Source of the DNA: Octopus sinensis
Lineage: Eukaryota
Direction of reading: 5' to 3'
NCBI RefSeq assembly: GCF_006345805.1
Contig: NC_043026.1
Location: 7,254,001-7,318,000, forward strand
DNA length: 64,000 bases
How positions within the stretch are numbered: the stretch's first letter is position 1; the number at the start of each line of letters is the position of its first letter. Positions 1 to 64,000 of the stretch are shown piece by piece. Under the pieces are notes generated by a model. The model ran no database searches and had not been told where the DNA came from. It saw nothing but the letters and a program-made list of their open reading frames with translations. Both the position numbers and the translations under genes were made by a program.

Positions 1-320
1 CGTTAGGAAGGGCATCCAGCTGTAGAAACACTGCCAGATCAGACTGGGCCTGGTGCAGCCTTCAGGCTTCCCAGACCCCAATTGAACCGTCCAACCCACG
101 CTAGCATGGAAAACGGACGTTAAACGATGATGATGATGATTTTGAACCATTTACGTATCCTTGAGGGCACCAAAACCTTTTCAGTGCTTAGGGCCTCTTT
201 GGATCTTAATCCAGCCCTGAAGATAGGTGACATATTACAACAGAAATAACAACAACAATGTGTTCTTGTTGCCTCTTGAGATGAGATTCCTTAACATCTG
301 GTGTTTGTTTTGTATTTCAG

Positions 321-385
321 GGTCAACTTCCAAATCCCTCAAGGCATCAACAACTTCCACTACAGCCCACAGTTCAACCTGATTG
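321..385 (+). CDS. WDR49: WD40-repeat protein (WDR49/CFAP337-like), first internal exon in the window
   Basis: tttcag acceptor and gtgag donor; encodes VNFQIPQGINNFHYSPQFNLI; ends in phase 1, matching the next exon. Confidence 0.8.
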
Positions 386-589
386 GTGAGTTACAATTTT
401 GTGGTTGCAGCTTCTTCTCCCATCTGTACATATGTGCTTTTGCTTTTCTGGTCAGGATTAGAATTGTCCACACACACCATACACACATGCTCGTGTGTGT
501 GTGTGCACGTGTGTGTGTGTGTATCTATCTATCAGCCTGTCTCTCTCTCTCTCTCTATCTATCTAACTGTCTGGGTTTCTCGCACATAA

Positions 590-649
590 GGAGTCTGAAG
601 ATACATCGTAAGGCTAAAACCCTTATGAGCGAGAAACTCAGAGTAATCC
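590..649 (+). ncRNA. Degenerate hammerhead motif
   Basis: GGAgT-CTGAAGA-...TCGTAAGG-loop-CCTTATGA...-GAAA-CTCAGAG-TA-ATCC; same stem III as 61033; preceded by an inverted partial copy at about 570-591. Confidence 0.45.
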
Positions 650-1010
650 CGTGAAGCCGGCTTTGAGTCGAACCAGGGACAGCTTATGAAAGGGAATATT
701 CCTTGTATTGTTTGTCTTGTACTCTGTTTTTCGTTGTTAAAAAAAGTCCATTTCCTAGTTTGTTCTTATGTTTTCGTTTCTCGTTGAGTTCTATGTTTAT
801 TTGTGGTGTCCTGTACTCATATATATATATATATATATATATATCATCATCATCATCATTTAGCGTCCGTTCTCCATGCTAGCATGGGTTGGACGGTTCA
901 ACTGGGGTCTGGGGAGCCCGAAGGCTGCACCAGGCCAGTCAGATCTGGCAGTGTTTCTACAGCTGGATGCCCTTCTTAACGCCAACCACTCCGAGAGTGT
1001 AGTGGGTGAT

Positions 1011-1287
1011 TTTATGTGCCACCGACACAGGTGCCAGACGAGGCTGGCGAACGGCCACGCTCGGACGGTGTTTTTATGTGCCACCGACACAGGTTCCAGA
1101 CGAAGCTGGCGAACGGCCACGCTCGGACGGTGTTTTTATGTGCCACCGACACAGGTGCCAGACGAAGCTGGCGAACGGCCACGCTCGGACGGTGTTTTTA
1201 TGTGCCACCGACACAGGTGCCAGACGAAGCTGGCGAACGGCCACGCTCGGACGGTGTTTTTATGTGCCACCGACACAGGTGCCAGAT
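1011..1287. repeat. 62-bp tandem repeat, about 4.4 copies, inside a family C element
   Basis: atgtgccaccgacacagg recurs at 1014, 1076, 1138, 1200 and 1262. Confidence 0.95.
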
Positions 1288-4223
1288 GCATGTATATATA
1301 CATGTAGATGTAGGTATGTACATATATGTATGTGTGTATGCATATATTTTATTTATTAAATTATTGTATGACTGAGCGCGCTCATGTCGTTTCGTTTCAT
1401 TTCTTTTCTTCCAGTAAGTTTATATATATATATATATATATAAATTATATATATACATGTGTCCTCTTCTCTCTGGTTTTGTGTCCTGTCCATTCCACTT
1501 TGTCTTTTATATCACAGAAAGACATGATGGAATAGACGGGGCAAAACCAGAGAGAAGAGGAAATACGATGGACAGAAAGTTATTAAAAAGCTCACAGAAT
1601 GTGTGATGAAAGAACTAATAATAATTATAAAGCTAAAGTAAAAATCAAATAAACAGTGCGTGTATTTATCAACAAAATGATCGTCCCCAAATATAAAAAT
1701 ATCTATTTCAACACACGATTATACATCAAGAATTTTGCAAAACGAATACATAAATTATTATTGTTATTATTATTGGCGATGAAGAAAACAAAATGAAAAA
1801 TATTTTCGGAAAGTGATACGTAAAAAAAAATTCCAAAATCACTGCAGACCCTATTCGATCCCGGATCTCCTCTCACCAAAAGCTTGATGGTATATTAAAG
1901 TTTGCCTCCGTCACTGTTGCTGATAACGTGAACAGCTAAAGGGAGATAACTTCAGGCATTTTCATTTTGTTTCCTACAGTAGTTATTCCCCTTTCTTTTC
2001 TCTTTCCAGTTCTTTTTTTCTTTAGCTTTTTGGGCGATCAACTGGAAAGATCGATGACGCATGGAGGAGATTAACGATGCTGTCGACTACTCCTTTCCGT
2101 TTCTTTTGTTGTGAGTTTCTAATCGCGTCGATGGCAATGCTTTCGGTGATGTTGTCGATAAAATAAAATGGCATTCAACCGGATGATACAAGCGTGGCTG
2201 TGTGGTAGGAAGCTTGTTTACTAGCCACATGGTTCCGGGTTCAGTCCCACTGCGTGGCACCTCGGGCAAGTGTCTTCTGCTATAGCCCCGGGCCGACCAA
2301 TGCCTTGTGAGTGGATTTGGTAGACGGAAACTGAAAGAAGCCTGTCGTATATATATGTATATATACAAGTGTGTGTGTATGTGTTTGTGTTTTTGTGTTT
2401 GTCCCCCTAGCATTGCTTGACAACCGATGCTGGTGTGTTTACGTCCCCGTTACTTAGCGGTTCGGCAAAAGAGACCGATAGAATAAGTATGAGGCTTCCA
2501 AAGAATAAGTCCCGGGGTCGATTTGCTCGACTAAAGGCGGTGCTCCAGCATGGCTGCAGTCAAATGACTGAAACAAGTAAAAGAGTAAAAGAGAGAGTAT
2601 TCAAGCGGATGATACAAGCGTGGCTGTGTGGTAGGAAGCTTGCTTCCCGACCACATGGTTCCGGGTTCAGTCCCAATGCTTGGCACCTTGAACAAGTGTC
2701 GTCTATTGTAACCCTGGGAAGGCGTTGAGCAGAAAAGAAACGTTAGCACACCGGGCAAAATGCTTAGCAGTATTTCGTCTGTCGTTACGTTCTGAGTTCA
2801 AATTCCGCCGAGGTTGGCTTTGCTTTTCATTCTTTCAGGTAGATAAATTAAGTACCCGTTTCGCACTGGGGTCGATGTAATCAACTCAATCCCTTTGTCT
2901 GTCCTTGTTTGTCCTCTGTGTTTAGCCCTTTGTGGGCAATAAAGAAATATATTATAACCCTGGGAGGATCAAAGCCTTGTGAATGAATTTGGTTGATGAA
3001 ATCTGAAAGAAACCCGTTGTATGTATATGTGTGTGTGTGTGTTTGTCTGTGTTTGTCCTCCATGACTGCTTATCAAGCAGTGTTGGTGTGTTTACAGCCC
3101 TGTAACTTAGCAGTTCGGCAAAAGACAACTACAGAGTAAGTCGTTGTCATGTATTGTACGCCTGCTGTGCATTAATGATACACCAACAAAAGGTTTCCCA
3201 AGTGGTAAGTAGCTTGTTTACCAACCACATGGTTCTGGGTTCAGTCTCACTGCGTGGCACCTTGGGCAAGTGTCTTCTACTATAGCCTCGGGCTGACCAA
3301 AGCCTTGTGAGTGGATTTGGAAGACGGAAACTGAAAGAAGCTCGTCGTATATATATATATATATATGCGTTTGTGTGTCTGTGTTTGTCCCTCTAGCATT
3401 GCTTGACAACCGATGCTGGTGTGTTTACATCCCCGTTACCTAGCGGTTCGGCAATAGAGACCGATAGAATAAGTACTGGGCTTACAAAAGAATAAGTCCC
3501 GGGGTTGAGTTGCTCGATTAAAGGCGGTGCTCCAGCATGGCCGCAGTCAAATGACTGAAACAAGTAAAAGAGTAAAGAGTAAGCGTGCATTCTCCAGCTG
3601 CTTTACCATTCTTGTTCAATTAGTGCTTGATCTTGACCATTCATTGTAACCTTTGCCTGCCCCTTGGTCGACTTCCTTGCTCTACTCTTCCTTCCATGGT
3701 AATGTTTTCCATACAAAAATGGATGTGAATATATAAGAGTTCGAAACCTCTCATTTTCTTCTTCTGTCAAAGAAAATGTTCAAAGAAAGATGGTTGCATG
3801 TTGCGAGGGTGCTGGGAATGAAAGATTCCTCGTGAACATGTCATAAGTCATACAAAAGTTTCAGTAGGAGAATGGGGCTCGTGGGGTTGGAGCGTAAGCC
3901 ATCTCCCTGCTTCATCTCATGTCTGTATTTCGTCCTTGTTGTATCTCATTCGATTTCATTCGATTTCATTATATTTTGTAAAATTTTAAAAGTCATATAA
4001 TCATTGTGTGTCTGACCCCAATCAGGCTGTATTGTCCCTCTCTATGTTTGGGCCCTTGTGGCTAATAAAGAAATTGGATGTGAATATATAAGAGTTGTAC
4101 AAATGTGGTTACATCTTCTGTGATTGATGCTGAAACAGAAGAGAGTAAGAAATGCTCCTGTAGAGGTAGCAGTAATGGGTAAAAGCAAAGTGAGCTCGCC
4201 GTCCTCATTGCCTGGGTCTGCCC

Positions 4224-4295
4224 AAAAGAGGGAACAGCGAAAAGAGGGAGCAGCGAAAAGAGGGAGCAGCGAAAAGAGGGAGCAGCGAAAAGAGA
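4224..4295. repeat. 16-bp tandem repeat, about 4 copies
   Basis: unit AAAAGAGGGAGCAGCG. Confidence 0.9.
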
Positions 4296-4721
4296 GGAAG
4301 ATGCTTGACTGTCTAGGGTTTTTATACCACCCAAGTGGCAATGTCATTGCAGTGCCACCTACTGATGACAGAACGAGGGAGCATAACTCTGCCCGGTTCC
4401 TTTTAGCCTTTAAGGCCCTTGTTATACCACTCCCCCATTTGAGGAGGGGAACGTGTGTCACAAGATGAAAAGTTAGAGTTTGACAGAGACAGATTTTCTT
4501 TTATTCTTTTATATCTTTCAGTCATTTGACTGCGGCCATGCTGGAGCACCGCCTTTAGTCGAGCAAATCAACCCCAAGACTTATTCTTTGTAAGCCCAGT
4601 ACTTATTCTATCGGTCTCTTTTGCCAAATCGCTAAGTTACGTGAACGTAAACACACCAACATCAGTTGTCAAGTGATGGTGGGGGACAAACACAGATACA
4701 CAAACACACATATATATGTAT

Positions 4722-4780
<59 letters not shown>

Positions 4781-4827
4781 CTATGTATATATATATATGT
4801 ATGTATATATATGTATATATATTTATC

Positions 4828-4893
<66 letters not shown>

Positions 4894-5040
4894 GAAAGGT
4901 TTCTTTCAGTTTCCATCTACCAAATCCACTCGGCCTGAGTCTATAGTAGAAGACGCTTGCCCAAGATTCCTCACAGTGGGACTGAACCCAGAACCATGTG
5001 GTTGGGAAACAAGCTTCTTATCACTCAGCCACTCCAAAAA

Positions 5041-5330
5041 GTGATTCTGATCGGAGTTTGTTCCTTAAAAGCAGTCTTCAAACTGATAATTTAGGGGTTT
5101 TTTTACTGCTTAAACAGGGAGCTTATGCATGTATATGTCTTTGTGTGTGTACATCTCTCTTTGTATATAAGTGTGCTTATGTATGGGTATATGTATATAT
5201 GTGTATGTGTGGGTGTTGGTGTTTGTACATGCATCTGCTTACAATCAAAAACTCCCTATTTAAGTGGTAAAAACTCTAAATTATCAGTTTGAAGATTGCT
5301 TTCAAGTGAGAAACTTTGATCAGAGTCACA
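5041..5330. mobile_element. MITE-like element with imperfect inverted arms of about 80 bp
   Basis: gtgattctgatcggagttt...cttaaacagggag is mirrored by ctccctatttaag...aaactttgatcagagtcac; the arm also occurs inverted at 10444-10525. Confidence 0.6.
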
Positions 5331-6196
5331 TTCTGTAAACATCCAACTATTAAACAGGAACAATTATCAGAAAAGCCATTTCTATTCATTTTTTCAAATA
5401 TACCTGTGCCGGTGTCACATAAAAAGCACCATCCGAACGTGGCCGATGCCAGCACTGCCTTGACTGGCTTCTGTGCCAGTGGTACGTGACCTGCCGTGCT
5501 TGAGGAGACCTATTGAGTCAAGTACATCAACATCAAAATAAATATCAAATGGAAATTGTAGTTATGATACATGTGCCAGTGGCACATAAAAAGCACCATC
5601 CGAACGTGGGAGATCCCAGCCTCCTCTGGCCCCTGTGCCGGTGGCACGTAAAAAGCACCCACTACACTCACGGAGTGGTTGGCGTTAGGAAGGGCTTTCA
5701 GCTGTAGAAACACAGCCAGATCAGACTGGAGCCTAGTGCAGCCTCCTGGCTTCCCAGACCCTGGTCAAACTGTCCAACCCATGCTAGCATGGAAAACAGA
5801 CGTTAAATGATGATGATGTATGAACCGATTGTATGCAGGAATAAACTTCTTACAACTTTTTAACATCTTATCTTATCCATTTTTGACAAATATGATTGTA
5901 TTTATAGAACTTCATTCTTTAAATTAATCATATGCTTAATATACTAATTCTTATTATATTATACATGTATAGCACCCACTACACTCTTGGAATGGTTGGC
6001 GTTAGGAAGAGCATCCAGCTGTAGAAACAGTCAGATCAGATTGCAGCTGCTGGCTCTCCAGACCTCAGTCAAACCACCCAACCCATGCTAGCATGGAAAA
6101 TGGACATTAAACAATGATGATGATGATGATGATATATATATATATATATATATATATAAATGAAAAGAATGGAGTCGAATGAAGATTTTAACAAAA

Positions 6197-6295
6197 TTCC
6201 TTTACTTTCGACATATGTTTCGAAGACTGCATACTCTTAATTCCGAAGGAATGAAGGTTGCATTATGCCGTCTTCTCATCAGGAAATACAAGGAA
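6197..6295 (-). ncRNA. Type I hammerhead ribozyme, canonical core
   Basis: - strand: TTCCTTgtaTTTC-CTGATGA-GAAGAC...GTCTTC-GAAA-CATATG-TC-GAAAgtaAAGGAA; all core bases present, three stems, GUC cleavage triplet. Confidence 0.85.
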
Positions 6296-6451
6296 CCTCT
6301 ATCAGCCTATAAAAAAACACACAAATTTCCACACACGAACACGGGGTTCTGCCCTTGGCATGTAACTTCAACCGTGTTTTACTGACGTGAATTTGCTACC
6401 CAGATATCGATTAACCGAATTATCCATACTAGGATAATTCATTCACCTACT

Positions 6452-6486
<35 letters not shown>

Positions 6487-7111
6487 TAAAATGAGACAAC
6501 AAATCCAAGGCGATGTGGAATTTTTAGGACATTTATAAAGAGAAAGTGCCACACAGCGGGACTGAACCTGGAATCCTGTTTGTGTGTGTGTGTGTGTGTA
6601 TAGAGTGTTTGAAGTGGTGTACACATATTGTATATTGAGAAAAAGGTGTTAGAATTTTAGATAATTCTTTTTTTAACCAACTGAAATTACATGAGAAAGC
6701 ATTTTTATTTTTATCTTTTCTCTCCTTTTTTCTTCTTCTTTTTTTCTTTTTTTACATTTTCCTTTGTATACCTATCAACGCATTTTTTCACAAGGTCTCA
6801 TTGACCTTTCAAGATGTCAACTTCAGGAAGTACAATGGGAAAGAAAAGAAAAGAGAGGCGGGAGCGGCAGTCGTCACCAAAAAACAAACAAACAAAACAT
6901 TCCTATGGGAATGTATATTCCTTTACACTTGTATAGCCAAGGCCCATATTCTGTGTAATTTCAACTTTTGTACAAACAGAGATGAAATATTTGTGCAACA
7001 TTCATAAATTAGGAAACTAAAGTCAGTTCTGTTTATAATTTAACCTATTCTCTGTCTACATCTAATCAAACATCATCAATGAGTTGTGTATTGACATATA
7101 TATATTGTCTA

Positions 7112-7496
7112 GTGGAGGCGCAATGGCCCAGTGGTTAGGGCAGCGGACTCGCGGTCATAGGATCGTGGTTTCGATTCCCAGACCGGGTGTTGTGAGTGTT
7201 TATTGAGCGAAAACACCTAAAGCTCCACGAGGCTCCGGCAGGGGGTGGTGGTGATCCCTGCTGTACTCTTTCACCACAACTTTCTCTCACTCTTACTTCC
7301 TGTTTCTGTTGTACCTGTATTTCAAAGGGCCGGCCTTGTCACTCTCTGTGTCACGCTGAATATCCCCAAGAACTACGTTAAGGGTACACATGTCTGTGGA
7401 GTGCTCAGCCACTTACACATTAATTTCACGAGCAGGCTGTTCCGTTGATTCGGATCAACCGGAACCCTCGTCGTCGTAACCGACGGAGTGCTTCCA
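7112..7496 (+). mobile_element. tRNA-derived SINE family D; related head at 63304-63520
   Basis: GGCGCAATGGCCCAGTGGTTAGGGCAGCGGACTCGCGGTC...GGTTTCGATTCCC tRNA-like head followed by a non-tRNA body. Confidence 0.8.
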
Positions 7497-7737
7497 TATT
7501 GTCTATTTAGCTGGAAGCCACTCTGTACGATATAAATTATATAACAAAGCAGGGCCTACTTAAATATATTTTTAAGTATCTGTCGTCCTTTTGAATGATT
7601 TATTTTTGTTTTTCCTGCTTGTTTCGATAAGAGAATTAAAAAGAGATCCTTTTCACACGAATAGCTACATTAAATATGTTTCCTAATCAGTGAGAAAATG
7701 TAGTCCTAGATCTACGTAAGTTCTATAAGAACAACAG

Positions 7738-7998
7738 TTGTCTAACACACGTGGACATGCCTACAAAGTCAGAAAACAATACAGCTCCCATGACTTTCGG
7801 AAACATTTTTTCACGCTCAGAGTTGCTGAAGCATGGAATAAACTGCCTGCGTCAGTTGTTGACTGCCATGACACTGCATCTTTTAAGGCCCTCATGCTTT
7901 CCGAAATCCGCCGAAACTTCACCTGATTATATATACACTTTAGATGAGTTGTAGTGCACCTGAGCACTGTACACAATTATTATTATTATTATTATTAT
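7738..7998 (+). mobile_element. CR1-like LINE 3' end
   Basis: SNTRGHAYKVRKQYSSHDFRKHFFTLRVAEAWNKLPASVV followed by an (ATT)n tail. Confidence 0.85.
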
Positions 7999-8182
7999 TA
8001 AAAATCCCAATGTTATATGTAAATTCTCGGAGTGGTTGGCGTTAGGAAGGGCATCCAGCTGTAGAAACACTGCCAGATCTGACTGGACTGGTGCAGCTTT
8101 CGGGCTCCCCAGACCCCAGTTGAACCGTCCAACCCATGCTAGCATGGAAAGCGGACGTTAAATGATGATGATGATGATGATG

Positions 8183-8427
8183 ATAATCAAGAAAAAAGCA
8201 ACAAGAATGGATCGGTAGATTAGTACAATTGTTTCATACTATAAACATTTTATTTCAAGCTGCAAATATTACTGCAAATATAATGTCAAGTATTCATCAG
8301 CTAATTTAGCTGATGAATACTTGACATTATATTTGCTGTAATATTTGCAGCTTGAAATTAAATGTTTATAGTATGAAACAATTGTACTAATCTACCGATC
8401 CATTCTTGTTGCTTTTTTCTTGGTTAT
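8183..8427. repeat. Near-perfect 245-bp palindrome centred at 8305
   Basis: ataatcaagaaaaaagcaacaagaatggatcgg... is mirrored by ...ccgatccattcttgttgcttttttcttggttat, with a 1-nt spacer and few mismatches. Confidence 0.95.
8306..8390 (+). ncRNA. Type I hammerhead motif, mirrored on the - strand at 8220-8304
   Basis: TTAG-CTGATGA-ATAC...GTAT-GAAA-CAATTG-TA-CTAA. Confidence 0.7.
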
Positions 8428-8761
8428 AATCACCCCACATAATTTATGGTTAATACCATAAAGAATCTTGGTGCATCTAAGTTAAGTACCATATTCATTT
8501 GAATTCATTTGAATTCTTTTGAATCTTAATTATTTTTGCTGAAATTATATTTATATACATATATATATACACCCACCATCGCTTGACAACCAATTTTGGT
8601 GTGCTTATGTTCACCGTAACTTAACGGTTCAGCGAAAGAGACCGATAGAATAAGTACTAGGCTTACAAAGTCTAAGTCCTGGGGTTGATTGGTTTGACTA
8701 AAGGCAGTGCTCTAGCATAACCACAGTCATGTGAAAGAATAAAAGGGAATATATATAGATA

Positions 8762-9273
8762 CTGTAAATCCTTGAGTATAGTCCGCCCTTGAGTATAATA
8801 CGCAGGGGATTTTTAGGGGGCTGTATCTCTGAAAAATCTAAACCTTGTGTATAATACGCACCCCTTCTCTAACTTGAGTCAAGGAGGTCTATATAATGTC
8901 CTTGGTTTGTAAAAATGTATACGGTAATGTCCTTTATTATTATTGTATATATAACATAATGCAAACGTGTAGCTTTTTTGTGCATTTTGTTTGCAGAAAA
9001 TAAAGAAATAACAGTAATAACGTTTAATAAATGTTGCTTATTGCAAGTTATGGATGATCCTTTTATGACTTCATTGCTTTCAGGCTTAGCTTAAGGTATT
9101 TTCATGCCCAACATCACAAAATGTGTCTGAATAAACATTGCCGGACAGCAAATAGAGACTCGGACATTGCTTAGAAAATAATTTTCATTTTTAACCTTGT
9201 ATATAGCACGCACTAGGGATTTTGACCTTTAAATTTTGGGGAAAAAATGCGGATTATACTCGAGGATTTACAG
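8762..9273. mobile_element. Tc1/mariner-pogo superfamily MITE
   Basis: TA|CTGTAAATCCTTGAGTATAGTCCGC...GCGGATTATACTCGAGGATTTACAG|TA; about 25-bp TIRs, TA TSD, no ORF. Confidence 0.85.
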
Positions 9274-10109
9274 TATATATATCTGACCATTTATAGAGAC
9301 GATATTAAGATTGGAGCCACATTAGGAAACAAAGTTTTAATGTAATGTAAAAGTTTTCTTTTCAAACAATATCATTACAATTAAAAAAAAATAATAAAAA
9401 AATACTGCAGTAAAATGACCATGAACTATTTTGACAGACACCAAAAAAACCATCCAGCACACATTATACATGCATATATATATGTGTGTATATATATATA
9501 TCATCATCATCATCATCTCCGTTTAGTGTCTGCTTTCCATGCTAGCATGGGTTGGATGGTTCAACTGGGGTCTGGGAAGCCAGAAAGCTGCACCAGGCCC
9601 AGTCTGATCTGGCAATGTTTCTACAGCTGTTTGCCCTTCCTAACACCAACCACTCTGAGAGTGGGTGCTTTTTACATGCCACCGGCACAGGTGCCAGACG
9701 AGGCTATATATGTATACATATATATATATATAGATAGATACGTGTATATATGTATATATACATATATACATATATATATATATATCGTCCAACCCATACT
9801 AGCATGGAAAGCGGACGTTAAACGATGATGATGATATATATACACATATATACATCTAGCACACTTTATACATATATATATATATTTATACGTGTGTATG
9901 TATGTATCAATGTATTTAACACCTTGAATATCAAAATAGCTTAAACAAGACACACAACTCTATGTGTGAATACATCAATTTATATAACTGCATCAGCTAG
10001 TATACACTTAATGTTTATATAATATTTTTCTCCCTTTTGGTTTGACCTCTGACCTCTATTATGACCACCACCCCTTAACATAAATCCTCTCCCTTCTTTT
10101 TTTTTGTAG

Positions 10110-10174
10110 CTACAGCTGGGGTCAACCACAAGATCTGTCTCTGGAACCCTTATGTGAAGTCCAAACCCAATGGG
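10110..10174 (+). CDS. WDR49: WDR49-like exon 2
   Basis: polypyrimidine tract plus tag acceptor, gtaagt donor; ATAGVNHKICLWNPYVKSKPNG resembles the WDR49 ATAG..N.KVCLWNPYV.SKP motif as I recall it. Confidence 0.88.
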
Positions 10175-10788
10175 GTAAGTATTGTCACTACTACCACCAC
10201 CACCACTACCACCACTACCACTACTACTACTACTACTTACCACCACCACCACCATCATCAGTCGACCTTTGATCAAATGTGTTACAGTCATAACCATCCT
10301 AACTTTTATTCAGGCATAGTGTATCTCGGACTACAATATGTAAACTCGCACATCCTTCATTCTTTTTCTTATCCACAATGACATATACATGCATATATGT
10401 GTGAATGTTGGTGTCTATCTGTGTGTGGATCCTTGTAACCAAAAGCTCCCTGTTTAAGCAGTAAAAAAAAAAACTCTAAATTAAAAGACTGCTTTTAAGC
10501 AACAAACTCCAATCAGAATCACTTTTTGGAGTGGCTGTGTGGTAAGAAGCTTGCTTCCCAACCACATGGTTCTGGGTTCAGTCCTACTGCGTGGTGCCTT
10601 GGGCAAGTGTCTTCTATTGTAGCCTCAGGTCGACCAAAGCCTTGTGAGTGGATTTGGCTGATGGAAACTGAAAGAAGCCTGCTGTATATATATTATATAT
10701 GTGTGTGTGTGTGTGTGCGTGTGTGTGTGTATTTGTGTGTCTATGTTTGTCCCCCCTCCTACTATCACTTGACAACTGATGTTGGTGT

Positions 10789-11149
10789 ACATTATTTACA
10801 TTTGACAGATATTTGTCCTCATCTTGTTTGTTGTTAACATAACGTTTCAGCTGATGTACCCTCCAGCCTTCATCAGGTGTCTTGGGAAAATTTCAGACCT
10901 GGGTTCTCATTCCTAAGGTATTTTTCGATGTTATTCTTATTAGTATTATTCAGCTCACTGCCTGGAATCGAAGTAGAAATCTTGGGGTTAGTAGCCCATG
11001 CTCTTAACCCAGGTTTGAAATTTCCTCAAGACACCTGATGAAAACTGGAGGGTATATCAGCCGAAACGTTGTATTAACAACCAGCAAGGTGAGGACAAAT
11101 ATCCGTCAGATGTAAATAATGTAAATAATTTCTCATCTCTTAAGTATAG
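10789..11149. mobile_element. Foldback non-autonomous retroelement with a tRNA-like head and two inverted minimal hammerheads, inserted into a SINE with a 15-bp TSD
   Basis: TSD aactgatgttggtgt at 10774-10788 and 11150-11164; hammerhead motifs at 10836-10881 (-) and about 11030-11075 (+); GGTTAAGAGC...CTTCGATTCC A/B-box-like head on - at about 10956-11010. Confidence 0.7.
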
Positions 11150-11444
11150 AACTGATGTTGGTGTGTTTACATACCTGTAACTCAGCAGTTTGGCAATAGA
11201 GACTGATAGAATAAGTACTAGGCTTACAAAGAATAAGTCCTTAAAGGCGGTGCTCCAGCATTCACCATCATAGATCGCTAACCACTACACATTCTTAATT
11301 TTCTCTCCTTGTTTCTTTCTGTGGAAGAGCATAGGCTTGAAACGTTAAAGACTTCTTCACTTCCCAAGCATTAAACTAATACATCTGTTTGTTTTATACA
11401 CCTTCTGTCTTCATCTTTTTTTTTTTTTGTGAATTTTCCACTAT

Positions 11445-11850
11445 AGGCGCAGGAGTGGCTGTGTGGTAAGTAGCTTGCTAACCAACCACATGGTTCCAGG
11501 TTCAGTCCCACTGTGTGGCATCTTGGGCAAGTGTCTTCTGCTATGGCCCCGGGCCGACCAATGCCTTGTGAGTGGATTTGGTAGATGGAAACTGAAAGAA
11601 GCCTGTCGTATATATGTATATATATATATGTGTGTGTGTTTGTGTGTTTGTCCCCCTAGTATTGCTTGACAACCGATGCTGGTGTGTTTACGTCCCCATC
11701 ACTTAGCGGTTCGGCAAAAGAGACCGATAGAATAAGTACTGGGCTTACAAAGAATAAGTCCCGGGGTCGATTTGCTCGACTAAAGGTGGTGTTCCAGCAT
11801 GGCCACAGTCAAATGACTGAAACAAGTAAAAGAGTAAAAGAGTAAAGAGT
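11445..11850 (+). mobile_element. tRNA-derived SINE family A, representative full copy
   Basis: GGAGTGGCTGTGTGGTAAG (A box)...GGTTCAGTCC (B box)...internal (TA)/(TG)n...CTCCAGCATGGCC...(GAGTAAAA)n tail. Other copies at about 2192-2597, 3202-3585, 4500-5035(-), 10527-11265, 12975-13435(-), 14595-14925, 18385-18690, 20395-20870(-), 27115-27520(-), 42400-42790, 43573-43995, 47900-48302(-), 48610-48950(-), 53567-53775. Confidence 0.9.
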
Positions 11851-11937
11851 ATATGTATATGTGTGTATGTATACTAAATTTTTGTCACGCAAGTTTTGAG
11901 TTTTCTTTTCTGATTTCTCCTTTGTTTTCTTTCACAG

Positions 11938-12097
11938 ATCCTCCAAGGTCACATGTCCAGTGTTGTGGTTGTCCACATTTGGTCCAGCAGGAGTCTGCTC
12001 TTCAGTTTCTCCAAAGACAAGGCACTGAGAATCTGGGACATTCAACTGCAAGTCTGTGTGCAGCGTTTAGTTGGAATGTTCCCCAAGGTCGGTGACG
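11938..12097 (+). CDS. WDR49: WDR49-like exon 3
   Basis: cag/gtatg boundaries; ILQGHMSSVVVVHIWSSRSLLFSFSKDKALRIWDIQLQVCVQRLVGMFPKVGD is a GH...WD repeat. Confidence 0.9.
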
Positions 12098-13272
12098 GTA
12101 TGTTTGTTATATATCTCCACCTTCCTCTCTATAGTGATGATGGGTTTGTAAAGGGAACTGGTTGCTTCTTTACACTTTTGGGGTGCAACTTGGGTGCAAC
12201 ACAATTTCCTTTCTTTTTGTTTCTAGAAACTACCAGTCAGGAACGAAAAGCAAGTTTAGAAATATATAATTCTTTATTCTCTTATTCAACAATGAAACAC
12301 GATGGTATACTGGTATCCATTCTTACAACAATTCAGCAGCAATAGATAGGTTAAATCCCAAGCGTCTGGGACAGGAGAATTGGTTGATCACATGTATGAA
12401 AATACGTCCTTTCTCTTCGATTGCCGTGCCTCAAGTTCCCGAACGCTATTAAGGAACGCTATAGAATTTATTCTTCAGTCTCTAGCACATGTGCATGGGG
12501 GAACTTCCTTATGCCTTTCCAGAAGGTTCCAACCCCGCACACGCACACTGAAGAAAGACGTTCTGCACACGCACACTGAAGAATGACGTTGCGTGTGCGC
12601 ACACTGGAATATGACGTCACTACAGGTTAATAATCTTCAAAAACATAGATAAAAACCAAAAAAAACTGATGGATTTAAGAAGATTTGAGCAATCTATTCT
12701 GCTACTTGGGCAAAGCAGTTATGGAGGTAAACACAAGGCCTGCTTCTTATATATATATCTAACATTAGCTAAAATGGTAATGGTTAGATATTTAGAACCC
12801 TACAAAAGCTAGGGACGGATCTAAGAATACTTGTGCAGTTTTTGATGATGGTGTTGATGATGTTAATGATGATGTTGATGATGACGATGATGATAATGAT
12901 GAGGAGGGGGAGGAGGATGACGATGAGGATGATGATGATGATGATGTTGATGATGACAACGATGATGATGACGACGACTCTTTTATTCGTTTATTCTATT
13001 ATTTGTTTCAGCCGTTTGACTTTGGCCATGCTGGAGCACCGCCTTGAGGGGTTTTAGTTAAAGAAATTGACCACAGGACCTATTCTTTTAAGCTTATTAC
13101 TTATTCTAGCAGTCTCTTTTGCTGAACTGCTAAGTTACAGGGATGTAAACACACCAGTACCGGTTGTCAGGCAGTGATCGTGGGGGGGGGCAAACACAGA
13201 CACAAAGACGCACACACATAGATACATACATACACACACACATACACAGATACATACATACACATACACACA

Positions 13273-13355
<83 letters not shown>

Positions 13356-13546
13356 GCAGCAGGCTTCTTTCAGTTTCTGTCTACCAAATCCACTCACAAG
13401 GCTTTGGTCAGCCCGAGGCAAGCTTCTTACCACACTTGATGACGATGACGAAGATGACGATGACACCAACGAATTGATTCCATGCTGTTCTTTCTAGTTT
13501 ATATTTCATTTTAATTACACCTGTATTCGTTTTGTATTTCCTGCAG

Positions 13547-13797
13547 TTTTCATCAGTTTGTTCCTGGACGAAGTGACTGACCACAAAGAGGCCAGCAACA
13601 CTGGCAGCAGTACTAATAACAGTACCAGTAGTAGTAGTAGTAGCAGCAGCAGCAGTAGCAATAGGGAATCAAACCGTCTGTTCCTCACTTTTGGTCCCAT
13701 CTTCACTGTGATTGAAATGAAAAATGAATGCCGCAACCGAGTGGTGAGTCATGAAACTGTGGTTGTGGCTGTAGCGTACAGTCCATCTTACAATCAG
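13547..13797 (+). CDS. WDR49: WDR49-like exon 4, containing a Ser-rich insert
   Basis: ctgcag/gtaggt boundaries; FISLFLDE...NRLFLTFGP...RVVSHETVVVAVAYSPSYNQ; phases 1 and 0 fit the neighbouring exons. Confidence 0.85.
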
Positions 13798-14020
13798 GTA
13801 GGTGTAGGTCTTGTTGTGGTAGTTGTGGTGGTGTATAACTAGATATTAAAGTATTTCTTAAGCAAAGAAAGATTTCATAGAATTGGCTCTGAAGAAGCTA
13901 TAACATGCTGTACAGGCACTCAGAACTAACTGCATTGTTCCTTATAGCCGAAACAGCTGTAAAGTAATGAAAATGATTATGTAACTCCTGTCCTTTTGTC
14001 ATTCGTTTATTAATTAATAC

Positions 14021-14063
<43 letters not shown>

Positions 14064-15047
14064 TACATACACAGTCTCATGCAGAAAACATTGTTGATCT
14101 ACTTATCCTCTTATGCTTCGATATACAAATGTTTAAATATTCCAGCAGCTCACTACCTCAGTATTTACATTTTTCTATGAATATATCAATCATGATATAG
14201 CTTTATCCGTGCCTCAAGCATGAAGTGTGTAGATATTTATATACATATATGTGTGTGTGTACATGTGTACATGAAATACAAAAAAATGTTTACATATCCA
14301 TGCATGTTATCTATAAGTAGCACTCTGTTGGGAAAAAGGTACATCAGTCGTAGATGGAAATTTTATATCTGCCATTCAAGAGGCTTCAACTTAACCGATT
14401 TGTAAAGTAAGTGTATAGATAAGCCAGTTAGGTGGGTCAATAATCAAAGCGCATGGAATACAAAAGATGTATATATGTGCAGACAAATGAAAGGGAACAT
14501 TACAAGGAGATGAAGAAAGGCATTACAAGTCTGGGATGTCGTAAGTTAGGCTAGAAAGAATATTAAATATGTTTAATGCAGAAGATGTATATATAGGCGT
14601 AGGAGTGGCTGTGTGGTAAGTGGCTTGCTTACTAACCACAGGGTTCTGGGTTCAGTCCCACTGCGTGGCACCTTGGGCAAGTGTCTTCTGTTATGCCTCA
14701 GGCTGGCCAAAGCCTTGTGAGTGGATTTGGCTGAAAGAAACCTGTCGTATATATGTGTGTGTGTGTTTGTCACCCCACCATCACTTGACAACTGATGCTG
14801 GTGTGTTTACCAGAATAAGTACTAGGCTTACAAAGAATAAGTCTTGAGGTCGATTTGCTTGACTAAAGGCGGTACTCCAGCATGGCCACAGTCAAATGAC
14901 TGAAACAAGTAAAAGAATAAAAGAATATATGTGTAGACAAATGAAACAGCATTAAAAGGAAATTACATTTATGCATCCGTGGCATTACCAATCCAGGCTG
15001 TCATTAGTTAGGCTACAAAGAATATTAAATATGTTTAATACAAAAAA

Positions 15048-15900
15048 ATGTATTTTGTACAGAAAACAGACTCCACCAACTGCCAGGGGGGCAAGCTAGA
15101 GGTAGAAGATAGCTTCTGTTATCGAGGTGACCAAGTTGCTAGCAGAGGTAGATGCTCCAAGAGTGTGAGAATAAGATTAGGCTGGGCAAAGTTCAGAGAG
15201 CTCCTACCTCTGCTGGCAACAAAGGGCCTCTTTCTTAGAGTGAAAGGCAGATTGTATGATGCCTGTGTGTGAACAGCTATGCTACATGGCAGTGAAACAT
15301 GGGCTGTGAAAGCCGTGGACATGCATAGGCTTGAAAGAAATGAAGCCAGTATGGTTCACTTGATGTGCAATGTCAGTGCGCATGTTTGACAGAGTGTAAG
15401 CGTCTTGAGAGAAAAGTTTGGCATAAGAGGAATCAGATGTGGTGTGCAAGAGAGACAACTACACTGGTATGGTCGTGTGATGCATTTGGATGAGGACAGC
15501 TGTGTTGTATGGCAGTGAAAGATGGGCTCTAATATGTGTAGGCTTGAAAGAAATTAAGCTTGTATGCCTCGCTGGATGTGTAATGTCAGTGTTCATACAC
15601 GACAGGGTGTAAGAACCCCGAGAGATAAGTTGAGCATAAGAGTCGTCAGATGTGGTGTGTAAGAGACACTACTGCACTGGTATGGTTGTGTGATGTGTGT
15701 GGACGAGGGCAGCTGTGTAAAAAAGTGCCAATCTCTAACTGAAGAGGGAACCTGTGGTAGAGGTAGGCCCAGAATGATGTGGAATGTTGTGGTGAAGCAT
15801 GATCGTTGAACTTTGGGCCTCATAGAGGCAATGGTTAGTTTGGTGATATGCTGTGGTTGAGAAGACCCGTCATGCTGAGTGAAATCGTAGATGTGACTGA
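15048..15900 (+). mobile_element. RTE-clade LINE 3' fragment with an internal duplication
   Basis: LEVEDSFCYRGD...GWAKFRELLPLL...KGRLYDACV.TAMLHGSETWAV; the segment at about 15290-15505 recurs at about 15508-15720. Confidence 0.8.
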
Positions 15901-16291
15901 AGCTGGTGTCACATAACTGGCACTTATGCCGGTGGCACGTAAAAAGCACCTTTCGAGTGTTGGGCCTCATGGAGGCAAAGTGACTGAGTTCCTTTTGAGT
16001 GTTGGGCCCCACGGTGGCAATGACCGAGACCTTTGGCATTAAGTCATGCTTGAGAAGAACATCCATCAAGCCAAGTAAAACCACAGTCGTGGAAGATGCC
16101 GGTGTCACAAAAAGGGCACCCATACCAGTGACATGTAAAAGCACCCACTGCACTCTCAGAGTGGTTGGCATTAGGAAGGGCATCCAACCATAGAAACCAT
16201 GCCAAATCAGATTGGAGCCTGGTGCAACCTTCCAGCTTACCAGCCCTGGTCAAACTGTCCAACCCATGCCAGCATGGACAATGGACACTAA

Positions 16292-16323
<32 letters not shown>

Positions 16324-16371
16324 TGCTGTGTGTTTACATATCTCTAAGTTTCTCTTCATTCTATATACAAG

Positions 16372-16536
16372 GTGGTCAGTCTTTCACAAGATGGCACTCT
16401 GACATTCTGGATGCTAGACAGCGGTCAAAAAGTCAAACATCTCTCTAATATACACGAGAAGGCTGAGATGCTGTCCTTGGCTCTAGATCCCAACACCAAC
16501 AAGTTGTACACGAGTTCAACTGATGGCTGTGTCAAG
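16372..16536 (+). CDS. WDR49: WDR49-like exon 5
   Basis: aag/gtaaga boundaries; VVSLSQDGTLTFWMLDSGQKVK...LYTSSTDGCVK, WD repeats. Confidence 0.88.
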
Positions 16537-17264
16537 GTAAGAGGCAGATCTTTGTTTTGGTTGGTTGGTTGTTGTTTTTGTTTTTGCAGTTGTTTTTTTA
16601 GCCCAAGGCCAAGCATAATCCAAGTCTGACCGAGGGTGAAATAATCACCAAATCTCAAATATAAATATCTCTCTTTCTCTGTCTCCAACTCCGTCTCTCT
16701 CTCACTCTCTCTCTATCTCTCTATCTCTGTCTCTCTCCCTATATATATATATATATAATATTTATTTATGGCCCACAGAGGACTAAACATAGAGGGGACA
16801 AACAAGGGCAGACAAAGCATAACTGGTACTTATTTAATCGACCCTGAAAGGATGAAAGGCAAAGTCAACCTCGGCAGAATTTGAACTCAGAACGTAACAG
16901 CAGACAAAATACCTATTTCTTTACTACCCACAAGGGGCTAAACACAGAGGGGACAACAAGGACAGACAAATGGATTAAGTGGATTATAATCAACCCCAGT
17001 ACATAACTGGTACTTACTTAATCGACCCCAAAAGGATGAAAGGCAAAGTCGACCTTGGCAGAATTTGAACTCAGAATGTAGAGGCAGATGAAATACTGCC
17101 AAGTATTTTGTCCGGTGTGTTGACATAGCTATATGGCTACATGTATATACATATTTCGTATTTGTCTCTAAAATAATTCTTTTTTCTTTGCTCTGCTCCC
17201 TAAATTGACTCTCTCTTGTTCGTGATGCATGGTTGCTCTTAAATACAAAGACCCTCCCTGGTGA

Positions 17265-18380
17265 ACAATGTACCCCCCCCCCCAGCATAGACTAGTTATT
17301 AGTGACTTTAGACTTGGGACCAGAAGGATGCCAAAAAGCAGACCAATCTGGAAAAGAAGGACTTGGAAGCTTAAGACCTGTCACATGGTCAGAGATTTAG
17401 GGATATCCTTACCGAGAAATTTGATGAGAAGGTGGAGGAGTCACAGTCCTGTGACATAGAAGGTAGATGAGAATTCCTGTGAGACAGCTTGCTGAGCACC
17501 AGAGACCAAATCTGTGGCTGGTGCAAAGTCCCTACCTAACCTAAGGTAACATGGTAGTGGAACAATACTGTAGACAAGGCCATTAGAGCAAAGAAATAGG
17601 CCTGGAAGAGTGAGGGTAGTAGGGGACTGTATCACATGGATGGCCAGAATGGAAGCTAGGAGACAGGTATATATAGCCAAGGGAATAGCAAAAAAGAAGT
17701 TTGCCAATGTTCAGCAACGTGAGGACCGAAGAACTGAAGTATTTCAGATTTCAAGACAGTGTGTGAGAGAAAACCATGATGCCATAGGAGAGAAATGTGC
17801 CCGCATGGATGATAATGCAATTGTGTTTAATGATTCTGCAAAGGAAGAGGCTTGGAGAAGCCATTATGAAAGACTGCTGAATGTGGAGAATGAATGGGAG
17901 GAGGAGAGTCTGACAAAGGTTGACCCAGTAGAGGGACCTGAATTGACAGTACCCAGGTAGATAAAGCAATTAAGGATACGAAGACAGGGAAAGCACCTGG
18001 CCCATCAGGAATCACCACAGGGATGCTTAAAATATCAGGTGGTGTGGGTTACTTTCTTCTCACCCGCATCGTAAATCAGGGAGTTCATGAAGGAGTCGTA
18101 CCCAATGACTGGTGTAGCAGCAGCACCATAGTCAACTGCTACAAGGGGAAAGGTGATGCTTTAGATAGAAATAACCACAGGGGTATCAAATTATTGGATC
18201 AGGTGATGAAAGTTACAGAGAGTGTCACAGCCCAACTAATCAGGGAGAGAGTTAGCTTAGATGAGATGTAGTTTGGTTTTGTGCAAGGCAGAAGCACCAG
18301 TGATGCTTTATTTCTGGTAAGGCAACTGCAGGAGAAGTACCTATCTAAAGATGAACCTTTGTATTTGGCTTTTGTTGATG
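17265..18380 (+). mobile_element. RTE-clade LINE ORF2 fragment (linker and RT N-terminus), degenerate
   Basis: EAWRSHYERLLNVENEW...GKAPGPSGI...PNDW...YKGKGDALDRNNHRGIKLL...FGFVQGRSTSDA...LYLAFVD. Confidence 0.85.
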
Positions 18381-18759
18381 TGATATCTTAGGCAAGTGTC
18401 TTCTACTATAACTTCAAGCTGACCAAAGCCTTGTGAGTGGATTTGGCAGACGGAAACTGAAAGAATCCCGTCGTATATGTATATATGTTTGTGTGTCTGT
18501 GTTTGTCTCCACACCATCGCTTGACAACCAATGCATCCCTGTGACTTAGTGGTTCGGCAAAAAGAGGACCGATAGAATAAGCACTGGGCTTAACAAAGAA
18601 TAAGTCCTGCAGTTGATTTGCTCGACTAAAGCTGGTGCTCCAGCATGGCCACAGTCAAATGACTGAAACAAAAGAATAAAAAGAATAAAGCAGTAAAAAA
18701 AGGATGAAACTTTTATATCAGTTGGTGACCTTAGTTTCATAGCGTTTCTTATGTTTCAG

Positions 18760-18875
18760 GTGTGGGACTTCAATGGACACTGTTGCCATAAGCTAATATG
18801 TGCTGGAGGTCAAGAGGCTGAAATTGGCCAAGTCAGTGTGTTGAAGGGCAGTGTTGCTGCTGTTGGATGGAAAAG
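18760..18875 (+). CDS. WDR49: WDR49-like exon 6
   Basis: tttcag/gtcagt boundaries; VWDFNGHCCHKLICAGGQEAEIGQVSVLKGSVAAVGWK. Confidence 0.88.
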
Positions 18876-19467
18876 GTCAGTTCGTTAATTACTGTTACAG
18901 AAATTAATTTTTGTTTTTGTTATCCTTACATATCACTAGCTGACCATGTGCCACCAATAATGACGGCTAATTGTAGTATTTTGTATATAAATAAGGTACA
19001 TAATAATCACACATACAGACATTCACATACTTCCCTTCTACACGCACATACATACATATACTCACACAGAGTTGAAATGCTGATTTTTTTTCACCTCGCC
19101 CTTCCTTATTCATCTATCACCACTTCCTTTCTCTCATTGCTATTACTTTCTCTAACTACCTCTCAGTCACGGCCATTACTCTCACTACTTCTCCTTCACT
19201 GAATTACTATTTTCTCTCCTCCTCTGCGACCATTCTGATTCTAGACAAATATATAAAAACACTAAGCTCATTATTATATTAAGAGATGTATATTTCTTTT
19301 CCTTTTCACTGTATACCGTGCATAATTACTGTTTCTTTTATATTTCTTACTTTTTTTTTTATTTTATCATTTCATTATATATAAACCCCAACACTTTACG
19401 TCTGTTTTGTATTGTCCTCCTCTTCCTTCGCCCTGGTGGCAAATAAATGAAACCATTATTATTATTA

Positions 19468-19511
<44 letters not shown>

Positions 19512-19884
19512 GAGTGAGAGAGCAGCGCATGCCATCAAAGTGACACTGGGGTAAAATATACGAAGCCCAGTATACCCATCATGACTACCCGTCTGATAAG
19601 GGTACACCAGGCACATGCATCACAACCATATGTGCGTGACCTGCTGATCTTATATCAAGATAAACAGTGCATGACCTTGCAGGTGGGGACCCAGTTAGAA
19701 TTTTCTTCAGGTTGAGTAGCGCATCCCATTCTATAAAGAAGTGATATTGAACCAGTGTGTGTGTTTATTATTGTTATTGGCATAATGATCTTCCCAAGAC
19801 ACTAAAAAATTTGTTTCAGGACACAAATTCACATCAAGAATCTTGCAAGCCAGATACAAAAACGAAATGTTTGCTATCTTTCAG

Positions 19885-19957
19885 ATCTATCACTGTTTTC
19901 CGTAACGTAGAAATGAAGGACTTCATTGTGAACCCTTCAGAGTGGAAAGGACTTGAG
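19885..19957 (+). CDS. WDR49: WDR49-like exon 7
   Basis: tttcag/gtaagt boundaries; (R)SITVFRNVEMKDFIVNPSEWKGLE; phase 2 to 0. Confidence 0.85.
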
Positions 19958-20615
19958 GTAAGTTCTGCAGGGACATCTACAGTTTTATGTATGAACCCTT
20001 AACAGAAGTAAACGGGCACTCCCTGTCTTCTGACCCCCCACCCCCATTTACTTTTGCCCCACCTCACATCTTGAGGGTACATTTTGATGCTTCATCATCA
20101 CTATTTTTTGTCTCTCTCCATCTCACCATTCAACCTCACCTCAGTTAAGGAATCTTTATATACCAAGTGACTTGGCAACCTCACTAGTGCTGGTGCCACA
20201 AAAATAACAGCAGCCAGTCCACTCTGTAGAGTGGTTGACATTAGGAAGGGCATCCAGCCATAAAAACCAGGCCAAGACAGACACTGGGGCTCGGTACAGA
20301 GCCCTATTTTGTTGGTTCCTGTCAAACCATCCAATCCATACCAGCACAGAAAAAAAGGGACATTAAATGATGGTGATGATGATGATGATGATACTCTTTT
20401 TACTCTTTTACTTGTCATTTGAATGTGGCCATGCTGGAGCACTGCCTTTAGTCGAGCAAATCGACCCCAGGACTTATTCTTTGTAAGCCTAGTACTTATT
20501 CTATGAGTTGCTTTCGCCGAACTGATAAGTTACGGGGATGTAAACACACCAACATCGGTTGTCAAGCGATGTTGGGAGGACAAACACAGACACACAAACA
20601 TGTACACACACATAG

Positions 20616-20712
<97 letters not shown>

Positions 20713-20974
20713 CATATATACATATATACGACGGGCTTCTTTCAGTTTCCGTCTACCAAATCCACTCACAAGGCTTTAATAGAAGACACTTGCCCAAGGT
20801 GCCACGCAGTGGGACTGAACCCAGAACCATGTGGTTCGAAAGCAAGCTACTTACCACACAGCCACTCCTGATGGTATATATTCAAAGATGGGTGCTCCAG
20901 TATGGCTTTTGGCTCCTGATGGCTAAAACTAACTAAAAAAGAACCTCAAAACCAAACTTATATAACTGCACTGA

Positions 20975-21343
<369 letters not shown>

Positions 21344-21409
21344 TAAATGCATACTGGGTACTGATGCTGGCAATGAAAATGTTAGCTAAAATATACATAA
21401 TAATAATAA

Positions 21410-21740
21410 TCATCATCATCATCATCGTTTAACGTCTGTTCTCCATGCTAGCATGGGTTGGACGGTTCGACCGGGGATCTGGGAAGCCAGAAGGCTGCAC
21501 CAGGCTCCAGTCTGATCTGGCAGTGTTTCTACAGCTGGATGCCCTTCCTAACGCCAACCACTCCGTGAGTGTAGTGGGTGCTTTTTACGTGCCACCTGCA
21601 CAGGTGCCAGGCAAGGCTGGCAACGGCCATGATCAGATTGGTGTATTTTACGTGCCACCGGCACAGAAGCCAGTCGAGGCGGCACTGGCATCGGCCACGA
21701 TTCGGATTATGCTTTTTACGTGCCACTGGCACGGAAGCCA
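21410..21740 (-). mobile_element. SINE or LINE-tail family C ending in (GAT)n, representative copy
   Basis: AAAGCACCCACTACACTC...GGCGTTAGGAAGGGCATCCAGCTGTAGAAAC...CCATGCTAGCATGG...GTTAAACGATGAT. Other copies at about 1-140, 845-1290, 5400-5820, 5970-6133, 8025-8183, 9500-9705, 16110-16322, 29940-30390, 36620-36895, 38683-39015, 44750-44998, 51098-51365, 52073-52690, 59765-60178. Confidence 0.85.
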
Positions 21741-21741
21741 A

Positions 21742-22270
21742 ATAATAATAATAATGAAATTATTGTACACAGTGCTCAGGTGCACCACAACCTGTCAAAA
21801 GTGTGTATAAAGCTTGTGCAGTAATGTACAAATGTCTGGGAAGTGAACAGTGTATGAGTCAGATACATGCTTGCATGTGTATGGAGGGGAGAAAATCAGG
21901 TGTAGTGTTAGCGAATCTCAGGAGTCATGGAAGTTTTGAAGGATGCAGTGCTCCGACAACCAACAACTGATGCCGGCAGTTTGTTCCATGCTTCAGCAAC
22001 TCTTAGCGTGGAAAAATGTTTCCGAAAGTCATGGGAGCTGTGCTGTTTTCTGACTTTGTAAACATGTCCACTGGTGTTAGACAGATGGAGTTTGAAAAGG
22101 TGCTCAGAGTTATTGTTTGTACGATGGTTAATAATTTTATGGGTGTCTGCCAAGTCAGCTGCCAGACACCGGAGTTTCAATGTATCCATGGCCAGGGAAG
22201 TAAGGTGTTCAGAATATGGCAAATACCTGGTGGAGGGTATTCTCTTGGTATGACAGACTTTTGACATTTA
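21742..22270 (-). mobile_element. CR1-like LINE 3' end, same family as 7738
   Basis: TKRIPS...LPYSEHL..L.MDTLKLR...FRKHFSTLRVAEAWNKLP, with (ATT)n tail. Confidence 0.85.
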
Positions 22271-22529
22271 AAACTGAGTGTACGAGTAAACAGTATTAAA
22301 CTTTCAGGTTTTCTGAAATTGTTTTTCACGGTTAGAAAACATGAAAAACTCATCATATTGCTGGAATATCTTTTATTGAAATTGACATCATGAGGGATGG
22401 GCATGGCGCTGACTAAGTATATCAAGCAGTTCATCTGGGAGAGCTGGTCTTTCACACGCTGACCCCCCATCTGACCCCTTGGCTATCATTGCCCCCCCGT
22501 AACTCCTCAGACCATTATATGTACATAGG

Positions 22530-22860
22530 GTAAAGACCCCCTTTGGTCATGAATGACCATGGGATTGCTCCTAGAAAGTTCTCCTCTGAGGCACAAGTCT
22601 GTTTATGGAAGACCTACAGTTGTCCATGCATACAAGCCCCACCTCTCCATGCCATTGATGTTATCCAAGGGAGGGGCAAAGGGGCCAATACAGCTTGGCA
22701 CCAGTGATGTTGCAACTCATTTCTACAGCTGAGTGAACTGGAGCAACGTGAAATAAAGGGTCTTGCTCAAGAACACAACACACAGCCTGGTCCAGGAATC
22801 GAACTCACTACCTCATGATTGTGAGCCCAATGCTCTAACCACTTAGCCAGGTACCTTCAC
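22530..22860 (-). mobile_element. tRNA-derived SINE family E; second copy at 30495-30827 (-)
   Basis: - strand head TGGCTAAGTGGTTAGAGCATTGGGCTCAC...GAGTTCGATTCC, then TTCTTGAGCAAG; the two copies share the same body. Confidence 0.8.
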
Positions 22861-23316
22861 TGGGAATGGCTACCTGGTTATCTGAGGAAATGTTGCCTGT
22901 GACAGACTAGTGTTTTATCCAGGAGGAGATTTACCTCTCATCCTCACTGTTGTCAGTCTGTGACAGTTCACTAAATCCTTCATTACATCAATTCTGCTGT
23001 GTGTGGGAGGGAATAGCTTCATGATCATCAGGGAGAATGTTACCTGTGGTAGACTGGTGTCCCATCCCAGGGAAGTTCTACCCACATTCCACTTCATGCC
23101 CCAATTCAGGTGTTAAATACCAGAACCCACAAGACATATGTGTATCTCTTAAACATGGTCAAGAAGGTAAGGCGTGAAAATATCCAACTGAAAACTTGTG
23201 AGTTCAAATCCCAGTAAGGATTTTTTTCCTTCCAAGGGAAGAATTATTTTCTTTCCAAATAGCATTTCTAAACAGTTTTAAAAGAGAAAAAAAAAAAAAT
23301 TTTCTTTTTCAAACAG

Positions 23317-23427
23317 GGGACAGTCAGATCTTCTGCTGGGGCCAGGAATTCTGGGAGAAAGACTGGTTCATCCCGAAACAGGTCACGAATATCATCGTGC
23401 CGTAGCGAAGACTATTATGATGAGCAA
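23317..23427 (+). CDS. WDR49: WDR49-like exon 9, basic Ser/Arg-rich linker
   Basis: acag/gtgagt boundaries; symmetric phase 0, 37 open codons GTVRSSAGARNSGRKTGSSRNRSRISSCRSEDYYDEQ. Confidence 0.7.
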
Positions 23428-24132
23428 GTGAGTTGTTTCTTTTTGTGTTTGTTTTTATTTTGTCATGTGCTCATCATCATCATCACCACCACCACCACCA
23501 TCACCACCACCACCATCATTATCATCATCATCATCACCACCACCACCACCATCACCACCACCACCATCATTATCATCATCATCATCATCGTCATCACCAT
23601 GTTTGCACGGATGGGTTGGAATTTGTTAAGAGTGATTTTTCTACAGCCGGATGCCTTTCCTGTTGTTAACCTTCGTCTATCTCCAAGCAAGGTGATGTGA
23701 CCTGGCATGTTTTTATGGCAGACTGGAAACAGAGGACACAGCTTGTTGATGTTGACACTCGTTTGTGTCTGTCATAAGACGTCAAGGCAAGAACACCGTA
23801 ACACACACATACACACACATGTATATATCATCATCGTCATTTAACATGCATTGTCCATGCTGGCATGGGTTGGATGGTTTGACCAGAGCTGGCAAGCTGA
23901 GGAGCCCCACCAGACTCCAGTTTAATTTGGCACAGTTTCTTTGGCTGGATGCCCTTCCTAATGTTAACTACTATCTATCTATCTATATTTGAATAGAAGA
24001 TGGGATGGGCATGACTGGAACGTCTTTGACCATAGATCTACTAAATCAAGACTAACCTAGAGGTTAAACAACAATATATATTTATATATATGATAAATTG
24101 ACTGAAGTATGTTTTTTTTCTTCTCTTTACAG

Positions 24133-24295
24133 AATGAATTTGGCTGGACTGTGGTGAATGTGCATCTCCTGGATAGTCGCAAGTGCCTGGATGTCAACTG
24201 CGCGAATTTGGTCTCTTGTGGGGGAAATGGCTGGGTCAGATTTTGGAACACTGACCAGTGTTTGCTGATGGCTGAGTTTGTGGCCCATAAGCAGG
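24133..24295 (+). CDS. WDR49: WDR49-like exon 10
   Basis: tacag/gtatg boundaries; NEFGWTVVNVHLLDSRK...ANLVSCGGNGWVRFWNT...AEFVAHKQ. Confidence 0.88.
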
Positions 24296-24425
24296 GTATG
24301 TAGCATTGTTACATATACAGCAGGCATATCACTAATGTATGTATGTAAAACTTAAAACTTAGATATGATTCGAGCAAAGATTGGTCCAAGCCATGTCTAA
24401 CTTAATAGCACCACCAATGTTTAAG

Positions 24426-24978
24426 TCAAGTTTTGTTTATGGTCCATTCAAGTAGTGAGTTTTTGTTGGGTAAGTTGTATCCAATTATGGGTGGCTTATC
24501 TGGTATTCCTGGAAGGAATCTATCCAGACTCCGTTTAAAGTTGATGGGATCCTTTTCCTCTTTGATCTCTTTTGGGACAATGTTAAATAGGGCAGGGCCT
24601 GTTGAGGAAAAGAAATTATGTTGCAGTGTACATGTATGTTGTGATCTTGAATTGGGCAGGGGACATATGGCCCATGGTCCCAGTCTTGGATGAACCTTGA
24701 AGCTAATGTTCAGGTCGTTTGGGCAAAGCTGGCGGTATATTCTCCACATTGTACAAATGATGTACCACTCACAGCGACGCTGGAGAGAGTAGAGTTTCAA
24801 GGCTTTAAGGCGATCCCAATAATCGAGAGCAGCCATGCCTTCAATTCGTTTAGTGAGTGCCCTCTGGGGTGATTCAATCCTCGAGATGTTTTGTCTTGTA
24901 TGGGGAGACCACAGTGGGCAGCAGTATTCGAGGTGTGGCCGTACAAAGGATGAGAAAAGTGGTATGATGACACCTTGT
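24426..24978 (-). mobile_element. CR1/L2-group LINE ORF2 C-terminal fragment
   Basis: LFSSFVRPHLEYCCPLWSP...QRALTKRIEGMAALDYWDRLKALKLYSLQRR. Confidence 0.85.
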
Positions 24979-25241
24979 TCTCTATGTATGTATTTACAGG
25001 GAGAGATGGGTAAATTGTTGCTATATTATATTTTTAATCTCACACATGTACACTGTTTGTTTTTCATTTTGTTAACTACGCAGTATAGTAAGGTTGGTTT
25101 GGCACTGTATGCGTGTATGTATATATATATATATATACGTATGTATATATATATATACATATATATATACGTATATATATATATATGCTGTATGTATATA
25201 TATATGTATATTTATATACTATATATATTATATATACTGTA

Positions 25242-25306
<65 letters not shown>

Positions 25307-25627
25307 TACATATGTGTGTAAGTGTGTGTGTGTGCAATGTCTGTCTTTGTGTATACATATATATAATTGTGTGTGTATATATATATATATATATATAATA
25401 TATAAATATATGCATATATACATACATATATGTACGTGCCTACATATATATATGTAGGTATGTACATATATGTATGTATATATACATATATTTATATATT
25501 ATTTATATTATATGATTGAAGGCCATTCATCCTTTGCCAAGTAAGTTTTATCTATCTGTATACACACACACACATATATATATGTGTGTGTGTGTGTGTG
25601 TATATATACTGTATATATATGTTACAG

Positions 25628-25762
25628 CTGGCAGTATAACGATGACAGTGGGATCCATGGATACATACCTGATAACTGGAGACATCCAAGGTTGGATCAA
25701 GGTCTGGGATATATCGGATTATGCCACGGATCTTTCTCCATCTACACTGGATATTCCACCTC
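25628..25762 (+). CDS. WDR49: WDR49-like exon 11
   Basis: tacag/gtaagt boundaries; AGSITMTVGSMDTYLITGDIQGWIKVWDISDY, WD repeat. Confidence 0.88.
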
Positions 25763-27560
25763 GTAAGTACCACCTTATATACACATTATACACTCATTAT
25801 ATACACATTTTATTTTTTGTTGTAGTTTTTTCATTTTTTTGAATTATGGAACTGACAGAACATGTGCGTGTGTAAGTGTGTGTGTATCTGTGCTAAGTGT
25901 GTGTAAGTGTGTAAGTGTATGTGTGTGTGTGTGTGACTGCGTGTTTGACTCTGTGTGTGTGTAAGTGCGTGTGTGTGTAAGTGCGTGTGTGTGTAAGTGC
26001 GTGTGTGTGTAAGTGCGTGTGTGTGTAAGTGCGTGTGTGTGTGTATGCTAAGTGTGTGTCAGTGTGTAAGCATGTAAGTGTATGTGTGTGTGTGTGTGTG
26101 CTAAGTGTGTATAAGTGTGTAAATATGTAAGTGTATGTGTGTGTGTGTAAGTGTGTGTGACTGTGTGTTTCATTCTGTGTGTGTATGTCTTTGTGTCTCC
26201 CACCACTGCTTGACATCTGGTGTTGGTTTGTTTATGTCCCTATTACTTAGTGGTTTGGCAAAAGAGACCAACATAAAAAAGCCCCAGGCTGGAAGTAAAA
26301 GATAAGAAGCACGAATACTGGACTTGAGTTTTTTGACCGAAGCCCCTTTCAGGTAGTGCTCCAGCATGGGCACAGTCCAAGGACTGAAACTAGTAAAACA
26401 TAAAACACACACATGCTGAGTTTCCATGACCACCACCATAACCACCACCATCATCATCACCAACACCAACAACACTACTACCACCACCACCACTATCATC
26501 ACCCCCCACCATCACCACCACCATCATCACCACCACCATCATCACCATCACCAACAACACTACCACCACCATAACCACCACCATCATCATCACCAACACC
26601 AACAACACTACCACTTCCACCCCTACCACTATCATCACCCCCACCACTACCACCACCACCATAACCACCACCATCATCATCACCATCACCAACAATACTA
26701 CCACCTCCACCACCACCACTATCATCACCCCCACCCCCACCACCACCACCACCACCACCACCTACACCACACACTAAAACGCATAAAGCCGTTTATGATA
26801 ATATTTACTGCAATTGCATTATTCTGTGCCTGCCTACCTGTCGATGCAACTGCACACTTGCAGATATCACATGACAACCAATACTGCAGTCACACATCTC
26901 CCACTCCCTCCCCCCCATTCCTGTCGCCACGCACCCAGTTGCACCTTTGCATGTGCATTGGTTGGTGCGTTTGCACCATGCTTTCCTGCTGTGATGATGT
27001 GACAATTGCAGGCAACGCATCACTGCACTTTCAGGTATCCGTGGCAATGTGACACGGATGAATGTTTTCTGTTACAATGACCCCTTATCCTGCTACTACA
27101 ACTACTACTACTACTCTTACTCTTTACTCTTTTACTTGTTTCAGTCATTTGACTGCGGCCATGCTGGAGCACTGCCTTTAGTCGAGCAACTCAAACCCGG
27201 GACTTATTCTTTGTAAGCCCAGTACTTATTCTATCGGTCTCTTTTGCCGAACTGCTAAATGATGGGGACGTAAACACACCAGCATCAGTTGTCAAGCAAT
27301 GCTAGGGGGACAAACACAGACACACGAACACACACATTCATATATATACATATATACGACAGGCTTCTTTCAGTTTCCACCTACCAAATCCACTCACAAG
27401 GCATTGGTCGGCCCGAGGCTATAGTAGAAGACACTTGCTCAAGGTGCCACGCAGTGGGACTGAACCCGGAACCATGTGGTTGGTAAACAAGCTACTTACC
27501 ACACAGCCACTCCTGCGCCTATACTACTACAAATAATAATAATAATAATAATAATAATAG

Positions 27561-27903
27561 CAACTGTGCAACCACGAGATAAGGAAGCCAGACATAGTCT
27601 TAATTGAGAAAGAAAACAAACTATGCTGGATCATAGATATAGCATGCCCAACTGACAACAAGGCATGCAATAAGGAAGAAAGAAAAGTCGAGAGATATGA
27701 CAGGTTAGCTTCGGATGCAAAGCAGTTGTGGTCAATGAAAAAGGTGGTAGTTGTACCAATAATTGTTGGAGCCCTGGGAACAGTGAGTAAAAATTTTGAG
27801 AAGTACGTGGAACAAATAGGGGCTGCAATAAGGGTGGAGCACTTGCAGAAAACAGCACTGCTTGGAATTGCTTGAATACTCCGGAAGGTGCTTGAAAAAT
27901 AAG
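27561..27903 (+). mobile_element. R4/Dong-like non-LTR retrotransposon, restriction-like endonuclease C-terminus
   Basis: RKPDIVLIEKENKLCWIIDIACP.D...KVERY, then after a frameshift VVPIIVGALGTV...LQKTALLG.A.ILRKVL; directly follows an (AAT)n tract. Confidence 0.8.
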
Positions 27904-28528
27904 TGTTACCTTAGTACACTGGAAGAAGAAGAATCTATACTATAATTGAGAAAGCTGCTAATTAGTTAGTTGTGTAACAATTACTAAAGGTACTAAAAGA
28001 AAGCAATTATTAAAAGCTTAACCATCTGAAAATATTTTTATAAATTCATGTTTTAAGAAATTGCCTATAATTTTGATTTTTGAAGTTTATTGAGCTTTTT
28101 AAATTCCAATTTCTCGCAAATTTAAACATTCATTGCATTCACTGCGTCCAGTTCTTCATAAATTTAAATATTCATTGCATTCACCGCAGAGTAGATTTCA
28201 ATGTTTAATAATAAACACAATTAATTTGTTGCAGGCAACATTTTACGTTTTTATTTGCAACAGTCTCTTGTTCGTGCTCACCTCTATTTGCATTAATGAT
28301 AATTTAATAATAGCTATATAACTTTGATACGAGGCACAATTTATAATATTATTAGTTTGTTAAATGAATATTTTTGATAGGATGAAAACTTTTTAATATA
28401 CCGGTATAAGTTTTACAATAATAAACTTATCTTTAGACATATAGATATATAGCTGTGAGAAACAAAACAGCATTGTCAGGGTACATGAGGTACTTATAAA
28501 ATAATATTGACAGTTTTAATTTCACATA

Positions 28529-29262
28529 CCGTATTTGACGGCATATTAGACGCACCCTCATTTCAGCAGGTCAAATTCAGGAAAAAAAGTTTTAAGTGTA
28601 TTTAAGCATATATTGTTGAAAGCAGTCTAGCAGCACATTACAAAAGCAGAAAACATTTTTTCTGTAGGTGGTGGCCCAAAAACCCTTGCTGCTGCTCTAT
28701 TTCCATGATCCTTGGCATAATCTACCACTCGTAGTTTGTAGGAGATTTTGTAGCTTGATCTTTTTGCTGCCATAGCCGTGAGGGTGCTTTTACTGTTGTA
28801 GTGTGTTTTGTTATGATCATAAACTTTGTTGTACCAAGATATCCAACCTACCTCCATATATACACGAACTCGCAACGATCATGTGCATTCCGTAGTTTTA
28901 CTCCTCACCGTCAGATGGCATCGAGTTAGGGTTCCGATCAGCTGATATTAGTAAACGTGTGTCATGGATCGCAGCCTAACAATTTACGGTAGATTGCTTT
29001 GATTTTTACGATAATTTGTATTTTAAAGTAATAATACTGGTAATAATAATAATAATACTAGCAATAAAATAATGATGCATGAGTACGGAAAATATCATTA
29101 AGGCGTTAGCGTAGGTAGAAATACTTATCGTAAGCTAGGTTAGTGAGCGTCTGGGAGAAGATTAGCCTACGGGAGGGTCTTGACTTCGCATATTAGACGC
29201 AGGGCGATTGTTTGAGCCAAATTTTTTGGAAAAAAGCGCGTCCTATATGCCGTCAAATACAG
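28529..29262 (-). mobile_element. Internally deleted pogo-like DNA transposon retaining a Brinker-type HTH
   Basis: TIRs CCGTATTTGACGGCATATTAGACGC / GCGTCCTATATGCCGTCAAATACAG with TA TSD; MAAKRSSYKISYKLRVVDYAKDHGNRAAARVFGPPPTEKM. Confidence 0.85.
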
Positions 29263-29657
29263 TAATTCATATTGCATATCAGCCAGAGGTAGAGTGTTTA
29301 TTCAAATTTCTGTGGCTTTTTAAATAAAAAAAAAATACTTCATCTCTTTACTAAAGCAATAAATACTCTGAACATTAGAAGAGAATTTTTTTTTTCCATT
29401 TCTTCTGGTATGCAGTTGTTGAAAATTTCTGGGTACAAATGTACAAATTGAAATACAAAAGAATGAAATAATAAATGAATTTATGAATGAAAGTTTGGTA
29501 ATTGCATTTATCTCCCCCACGCGACACTTATTATTGCAAACATGTTCTAACTAACCTAAACTATACACATCTGAATGTCTGCTCCGGGTTGCCTTCATCT
29601 CAAGGTGCCCAAATTCCAGGTGGTCATTGCTAACCATTTCCCATTCCTCATTCACAG

Positions 29658-29809
29658 CATTATTGACCACGTTCCAGCCTCACACCGATATGGTCAACAG
29701 TCTGCGCCTCTGTGAACGTAACCAGTGTCCATTTATCGTCTCTGCCTCCTCCGACTCTACAGTGGTCATCTCACACATTAATGGACAACAGATCGGTGTC
29801 TTTGGTCAG
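29658..29809 (+). CDS. WDR49: WDR49-like exon 12
   Basis: cacag/gtgagt boundaries; LLTTFQPHTDMVNSLRLCE...IVSASSDSTVVISHINGQQIGVFGQ. Confidence 0.88.
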
Positions 29810-31182
29810 GTGAGTCTATCCATGCCTGCTTCTGTTTACCACAACCTGTATTATGTAGTGGCCAAGGCAACGAACCTAGGAGATGGAGAACTCTCATAGA
29901 AAAACCTGGGGCCTGTTGTTCACTGAGTTAGCAGCATTTCATCATCATCATCATCATCATTTAACGTCCGTTTTCCATGCTAGCATAGGTTGGACGGTTC
30001 AACCGGGGTCTGGGAAGCCAGGAGGCTGCACCAGGCTCCAGTCTGATCTGGCTGTGTTTCTACAGCTGGATGCCCTTCCTAACGCCAATCACTCCGTGAG
30101 TTTAGTGGGTGCTTTTTGTGCCACCAGCACAGATGCCAGGGGAGGCTGGCAGCAGCCACGATCAGTTGGTGCTTTTTATGTGCCACTGGCACAGGTATCA
30201 TAACTACAATTTCCATTTGATATTTATTTTGATGTTTATGTACTTGACTCAATAGGTCTCCTCAAGCACAGCAGGTCATGTGCCACCGGCACAGAAGCCA
30301 GTCAAGGCGGTGCTGGCATCAGCCACGTTCGGATGGTGCTTTTTACGTGCCGCCAGCACAAGTATCATAACTACAATTTCCATTTGATATTGGCACCAAT
30401 TTTCTGCTCTCAGCATTTCCATAATGGGTGGCTGGTCCTATATAAGTCTTCATCATTGGAAATGAATCATCTGTGTAGGTAGTCTTTAAAGAGACCCCTT
30501 CAATCATTAATGACCGTGGGATTGCACCCACAAAGTTCCCTTCCGAGGCACAAGTCCAGGCAAGGTTGTTTATGGAAGACCAGCAGTCCCCCATGCATAC
30601 CAGCCTCCCCCTCTTTATGCCACTGATGTTGTCCAAGGAAAAGGTAAAAGGGCCAATACAGCTTGGCACCTGTGATGTCACAAATCATTTCTACAGCAGA
30701 GTGAACTGGAGCAACGTGAAATAAAGTGTCTTGCTCAAGAACACAACATGTAGCCAGGTCCAGGAATTGAACTCACTACCTTAATGACTGAGCCCAACGT
30801 TCTAACCACTGAGCCATGCACCTTCACAGCAGTCTTAATGCCCATAATATTGACTGTTGAAGCTGACCAGAGAACCGTCTTAGGAGCAACCATGCTGCGT
30901 GGCAAGAAATTTGCTTCTTGGTTGCATGGTTCCAGCTTCAGTCCCATGGCACGACACCTTGGGCAAGTGCTTTCTACTTAAACCTTGGGCCAACCAAAAT
31001 TATACCCGAACCTGTGTCTTTGCGTATGTGTGTGTGTGTTTGTGTGTGTGCGCACACACATGTGTGTATGTGTATGTGACTGTGTGTGTGACTGAGTGTG
31101 TGCCTCTGTGTGTGTGTGACTGTGTTTGTGTGTGTGTGTGTGTATGTGTATATGACTGTGTGTGCCTCTGTGAGTGTGTGAC

Positions 31183-31217
<35 letters not shown>

Positions 31218-31276
31218 CTGTGTGTGTGTATGTTATGTTATAAAACTAATCTTTTCTACATATTTCTGTGTCACAG

Positions 31277-31327
31277 GAGGGACATTGGAAACTTGATCCC
31301 TGCGTCAGGATTGAACCAGAGACCAAG
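31277..31327 (+). CDS. WDR49: WDR49-like exon 13
   Basis: cacag/gttagt boundaries; EGHWKLDPCVRIEPETK continues the FGQ..HW motif. Confidence 0.75.
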
Positions 31328-32323
31328 GTTAGTGGACAAATATTTACCTCATTCTTTGAAATGTTTTGCACTTTCATTAGTTACTTCATGCATATAATGA
31401 AAAGATGGGATGGTCGCAATTGGATTTCTTGCGATTATAATTCTAAACATTGGCTCCATAATACAAAAGAGAGACACATTAGATAATGCACTCCTAGATG
31501 GACTATGCCTGAATAAAAAATGAGATGAACATAGCTGGAAGACCTCTGATCATAGGTCTGCTGGATCAGGACTAACCTAGGGTTAAACAACAACAACAAC
31601 AAGGAAGGACACATTAAATAGTGTAGTCTTAGATACGTTATGTCTAAATATAAGATTGGATGGGCACAGCTGGAACGTCTTTGATCATAGCTCTACTGGA
31701 TTAGGACTGACCTGGGGCTAAACAACAACAATGAGGAGAAAGGACACATTAGATAATGTAGTCCTAGATACACTATGACTGGTACGTTGTGTCATTGAGA
31801 AGGACACTTTATTTCACATTGCAAAAATGGTAGTACCAGTAATTCAAAAGGGCCAGCCTTGTCACATTCTGTGTCACTCTGAATCTCCCTGAGAACTATG
31901 TTATTGGGATGCATCTCTGTGGAGTACTCAGCCACTTGTACATTTATTTCATGAGTAGGCTGTTCCGTTGATTGGATCAACTGGGACCCGCACCATCATA
32001 ACTGATGGAGGGCCACTTCGTTAACGACAAAAGAGTATAACAGAGCATTTAGCTGCTATTTCTTGCAGAACTGGAGACCACATACAGACTTCCAAATTTA
32101 CTTGATTTCTAGGGTTGCAAGCTGGCAGAAACGTTAGCAGCAGTATTTCTTCTGTCTTTACGTTCTGAGTTCAAATTCCGCCGAGGTTGACTTTGCCTTT
32201 CATCCTTTCAGGGTCGATAAATTGAGTACTTGTTGCATACTGGGGTCGATCTTATCGACTGGCCCCCTCTCCCAATATTTCAGACCTTGTGCCTTTAGTA
32301 AAAAGGACTACTACTACTACTAC

Positions 32324-32371
<48 letters not shown>

Positions 32372-32793
32372 GGCGGTGAGTTGGCAGAAACGTTAGCGCG
32401 CCAGGCAAAATGCTTATCGGTATTTCATCTGCCGCTACGTTCTGAGTTCAAATTCCGCCGAGGTCGACTTTGCCTTTCATCCTTTCGGGGTCAATTAGAT
32501 AAGTACCAGTTACGTACTGGGGTCGATATAATCGACTTAATCCGTTTGTCTGTCCTTGTTTGTCCCCTCTGTGTAGTAAAGAAATAGGTATTCCATCAGT
32601 CCTTGTGTTCTGAGTTCAAATTCCACCGAGGTCGACTTTGCCTTTCATCCTTTCAGGGTCGATAAATTGAGTACTAGTTGCATACTGGGGTCGATCTTAT
32701 CAACTGGCCCCCAACTCCCCAAAAATTTCAGGCATTGTGCTTAGAGTAGAAAAGAATCTATTTGATTTCTTCTGTTTTTTTGCCATTTTGCAG

Positions 32794-32980
32794 ATGTCTT
32801 CATTCCCTCAAGACAAAGAGGAAGATGATGATAATGAAGACGAAGAGGATGAAGAAGAAGAAGAAGAAGAAGATGGAAAAGAAGAGATTGCTATGAGTAA
32901 TTTGGAACAGGGTGAAGAAGAAGAAGCCATCGCGAACCCAGAGATGTTCCGATGGAATACTTGGGAGAAGACCATTCTTG
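32794..32980 (+). CDS. WDR49: WDR49-like exon 14, acidic tract
   Basis: ttgcag/gtaagt boundaries; MSSFPQDKEEDDDNEDEEDEEEEEEEDGKEE...WNTWEKTIL; ends in phase 1. Confidence 0.8.
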
Positions 32981-33789
32981 GTAAGTTGTGGAATATTGTG
33001 TTGGTTCTCTGATGTAATTCTTGGATTCTTTTACAGAAGTATTTACTGGTCAGACTATGAGCTTTTTAGATGTTTCCATGTACCAAATCCACTCACAGGG
33101 TTTTGTATACACACACACACACACATACACGCAAATACACACAGCCATGCACAAAGACACACACACACACACACAGATACACACACATACACACAGACAT
33201 GCACACACACATGGAGACACACACACACAGATACATACACACACACACAGACACACATACACACACAGACACACACATAGACAGACACACACAGGCACAC
33301 ACACACACACATACAGATACACATACATACACACAGACACACACATACACACACATAGAAACACATACACATACACAGGCACATACACACAGAGGCACAC
33401 ACACTGACACACACACACACTTACACACACGTACATAGTTCTCAGGGACAATCAGTATGACACAGACTGCGACAAGATTCATTTTTGCCAGTTGAGTGTA
33501 TGTGTGTGTGTGTGTGTCCCAACGCTGAACAACTGGCGTTGGTTTGTTTACATCCCTATAATTTAGTGGCCTGGCATAGCAGACTGATTCAATAAGTACC
33601 CAGCTTAAAAAGACATAATTAAGTTCTGGTTTGTGAAATTTGGTTACCATTGGTCATGACTAATCCCTTCGAGTTAGTGCCCCAGCATGGCCACACTCCA
33701 TTGACTGAAACAAGCAAATAGATGAAAAGATGGGTCTACTCATTTCTGGTCATTCTATTTTCTGATGATTTTGTTCCCTGATCTTTCAG

Positions 33790-33890
33790 GTAAAGATTAT
33801 CAGGAAGTCCGTGTCAAAAAACGCCGCCGACGGCAACCAGGCAAGTTAACCAACTGTCAGTTGACCTGGGAGAAAGCTGGACCTTATTCG
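33790..33890 (+). CDS. WDR49: WDR49-like exon 15, last exon identified
   Basis: tttcag/gtgagt boundaries; GKDYQEVRVKKRRRRQPGKLTNCQLTWEKAGPYS; phase fits exon 14. Confidence 0.8.
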
Positions 33891-34093
33891 GTGAGTCCAT
33901 CACGTTTTGTTACCTTACATATATATATAGTGAGATAATTAATAAATTACTATTACAGAGATGTACTTGCATAGCAAGTGACCCGATCTGAGATTGTGTG
34001 CTGGAACGAAAGCAATTGCAGCATGGAAGGTGTTTAGAAGACATTTAAGAAACACACAAAAACCGTTCGATTCACTTCAAAATTTAAATTTAA

Positions 34094-34144
34094 TTTGCCA
34101 AAATATTTTCGTCGCTTTCAGACCGTGACCTGTTCACTGACAAA
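34094..34144 (-). ncRNA. Minimal hammerhead-like motif with a G3-C8 core variant
   Basis: - strand: TTTGTCA-GTGAACA-G-GTCAC-loop-GCGAC-GAAA-ATAT-TT-TGGCAAA. Confidence 0.55.
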
Positions 34145-34274
34145 ATTCTGTGCTGCATCTCTAATAAATTACTACTTATTAATTAAAAATTTGACCAACA
34201 TCTCTTACAGCTGTAAGAAATGTTTGTCAATTTTTAATTTAAAAATAATATATATATATGTATATCCTGGCACA

Positions 34275-34849
34275 AATATCTGCCGGGATATCAAAAAGGA
34301 GATCTCACGGAGAGTAAGGGCCGGATGGAAGGCGTTCAATGGCATAAGGGATGTGCTCAAGGGAAGGTTGGACAGGACCACCCACGCCAACCTCATTAAC
34401 AGTGAAGTTCTGCCTGCAATGTTATATGGTAGTGAAACATGGGGCTACCACAAAGAGAGAAGAGCAAAGACTGGTAACGGCTCAAAGAGCCATGGAAAGG
34501 TCAATGCTTGGTATCTCGTTGAGAGAGCACATAAGTAGCAAGATCATCAGAAAGAAGTCCGGCGTGAGGGATGTCATCGCAGAGTATACACGCAGCAAGT
34601 ATAGATGGGCTGGACACGTCGCCCGGCTCACCGATAATCGGTGGATGTATACAGTTATCGAGTGGTACCCGCGTGAGCGGAAAAGACCACCTGGAAGACC
34701 TCCATGACGGTGGAGTTATGATTTCAGGAGGACGATTGGGATCGTGTGGGTGAGAAAGGCGCGATCCAGAGAGGAGTGGACAGCGTGCTGTGACCAGTGG
34801 TATCAAATGGACGCCTGACAGACTGGTCGGTCAAAGTGATCAAAGTGAT
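34275..34849 (+). mobile_element. RTE-clade LINE 3' end
   Basis: EISRRVRAGWKAF...VLPAMLYGSETW...RWAGHVARLTDNRW...EWYPRERKRPPGRPP; tandem tcaaagtga tail. Confidence 0.85.
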
Positions 34850-34890
34850 ATATGTATATCAAAATAAGCAACAAGGATATCCAGAAGTAA

Positions 34891-34977
34891 TGCAGTACGA
34901 TCGTTTCATGCAACTCCACTTAATTGAATAATGCAATCATTACAACAATTTAAAATGTAGAGCAATCTTCAGCTGCA
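34891..34977 (-). ncRNA. Type I hammerhead motif
   Basis: - strand: TGCAG-CTGAAGA-tTGC...GCAt-GAAA-CGATCG-TA-CTGCA. Confidence 0.7.
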
Positions 34978-35163
34978 CAAAGACATAGAATTTAATTAAA
35001 TTAGAACAGATGGACACATTAGTATAATTATACCTAAAATCTCCAAGGAATTAAGGAGATAGACAAAGAACATGTTGTCTCTACTTCAGCATAGAAGTTA
35101 CTAAGATTATCAAGAAGACTCTGCTTGCCACTGATTTTATATATATATGTATATATATATATA

Positions 35164-35753
35164 CATAATCAAGGGGATTTCAGTCTGAGAAGGTAGGTGG
35201 CCAGATGTTTGGGGTGATGTGGTTACAGAAATTGTCTGACAGCCATGACTGGGTTCTCCTGCTTGTGTGGCATGGTGCAGAGTCCTGTTGTCAGACATAG
35301 GATGGATCTTCCAGCAGCCACCCTCTTGACCCAGGGCAGCACTACCACCTCCAGATATTTGATGTAGGTCTCTGTGTTGAGTCTAAGGCCGTGTAGGAAG
35401 ATGAATGGAGGCATAATTTCACTATCAATTGTGATCACTCCAAACACCATGATGTTGACTGGATGTTTGATTTTTATCACTCTCAGGAAATGTTCTGGGG
35501 ATATGGCAAGTCAATGGTTGTTCAGTGTTCACCATCTGTTCATATTGGAGCTTCTAGTGTGAATGCCAAGCAGTAGAGCATGTCGTTTCCAAATTTCTGA
35601 CTGAGTGAATTGTGTCATAGTGCTGTTTTCCTCACAGACAGTACCCAACTGACCCTACAATACTGTGTAGTTGTCAAAGTAAAAATAAAAAAAGCAATAC
35701 ACATATGCGAAATTAAAAATATAAAATAGTGACAATTTACCCATTGCACCCTG
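35164..35753 (-). mobile_element. Tc1/mariner transposase fragment with one terminus
   Basis: KHPVNIMVFGVIT...MPPFIF...YIKYLEVVVLPWVKRVAAGR, then VxQQDSAPCHTS...WPP..D.NPLDY; end sequence CAGGGTGCAATGGGTAAATTGTCAC. Confidence 0.85.
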
Positions 35754-35760
35754 TGTATAT

Positions 35761-35997
35761 ATGGAGAGAAAGAGGGAAAAGGAGGGGAGGAGAGAGAGAT
35801 GAAAGCAAGTGAGATGGTTTCTTTTATTTTAATAGGTCACCAACTGAAGGTGCCAAGCTATGAGATAGAACTGCTACTGACTTTATTCAAATCTCCTGTT
35901 GTTCCAAAGCTGCTCACCTAATCTGGTGACCTACTGAAATACAAGGCAGCATCTCACTCACTTTTCTCTCTCTCTCCTTTTCCCTTTCTCTCTCCAT
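35761..35997. repeat. Imperfect foldback with arms of about 80 bp
   Basis: atggagagaaagagggaaaagg...gtgagatg...aataggtcacca is mirrored by tggtgacctac...catctcac...ccttttccctttctctctccat. Confidence 0.7.
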
Positions 35998-36174
35998 TTC
36001 GTTTTTCTCAGAAATATTCCAACATTGTTTCACATAGTTTAGCAAATCTCTTTTGCTTTTGTATTGCTTTCAACAAACTGTCAAACAGACAAAGAGGTTA
36101 TTATCAAAGGTTCAAAGGACATACGAAATACATGCAACTGCACACATACCTATATCTGTATCTATATATAGCAT

Positions 36175-36402
36175 GGCAAGCTGGCAGAATCATTAGCACG
36201 CCGGGCGAAATGCGTAGCCGTATTTCGTCTGCCGTTACGTTCTGGGTTCAAATTCCGCTGAGGTCGACTTTGCCTTTCATCCTTTCGGGGTCGATAAATT
36301 AAGTACCAGTTACGCACTGGGGTCGATGTAATCGACTTAATCCGTTTGTCTGTCCTTGTTTATCCCCTCTGTGTTTAGCCCCTTGTGGGTTGTAAAGAAA
36401 TA
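36175..36402 (+). mobile_element. tRNA-derived SINE family B with a Nin/Deu-like central domain, representative copy
   Basis: GCTGGCAGAA..GTTAGC...GTTCAAATTCC...GCCTTTCATCCTTTCGGGGTCGATAAATTAAGTACC...AAAGAAAT. Other copies at about 2725-2950, 16760-17120(-), 32118-32310, 32372-32755, 40150-40405(-), 49935-50166(-), 58983-59213, 63673-63915. Confidence 0.85.
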
Positions 36403-36407
36403 TATAT

Positions 36408-37078
36408 ATAGCATGTTCAAAAAGTCTCTCTGCAGTAAGAATTTGATTACAAAATGAATATAAGATGGTATAAGATGGTATAAGATGGTATAAGTCTACA
36501 AAAGAATATATTAGGCTTTACAAGACTTTAAAAAGAATTTATAAGAGGGAGTTGAAAGGGCCGTCCTTCATTTTCAATACATAAGTTGACTCTTCTACAC
36601 ATGTTTTGGAATACATTATCATCATCATCGTTTAACGTCTGCTTTCCACGCTGCCATGGGTTGGACGATTTTGACTGAGGACTGACCAACCAGATGGCTG
36701 CACCAGGCTCCAATCTTCATCTGGCAGAGTTTCTACAGCTGGATGCCCTTCCTAATGCCAACCACTCCGAGAGTGTAGTGGGTGCTTTTTACATGCCACT
36801 GGCACGGGGGCCAGTCAGGTGGTACTGGCAATGACCTCGCTTGAATCTTTTTACACATGCCCACCAGCACAGGTGCCAGTGAAGCAACGTTGGCACTATA
36901 TCTATATCTATATATAGCTTGTTCAAAAAGTCTCTCTGCAGTAAGAATTTTATTGCAAAATATATATTTCTAAGATGGTATAAGACTCCAAAATAATATA
37001 TTAGACTTTACAAGACTTTAAAAAGAATTTATAAGAGTTGTTGGAAGTGTTCTCCTTTGTTTTCAATACATAAGTTTC
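36408..37078 (-). mobile_element. Two Tc1/mariner terminal fragments (about 36408-36615 and 36915-37078) separated by a SINE
   Basis: repeated TAtAGC.TGTTCAAAAAGTCTCTCTGCAG end; VFQNMCRRVNLCIENEGRPFQ resembles a transposase C-terminus. Confidence 0.6.
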
Positions 37079-37691
37079 CAGGACCGTTGCCAGTACCGCT
37101 TGACTGGCCCTCGTGCTGGTGGCACGTAAAAAGCACCCACTACACTCTCGGAGTGGTTGGTGTTAGGAAGGACATCCAGCTGTAGAAGCTCTGCCAGATC
37201 AAGATTGGAGCCTGGTGCAGCCATCTGGTTCGCCAGCCAGACTTTTTGTGTGTGTGTGTGTGTGTAGTGTTAGGAGTGATGTACAGAAATTGAATATTGA
37301 GAAAAAAATGGACGTCAGAATTTTGGAAAAAAGATCTTTTTATTTCTTCTGTTATTATTATCGCTTTCATTTGTTTCTCGAGTAAAATTTTGAAGAGGTA
37401 CAAACAGTTTGTTCATGTATATAAAACAGATGTTTTTTAGGGGTTTTAGAAGATAACATTTTTTTTTTTTTTTGGCTGAGGTTCCATGACAATGGAGATG
37501 GATAGATAGAAATACAGGTAGGTAGACAGACAGACAGACAGAGGAAGAGAGAGAGAATGACAAACCTTCCTATTCACCATTCATTTATTTATTTAGTCAT
37601 TTACCATTGTATTATTGGAATGGGTTTAAGGATGGTGACCTTAAAAAAAAAAAAAACAGGTGCAGTTTGGTCAACACTGTTAGTCATTTTG

Positions 37692-37820
37692 CTTTCTTTC
37701 TCTCTTCCCCTTTTTCCTTCTTTTTGCCTCTTTCTTTCTCTCTTCCCCTTTTTCCTTCTTTTTGCCTCTTTCTTTCTCTCTTCCCCTTTTTCCTTCTTTT
37801 TGCCTCTTTCTTTCTCTTTC
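37692..37820. repeat. 38-bp polypyrimidine tandem repeat, about 3.3 copies
   Basis: gcctc at 37726, 37764 and 37802; the unit is all pyrimidine except one G. Confidence 0.9.
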
Positions 37821-37862
37821 AGTTATATTTGGAAGACAAAATGTATTGTCTCCCCTTTTCTT

Positions 37863-38215
37863 TCAAACATCCAATTTTGGAGAGAATTTTTGGATGAAAT
37901 GTAGTTCCATTGATTTATAAGAGACTGCGGATCGTCCTGTGCACATTTGGAAAAGGGAAAAATTTTGAATTTTCCGTCGCTGCATATCTCCAGATATTTA
38001 CTTAATGGAATCTTGCGTAATTCCTCTTGTCAGATATGTTACCTGTGGATTCTTGCACGTTGGCAGAGGGAATTATTTGTTTCGCCAATGTAACTTTCTT
38101 TGCAGTTTGGGCAGGTAATGCAATATATGAGGTTTTGTGTTTTGCAGTTCATATCTGCATTTATTTTGAAAAGGAATCCACTCTTGAATTTTATGTGGGA
38201 ACCACTTTCCAAGTA
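37863..38215 (-). mobile_element. Penelope-like element GIY-YIG endonuclease C-terminal fragment, degenerate
   Basis: - strand translation FKINADMNCKTQNLIYCITCPNCKESYIGETNNSLCQRARIHR*...KFKIFPF... then, after a frameshift, MELHFIQKFSPKLDV*. Confidence 0.85.
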
Positions 38216-39807
38216 TTAGAAGTTGTTGATGTTGTTGCATGTTCCACATCTCCTATCTCCACATTCTTTTACTAAGAATTCTGATGAATCAGATAAATTA
38301 CAAAGATATACTTTCAGTTGTTTGAGCTTTTGTTTAATGTGTGATTTTCCATGCTAGCATGAGTTGACCAGGTATTGATTCTGAGGTAGAAATTTCTGGC
38401 TAATTACTGGATCTTATTCCTGCTAACCATCATCTTTTTTTGAAATAAGGGATTCCTAGAGTCGAGTACAGGTCAAGTGAAAGTGCGAAGCTAGCTGTCA
38501 TTAATGACAACGACAAACGTCAACATCATCATCTCTTTGTTGAAATGGTGACAGGAAAACTGTCAACACTGATGCTCAATCACACACACACACATATGCA
38601 GATATATATAAATATATATATAATATATACATATATATATATATATATGACTAGCCCTCTCTCTCTCTCTATATATATATATATCATCATCGTTTAGCGT
38701 CCGCTTTCCATGCTAGCATGGGTTGGACGGTTCAACTGGGGTCTGTGAAGCCAGAAGGCTGCATCAGGCCCAGTCTGATCTGGCAGTGTTTCTATGGCTG
38801 GATGCCCTTCCTAACGCCAACCACTCCATGAGTGTAGTGGGTGCATTTTACGTGCCACCTGCACAGGTGCCAGACGGAGCTGGCAAACGGCCACGGACGA
38901 ATGGTGCTTTTTACATGCCACCAGCATGGGGCCAGGCGAGGCTGGCAATGGCCACAAACGGATGGTGCTTTTTACGTGCCACCGGCACGGAGGCCAGTCG
39001 TGGTGGCGCTGGCAATGGAAAATAAACGATATGTTGAAATTGCTTTGAGATACATCAAAAAGTAGAGCTTTTACTTGTTAACAAGTGACCAGGAAGTTCT
39101 AACATTTGGGATTTTCAATAAATTCTACATTTGCTGGAACAGAAAAATGCAAAGTTTATATTTTGTAAGGAAACCCAAGTTAACTTTCTTGAGATGTAAT
39201 TTATAAGTTAAGTTTGGATTCCTTAATGACAATGTATCCTTCATATAACTGAGGTATCCTCAGCTTGATGAGTAACTGGTGGAGTACCCCTTGAGTAATT
39301 ATTTACTAACTAAGTAATGCACACCTGAGTCCTACATGTTATAACATGTAAATGTACAAACATCTTCAGTGTTAGCTAAAAATGAAAGTCAGCTGACTGA
39401 TAAGTAAGGCCTCACTGGCACTAAGTGTTTCTTTCTACCTGGGCATCTTTGAACTTAGTAACTAAGAAACATGTAGCCTGGATACACACACTAGCAATGC
39501 ATACTGGTGTTGCCTAGGTGTTATGATCTACAGCCACACTGTATTATTTGTTCCTTTACGGGCACAATCAGCACAGCTGGGAATGGTGAACTGGATTACT
39601 GGCATAATGGAAGTTATTGGTTTGTTTAAAAGTGAAGGGAGAGAGTACAATTTGCATGTATATATATATATATATACACACACACATTTATGAATTTGTG
39701 TTGCAAAGATGTAATGACTATACCAAAGTACAAACATCGTCCAACCCATGCCAGCATGGAAAGCAGACGTTAAACGATGATGATGATGATGCACCTGCAT
39801 ATATGTA

Positions 39808-39876
<69 letters not shown>

Positions 39877-42168
39877 ATATGTATGTGTGTTACTTGCTAT
39901 ATATATATATGTATATCTGTGTGTGTATGTGAAAATATATATATACACAAAACATATACACAATACATACATATATAGGACGGGCTTCTTTCAGTTTCCA
40001 TCTACCAAATCCACTCACAAGGCTTTGGTCGGCCCGAGGCTATAGTAGAAGGCACTTGCCCAAGGTACCATGCAGTGGGAATGAACCCAGAATCATGTGG
40101 TTGGTAAGCAAGCTACTTACCACACAGCCACTCCTGTGCCTATGAGTAAAGACAGACAAAATACCGCTAAGCATTTTGCCTGGCGTGCTAAAGATTCTGC
40201 CAGCTCGCTGCCTTATAATAATAACAATAGTAATAATAATAATGGGCCCGAATTTAACCACAAGGGTAGCCATTTTGGGGGAAGAGGATGAGTCAATTAC
40301 ATCAACCCCAGTATCTCTCTGGTACTTAATTTATCGGCTCTGAAAGGATGAAAGGCAAAGTCGACCTCAGTAGAATTTCAACCCAGAACATAGTGACAGG
40401 CGAAAATAATAATAATAATTTTTCTTCTTCTTCTTATTATTATTATTGTCTGCCTGTTCCCATCCCACCATACGCATTGTGAATTGGAGCTGGTTACTCA
40501 CCTGCCTCGCTTATCTATTTATTTGGTCTGAGTTACAATTGCCCAATTATCTCTACCTGCATACCTGGTCGTGCGTTCATTTATTTACCCCTCCCACCTG
40601 TTGGAATGACTACAGGTGTGTTAGTATGCCCTGGGAGAGAGAGAGAGAAGGGGAGGGAAGTGATATGGAAAAGACTTTTAAATAATGCTGTCCCCTCCCC
40701 CCCCCGCTAATCGTTGCAATCGTTGTCATCACGATCGTTGTCATCATCATCATCATTACCACCACCACCATCATCGTCGTCGTTGTCACATCATTATCAC
40801 CCTGTACTTAACTCCATGTCCCCCTACATGGCCTTGCTATTTGCTTTTGAGCCAAATTAACTAACTAACTAACTAACATCATCATTATCACCATCATCAT
40901 TGCCATCGTCATCACATCATCATAGTCAAGGCTATAGTAGAAGACACTTGCCCAAGGTGCCATGCAGTGGGACTGAACCCAGAACCATGTGGTTGGGAAG
41001 CAAGCTTCTTACCATGCGTAAAAAATTTGGGATTGGATGGTCATGGCAAGAATGTCTTAAATCATTGTTCTTGATCAGGACTGAACAACAATGATAAAGG
41101 ACACATTAGATAATGTAGTCCTAGATAGACTATGTCTGAATAAAAGGTTGGATGGTCACAGCTGGAACCCCTTAAATCATAAGTGCGTTAGATCAGGACT
41201 AACCTGGGGCTAAACAACAAGAAGGACACATTAGATAATGTAGTCCTAGATACACTATGCCTGAATAAAAGGTGACATGGTCATGGCTGGAACCCCTTTG
41301 GTCATAGGGGCTCGATTAGGGCTAAACCACAACATCAACAAAGAACGGCACATTAGATAATGTAGTACTAGATACACTATATCGGATGGGTTAGTCATGG
41401 TTGGACTACTGCTTATTATAGATCATAGGATGAAGACAGATCTTAGGCAGGGACTAAACAACAATTGTCAAGACTAAGCACACTCGAGTTGCTAGTAATA
41501 GCAGCCAAATTACACCCCCCTCCTGTCCATCTATCTAAAAATATGCCAAACTATGGAGTTCTTTTCTTTGCACTTGTCCACCTGTCTAGCTTTATCTTAT
41601 CAATATGTTTTTTGTATCGTCTTCTAGTGTTTTGCCTTCTTGTCCCAGTTTGTATTTTTCTACATATAATAATAGATATATTTATCTGTCTGTCTGTCTG
41701 TCTCTCTCTCTCTGTCTACCTATGTATCTATCTGTCAATGTATGTATGTACATATGTATCTATCTGTGTGTCTGTCTATCTATCTATCTTTCTGTCCCTC
41801 TGTCTCTTAGACTGTCTGTCTGTTTGTCCATCTACCTATCCATCCATCCATCTGTCTGTCTGCCTGCTTGCCTGCCCATCGGTCTGTCTGTCTGTCTACC
41901 TATATATCTATCTATTCAGGCAAATTTTTTTCTCTTCATCTTCCTACCTGTTTACCTTAATTACGCACCGACCTACCTGCCTAATTATCCCTCCCTCTCT
42001 CTCTCTCTCTGTGAGTTTCTCAACATATCTGTCTACTTGTTACCCTCCACCCCAATCCATCCATGTCTTCTCTCCAGAAGCTGTCCATTTATACTTTTCA
42101 CTCCACATAACTGTCTTTGTTTTTAAGTCAACAGAACTATTTGTCTTGACAACTTCCTTTCAATGGCC

Positions 42169-42218
<50 letters not shown>

Positions 42219-42560
42219 CTCTTTCTCTCTGCTTATCTACCTATTTTAATTACCTGTTTGAATTTGTCTGTCTGTCTGTCTCTCTACCTACTTCAACAAA
42301 CCATTCAAACCTATCTCTCTCTCCCTCCTTCTCCCTCTTTACCTATTTTAACAAACCATCAAAATCTCTCTCTCTTGCTCTAGAAAAATAAATAATAGCC
42401 CTAGGAGTGGCCGTGCGGTAAGTAGCTTGTTTACCAACCACATGGTTCTGGGTTCAGTCCCACTGCATGGTACCTTGAGCAAGTGTCTTCTACTATAGCC
42501 TTGGGCCAACCAAAGCCTTGTGAGTGGATTTGGTAAACGGAAACTGAAAGAAGCCTGTTG

Positions 42561-42597
<37 letters not shown>

Positions 42598-42959
42598 ATA
42601 TGTTTGTGTGTCTGTGTCCCCCCTCCCCAACATTGCTTGACAACCGATGCTGGTGTGTTTATGTCCCCGTTACTTAGCGGTTTGGCAAAAGAGACCGATA
42701 GAATAAGTACTAAGCTTACAAAGAATAAGCCCTGGGGTCGATTAAAGGTGGTACTCCAGCATGGCCACAGTCAAATGACTGAAACAAGGAAAAAAAAATG
42801 CAGCAAAACTGTTCAGAAATTAAATAACACTAACATATTCAGTAACAATAATAAATTTGGTTTATTCTCAACAATTTTTAGTTTTACCAATCTTGAATAT
42901 ATTGCTCCTGTTTAAAACCTCTTGACAATTGCATTTCTAGCTCTGTTTTGAAGGAAGCT

Positions 42960-43135
42960 TTACTTCTTGGACTCAGGTTTTCATGCGCAGTGATGTTATT
43001 AAACCCCCATTAACAGCACTGTATGCAGGTCCTTTCTGTTTTCTTTGATGCACAGATAAATTCTTCACTATAGACCTTACTGGTTGTAAAGACACTGTAT
43101 CAGTGGATAGACTAAAATAGGACTTCATAGAGAAA
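42960..43135 (+). mobile_element. Ty3/Gypsy LTR retrotransposon integrase C-terminal (GPY/F) fragment
   Basis: WTQVFMRSDVIKPPLTALYAGPFCFL*CTDKFFTIDLTGCKDTVSVDRLK*, with stops. Confidence 0.8.
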
Positions 43136-45749
43136 ACTGTCCCTGTTCCCACTGCAGACGACACCCACCTTCTCATTCCATGACTACCATTGGTATCAAT
43201 TCCATACAGGACAAGGATTCTGGATTATTTTTCTGGTTTTTTTACTTAATTTTTGAGAGCAGTCAGGTTCATTTTTAGTATTCTTGTTTGTGTGAGAGCA
43301 GTCGAGTTTTATTTCAGATATTCTCATTTTAAAAATCACCTCCGGCTAATCGCTGAGAGGACATTGGTGTTGCCTTGGTGGAGGTTTGCGCTCTCTGAAT
43401 GCTCTTGCTATTTTTATAATTTGTATATATTTATTTTATTATAAATGCAAAACAACCCTACACACTCACCTATTGAATTTCGTTTTCCATACAGTATGTG
43501 TGATTCCTTCTTTACTCATCTACAATACTTTACGAATTTTCTTTTAATATATTTCAATTAATGTTTCAATTAAGGCGTAGGAGTGGCTGTGTGGTAAGTA
43601 GCTTGTTTACCAACCACAGGGTTCCGGGTTCAGTCCCACTGCGTGGCACCTTGGGTAAGTGTCTTCTACTATAGCCTCGGGCTGACCAAAGCCTTGTGAG
43701 TAGATTTGGTAGACGGAAACTGAAAGAAGCCCGTCGTATATATGTATATATATATATATATATATATGTATGCATGTGTGTGTTTGTGTGTCTGTGTTTG
43801 TCCCCCTAGCATTGCTTGACAACCGATGCTGGTGTGTTTATATCCCCGTTACTTAGCGGTTCGGCAAAAGAGACCGATAGAATAAGTACTGGGCTTACAA
43901 AAAGAATAAGTTCCGGGGTCGAGTTGCTCGACTAAAGGCGGTGCTCCAGCATGGCCACAGTCAAAATGACTGAAACAAGTAAAAGAGTAAAGAGAAAGAG
44001 AGTAATGTGTTATTACAGTGCAGTCCTCTACTGTATTTTTATTTATTAATTTTTAGACATGAAAATGCTTATTTTACCACAGAAATAATTAAAATCTAAA
44101 AGAAATATAACAACCTATCGGCCGCAGAAACCCACGATATACTAAGGAGTTTGTGATATAAATTTACATATATCAGCCAGAAAAATCCATAATGTACTGA
44201 GGGCACAATAGGTGAACCGTTATAGGGCAAGTGATGACTGTATCTCCTTTGTGGCAGCACACCGATTCCTGTCTTCATCCCTCATCTCTCTCTCCGGCCG
44301 GGTAACCTTGTACCTCCCCTACAGGAAGACACCTATTTCTGTCTCACTATAACCTTTCATCACCTGAAAAAAAAATAACCCTCTCCAATGCCCCCCTTCC
44401 TCTCAAAGGATCTCTGTCTTGCAGGTTTTCTTGGTGACCCTGTCAGTGCAGGTTGCCACTTGAAAAGCACCCAATACATTTTGTGAAGTGGTTGGCATTT
44501 GGGAGGACATCCAGATGTAATACACCTTGCCAATACTGATCTCTTCTGTGCTTGTGTCACGTAAAAAACACTCAGTCCACTCTGCTGGGTGGTTGGTGTT
44601 AGGAAGGGCATCCAGCTGTAAAAACTCTGTCAAAACAGACATAGTAGCCTGGTGCAGGCTTCTGTTTGGCCAACTTCCATCAAACTGTTCCAATCATGCC
44701 AGCATGGAAGGCGGATATTAAACAATGATGTTGATATATACACACACATATCATCATCATTTAGCATCCGCTTTCCATGCTAGCATGGGTTGGACGGTTC
44801 AACTGGGGTCTGGGGAGCCAGTAGGCTGCGCCAGGCCCAGTCTGATCTGGCAGAGTTTCTACAGCTGGATGCCCTTCCTAATGCCAACCACTCCGGGAGT
44901 GTAGTGGGTGCTTTTCACGTGCCACCTGCACAGGTGCCAGACGAGGCTGGCAAACAGCCACGATCGGATGGTGCTTTTTACGTGCCACCGGCACAAGGTG
45001 TATATATCTACCTTTTTATATATATATATCTATATGTATATATATATATCTATATGTATATATATATCTATATATAGGTGCAAGAGTGGTAAGAAGCTTG
45101 CTTCTCAACCACATGGTTCTGGGTTCAGTCCCACTGCATGGCACCTTGGGCATCTATCTTTTACTATAGCCTCGGGTTGACCAAAGCCTTGTGAGTGGAT
45201 TTGGTAGACAGAAACTGAAAGAAGCCCGTTATTTCAAAATGTAACCACATGTGTATCGTTGGTGATTTTTTTTTCCTCTGTCTTCCTTTCCTCCGTCTCC
45301 TGTTTCTGACAAAGAGCTTTGCTCAAAATGTAAGACTACCTTTCTTTCTTTCCCTGAGCATCTGTTAATACTTTGCATGTACCATGTCTTTGCATTGTTG
45401 CTTTTTTCTTGTGTTTGTTCTTCATTTTTTGGGGATTTACTATTTTATATATATATATGTGTGTGTGTGTGTGTATATATATATATGGATAGATAGATAG
45501 GTAGATATATATGTTATTTGTGTCTTTGCTTGCCCCCTCACCATTGCTTGACAACCCATTTTGGTGTGTTTACATCCCTGTCACACAGAGATTTAGCAAA
45601 AAGAGACCGATAGATTATGTACTAGGCTTACAGAGAATAACTCCTGGGGTCGATTTGTTTGACTAAAGGCGGTGCTCCAGCAGGGCCACAGTCAAACGAT
45701 TGTAACAAGTAAAAGAAAATGAATAAAATATATATATATATATATATAT

Positions 45750-46212
45750 AACAGGCTTCTTTCAGTTTCCATCAACCAAATCCACTTACAATGCTTTGGT
45801 CTGCCTAGGACTACAGTAAAAGAAACTTGCATAAAGTGCCACACAGTGGGACTGAACCTAGAACCATGTGGTTGGGAAGCAAGCTACTTACCACACAGCC
45901 ACTCATGTGCCTATAATATATACGGTGGGATTCTTTCAGTTTCCGTCAACCAAATCCACTCACAAGGCTTTTGTCTGCCTAGGGCTATAGTAGAAGACAC
46001 TTGCCCAAGGTTCCACACAGTGGGACTGAACCTGGAACCATGTGGTTGGGAAGCAAGTTTCTTACCTCACAACCACTCCTGCGCCTATCATATATACAAG
46101 CTTCTTTCAGTTTCCATCTACCAAATCCACTCACAAGGCTTTGGTCTGCCTAGGGCTACAGTAGAAGACACTTGATCAAGGTGCCATACAGTGGGACTGA
46201 ACCTGGAACCAT
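45750..46212 (-). repeat. Three tandem copies of the family A SINE head
   Basis: ttctttcagtttcc...gggactgaacc repeated three times, sharing the private variant tctgcctagg. Confidence 0.85.
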
Positions 46213-46439
46213 ATGTTTTGGTTATTGACTTCTCAATCCCGCAGTTGTACCTATCTTTATTAACTGTTCTTCTAATACTTACATAATTATCCCCCCCCCC
46301 CCGCCTGACTTTTATAGCCAACAAGCTGACTATTCTAATTACATATCTGTCTAATTATCACCTAACAAGAGATAGCTACTTGGTCGTCCAACGTGGTGGA
46401 CATAGCTGCCTCGTCCCTTAAACACCATTTTAGGAAATA

Positions 46440-47225
46440 AGGAAAAGTCTAGATGCGCTGTGTCTAAATATAGGATAGGATGGTCATGCATGGAATGTCT
46501 TTGATCATAGGTCTTCTGGATCAGACCTGGGGCTAAACAACTGCAACAATGAAAGACACATGAGATAATATAGTCCTAGATACACTATGCCTGAATAAAA
46601 AATGGCATGCTCATGGCTGGAACATCTTTGATCATAGGTCTGCTGGATCAGGACTCACCTGGGGCTAAACAACAAGAAGGACACATTATATAATATAGTC
46701 CTAGATACTCTAAGCCTGAATCAAAGACGGGATGGTCACAGCTGGAACATCTTTGATCATAGGTCTACTGGATCAGACTGACCTAGGGCTAAACAACAAG
46801 AAAGACACATGAGATAATATAGTCCTAGATACACTATGCCTGAATAAAAAATGGCATGGTCATGGCTGGAACATCTTTGATCATAAGTCTGCTGGATCAA
46901 GACTGACCTGGGGTTAAACAACAACATCAATGAAGGACACATGAGATAATGTAATCCTAGATACACTAAGCCTGAATAAAAATCAGTATGGTCATGGCTG
47001 GAACATCTTTGATCATAAGTTTCTTGGATCAGGACTGACCTGGGGCTAAACAATAACAAGGAAGGACATATTAGATAATGTAGTCCTAGATACACTATGC
47101 CTGAATAAAAGACGGGATGGTCACAGCTGGAACATCTTTGATCATAGGTCTACTGGATCAACTGACCTGGGGCTAAACAACAAGGAAGGACATATTAGAT
47201 AATGTAGTCCTAGATACACTATGTC
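46440..47225 (+). repeat. Tandem array of a 125-130 bp dispersed repeat, about 6 units; smaller arrays at about 31470-31780 and 41040-41465
   Basis: gatcata recurs at 46503, 46630, 46755, 46879, 47011 and 47140; units end CTGGGGCTAAACAACAA. Confidence 0.9.
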
Positions 47226-48301
47226 AGCAAAAAAGTAGCTTCTGATCAAAAACCAAGTACAACAGGTGACTAAAATAACTTACAACCTGTCTAATTATAC
47301 ATGTCTGTCTGTGTGTCCCTCAGCCTCTATATTTACACCAAACTTCACTCGTCACTTAATTACCCTCCACCGATGATTACAAGACTTAAATTAATTAGCA
47401 GTTAGCGTGGATGTGATCGGGAACCTAGTGCTCCAGCATGGCCACTGTCGAATGACTAAAAGAGAGAATGGAGAGGAGTAAAGGAGTGGTCGCCAGCATG
47501 GCTGTAACTGCGTGGTAAAGAAGTTTACTTAGTGACCAGAAGGTTTTCGGTTCAATCCCACTGCGTGGCACCTTGGAACTCGGGTAAGGGTCTTCTGCTG
47601 TACTCCTTGGTGGACTTATCCTGAATTAGGGCACTTGGTAGAGGGGGAACTCACAGGATGCCTGTCGTGCATTCTTCTATCCTTGTGTTCTTTCACTTGT
47701 TTCAGTCATTTCACTGTGGCCATGCTGGAGCACTGCCTTGAAGGCTTTCTAGTGGAAGAAACTGATCCTAGGACTTGTTCTTTGTAAGCCTAGTATTTAG
47801 TCTAACGATCGCTTTTGATGAACCGCTAGGTTACGGGGACGTAAACACACCAACACTGGTTGTCAATGCTGGGGGAGAAACAGAGAAACACAAATATATA
47901 TATATATCTTTTATCTTTTACTTGTTTCAGTCATTTGACTGCGGCCATGCTGGAGCACCGCCTTTAGTCGAGCAACTCGACCCCGGAACTTATTCTTTGT
48001 AAGCCCAGTACTTATTCTATCGGTCCCTTTTTGCCGAACCGCTAAGTGACGGGGACGTAAACACACCAGCATCGGTTGTCAAGCAATGCTAGGGGGACAA
48101 ACACAGACACACAAACACATACACTTATATATATATACATATATACGACAGGCTTCTTTCAGTTTACGTCTACCAAATCCACTCACAAGGCATTGGTCGG
48201 CCCGGGGCTATAGCAGAAGACACTTGCCCAAGATGCCACGCAGTGGGACTGAACCCGGAACCATGTGGTTGGTTAGCAAGCTACTTACCACACAGCCACT
48301 C

Positions 48302-48345
<44 letters not shown>

Positions 48346-49429
48346 GGTAAGAAGAAAATGGAGGACAAGGGTTGGAGACAGGAAGAGCATCGGGGCCATG
48401 AAAATCCTGCCTGAAATAACTCTATCCAACCCAAGTCCTACAAGCATGGAGGGAACAAATGTAAAACAAGCAAGCAAATTAAGCACAAAGGATTCAAATT
48501 CTGGAACAGACGAGGTGTGTAGCTGATTAAATCTTCAGGTCTGTCTTAGAAAATTGGTTGGCATCTATTAATGTTACTATATTTTTTAACATACAAATCA
48601 ACATAGTATATTCTTTTACTTGTTTCAGTTATGTGACTGTGGCCATGCTGGAGCACCGTCTTTAGTCGAGCAAATCGACCCCAGGACTTATTCTTTGTAA
48701 GCCTAGTACTTATTCTATTGGTCTCTTTTGCCAAACCACTACGTTACGGGGACGTAAACACACCAGCATCAGTTGTCAAGCGATGTTGGAGGAACAAACA
48801 CACAGACATATACACAACAGGCTTCTTTCAGTTTCCATCTACCAAATCCAATCACAAGTCTTTGGTCAGCCCGAGGCTATAGTAGAAGACACTTGCAACC
48901 ATGTGGTTGGTAAGCAAGCTACTTACCACACAGCGACTCCCATGCCTATACTTACCACACAGCCACTCCCACGCCTATACTTACCACACAGCCACTCCCA
49001 CGCCTATATAGTATATATAGTATATAGTGTAGACATTCAAACATTGTCCACCGTCTTTTCAAATGCTGCTGTATTTCTCATAGAATTTTTCTCTTCTGCC
49101 AAACTTCTCTTCGTCTCAAGCTCGACTTACCTTTTTTGGGCTGCAAAATTTTTGTCTGAAAAATTTGTCATGCATGCTGGAGAAAGCAGTAACACTTGGA
49201 GGAATATGGTTATTAAAATGATTCTGGTGTAATTTGAACTGAGAATACTCGGTGTTGTAAATAAGTATTTTGATCACATGCTTTGCCAATTGTGGTAATT
49301 TACGAATAAAACTTAAGGAAAACATTAATAAACAGAAAAGGAAACAGGATCGTGTTTTTTGGGTTGTGGTTGTTGTTGTTTTAGACTTGGTTCTGTCGGT
49401 AATTAAAGTATTTAATTACACTCACACAG

Positions 49430-50370
49430 AGTATGTGTATATATAGAAATGTATATATATACATATATATATATACATATATATACATATATATATATGT
49501 ACCTATACATATACATACATATATATATATGTACCTATACATATACATATACATATATATATGTACATATACATATATATATTACATATACATATATACA
49601 TATATATATACATATATGTACATATACATTATATATATACATATATACATATATGTACATATACATATATACATATATGTACATATACATATATACATAT
49701 ATGTACATATACATATACATATATGTACCTATACATATACATATATATATATGTACCTATACATATACATATATATATATGTACCTATACATATACATAT
49801 ACATATATATATATGTACATATATATACATATATATATACACATATATATATACATATATATATACATATATATATACACATATATGTACATATACATAT
49901 ATGTACATATACATATATATATATACATATATATATTTCTTTATTGTCCACAAGGGGCTAAACACAGAGAGGACAAACAAGGACAGACAAACGGATTAAG
50001 TCGATTACATCGACCCCAGTGCGTAACTGGTACTTAATTTATCGACCCCGAAAGGATGAAAGGCAAAGTCGACCTCGGCGGAATTTGAACTCAGAATGTA
50101 ACGGCAGACGAAATACGGCTACTCATTTCGTCCGGCGTGCTAACGTTTCTGCCAGCTCGCCGCCTTATATATATACATATATATATACACATATATGTAC
50201 ATATACATATATACATATATGTACATATACATATATACATATATGTACATATACATATATACATATATGTACATATACATATATATATATACATATATAT
50301 ATATACATATATATATACATATATACATATATATATATACATAATATATATACATATATTTATATACATA

Positions 50371-50416
<46 letters not shown>

Positions 50417-50580
50417 CATATATATATATATACATATACACATAAAAATATATATACATATATATACATATACATATAAATATATATACATATATAAATA
50501 CATATACATATATATACATATACATATATATACATACATATACATATATATACATATATATGTGTGCGTGTGTATGTATT
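49430..50580. repeat. Compound (TA)/(TACA) microsatellite of about 1.1 kb, split by a family B SINE
   Basis: direct reading; other long simple repeats at about 4705-4893, 13205-13353, 23472-23600, 25110-25620, 25860-26190, 26425-26765, 33105-33430. Confidence 0.95.
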
Positions 50581-53500
50581 TTAGTGTCTCCTGTTTTTCC
50601 CTTTTTTTTTAATAAATCAAAAAATAAACCCATCATTTCAAAAATTTAAAAGAAAAAATCCTCCCTCCCCAAAAACTGATCCCATCCCCCCACACACTTT
50701 CCATGAAGATCCATTAAAAAATTTTTTATATATATATATACACACATGTATTATGTACTCAAACATATTTGTAAATATTGCTATAGAGGCAGATATTGTG
50801 TATATACAGCTATAATTATATACACACATATATCTATGTACATGAATAATGAATCATTAATTTAATTACGCAACTGGTAACTACTAATTAACTGTCAATT
50901 TCCATGAATGAGAGCCAAGCAGTTCGTCAGTTTGCCATGCTGGAAGAGAGTCAAATTTAATTAAAAAAAGAAAAAAAAAAGACATTAACAGACCCTCGCC
51001 ATGTTGCTTAATTACCTCATTCGTTAATAGACAGACCTCTATGTAATTGTTTCCAATCCCCATTGACCACCCCATTCACTTGTGTTAACAGCTTTTGTCA
51101 TCATCATCATTTAGCGTCCGTTTTCCATGCTAGCATGGGTTGGACGGTTCTACTGGGGTCTGTGAAGCCAGAAGGCTTCCTCAGGCCCAGTCAAATCTGG
51201 CAGACTTTCTACAGCTGGATGCCCTTCCTAACGCCAACCACTCCGTGAGTGTAGTGGGTGCTTTTTACGTGCCACCCGCACAGGTGCCAGACAGAGCTGG
51301 CAAACATCCACGAATGGATGGTGCTTTTACGTGTCACCGGCACGAGGCCAGTCGGGGCTGGCAATCTTTGTTTATCCTCCCACTAGTCCCCTTTCACAGT
51401 CTTGCCCACCCATTCACCCAATTTGGTACTTTGTCCTCATCATCATTTCACATCTGCTTTCCATGCTGGCATGGGTTGGACGGTTCCATATGGAGCTGTC
51501 CACACTCCAGGCCCTTCCTGAATGTGTTGGGTGCATTTATGTAGCACCAGCACAGCAGGTGCTTTTTAAGTGGCACTGGCACCTGGAAAGGGACAAGCCT
51601 GTATGTGTAGGGGACTGATTATCACATCTTCCGCTCCCTTGTCACTTCCTCAGCAAGGCCCAACACCCGAAGATCCTTTCTTACCATTTCTTTCTCGGCA
51701 TTGACTCAGTAACCAATCCTTTATTGTCTCTTAACTTACTGTAAGGCCAGCATTACCACACAGGCCAGCATTAGCCAGCCAGTCCTGAAAAGCAGAATAT
51801 CACAACAGTCATTCTAATATTATTTACATTCATCATGAAAGAATGGCAAAACTCTGTAATGTAAGGAAGAAAACTCTAATCTCTTTCTGTATTATTCATT
51901 CCTGTTCTGCGACAGAATTGTTAGTCTTGAAACATGAGCTCACAAGAGTTGTACTAACCTTCTTTACATTCATTAGAAAGGGAAAGAAGACGGCAAACAG
52001 GCAGAATTGTTAGGATACTGGACAAAACACTTAGTGCCACTGCTTTTAGCCTTAGTTCTGAGTTGGCTTTTATCATCATCATCATCGTTTAACATCCGCT
52101 TTCCATGCTAGCATGGGTTGGACGATTTTGACTGAGGACTGGAGAACCAGATGGCTGCACCAGGCTACAATCTTGATCTGGCAGAGTTTCTACAGCTGGA
52201 TGCTCTTCCTAACGACAACCACTCCGAGAGTGTAGTGGGTACTTTTTACGTGCCACCGGCACAAGTGCCAGGTGAGGCTGGCAATGGCCCCGATCGGTTG
52301 GTGCCTTTTACGTGCCACCGGCACAGAAGCCAGTCAAGGCAGCACTGGCATCGGCCACATTTGGATGGTGCTTTTTACGTGCCACCAGCACAGGTATCAC
52401 AACTACAATTTCCATTTGATTTTTGATGTTACTGTACTTGACTCAATAGGTCTCCTCAAGCACAGGGTCGAAACAGTGTTGCCACCTGCACAGGAGTCAG
52501 TCCAGCAGCACTGGCAACGACTTCGCTCGAATGTTTTGTTCACGTGCTACCGGCACAAGTGCCAGTAAGGCGACGCTGCAAACAATCATGATCAAAAGGT
52601 GCATGGAAGCCAGACAGCTGCTCTGGCAGTGGTCCCGCTTGGATGGAGCTGTTAGCACTCCACTGGCACGGGTGCCAGTCATCGAATTTGGTTCAATTTC
52701 GATTTCACTTGCCCCAACAGGTCTTATTGATAAAATCAATACTAGTTGAGCTGTGGGTTAAATGTAATTGACTACGCTCTTTCCCTAAAAGTTCAGGCCT
52801 TTGCCCGTAGTGGAAAAGGATCGCAATAATTACTGTTAAAAAGGTGGAAGCTGACAAAATCATCAGCAATATTTTGTTTGTCTTTCTGTTCTGAGTTCAA
52901 ATTCCACCCGAGTTGACTTTACCTTTTATCCTTTTGGGGGTTGATAAAATAAGCACCAGTTGAGCACAGGGGTCAATGTAATTCACTAACCGTCCCCCTC
53001 ACCAAATTACAAGCCCTGTGCCCTGTGGTAGAAAGAATAGAAAGAATTTTGAAGAAAATGAATTTTTTCCTGAAAGAGAAAATTCTCCTCTCTTTTCGTG
53101 TCATTCATAGAATTATTTCAGGACTCTGCGTTTGATGTGGAAAAATTCCAACAAGACATTAAAACTGAATATGTCTAATATCAAATTTCTATTGCTGTAT
53201 TCAGAATGTGGGTCACTTCTGTTCCCTAGAGAGAAATTTATTCCGTCTTACATGTAGAAAAATCTCAGATTAATGATAGGGATAATGAGAGATGAAAAAA
53301 AGATCTGGGGTTTCTGTTTGAAAATTTAGCCTTTTTTTTTTTTTGTTTATTTTTGCACTGAACTCCATTTCCAAAATGGCAATTAGGTGCACTAAGAGGC
53401 CTGCAAAGATCTGGCCATTGTTGTATACACACACACACACACAATATGTGTGAATACGTACATTTCTACACATATTGAGTTCTACATCGGGATATTAACC

Positions 53501-54018
53501 TCACAATACCTAAGCGAAATATGTGAGTATCTATACAAATATAAACATCATCATCATCCAATATACAGGCATAGCAGTGGCTGTGTGGTAAGTAGCTTAC
53601 TTACCAGCCACATGGTTCCGGGTTCAGTCCCACTGCATGGCACCTTGGGAAAGTGTCTTCCACTATAGCCTTGGTCCAACCAAAGCCTTGTGAGTAGATT
53701 TGGTAGACGGAAACTGAAAGAAGCCTGTCATATATATATGTATGTGTGTGTATATGTTTGTCCCCCCAACATCGCTTTACACACCACACTTGATAGCACA
53801 AAAGACATCCTTTTTTACCTTAAAAAAATATCTCAAAAATATTTCCCTGGGTCTGATATGTGAAGCTGGACCTCTCGTAAGCTGAAACTGTAGTGTGTCT
53901 AATATACCCCTTTGTGTCTTTTATGCTATTAGATATGCTGTGTATATATATAAGTTCAGCAAAATTTAGATTCAGATGATAAAAATGTACATTGTCTATT
54001 TAATTAAAAAATTCTATA

Positions 54019-54106
54019 TGTGGCTGAAGATTGCTCTACATTTTAAAACTGATGTAATACTTACATTGTTTAATAAAATGAAGTAGCATGAAACGATTGT
54101 ACTACA
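54019..54106 (+). ncRNA. Type I hammerhead motif, same family as 34891-34977
   Basis: TGTGG-CTGAAGA-tTGC...GCAt-GAAA-CGATTG-TA-CTACA. Confidence 0.65.
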
Positions 54107-54171
54107 CTACTTTGGATATCCTTGTTGCTTATTTTGATTATATATACATATATATATACATATATATATAC

Positions 54172-54222
<51 letters not shown>

Positions 54223-55133
54223 AGTGGCAATGGATGTTGTATGTGTGCAGCAAAATTACTGTATTGGCTGCATGTCTTGAGAGTATTCTGTCAGCTTTGT
54301 GATCCAATATGTTCTCTGCAACCAGCATAGGTGGGTTATATACAATACAATGAGCAGGCCAATTATGAGAAAAAAAATCATGAAACATAAATTTGGTATT
54401 CATTCATCTCATCTGGTACACACGTTTCTGCAGTCGACCCTGTCCAAAGATGTGATCAGTATGATTAAATGCTCTTTGTACGTTGCAATTAAAACTGTGT
54501 TTATAATTTTCCATCATCAATCGTTTCACACAGAAACATGTGTAACCGATGAAATAAAGGAGTACTAAATTCATGCTTCATGTTTTTCTCTCCTAACACA
54601 CACACACACAATCCCTTTTGGAACAATGAATCTTGAAGTAGATAAAGTTACAAATAATAATAAATATTGGGTTAAAAAACTCTTTAAATAGAAAAGTCAA
54701 AGGCTGCTCATGGTAGATCGAGTCATATTTACAAAGGGTGTGGGTATCTACCTCATAGACAGCCTTCCTTTTTTTCCTATCCAAAGAGAATTTTAACAGT
54801 ATTTACATGCTGTTGTTTATAGCTTTGTGCGCTTCAAGATCCAGTGCTCCAAAGAAAAATTATTTCACATTCTCTTGAGGTTTCGAAATTCTTATGGCAT
54901 TAACAATATACTTACATGTATTTTCATTATATATACACAATGCATACACTGGTGTGTTTTTATAAACACATTTATACATTTACTTATACACACAAACACA
55001 CACACACGCGTGTGTGTTTTCCTTTTTCCTTATCTTTTTTTTTTTACACATTTAAAGAGAATCCTCAGAAAACTGAATTTGTTGTAAGTGTTGTATGATT
55101 TATTTGTGTCTTTGCTGTTCCCTTCCCCTGCTT

Positions 55134-56914
55134 TTAATCCACTTCAGGGTAGGGGATAGGCATAAAAAGTTGGTGAGGAGTAAGGTCTTTGGGGTAGCAG
55201 GATAACACCTGTGACCATTCTGTCTGTAGGTCGTAGGGGGTGTGTCCGTGTGAGGTGAGCACATAATTTCGGAAGAGACAACTATCGAAGGGTACCAACA
55301 TGTTGCTGAAACCCTGAATGTTCACGGGGTAGATGTTGAATTTTTGCAGGCAGAGGGCGACATAGACATCTTCCAAGTAAAAGAAACCAATTAGCAGTGA
55401 CACATTCATAATATTCTTAACGAGGTCCTGACTCATTATGTAGCCGGTACCCGAGCACATTGGTGGGAACGTGGCACTCGGGTACATCTCGTAGGGGACA
55501 TACCACTTTGAGCTACTGTCCCGATGTGGGGTGGACACACCCCAACAATAACCACCAAGGAACCTCGATTTTGGAGATGCCAGTAACATCTTTGTGATGA
55601 GCGGCGTGTTCACATACATGTCGTCATCTGTTTTCATGACGTATTTAGCATTTGAGCAGAACGTGTTGACCCAGTGTAGGCCAGACAGTGTTTTGTACGT
55701 GAGGTTTGCATATGCATCTACAAAATCGATTTGTACAATGTCTTGGTTTAACCAATATTCATGTTCTGCCAGCGTATTCTCATGTGGGTTGTTGCTTTTA
55801 CCCAGCAAAAACACCACTCGCACATTGCTGGAGCTTACTTGACTGATGGCCCCCATGTCTTGCGAATGGCATTGCGCGAGTCCTGATTGCTTGGTGGAGA
55901 CTCCACAAGAATCACCAACCGCACATCTGTGTGGCAAATGTCCTCGACGTTGAGGTCGTACTGGAAGCCCGACGACAAACAGTCTTGGCATAACTTACCC
56001 GTTAAAATATGATCCAGAGGGTCCATCGCTGCCCTCGACAAAGCATCCTCAAGGTTATTCCGGCTGGCGAGAGCTTTTTTACGCTCCACTGGTGCGTGGA
56101 AGTTGTGAATGTCTTCGACAAACGTACCCGACGGTCGACTAGGATTTTGTTGTTGCTGTTGCGGGGGTTTCGACGAAACACTCGGGGAATTTAGTTTCTC
56201 TTTCAAGCTTTTCAAATTGTTCAAAGACTGTCGGAATTTCTCCGACGAACCCAGCAAAGAGCTGCTGTCGTTGTTGTTACTATTTTTGTAGTTGATGTTG
56301 TTGTTGTTTGAAGAACCTAAATTGTTGAATTGCTTTGGAAGAATCTGAAGTCTGCTGTCAGCATTATCTTTGTACTCACTGCTGACAACAGAACTGGAGT
56401 TTGAACTCTTGTCAACAGATTTAACAAGTTTTGTATTAATACTGTTGTTGTTGTTGGTGGTGTTGTGATTGCTCGTGTTAACGTGTGTGTTAGAATACTT
56501 GTTTAGGTAATGTATTAATTTACTTTGGAACCGGATTCCCTGTTTGGTGTCACTGTTGCTGGCAGACTCGGCATTTGACACAGATTCTGTGTGTTCTTTC
56601 AATTTGGAGTTGGTTTTTGTCTTGTGAGCATCTTTGGCCAGGATAGCATCCTGATGCTGGTGAGCCAGGTTCCGCATGATAGTTCGTTGGGTCTTGTTGT
56701 GTACGATGCGCAGGTAATTCTCTAAGGAAGTCAATGGGATGTTAAGGGTGTCCGATTTAGAGAGCCGGTCGACCGTGCCAAGACGGTCCCCTTCTCGTAT
56801 CGGTTGGTGTGGTGTCTGTCGAAACAGCTGCCAAGAAAAGATGCAGACGATGACACTGAGTAGGAGACAAATTCCAAAGAAATATCCCTTCGTCCGCTGT
56901 AACCGTGACAACAT
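55134..56914 (-). CDS. Beta-1,3-galactosyltransferase (GT31, B3GALT1/5-like), single coding exon, about 593 aa if the 1-nt frameshift at 55850-55854 is corrected
   Basis: Type II membrane layout: N-terminal TM (YFFGICLLLSVIVCIFSW), N/S/Q-rich stem, RNAIRKTWG, then VVFLLG, DIVQIDFVDAYANLTYKT, KTDDDMYVN (DxD), CSGTGY and LEDVYV motifs spread over two overlapping ORFs. Confidence 0.9.
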
Positions 56915-57879
56915 ATTTGTTGTGTGGTTCGTCAGGGAGGGGAGAAAAAAAAAAATTTGGCAGACATGCAGTTGGGATTTTTAAAGGGTCAAGCAAGACC
57001 AGCTGGGGTGTCAGGAAAAGAGGGAGTCAGACATGTAGAGTGAAGTGAGTATTTTAAGGGGTCTCAAGAGGGAAACAAGAGGACTATGGACTGATTGACA
57101 ATTTCACGGGGTCAAGATAGACTGGGAGTGCAGTGATGCGAGGGATTGTGTTTTGGGGGAGAGACAAGTAAACATATGGGGACTATTTTAGAGGGCTAAA
57201 ACCTGAGAAAGAGAATGTTGGTGAGAGAAAGAGAGTGAGGGGGAAAGAAAGTGATTGAGTGAAGGGTAAGTGAAGAAAATTGAAGAAGGGGGATTTGAGA
57301 AGATGTAAGCAAATATGGGAAGAGTCGACTAGTTTTTGATAGTATGAAGGTGGCTTGGTGGGGGGTAGTTTCCTCTCAAGGTGTTGGGTTGCACCCTGAC
57401 TACTTTTCTGTTTGTAATGGCGGGGGAGGGGGTGAAAAAGGTAATGGGGTAGGAATGAATGAAGATCAAGGATCAGTTTCTTTGGCCTGGAGAGCTGGCT
57501 GACCCTTCAGGGTAACACTGAAGTATTGTTATTATTATTATTATTAAAAAGCACTGGTTTATGTCAGGAGTTGAGGGTTGACAAGTGGTCAGTCATCGGT
57601 CTTCCAAATTCTGCTGTTTTTGTGGGTGCCTTGTAGAACACTTCAACTGGTCAGACACACGTAGATGTGGAACTTTGCCAAACTCCATATTCTTCATTTT
57701 CTCAACCTAAAAAACACAAAGGAACAAAATTTAAAATAATAATAATTAATAATAAAGATTTGTAAAAAAAAATGGAAATATAGCTGTAATTAAGAGAAAG
57801 TCAATTAGTCGCATCACCCCCACCTCCACCTGTGTATAAATTCTGGCAAACAGGAGCCGAATTGGATGCTTGTGTTGCA

Positions 57880-58982
57880 GGAACTGGTACGGGGATGCAC
57901 CAATGCCATCATTCGAGCTTAAGAAGAGGAGAAGTTGGCAAAAAACGAAAGCGGAACTCGCTGCCTTCAGTCTGGTTTTTGAGCCTAATTTGACCCGTGG
58001 TCATGAATGTTGGGTAGAGACCAGAACAAAAGAATCAGAACTACGAGTGGCAGAAATGGGGCTCCTCTGAAGGGTGTCCACGGTGTGTAGCTCAGAGATC
58101 AGGGAGTCCGTCCAGATTGAACCACTTCTCTGCACTGTGAGGTCACAACCCTGGTATTGCAGACGTGTGACTCGGAGGTCACAACCCTGGTATTGCAGAC
58201 GTGTGACTCGGAGGTCACAACCCTGGTATTGCAGACGTGTGACTCGGAGGTCACAACCCTGGTATTGCAGACGTGTGACGAGAGGTCACAACCCTGGTAT
58301 TGCAGACGTGTGACTCGGAGGTCACAACCCTGGTATTGCAGACGTGTGACTCGGAGGTCACAACCCTGGTATTGCAGACGTGTGACTCGGAGTCACAACC
58401 CTGGTATTGCAGACGTGACTCGGAGGTCCAACCCTGGTATTGCAGACGTGTGACTCGGAGGTCACAACCCTGGTATTGCAGACGTGTGACTCGGAGGTCA
58501 CAACCCTGGTATTGCAGACGTGTGACTCGGAGGTCACAACCCTGGTATTGCAGACGTGTGACTCGGAGGTCACAACCCTGGTATTGCAGACGTGTGACTC
58601 GGAGGTCACAACCCTGGTATTGCAGACGTGTGACTCGGAGGTCACAACCCTGGTATTGCAGACGTGTGACTCGGAGGTCACAACCCTGGTATTGCAGACG
58701 TGTGACTCGGAGGTCACACCCTGGTATTGCAGACGTGTGACTCGAGGTCACAACCTGGTATTGCAGACGTGTGACTCGGAGGTCACAACCCTGGTATGCA
58801 GACGGTGACTCGGAGGTCACAACCTGGTATTGCAGACGTGTGACTCGGAGGTCACAACCCTGGTATTGCAGACGTGTGACTCGGAGGTCACAACCCTGGT
58901 ATTGCAGACGTGTGACTCGGAGGTCATAACCCTGGTATTGCAGACATGTGACTCGGAGGTCACAAGCAAGAATCTCAAGACA
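57880..58982 (+). mobile_element. RTE-clade LINE fragment hosting a minisatellite
   Basis: LTRGHECWV...AEMGLL*RVS...SSEIRESVQIEPLL...RSQ.WY..RVTR.SQARISRQ. Confidence 0.7.
58139..58965 (+). repeat. 36-bp minisatellite, about 23 copies
   Basis: unit GAGGTCACAACCCTGGTATTGCAGACGTGTGACTCG, head-to-tail with no spacers and occasional 1-2 nt indels. Confidence 0.97.
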
Positions 58983-60186
58983 GGAGGCGAGATGGCAGAA
59001 CCATTAGCACACCGGACGAAATGCGTAGCCGTATTTCGTATGCCGTTACGTTCTGAGTTCAAACTCTGTTGAGGTCGACTTTGCTTTTCATCCTTTCGGG
59101 GTCGATAAATTAAGTACCAGTTATGCACTGGGGTCAATGTAATCGACTTAATCCCTTTGTCTGTCCTTGTTTGTCCCCTCTATGTTTAGCCCCTTGTGGG
59201 CAGTAAAGAAATATATCCTCACAACTTAGCGAATCTGCAAAAAAGATTAGCAGAATAAGTCCCGGACTTACAAAATACGAAAAAGAAAAAAAGCAACAAC
59301 AGCAAAAACAAAATGAAATAGGGGATTGGAGTTGATTGCCTCAACTAAAAGAAAGGTGGTGCTCCAGCATGGCAACAGTCCAGTGACAAATAAATAGAAA
59401 GATAACTGATGAAAAATGTTAGGTGGGTTGAACTTTCCTGTTTATATTTATTTGTCCCATTCCCCCCCCTTATCTTGACCTCATAGCCCTACCCATGCGA
59501 CCCTCAGCATATCATTGTTATTACTGCTCATTCATTCAGTTGGTATCTAGAGGTCAAAAGAATGTCCTCTAAAGTGGAGTGCTTTGCTTGTGTCCTTTAC
59601 ATAATGTGAACTGATGCTTTGGAATGTATCTGTGTGAACAAATGTATTGGGCACAAGTGTAGCTGTGTGGTAAGATGTTTACCTCCAAACCACATGGTTG
59701 CAGGTTCAGTCATGGCACCTTGGGCAAGTGTTTTCTACTACAGCCCCATTGTGTGCATGTGTGTATCATCATCGTTTAACATCCGTTTTCCATGTTGGCA
59801 TGGGTTGGACAGTTTGACTGAGGTCTGGAGAGTTAGCGGCTGCACCAGGCCCCAATCTGATCTGGCAAGGTTTCTACAGCTGGATGCTCTTCCTAATGCC
59901 AACCACTCCATGAGCATAGTGGGTGCTTCTTACGTGTCACTGGTACAGGAGCCAGTCAGGCAGTGCTGGCATTGATCACGTTTGGATAGTGCATTTTAGG
60001 TGCCTACAGCACGGGCGCCAGTCAAGGGGTACTGGCATCGATCACCAGCACAGGAACCAGTCAGGGGGTACTGGCATCAGCTATGTTCGAATAGTGCTTT
60101 TTATATGCCACTGGCATGGGAGTGAGTCAGTCAGGCAGACCTGGCATCAACCACATTTGGATGGTGCTTTTTACGTGATATATATG

Positions 60187-60226
<40 letters not shown>

Positions 60227-60310
60227 GAATTTACAAAAAAACAAAAGACGAAGACGGGTGTGTAAACAACAAACAGATGTATTAGTTTAACACTTGGGAA
60301 TAGAGAAAAT

Positions 60311-60346
60311 CTTTTACGTTTCGAGCCTATGCTCTTCGACAGAAAG
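60311..60346 (-). ncRNA. Minimal hammerhead-like motif of a dispersed short element; related copies at 11315-11350 (+), about 45303-45336 (+) and 61472-61507 (+)
   Basis: CTTT-CTGTCGA-A-GAGC-ATAG-GCTC-GAAA-CG-TA-AAAG; every copy carries core substitutions. Confidence 0.5.
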
Positions 60347-60855
60347 GAACACAGAAATAAACAGGGAGAGAAAATAGAAAAAGGTTTAGTGGCTAGCCAT
60401 CTATCATATATATACACACACACACATACATGCATATATATAGGTATAGGACATCACCAACGGTGCAAATAACATGAAATATGTAAACACAGAGAAAGAA
60501 CCTTTCATCAGTTGTCGTTTTTGTTCCCAGCTTTGACCCTCCATAAATCCTAAATTTTATTTTAGAATTTATGGGAGCAACTGTCTTTGAAGACTCATAT
60601 TGTCCATGAATGCTCGAAATGAGGAGTACCTATACAGCCGACAACTGATGAAGGGTCCTTTCTGTGTTTATTTGTCCTGTTTCCCATTTTGTACTTGTTG
60701 TTTACATAGTTAACTTGTTTGTTTACATATTTCATGTTATCTGCACCATTGGTGACGTCTTGTACCCATAAATGCATGTGTATATATATATATATATATA
60801 TATATGTTTATATTATATATTATTTAATTGAATGCAATGCATCCATTTCCAAGTA

Positions 60856-60899
<44 letters not shown>

Positions 60900-61032
60900 A
60901 GAGTAAACACATAAATGTGAAACAAGGTGGAAAAAAGAGTACTCAAATACCAGTGGTAGAGTAATATGCTTTATTTAAAGCAGCAGAAAATTCAACAAAA
61001 CCTGTTACTCTGAGTTACTCTGCTAGCAAAAA

Positions 61033-61070
61033 CTGTCCGATGAACGGCAACGAGAAACTCAGAGTAACAG
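61033..61070 (+). ncRNA. Degenerate minimal hammerhead inside the inverted repeat 60964-61108
   Basis: CTGT-CCGATGA-ACG-GCAA-CGA-GAAA-CTCAGAG-TA-ACAG; one core substitution. Confidence 0.55.
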
Positions 61071-61103
61071 GTTTTGTTGAATTTTCTGCTGCTTTAAATA
61101 AAG

Positions 61104-61139
<36 letters not shown>

Positions 61140-64000
61140 CATGTATGTATGTATGCTTATGTGTGTGTGTTTGTCCCCCCCCACCATCGTTTGACAACCA
61201 ATGTTGGTGTGTCTACATCCCCGTAACTTAGTGGCTCAGCAAAAGACACCAATAAAATAAGTACCAGGCTTACAAAGATTTGGGGTTGATTTGTTTGACT
61301 AATGTCCATGCTCCAGCATAGCTGCAGTAAAATGACTGAAACAAATAAAAGAATATTCTATTTTTATCCTGTATTTTTTTGTGCTCCCCGTAAATATATA
61401 TATATATATTGATGAACCACTGAACTCAACACGTTTTTTTTCATTCTCTCTCTATCTATTTCCTCTTATTCCTTTCTGACAAAGAGCATCGGCTCGAAAT
61501 GTAAAAGACTTTTCCATTTCTCCCGAGTGTCAAACTAATACACTTGTTGTTCCTACACCTGTCTTTGTCTTTCCATATATGTGAACTCTAACCATCAAGC
61601 CTAATTCTGTTTCTCTACCAGAACTCACAATGGCTCATGAGATTGCATCACGGATGCATGTGCATATCTCTCGTACACATGTATACTTATACAAATGTAT
61701 ATATTGATTTGTCTGTGTGTCTGTAAGTGTAAGCATTAGAACATGTCCATATGTGCATCAATATATGAGTGAATGTCCACATATATACACGGATATGCTA
61801 ATCTCGACCCTAACTTGGTGTCCCTGATTCATAATAATCCTACAGATAATTAATTAATTAATTACATATATATATATATATCTGTGTGTGCTTGTGTAAC
61901 TATTGATGTCAACAGTTGATGGAAGTCCTAGGCAAAGACACAAACTGCGACAACAATAAAAAGCAACCAATACACGTTTAGACTAATTTGAAGACGTTAA
62001 TGAGGCGCCACACAATAGATTACCAGCAGCAGGGTATCAATAATGGCACAGATCTGAAGTATAGTATTGATTGGCCAAGTTGAGTTTTAATAAATGAGAT
62101 AATGCCATGAAGATTTTTTTCCCCAATTGAAAGAAAAATTGAATTCCAGTAATAGTTACTAATCAGTTTTATCAATTTAAATCTGCCAGGGATGGTCTAT
62201 ATATTCACCCATTATTTCTTTTGTCATAGAATAAAAGTTTTAGGTTTTGATTAAGGGAAGTTTGCAGGTTGTTACATTGATTGAAATTTCACCTCTCCAG
62301 CATGGCCACAGCCTCAGAGCTGAAGTGTATAAAAGAATTGAAGAAGGTGAATTGGCATGCTAGGCAAAATGTCCAGTGGCATTTCATCTGTCTCTATGTT
62401 CCGAGTTCAAATTCTGCCAAGGTTGACTGCCTTTCATCCTTTCAGGGGCCAATGTAATGGACTTATCCCCACCTCCAAAATTGCTGGCCTTGTGCCAACA
62501 TTTGAAACAAAGGTTTTAAGTATATTCGAAGCAGCCATTCATCATCATCATCATCATTTAACATCTGTTGTCCATGGGTTGGATGATTTGACTGGGCTGG
62601 CATGTTGGAAGGCTGCACCAGAACCTAGTCTGATTTGACATGGGTTTCTACGGCTGGATGCCCTTCCTAATGCCAACCACTCAGAGTGTAATGGGTGCTT
62701 TTATGTGCCACTGGCATGGGTGCCATTTGCGTGACACTGGTATCTGCCACAACTGATTTTGCTCAGCTTGATGGACCTTCTCAAGCACAACATAATGCCA
62801 AAGGTCTTTGCCATTGCCTCCGTGAGGCCCAGCACTCAAAAGGAGCACATGGCCACTTTGCCTCCACAAGGCCCAACACTTGAAAGGAACTCCGCTACCT
62901 TGCCTCCATGAGGCCCTCTTGAAAGGAACCCAGCCACCTCGCCTGCAGTCAACTGTGCCTTTCATCATTTCAAGGCTGGTAAAACAAGTACCAGTTGAGT
63001 ACTGGGGGTTAATGTAATCAACTTAGCCCCACCCCCACTGAAATTGCTGGCCTTGTGCCAACATTGAAAGCAACATTTTACCTATATTTAAAATTCAAAA
63101 GAACCACACTTTTTTTCCCACCAAAACCCTTAATTCTTTCCACCCGCCATTTTTCAATGCTACAATGTGTTCACATTTCATTTATGCCACCATATTTAAT
63201 TAACCCTTTAGCATTTATCTGGCCTCTCACACCTATCCTACAATGTCATTTTAAAAATAAACAATCAGATCATTGAAATCTGAAAGCTATGAAATAATGC
63301 ATGGAAGGTGCATGGCTCAGTGGTTAGAGCATCAAGCACACAATCATGAGGTAGTGAGTTTCGATTCTCAGACCGGACATTGCAGTTTCGATTCTCAGAC
63401 CGGACATTGTGAGTGTTTATTGAGCGAAAACACCTAAAAGCTCCACGAGGCTCCGGCAGGGGGTGGTGGCGATCCCTGCTGTACTCTTTCGCCACAACTT
63501 TCTCTCACTCTTTCTTCTGTTGGCCTGCATGCTTAGCTAGCAGGGTAGCATCATTTGAGGACTAAAACAATGCAAAGCGCATTGTGATCAGCGATGTGTA
63601 GCAACATTTGATAACCTGGTTGGTCACGGTGATCACGGTAATATATATATATATATATACATATATACATGTAAGGCAGTGAGCTGGCAGAAACGTTAGC
63701 ATGCCGGGCGAAATGCGTAGCCGTATTTCGTCTGCCGTTATGTTCAGAGTTCAAATTCTGCCATGGTCGTCTTTGCCTTTCATCCTTTCGGGGGGGAGGG
63801 GGGTCGATAAATTAAGTACCTGTTACGCACTGGGGTCGATGTAATCGTCTTAATCGGTTTGTCTGTCCTTGTTTGTCCCCTCTCTGTTTAAGCCCCTTGC
63901 GGATAGTAAAGAAATATATATATTTATACATGTCCCATAAAACATAGATCCAGAGAATCATGTAACTATCACAGAAAGCTCCTCCGATGGATCCAGTGAG

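What the first reader, a model, noticed from the sequence alone, without database searches (positions are those of the whole stretch)
6197..6295. Intact, full-size type I hammerhead ribozyme
Every conserved core base is present, with a 6-bp GAAGAC/GTCTTC stem II that extends into further hairpins, a CATATG palindromic stem III, a GUC triplet, and a 4+6 bp stem I with a 3x3 internal loop of the type used for tertiary contacts. Predicted cleavage is between 6210 and 6209 on the - strand. It lies in a unit of about 300 bp between two (TA)n tracts, antisense to the WDR49 intron. It is the best candidate for an active ribozyme in the window.
Basis: partly seen in the sequence, partly recalled or inferred. 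Interest (0 to 1): 0.75.

Follow-up and report, generated by a model that had tools for sequence, protein, structure and literature searches.

The report
Retrotransposon-borne hammerhead ribozyme, truncated copy
The stretch is a complete hammerhead ribozyme motif, but it is one of more than two thousand copies carried in the tail end of a Penelope-like jumping gene, a kind of ribozyme already described, and this broken-off copy is probably inert.

Summary
The motif is real. On the minus strand, 6295..6197 holds every conserved hammerhead core base, helices I and II, a GUC triplet and a cut site after C6210. Rfam's type I model matches end to end but below threshold (19.2 bits against 34).

It is not a single-copy gene feature. 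The genome holds 2,232 exact matches to the core-anchored pattern and none to the reversed control. Subfamilies show compensatory changes in helices I and II.

Copies lie about 250-830 nt downstream of a 787-923 aa ORF. That ORF carries the motifs of Hydra-clade Penelope-like elements (reverse transcriptase plus C-terminal GIY-YIG nuclease). One element has the ribozyme in both 99%-identical flanking repeats.

Insertions are 5'-truncated, often paired head to head, end at two fixed points (about +55 and +205 from the cut site), and sit in (TA)n.

The window holds two such stumps joined at about 6308 between two (TA)n tracts.

Helix III is only 2 bp plus a palindromic AUAU loop. Cleavage is therefore predicted to need a two-RNA double hammerhead or protein help, as published for this class.

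Verdict: a new member of a known kind. Activity, expression and the WDR49 context are not shown.

The parts
6197..6295 (-). Whole type I hammerhead motif, from the distal end of helix I on one side to the distal end on the other
   Evidence: Direct reading. RF00163 match 6288..6204 at 19.2 bits. HHR-constrained fold -26.2 against MFE -28.4 kcal/mol.
6276..6282 (-). Core CUGAUGA (C3-A9)
   Evidence: Fixed by the search pattern in the 47 aligned copies, so its invariance there is by construction.
6222..6275 (-). Helix II. GAAGAC/GUCUUC (6 bp), a 1x1 mismatch, GCAU/AUGC, then a distal hairpin. 54 nt in all.
   Evidence: Proximal part 95.9% of cells paired, with 4 pairs changed on both sides. Distal part 74.7% paired, with 4 such pairs.
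6211..6221 (-). GAAA core followed by the ACAUAUGU palindrome. Helix III is 2 bp plus an AUAU loop in one RNA, and 8 bp between two RNAs.
   Evidence: The predicted dimer MFE (-64.2 against 2 x -28.4 kcal/mol) forms this 8-bp intermolecular helix.
6209..6210 (-). Predicted cleavage site, 3' of C6210 (GUC|G)
   Evidence: Position follows from the hammerhead consensus. Cleavage was not tested.
6149..6308 (-). 5'-truncated 3'-end copy of the retroelement. It carries the hammerhead and ends at the 'short' terminus next to (TA)n.
   Evidence: BLAST against reference copy L008:1207-1796: positions 287-446 match window 6308..6149 at 96%.
6308..6455 (+). Second, inverted stump joined head to head. It holds only the 'long tail' segment and ends ...CACCTACTTAA at 6454 next to (TA)n.
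   Evidence: BLAST: reference positions 443-590 match window 6308..6455 at 95%.
6132..6157 (.). (TA)13 flank, inferred target microsatellite
   Evidence: 88 of 89 copies have (TA)>=5 within 330 nt downstream of the cut site.
6455..6482 (.). (TA)14 flank on the other side

Best explanation
The stretch is a complete type I hammerhead ribozyme motif that belongs to the 3' terminal region (pseudo-LTR) of a high-copy Penelope-like retrotransposon, most likely of the Hydra clade, and the window's copy is a 5'-truncated stump that is probably inert.

Shown here:
- The motif, its copy number and its covariation.
- Its fixed position downstream of the element's ORF, and in both flanking direct repeats of one element with an open ORF.
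- Variable 5' truncation and head-to-head inverted partners.
- Two discrete 3' ends, and (TA)n flanks.

Inferred from these and from published work on Penelope-like elements:
- The element's RT-nuclease protein nicks (TA)n.
- It starts reverse transcription inside the RNA at one of two sites, about 55 or 205 nt downstream of the ribozyme's cut site.
- It can prime from both DNA strands, which would give two stumps joined at their 5' ends, as in the window.

Every inserted copy spans the cut site. The copied RNAs were therefore uncut at that ribozyme or had been rejoined.

Predicted: with a 2-bp helix III the RNA would cleave poorly alone. It would cleave as a double hammerhead, with two RNAs paired through ACAUAUGU, or with help from the element's protein. 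Its likely job is trimming multi-unit or read-through transcripts upstream of the ORF.

The window copy has no ORF (tblastn found none). Its 5' truncation leaves only about 13 nt upstream of helix I, so no element promoter is likely retained. It could act only if transcribed by chance.
For: **The motif is real and above chance**
- Motif read directly, with the Rfam type I model matched end to end.
- 2,232 exact core-anchored pattern matches against 0 for the reversed control.
- 47 matches at 95-100% identity from 40 scored of 1,818 first-look candidates, on many contigs.

**The structure covaries**
- On 47 distinct copies the named hammerhead structure has 85.5% of cells paired against 34-45% when partners are slid.
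- 10 pairs changed on both sides. 56 such cells against 26.2+-3.5 in shuffles, with 0 of 500 shuffles reaching the observed value.
- Example: pair 34-82 is A-U in 26 rows, G-C in 9 and G-U in 8.

**It is linked to an element ORF**
- L106 reads (TA)n, a 582-bp repeat with a hammerhead at 2910-2983, an 899-aa open frame at 3238-5934, a 99.1%-identical repeat with a hammerhead at 6531-6604, then (TA)n.
- L104 has a 787-aa frame, a hammerhead 560 nt downstream, and an inverted truncated copy upstream.
- 9 of 10 loci chosen by protein similarity alone carry the hammerhead region downstream on the ORF strand. 7 of these have an intact core.
- Window-type copies L018, L007 and L001 have the ORF's C-terminus upstream. 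L002 has its N-terminus 244 nt after the cut site.

**The ORF looks like a Hydra-clade PLE protein**
- RT motifs align with a Pfam-recognised RVT_1+GIY-YIG element of the same genome (BLASTP E=0.011).
- Protein-atlas neighbours at 0.96-0.98 carry GIY-YIG, HTH_animal, DUF8422 or RVT_1.
- By eye, P0002 shares motifs with the Hydra-clade proteins printed from the supplement of PMC8557442: SDKT, FIQFDIxxFYPSI, GLYRDD, NFLDVTL, VYQxKV...YVG, WRLKD, CxLCxxE and CPH.

**Insertion architecture**
- Of 89 copies, 48 have (TA)>=5 starting 46-80 nt after the cut site (mode 55) and 33 at 191-260 nt.
- 14 head-to-head pairs lie within 2.2 kb among the first 100 pattern hits, with no same-strand pair within 3 kb (counted by eye).
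- Junction points differ between loci.
- Published features of PLE insertions match: 5' truncation, an adjacent inverted truncated copy, a 'tail', hammerheads in pLTRs and a (TA)n bias (passages of PMC8557442).
- Published in vitro work matches too: both strands nicked and extended, two internal RT start sites downstream of the hammerhead, and a protein-assisted ribozyme not needed for insertion (PMC11167929, main text).

**Dimer reading**
- Predicted dimer -64.2 against -56.8 kcal/mol for two monomers, with the 8-bp helix III. The same holds for L104 and L106.
- In 8 of 9 hammerhead-like motif families met in this genome, the four bases inside helix III are a palindrome (AUAU, ACGU, AAUU twice, UCGA twice, GAUC twice). 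The descriptor did not ask for this.
Against: - The Rfam score is below the curated threshold, and there was no hit in the whole-window searches.
- RNAalifold on the 47 copies does not return the hammerhead fold. It gives 16 pairs at -4.15 kcal/mol and includes a rival hairpin across the cut site.
- The monomer hammerhead fold lies 2.2 kcal/mol above the MFE.
- The aligned copies were chosen by an exact core pattern, so core invariance in that alignment is by construction. The rows are also related copies, not independent lineages.
- Pfam finds no family in the 899-, 923- or 787-aa ORFs apart from chance-level rows.
- hhalign against canonical PLE ORFs of the same genome gives probability 0.25, E=0.24.
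- No solved structure matches by sequence.
- Clade placement therefore rests on motifs read by eye and on the atlas lead.
- The element is about 3.6 kb, against the '<3 kb' stated for Hydra elements, and no CxCX5C linker was seen.
- The 'tail' here is about 150 nt, not the published 30-40 bp.
- No cleavage, transcription or RNA-end evidence was obtained.
Confidence: 0.8

Rival explanations
1. It is a non-LTR retrozyme. That would be a short non-autonomous direct tandem repeat whose transcripts self-cleave at each hammerhead, are ligated into small circular RNAs, and are copied back by a borrowed reverse transcriptase.
For: - Type I hammerhead with a short palindromic helix III, low GC (window 40%), high copy number and no ORF in most copies.
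- PMC7229834 (passages) and the abstract of bioRxiv 10.64898/2026.07.22.740005 link such elements to PLE pLTRs.
Against: - The defining direct tandem arrangement is absent in the sample. There are 0 same-strand pairs within 3 kb among the first 100 pattern hits, while 14 head-to-head pairs occur.
- Copies run continuously into the element's own ORF in L018, L007, L001, L002, L089, L090, L104 and L106.
- 5' ends are variable rather than unit-length.
- Circular RNAs could not be looked for.
Confidence: 0.06
2. The family's hammerhead is a relic or a passenger. The motif is carried along by the retroelement but does not cleave usefully in vivo, even in intact elements.
For: - Every inserted copy spans the cut site, so templates were uncut there.
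- PMC11167929 reports that ribozyme mutants insert normally in vitro and that no RNA-seq reads end at the cut site.
- PMC8557442 notes that hammerhead-less PLEs proliferate well and that hammerheads may 'simply parasitize PLEs'.
- PMC4209133 reports low in vitro activity.
Against: - The core is kept exact in subfamilies whose helix II insert differs widely, with compensatory changes in helices I and II.
- A lineage with only 57% protein identity keeps the same architecture with a different palindrome, ACACGUGU.
- This pattern argues for selection on the fold in the master copies.
Confidence: 0.1
3. It is a host-recruited intronic ribozyme that cuts an antisense or intronic transcript of the surrounding gene to regulate it.
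For:
- One sub-threshold WD40-like ORF lies 23 kb away on the plus strand.
Against: - The 111-nt stretch is 100% identical at 6 other places and 95-99% identical at dozens more, as expected of a young transposon copy.
- It is flanked by the element's own ends and by (TA)n.
- No evidence of transcription was found.
Confidence: 0.02

Closest known systems
Hammerhead ribozymes in the pseudo-LTRs of Penelope-like elements (Cervera and de la Pena 2014, PMC4209133)
   Same: - A type I motif in the element's terminal repeat.
- A large helix II.
- A short helix III with a palindromic loop, implying a dimeric active form.
- Paired motifs 100-700 bp apart on opposite strands.
- Thousands of copies per genome (passages read).
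   Different: - Helix II here is far longer: 54 nt in three to four helical segments, against the 7-8 bp described.
- Helix III keeps 2 bp plus a 4-nt loop, so it is the 'canonical-like' rather than the 'minimal' form.
- Rfam's model scores it below threshold.
Hydra clade of C-terminal-endonuclease Penelope-like elements (Craig et al. 2021, PMC8557442), including the published Hydra-1_Obim family
   Same: - A single ORF with RT followed by a C-terminal GIY-YIG nuclease.
- The DKT motif, and CxxC and CxH around the conserved E and N.
- Insertion into (TA)n.
- Hammerheads present.
- Aquatic invertebrate hosts including molluscs (section 11 and supplement).
   Different: - The unit is about 3.6 kb, not <3 kb.
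- Direct pseudo-LTRs are present, whereas the supplement lists Hydra-1_Obim with 'no pLTR'.
- No CxCX5C linker was seen.
- The published Hydra-1_Obim hammerhead has a 7-bp helix II with an 8-nt loop and an acca/tggt helix III. It is a different ribozyme sequence.
- No tree was built here.
PAc (Poseidon of Anolis) in vitro system (Frangieh et al. 2024, PMC11167929)
   Same: - Two reverse-transcription start sites downstream of the hammerhead explain an optional 'tail'.
- AT-rich targets.
- Both DNA strands nicked and extended.
- The ribozyme needs protein and is dispensable for insertion (main text).
   Different: - Here the two ends lie about 55 and 205 nt after the cut site and before the start codon.
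- In PAc the cut site is inside the ORF and the sites are 111-118 nt into it.
- The tail here is about 150 nt, not 30-40.
- Nothing was tested biochemically here.
Metazoan non-LTR retrozymes and satellite hammerheads (newt, Schistosoma, mussel, coral; PMC7229834)
   Same: A type I hammerhead with a weak, palindromic helix III that works as a dimer, in low-GC repeats (passages).
   Different: Those are direct tandem arrays of 150-450 bp expressed as circular RNAs. This family is dispersed, head-to-head and continuous with an ORF.

Membership tests
Hammerhead ribozyme, type I (Rfam RF00163) | Conserved core CUGANGA ... GAAA ... UH with the cut 3' of H | tested here: met
   CUGAUGA 6282-6276, GAAA 6221-6218, GUC 6212-6210. 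The Rfam alignment covers model positions 1-45 of 45.
Hammerhead ribozyme, type I (Rfam RF00163) | Three helices around the core, with helix I open (type I topology) | tested here: met
   Helices read. The structure is 85.5% paired across 47 copies, against 34-45% in slid controls. Helix III is only 2 bp in one RNA.
Hammerhead ribozyme, type I (Rfam RF00163) | Score at or above Rfam's gathering threshold (34 bits) | tested here: not met
   19.2 bits, E=0.017 on 121 nt. No hit on the whole window or on 701 nt. The alignment shows a 50-nt insertion in helix II.
Hammerhead ribozyme, type I (Rfam RF00163) | Mg-dependent self-cleavage giving 2',3'-cyclic phosphate and 5'-OH ends | not testable with these tools
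   No raw RNA reads were available. The runs offered are kept as contigs and their RNA status is a guess.
Penelope-like element pseudo-LTR hammerhead | Motif lies in the terminal repeats flanking an RT + GIY-YIG ORF | tested here: met
   L106 has hammerheads in both 99.1%-identical direct repeats around an 899-aa frame. 9 of 10 protein-anchored loci carry it downstream. Met for the family; the window copy itself has no ORF.
Penelope-like element pseudo-LTR hammerhead | Insertion architecture: variable 5' truncation, an adjacent inverted truncated copy, an optional 'tail', and a microsatellite or AT-rich target | tested here: met
   The tail is about 150 nt here instead of 30-40 bp.
Hydra clade of Penelope-like elements | C-terminal GIY-YIG without CCHH, DKT in place of DKG, CxxC and CxH beside the conserved E and N, and a (TA)n target | tested here: met
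   Read by eye in P0002: SDKTRN, CNLCVSE, RCPHW, and no CCHH noticed. Compared with section 11 and the supplement of PMC8557442. (TA)n flanks.
Hydra clade of Penelope-like elements | Placement within the clade by RT/EN phylogeny, a CxCX5C linker, and length <3 kb | tested here: inconclusive
   No tree was built because published sequences could not be entered into the tools. No CxCX5C was seen. The unit is about 3.6 kb. Pfam and hhalign give no significant support.
Non-LTR retrozyme | Direct tandem repeats of a 150-450 bp unit, each with a hammerhead | tested here: not met
   No same-strand pair within 3 kb among the first 100 of 2,232 pattern hits. 14 head-to-head pairs occur instead. Only contig C1's first 123 Mb was listed.
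Non-LTR retrozyme | Expression as unit-length circular RNA | not testable with these tools
   No RNA holder is on record, and contigs cannot show it.

The most novel reading that the evidence does not exclude
The 54-nt helix II rod and the 8-nt palindromic helix III are not just ribozyme parts. They form the cis-acting handle of this retroelement lineage. The palindrome pairs two template RNAs, and the rod binds the RT-nuclease dimer. That pairing both switches the ribozyme on and sets up the twin, two-strand priming that leaves head-to-head stumps in (TA)n.
Probability: 0.1. Interest if true: 0.6.

Novelty: new member of a known kind. Interest (0 to 1): 0.3.

Why it matters
For the scan, this turns a "best active ribozyme candidate" into an ordinary transposon fragment.

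For the field it adds three things.
- A large, well-resolved hammerhead family: at least 2,232 core-intact copies in several covarying subfamilies. It is tied to a Hydra-type Penelope-like element that Pfam does not recognise and that Rfam's type I model scores below threshold. Standard pipelines would therefore miss both parts.
- A genomic counterpart to biochemistry done on one lizard element. The two sharply defined 3' ends and the frequent head-to-head pairs match the two internal reverse-transcription start sites and the two-strand priming reported for that element.
- Material for a direct test. The long covarying helix II and the palindrome kept across lineages offer a way to test whether these ribozymes work as RNA dimers.

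Tried and rejected
- **Rfam.** Nothing at gathering score on the whole window. At E<=10 on 5900-6600 only chance rows appeared and no hammerhead.
- **Window pattern scan.** The narrower one found 0 because helix II is longer than the gap allowed.
- **RNA evidence.** No RNA holder is listed. All 24 runs are kept as contigs and "RNA?" is a guess. Laying 4 runs showed only that the repeat is abundant under four organism labels. It gave no starts, ends or circular joints.
- **RNAalifold consensus.** It does not reproduce the hammerhead.
- **GIY-YIG search for a partner element.** The Pfam search returned 147 matches from 150 scored of 5,029 candidates. None of the 18 loci fetched from it shares its terminal region with this family except as a chance neighbour.
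- **Protein identification.** Pfam on the linked ORFs found no significant family. The PDB sequence searches found nothing relevant. hhalign against canonical PLE ORFs was not significant.
- **My early reading, withdrawn.** I first took the family to be a defined 590-bp non-autonomous unit with a constant 5' end. It was an artefact of using one truncated copy (L008) as the query. Other copies of the same subfamily run on into the ORF.
- **Depth peak.** The peak at the ribozyme's 3' half is not evidence of truncation at the cut site. That segment is simply the most conserved part of the family.
- **WDR49.** One sub-threshold WD40 row among 150 of 374 plus-strand ORFs. Minus-strand ORFs and shorter exons were not scanned.
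- **Earlier findings of this scan.** None by sequence or by place.
- **Literature for this exact family.** Three searches were run: "hammerhead ribozyme"+"Penelope-like", "hammerhead ribozyme"+"octopus", and Penelope/cephalopod/retrotransposon/hammerhead. No paper describing this ribozyme turned up. Repbase and the supplementary figures of PMC4209133 were not seen.

Full report
**1. The observation**

The minus strand of 6300..6190 reads as follows.
- GGUUCCUU-GUA-UUUC, then the core CUGAUGA.
- GAAGAC, a 42-nt insert, then GUCUUC.
- GAAA, then C-AUAU-G, then UC | GAAA-GUA-AAGGAAUU.

- Helix I is 6295-6290 with 6202-6197, and 6286-6283 with 6209-6206.
- The core is at 6282-6276 and 6221-6218.
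- Helix II is 6275-6270 with 6227-6222.
- GUC is at 6212-6210, so the cut falls between 6210 and 6209.

One correction is needed. CAUAUG cannot be a loopless hairpin. In a single RNA, helix III is two pairs (A6218-U6211, C6217-G6212) closing an AUAU loop. ACAUAUGU is an 8-nt palindrome.

**2. Is it more than chance?**

- Rfam finds nothing at gathering score in the window, nor at E<=10 in 701 nt.
- When only 121 nt are searched, Hammerhead_1 (RF00163) matches 6288..6204 over the whole model. The score is 19.2 bits (threshold 34), E=0.017, with a 50-nt insertion in helix II.
- A simple hammerhead descriptor gives 3 hits in the window against a mean of 0.04 in 200 dinucleotide-preserving shuffles. 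None of the 200 reached 3. With helix II of 6 bp or more, 1 hit is observed and 3 of 200 shuffles have any.
- The window's genome (2.72 Gb, 13,516 contigs) holds 1,101+1,131 exact matches to CTGATGAGN{44,64}CGAAACATATGTCGA. It holds none to the reversed pattern.
- The 111-nt stretch has 47 matches at 95-100% identity, from 40 scored of 1,818 first-look candidates. Seven are 100% identical, counting the window itself.

**3. Structure across copies**

The first 100 pattern matches show several subfamilies that differ in helix II and its insert. I fetched 40 places by their listed positions. With the window and L046 this gave 48 distinct sequences, of which I aligned 47. L050 was left out because its helix I side is replaced by unrelated sequence.

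On the hammerhead structure that I named:
- 85.5% of cells pair, against 34-45% when partners are slid by 1-3 columns.
- 10 pairs have changes on both sides.
- 56 cells carry such changes, against 26.2+-3.5 in shuffles (0 of 500 reach it).
- Pair 34-82 is A-U 26, G-C 9, G-U 8.
- Pair 35-81 is C-G 22, U-G 22, U-A 2.
- Pair 37-79 is G-C 24, G-U 18, A-U 5.
- Pair 13-108 is C-G 31, U-A 7.
- Pair 53-71 is U-A 30, C-G 14.

Caveats:
- The rows were selected by an exact core, so core invariance there is by construction.
- The rows are related copies, not independent lineages.
- One measure, further pair types, is below the shuffles (18 against 23.0).
- RNAalifold by itself does not return the hammerhead fold.
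- The 3x3 internal loop of helix I is not conserved. Column pair 18-103 is C-G in 22 rows and U-A in 9 of 47.

**4. Monomer or dimer**

- The single RNA's MFE is -28.4 kcal/mol. The hammerhead-constrained fold is -26.2.
- Two copies together are predicted at -64.2, against -56.8 for two monomers. The predicted structure is a double hammerhead, with an 8-bp intermolecular ACAUAUGU helix III and helix I formed in trans.
- The same is predicted for the ribozymes of L104 and L106.
- Of nine hammerhead-like motif families that my descriptor met in this genome, eight have a palindromic tetranucleotide inside helix III, although the descriptor did not ask for it. They are AUAU; ACGU; AAUU twice; UCGA twice; GAUC twice.
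- This is the published signature of metazoan type I and PLE hammerheads. They are thought to act as dimers and cleave poorly alone (passages of PMC4209133; PMC7229834).

**5. What carries it**

Copies end downstream at two discrete points, each abutting (TA)n. Of 89 distinct copies with enough flank:
- 48 have (TA)>=5 starting 46-80 nt after the cut site (mode 55).
- 33 have it at 191-260 nt.
- 7 have it elsewhere, and 1 has none within 330 nt.

Upstream ends vary from locus to locus. Many copies have an inverted partner joined at the 5' ends. Among the first 100 pattern hits I count 14 such pairs within 2.2 kb, always minus then plus. I count no same-strand pair within 3 kb.

I first took this for a 590-bp non-autonomous unit. 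That was an artefact of using the truncated copy L008 as the query.

Following longer copies upstream led to a 561-aa ORF (L089). Its relatives are very numerous: 57,499 first-look candidates, 97 matches from 78 scored, and open frames up to 923 aa.

Three sets of loci link the ORF to the ribozyme.
- Nine of ten loci picked by that protein alone carry the hammerhead region downstream on the ORF strand. Seven have an intact core, two have core mutations, and one lacks it within the flank.
- L106 shows the complete arrangement. It reads (TA)n, a 582-bp repeat with the hammerhead, an 899-aa open frame, a 99.1%-identical repeat with the hammerhead, then (TA)n. The repeats end 70 nt after the cut site.
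- L104 has a 787-aa frame, the hammerhead 560 nt downstream, and an inverted truncated copy upstream.

Copies with the window's own ribozyme variant are linked to the ORF as well. The ORF's C-terminus lies upstream in L018, L007 and L001. Its N-terminus lies 244 nt after the cut site in L002.

**6. What the ORF is**

The automated searches give little.
- Pfam finds nothing significant in it. The best row is RVT_1 at 14.9 bits, E=0.023, in L100.
- PDB sequence searches find nothing relevant.
- hhalign against canonical PLE ORFs of this genome (which do carry RVT_1 and GIY-YIG) is not significant.
- BLASTP aligns the RT core at E=0.011.
- The protein atlas puts it at 0.96-0.98 next to clusters carrying GIY-YIG, HTH_animal, DUF8422 or RVT_1. 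This is a lead only.

Read directly, the protein has these motifs:
- SDKT
- RLICPARSDIG
- FIQFDIASFYPSI
- FDVPMGSSDSAQIADLVGIYIL
- GLYRDD
- NFLDVTLNL
- At the C-terminus: VYQCKV...TYVG...RVSNH...WRLKD...CNLCVSE...CPHW

These are the same motifs, in the same order, as the Hydra-clade proteins printed from the supplement of PMC8557442. They also fit that paper's description of the clade: DKT for DKG, no CCHH, CxxC and CxH beside E and N, (TA)n targets, hammerheads present, and molluscs among the hosts (section 11).

Three things do not fit:
- The unit is about 3.6 kb, not <3 kb.
- No CxCX5C linker was seen.
- The published Hydra-1_Obim hammerhead is a different, short-helix-II motif.

I could not enter published sequences into the tools, so no tree was made.

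**7. The window's copy**

BLAST of the reference copy against the window gives two pieces that meet at about 6308.
- Reference positions 287-446 lie on the minus strand at 6308..6149. This piece has the ribozyme and the short 3' end, and abuts (TA)13 at 6132-6157.
- Reference positions 443-590 lie on the plus strand at 6308..6455. This piece is only the long-tail segment, and abuts (TA)14 at 6455-6482.

No ORF remnant is in the window. It is therefore a twin, heavily 5'-truncated insertion in a (TA)n microsatellite.

**8. How it most likely works**

Shown: the anatomy above.

Inferred, by analogy with the one PLE studied in vitro (PMC11167929, main text read) and with the structural descriptions in PMC8557442:
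- The RT-nuclease nicks AT-rich DNA on both strands.
- It starts reverse transcription internally at two sites downstream of the hammerhead.
- This would give the two 3' ends seen here, and head-to-head stumps when both strands prime.

Every inserted copy spans the cut site. The copied RNA was therefore uncut at that ribozyme or had been rejoined.

Predicted:
- The weak helix III keeps single RNAs intact.
- Cleavage occurs in RNA dimers or with the protein.
- Its likely function is to trim read-through or multi-unit transcripts upstream of the ORF.

The function of these ribozymes is stated as unclear in the literature, and I rate this last step at about 0.4.

**9. Rivals**

- A retrozyme with a circular-RNA cycle fails its defining tandem arrangement in the sample.
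- A relic or passenger motif is hard to square with the covariation and with the conserved architecture in a lineage at 57% protein identity. It cannot be excluded.
- Host recruitment has nothing in its favour.

**10. What was not achieved**

- RNA evidence: no listed run is on record as RNA, and all are kept as contigs.
- The WDR49-intron claim: one sub-threshold WD40 ORF among 150 of 374 plus-strand ORFs scanned.

**11. Verdict**

This is a real hammerhead motif of a known kind, the hammerheads of Penelope-like elements, in a newly characterised, very abundant family with an unusually long covarying helix II. The copy in the window is a dead fragment.

Earlier notes of this scan on other genomes reached similar readings for similar finds. 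I used them only as leads.

Noticed in passing
window 8224-8386 (both strands), inside the inverted repeat 8178-8304 / 8306-8432: A second, unrelated hammerhead-like motif in two head-to-head copies: CTGATGA, ATACT..AGTAT, GAAA, C-AATT-G, TA|CTAAT. Helix III is again an 8-nt palindrome, ACAATTGT. In the predicted fold, the helix I strand and core pair with the other arm of the inverted repeat instead.
   Followed up: partly
L106:2473-6674 (G000:C4): One element of a related lineage (57% protein identity) has an open 899-aa frame and 99.1%-identical 582-bp direct repeats, each with a hammerhead. It is flanked by (TA)n on both sides. The repeats' similarity suggests a young insertion.
   Followed up: partly
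P0002 (L106:3238-5934), L104:3000-5360, L105:3088-5856: Pfam-A finds no significant family in these 787-923 aa RT + GIY-YIG-like ORFs, although the protein search had 57,499 first-look candidates in the genome. Standard domain annotation would leave a very abundant retroelement protein unnamed.
   Followed up: partly
L046:5521-5553, L034:2621-2678, L039:943..886, L045:6629..6560, L104:635-730: Other hammerhead-like motifs near canonical (Pfam-recognised) Penelope-like ORFs. Each has a palindromic helix III (ACTCGAGT, ACGATCGT or ACAATTGT).
   Followed up: no
window 5663-5818, 5980-6122, 8020-8173: Three copies (69-90% alike) of a roughly 150-bp SINE-like repeat ending in (GAT)n. One of them abuts the left (TA)n of the finding (families D6 and D8).
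   Followed up: no
window 4224-4303: A 16-nt tandem repeat, AAAAGAGGGAGCAGCG, in about 5 copies (family D9).
   Followed up: no
window 29555-29896 (+): An ORF with a sub-threshold WD40 match (18 bits against a cut-off of 27, E=0.0044). It is the only hint of a WD-repeat gene found in the window.
   Followed up: no
alignment A1 columns 84-88 with 97-101 (window 6224-6220 with 6211-6207, minus strand): RNAalifold predicts an invariant rival hairpin, UUCGA/UCGAA, that would bury the cut site. It could be an inactive conformer competing with the hammerhead fold.
   Followed up: no
L091:1246-5154: A 1,303-aa open frame with RVT_1 (101 bits) and a weak zf-RVT match. It is a LINE-like element next to one hammerhead copy.
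   Followed up: no

What the first reader, a model, noticed from the sequence alone, without database searches (positions are those of the whole stretch)
34094..34144. Natural hammerhead core variant with the C3-G8 pair flipped to G3-C8
The motif has a 7-bp stem I, a 5-bp stem II with one mismatch consistent with CpG decay, GAAA, a palindromic AAAATATTTT stem III and UU, but the core reads GTGAACA instead of CTGANGA. Established: positions 3 and 8 form a Watson-Crick pair in the active fold, and the double swap restores activity in mutagenesis studies. Two compensatory changes at exactly those positions argue for selection on catalysis, and standard CUGANGA searches would miss this family (inference).
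Basis: partly seen in the sequence, partly recalled or inferred. Interest (0 to 1): 0.8.

Follow-up and report, generated by a model that had tools for sequence, protein, structure and literature searches.

The report
Swapped-core hammerhead in Penelope retroelement
A jumping-gene family with about 7,000 copies in this genome (likely an octopus) carries a hammerhead-shaped RNA motif in which two paired core letters are swapped, while related families keep the usual pair or a known variant of it, so it is likely a natural variant of a self-cutting RNA, though cutting is predicted and not shown.

Summary
The motif lies in a 206-bp processed copy of the 3' repeat of an endonuclease-bearing Penelope-like element (PLE), flanked by a 13-bp target duplication. 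The parent element (RT plus C-terminal GIY-YIG) carries the motif about 1 kb behind its ORF. A genome pattern with positions 3, 7 and 8 left open matches 7,358 places (control 2); 95% have G3 and 93% C8. Related PLE lineages in the same genome keep C3-G8 or U3·G8/U3-A8 and show compensatory changes in all three helices, so the swap is a real covariation in a homologous minimal hammerhead. Catalysis is not shown. None of 81 copy ends starts at the cut site, a young sister family spread with A9C, and this window copy is decayed and predicted to misfold. I found no natural G3-C8 hammerhead in the papers I could read, but the largest survey (Lünse 2017) was not available. The scan noted G3-C8 before in protist PLEs and phages (unchecked notes). 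Verdict: new variant of a known kind; likely a weak, dimer- or protein-assisted ribozyme.

The parts
33956..34161 (-). Short processed copy (206 bp) of the 3' repeat of a Penelope-like element, from just inside an intron-acceptor-like site to the distal 3' end (tail)
   Evidence: Bounds; 89-95% identity to the best genome copies over about 210 bp; matches the 3' end of ORF-bearing parents L147, L148, L152
34094..34144 (-). Minimal type I hammerhead motif with G3-C8 core
   Evidence: family counts; cross-lineage pair counts
34131..34137 (-). Core strand GUGAACA (G3 at 34137, C8 at 34132, A9 at 34131)
34111..34129 (-). Stem II (34129-34125 with 34115-34111; one A·C mismatch in this copy) and 9-nt loop II; preceded by the extra G at 34130
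   Evidence: the loop differs between subfamilies while the stem does not
34102..34110 (-). G12-A13-A14 and the palindromic helix III AAUAUU (A15.1 at 34107 to U16.1 at 34102), predicted to pair between two molecules
   Evidence: A15.2-U16.2 here versus G-C in sister lineages
34100..34101 (-). Predicted cleavage site, after U17 (34101)
   Evidence: Inferred from hammerhead numbering; not observed in RNA
33956..34030 (-). 3' tail region; family arms end either near +130 or near +190, the two-ended signature described for PLEs
   Evidence: Arm ends; interpretation from PMC11167929 (section 3, part 2) and PMC8557442 (passages)
33940..33952 (.). Target-site duplication, 13 bp, copy beyond the element's 3' end
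34162..34174 (.). Target-site duplication, 13 bp, copy at the element's 5' end

Best explanation
This is a decayed genomic copy of the minimal type I hammerhead carried in the 3' repeat of an endonuclease-bearing Penelope-like retroelement whose lineage carries G3-C8 in place of C3-G8, and the intact version likely still cuts itself weakly, as a dimer or with help from the element's protein. Shown: the motif, its parent element, its fixation in the family, and paired changes against sister lineages. Inferred mechanism: G3-C8 keeps the Watson-Crick pair that positions the 2'-OH of residue 8 (the general acid), G12 stays the general base, two motifs pair through the AAUAUU palindrome to form helix III, and the cut falls after U17. 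The short copies likely come from a short transcript starting at or spliced onto the acceptor-like site about 20 nt before the core, copied by internal initiation of the element's RT from uncut RNA. The window copy is likely inactive.
For: Parent: a 1,042-aa frame and P0001; homologues hit RVT_1 (6 of 44) and GIY-YIG (5 of 44); the motif lies 866-1,139 nt behind the ORF in 23 of the 30 best ORF loci, all 23 with GUGAACA. L148 (87% aa) has the same loop II as the window copy. Fixation: 7,358 matches, 361 not G3, 550 not C8; 89 of the first 100 listed rows are G3-C8; 33 of 42 tail-selected copies read GUGAACA exactly. Homologous sisters: an old family shares stems I and II and has a related tail (4 of 32 loci at E<0.01; none in reversed or 20 shuffled controls), with pairs U·G 19, C-G 6, U-A 4, other 3 of 32. 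A young family (about 55% aa identity) has C3 in 95 and G8 in 100 of 100 listed rows. In a hand-picked 20-row alignment, 94.6% of cells pair (shuffled 84.9%, 0 of 500) and 7 of 13 pairs change on both sides, in helices I, II, III and the 3-8 pair; U4, G5, A6, G12, A13, A14, A15.1 and U16.1 never vary. Intact copies fold stems I and II as their lowest-energy state. Literature: the C3G/G8C double mutant partly restores cleavage in a PLE hammerhead, which needed the element's protein (PMC11167929).
Against: No cleavage data. 0 of 81 tail-selected arms start at the predicted cut (+36/37), 1 starts within +33 to +40, while 40 start at -30 to -14 and 9 beyond -40. The young sister family (2,323 matches) has C at position 9 in 96 of 100 listed rows, and the old one is mostly U3·G8, so the core in this clade tolerates changes expected to lower activity. 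Between the two G3-C8 subfamilies, the motif outside loop II is no more conserved than the tail (1 of 42 versus 8 of 135, p 0.69); only loop II stands out (5 of 9, p 0.0003), and that may be one event. The pair counts reflect three or four lineages, not 20 independent sequences, and the sister loci were picked by patterns that required non-G3 or Y3/R8. In PMC11167929, catalytic mutants did not affect insertion in vitro. The window copy's hammerhead fold scores -1.0 against -8.3 kcal/mol for a rival fold. No tandem full-length element with two same-strand motifs was found.
Confidence: 0.62

Rival explanations
1. The fold is kept for a non-catalytic job, such as binding the element's protein, pairing two RNAs or setting up the RT start site. 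Cleavage is negligible or irrelevant, and the 3-8 pair matters only as a structural contact.
For: Copies derive from uncut RNA; A9C in a successful sister family and U3·G8 in another; cleavage was dispensable for insertion in vitro in another PLE (PMC11167929); Naiad PLEs spread without canonical hammerheads (PMC8557442).
Against: Eight unpaired or junction core positions, including G12, are invariant across lineages about 45% diverged in protein. Position 3-8 pairs in 19 of 20 aligned rows, a pair known from the active fold (PMC3088659).
Confidence: 0.28
2. A dead relic: the hammerhead lost function in this lineage, and two neutral transversions happened to fall on positions 3 and 8 before the family expanded.
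For: Any stepwise path from C-G to G-C passes a mismatch, which abolishes cleavage in tests (PMC11167929); all copies share one origin, so copy number adds nothing; the motif is no more conserved than the tail between the two subfamilies.
Against: The same lineage kept all nine other core positions and perfect stems, while loop II, the inside of helix III and the flanks diverged from the sisters; A15.2-U16.2 versus G-C is a second compensated change.
Confidence: 0.08
3. A chance look-alike in AT-rich repeat DNA, not a hammerhead homologue.
For: The window copy has no folding signal and no Rfam match.
Against: 0 of 100 shuffled windows give the motif; it sits in the PLE 3' repeat where hammerheads are expected; sisters carry CUGAUG in register.
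Confidence: 0.02

Closest known systems
Minimal type I hammerheads of metazoan Penelope-like elements (Cervera and de la Peña 2014, PMC4209133; read: main text parts 1-2 of 4, supplement parts 1-2 of 3)
   Same: Location in the PLE terminal repeat, type I layout, one extra nucleotide between 9 and 10.1, G10.1-C11.1, tiny palindromic helix III, mostly solitary genomic copies. An intron end lies just 5' of helix I in D. virilis Penelope; an acceptor-like site lies at a similar place here.
   Different: The core starts GUGA, not CUGA or UUGA. The paper reports U3-A8 as the natural covariation, and none of the 56 aligned motifs in its Fig. S3 starts GUGA.
Natural U3-A8 hammerheads (Perreault 2011, PMC3088659; read: passages and section 8)
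   Same: A compensated change of the 3-8 Watson-Crick pair in nature.
   Different: U3-A8 is reachable by two transitions through a U·G wobble, which is seen in the old sister family here. G3-C8 needs two transversions through a mismatch.
Engineered C3G/G8C rescue mutant of the Anolis Poseidon (PAc) hammerhead (Frangieh 2024, PMC11167929; read: passages and section 3 part 2)
   Same: Same core swap in a PLE hammerhead, partly active; internal RT starts giving a two-ended tail; uncut RNA as template.
   Different: Engineered, not natural; in PAc the ORF starts inside the motif, whereas here the motif lies about 1 kb behind the ORF.
Neptune/Nematis-type EN+ PLEs (Craig 2021, PMC8557442; read: passages and supplement searches)
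   Same: RT followed by a C-x3-C-x2-C linker and C-terminal GIY-YIG, inverted 5'-truncated arms, tail at one end, AT-rich or (TA)n targets.
   Different: Clade not placed by a tree here; the motif's sequence is absent from that paper's supplement (0 hits for two probes).

Membership tests
Hammerhead ribozyme (type I, minimal PLE form) | Three-way junction with stems I and II supported by compensatory changes | tested here: met
   both-sided changes at 3 of 5 stem I pairs and 2 of 5 stem II pairs across lineages; hand-picked rows, and some stem II changes may be CpG decay
Hammerhead ribozyme (type I, minimal PLE form) | Core positions U4 G5 A6 A9, G12 A13 A14, A15.1-U16.1, H17 | tested here: met
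   All present in the window copy; all but position 9 invariant in 20 rows
Hammerhead ribozyme (type I, minimal PLE form) | Literal consensus C3 and G8 | tested here: not met
   G3 and C8 in 95% and 93% of 7,358 matches
Hammerhead ribozyme (type I, minimal PLE form) | Watson-Crick pair between positions 3 and 8 | tested here: met
   G-C in this family; C-G, U·G and U-A in sisters; by sequence only, no structure probing
Hammerhead ribozyme (type I, minimal PLE form) | Palindromic helix III allowing a dimer | tested here: met
   AAUAUU palindrome; predicted co-folds pair the palindromes between strands; dimer not observed
Hammerhead ribozyme (type I, minimal PLE form) | Self-cleavage after position 17 | not testable with these tools
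   No assay; 0 of 81 genomic arms start at the site
Rfam hammerhead models (e.g. RF00163) | Score at or near the family threshold | tested here: not met
   No hammerhead family listed for the window at E up to 5 or for L075, L003, L314, L303 at E up to 10; the C3-G8 sisters are missed as well
EN+ Penelope-like element | Single ORF with RT and C-terminal GIY-YIG endonuclease | tested here: met
   1,042-aa frame. P0001 itself has no Pfam hit; homologues hit RVT_1 in 6 of 44 and GIY-YIG in 5 of 44; the profile's best PDB hits are RTs
EN+ Penelope-like element | Inverted 5'-truncated arms and a tail at one end | tested here: met
   Arm coordinates; inverted ORF-bearing insertions L105 and L106
EN+ Penelope-like element | Intron in the terminal repeat, found both retained and removed | tested here: inconclusive
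   Branch-point-like and acceptor-like sequence in 20 of 77 copies; 25 of the other 57 start GAG at that point; no matching donor found and no RNA joint seen
EN+ Penelope-like element | Tandem arrangement with a 5' pseudo-LTR | tested here: inconclusive
   The longest copy (L147) has one motif and no 5' repeat; no full tandem was recovered
Neptune/Nematis clade | Placement in an RT tree with reference elements | not tested
   Only the linker motif was read from P0001 against the description in PMC8557442

The most novel reading that the evidence does not exclude
An active natural hammerhead with cytidine at the general-acid position 8, not described in print, fixed in one of the largest retroelement families of this genome and flanked by sister lineages carrying C3-G8, U3·G8, U3-A8 and A9C. 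Together they form a natural allelic series that shows how a ribozyme core crosses a double-transversion gap and lets one test what PLE hammerheads are for.
Probability: 0.4. Interest if true: 0.62.

Novelty: new variant of a known kind. Interest (0 to 1): 0.47.

Why it matters
If it cuts, the laboratory rescue mutant C3G/G8C exists as a successful natural lineage, and hammerhead descriptors need a fourth 3-8 state. Surveys built on CUGANGA, including those that scored some PLE groups as lacking canonical hammerheads (PMC8557442 used cuganga strings for its core search), would then undercount. The role of PLE hammerheads is an open question. One genome holding related elements with G3-C8, C3-G8 plus A9C, and U3·G8 gives a ready comparison of cleavage rate against amplification success. 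If it does not cut, it points to a non-catalytic use of the fold.

Tried and rejected
Rfam: no hammerhead hit at the window or in intact copies. The RF00163 genome search scored only 74 of 265,813 candidates; its 7 hits have CUGANGA cores and belong to other families. RNA: no RNA holder listed on record by the run search. One raw RNA run (X24, about 6% read, reads on both strands alike) was laid twice; it shows family reads but no pile-up of ends and no splice joint. Fragmented RNA-seq cannot show cleavage, so this is not used either way. A tight G3-C8 pattern in viral contigs gave 13 hits, none with a convincing fold; this neither supports nor excludes phage cases. MITE/DNA transposon reading (short terminal complementarity) rejected: duplications of 8 nt or more and variable length in 12 of 22 solo copies (no control run), inverted truncated arms and an RT parent. 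A 4-kb-spaced array on C1 turned out to hold truncated short copies, not tandem full elements (the last part of that script failed). No splice donor explaining the GAG start was found. My descriptor missed the young sister's motif because it required A9; it was seen by eye and confirmed in all 12 loci. In 14 of 19 more divergent ORF loci no family motif was found downstream. Literature searches for a natural G3-C8 case found none. Not held, so unseen: Lünse 2017, Martick and Scott 2006, Przybilski and Hammann 2007, Hammann 2012. Repbase/Dfam were not available.

Full report
Observation. The motif is on the minus strand, 34144 to 34094. Parsed with hammerhead numbering it has a 7-bp stem I with one U·G pair, the core GUGAACA (G3 at 34137, C8 at 34132), one extra G, a 5-bp stem II with one A·C mismatch, a 9-nt loop, GAAA, the palindrome AAUAUU as helix III and U17 at 34101. 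A descriptor with this core finds only this site in the window and none in 100 shuffled windows. The copy itself is decayed: it folds no better than shuffles, and its hammerhead fold (-1.0 kcal/mol) loses to a rival fold (-8.3). Intact copies L003 and L075 form stems I and II as their best fold, at -13.8 and -14.7. Rfam does not report it.

The repeat. The motif lies in a 206-bp unit (33956-34161) flanked by a 13-bp duplication. The best genome matches cover about 210 bp at 89-95% identity. Two exact 46-47-nt versions that differ only in loop II occur 388 and 1,184 times, with controls of 0. A pattern leaving positions 3, 7 and 8 open matches 7,358 places (control 2); 361 are not G3 and 550 are not C8. 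About a third of the listed exceptions belong to a sister family (36 and 31 of the 100 rows shown, counted by eye). The rest are mismatch mutants, and no listed row has C3-G8 in this family's context. In copies picked only by their downstream tail, 33 of 42 read GUGAACA exactly. So G3-C8 is the family state. This is one inherited event, not thousands of independent ones.

The parent. Copies often come as two head-to-head arms, one ending near +130 and the other near +190, which matches the inverted-arm and tail signature of Penelope-like elements (PMC8557442; PMC11167929). Longer insertions hold an ORF: 793 aa in L106 and a 1,042-aa frame in L147. [quoted passage not shown] P0001 has no Pfam hit of its own; among 44 aligned sequences, 6 hit RVT_1 and 5 hit GIY-YIG, and the profile's best PDB hits are RTs. 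The best named homologue is an Octopus vulgaris protein at 55%, so the host is likely an octopus. The motif lies 866-1,139 nt behind the ORF in 23 of the 30 best loci, always with GUGAACA; it was found in 5 of 19 more divergent loci, one of which (L148, 87% aa) has the window copy's loop. About 20 nt before the core, long copies have a branch-point-like and acceptor-like sequence (20 of 77 copies), and 25 of the other 57 begin GAG at that point. This suggests a short spliced or internally started transcript; no donor was found.

Is the swap a covariation? Two sister groups in the same genome answer this. An old family (63 matches) shares stems I and II, and its tail is detectably related (4 of 32 loci at E<0.01, none in controls). 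Its 3-8 states are U·G 19, C-G 6, U-A 4 and mismatch 3 of 32, but these loci were chosen by patterns that excluded G3. A young family with an ORF about 55% identical to P0001 has the motif at the same place. With positions 3, 7, 8 and 9 open it matches 2,323 places, and of 100 listed rows 95 have C3, 100 have G8 and 96 have C9. In a hand-picked 20-row alignment, 94.6% of cells pair against 84.9% shuffled (0 of 500), 7 of 13 pairs change on both sides, and the 3-8 pair reads C-G 6, G-C 6, U·G 6, U-A 1, unpaired 1. The number of covarying pairs alone does not beat the shuffles (77 of 500), and the rows stand for three or four lineages. Still, helices I, II and III each carry a compensated change, and eight core positions never vary.

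Evidence against selection on cutting. Of 81 distinct arms taken from the first 100 of 2,774 tail matches, none starts at the predicted cut and one starts within four bases of it; 40 start near the acceptor and 9 keep the upstream part. Integrated copies therefore come from uncut RNA, as reported in vitro for the Anolis element, where catalytic mutants inserted normally and the C3G/G8C rescue was partial and needed the protein (PMC11167929). The young sister spread with A9C. Between the two G3-C8 subfamilies, the motif outside loop II differs at 1 of 42 columns against 8 of 135 in the tail (p 0.69); loop II differs at 5 of 9, possibly in one event. The RNA lays were uninformative.

Mechanism. 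Most likely the intact motif works as other minimal PLE hammerheads are proposed to: two motifs pair through helix III, or the element's protein helps folding; G3-C8 holds residue 8 so that its 2'-OH can act as general acid (role of the G8 2'-OH from PMC6155905 and PMC8495972); and the RNA is cut slowly after U17, perhaps to free the element from a longer transcript. All catalytic steps are inferred. I put this at 0.62, a non-catalytic structural role at 0.28, a dead relic at 0.08 and chance at 0.02.

Novelty. PLE hammerheads are known, and so is natural U3-A8 (PMC4209133; PMC3088659). None of the 56 motifs in Cervera's Fig. S3 starts GUGA, and two probes for this motif are absent from Craig's supplement. 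A 2026 octopus repeat paper does not mention ribozymes (PMC13282606, term search). Eight library searches found G3-C8 only as an engineered variant (PMC11167929, PMC8495972, PMC3884650; passages). Lünse 2017, which I recall as the largest survey of PLE hammerheads, was not held, so absence from print is not established; part 3 of Cervera's supplement was also not read. Earlier notes of this scan report G3-C8 candidates in protist PLEs and phages (unchecked); my narrow viral scan did not confirm a phage case. Other papers seen only as passages or in part: PMC6765202, PMC10085705, and bioRxiv 10.64898/2026.07.22.740005 (part 1 of 5). Verdict: new variant of a known kind, interest 0.47.

Noticed in passing
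L314:4863-4912 and L315-L325; 2,323 genome matches: A young sister PLE family whose hammerhead keeps C3-G8 but has C at position 9 (96 of 100 listed rows) and an A·C mismatch in stem I; a second core variant fixed in a successful family.
   Followed up: partly
L063-L066, L069, L287-L313: Old short-copy family with mostly U3·G8 and a helix III that would form tandem G·A pairs in a dimer; no ORF-bearing parent found within 1.5 kb.
   Followed up: partly
L147 about 20 nt upstream of the core; window 34161: Short copies often begin GAG exactly at an intron-acceptor-like site, while long copies have CAG or TAG there; a very short first exon or a copied cap are possible; the donor was not found.
   Followed up: partly
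window 34170-34250: An AT-rich imperfect palindrome of about 75 bp next to the insertion; RNA reads with shared differences map to it, so it is probably another small repeat.
   Followed up: no
window 34275-34750 (+): Broken reading frames that look like the C-terminal part of an RTE-type LINE reverse transcriptase (recalled resemblance; Pfam gave no supporting hit).
   Followed up: partly
L326-L332: Other repeat families in this genome carry canonical CUGANGA type I hammerheads above the RF00163 cut-off.
   Followed up: no
L107 and L108 (C1:212.10-212.12 Mb): Three copies of the short element spaced about 6.1-6.3 kb apart, beside processed-looking frames resembling dCMP deaminase (recalled resemblance); a local tandem duplication.
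   Followed up: no
window 58139-58965: A 36-bp tandem array, 23.3 copies at 96% match, in a GC-richer stretch; not examined for coding.
   Followed up: no
window 1005-1286, 21579-21740, 30002-30391, 36674-36884, 38840-38997: Copies of an abundant repeat with 61-68-bp internal tandem units, probably a SINE.
   Followed up: no
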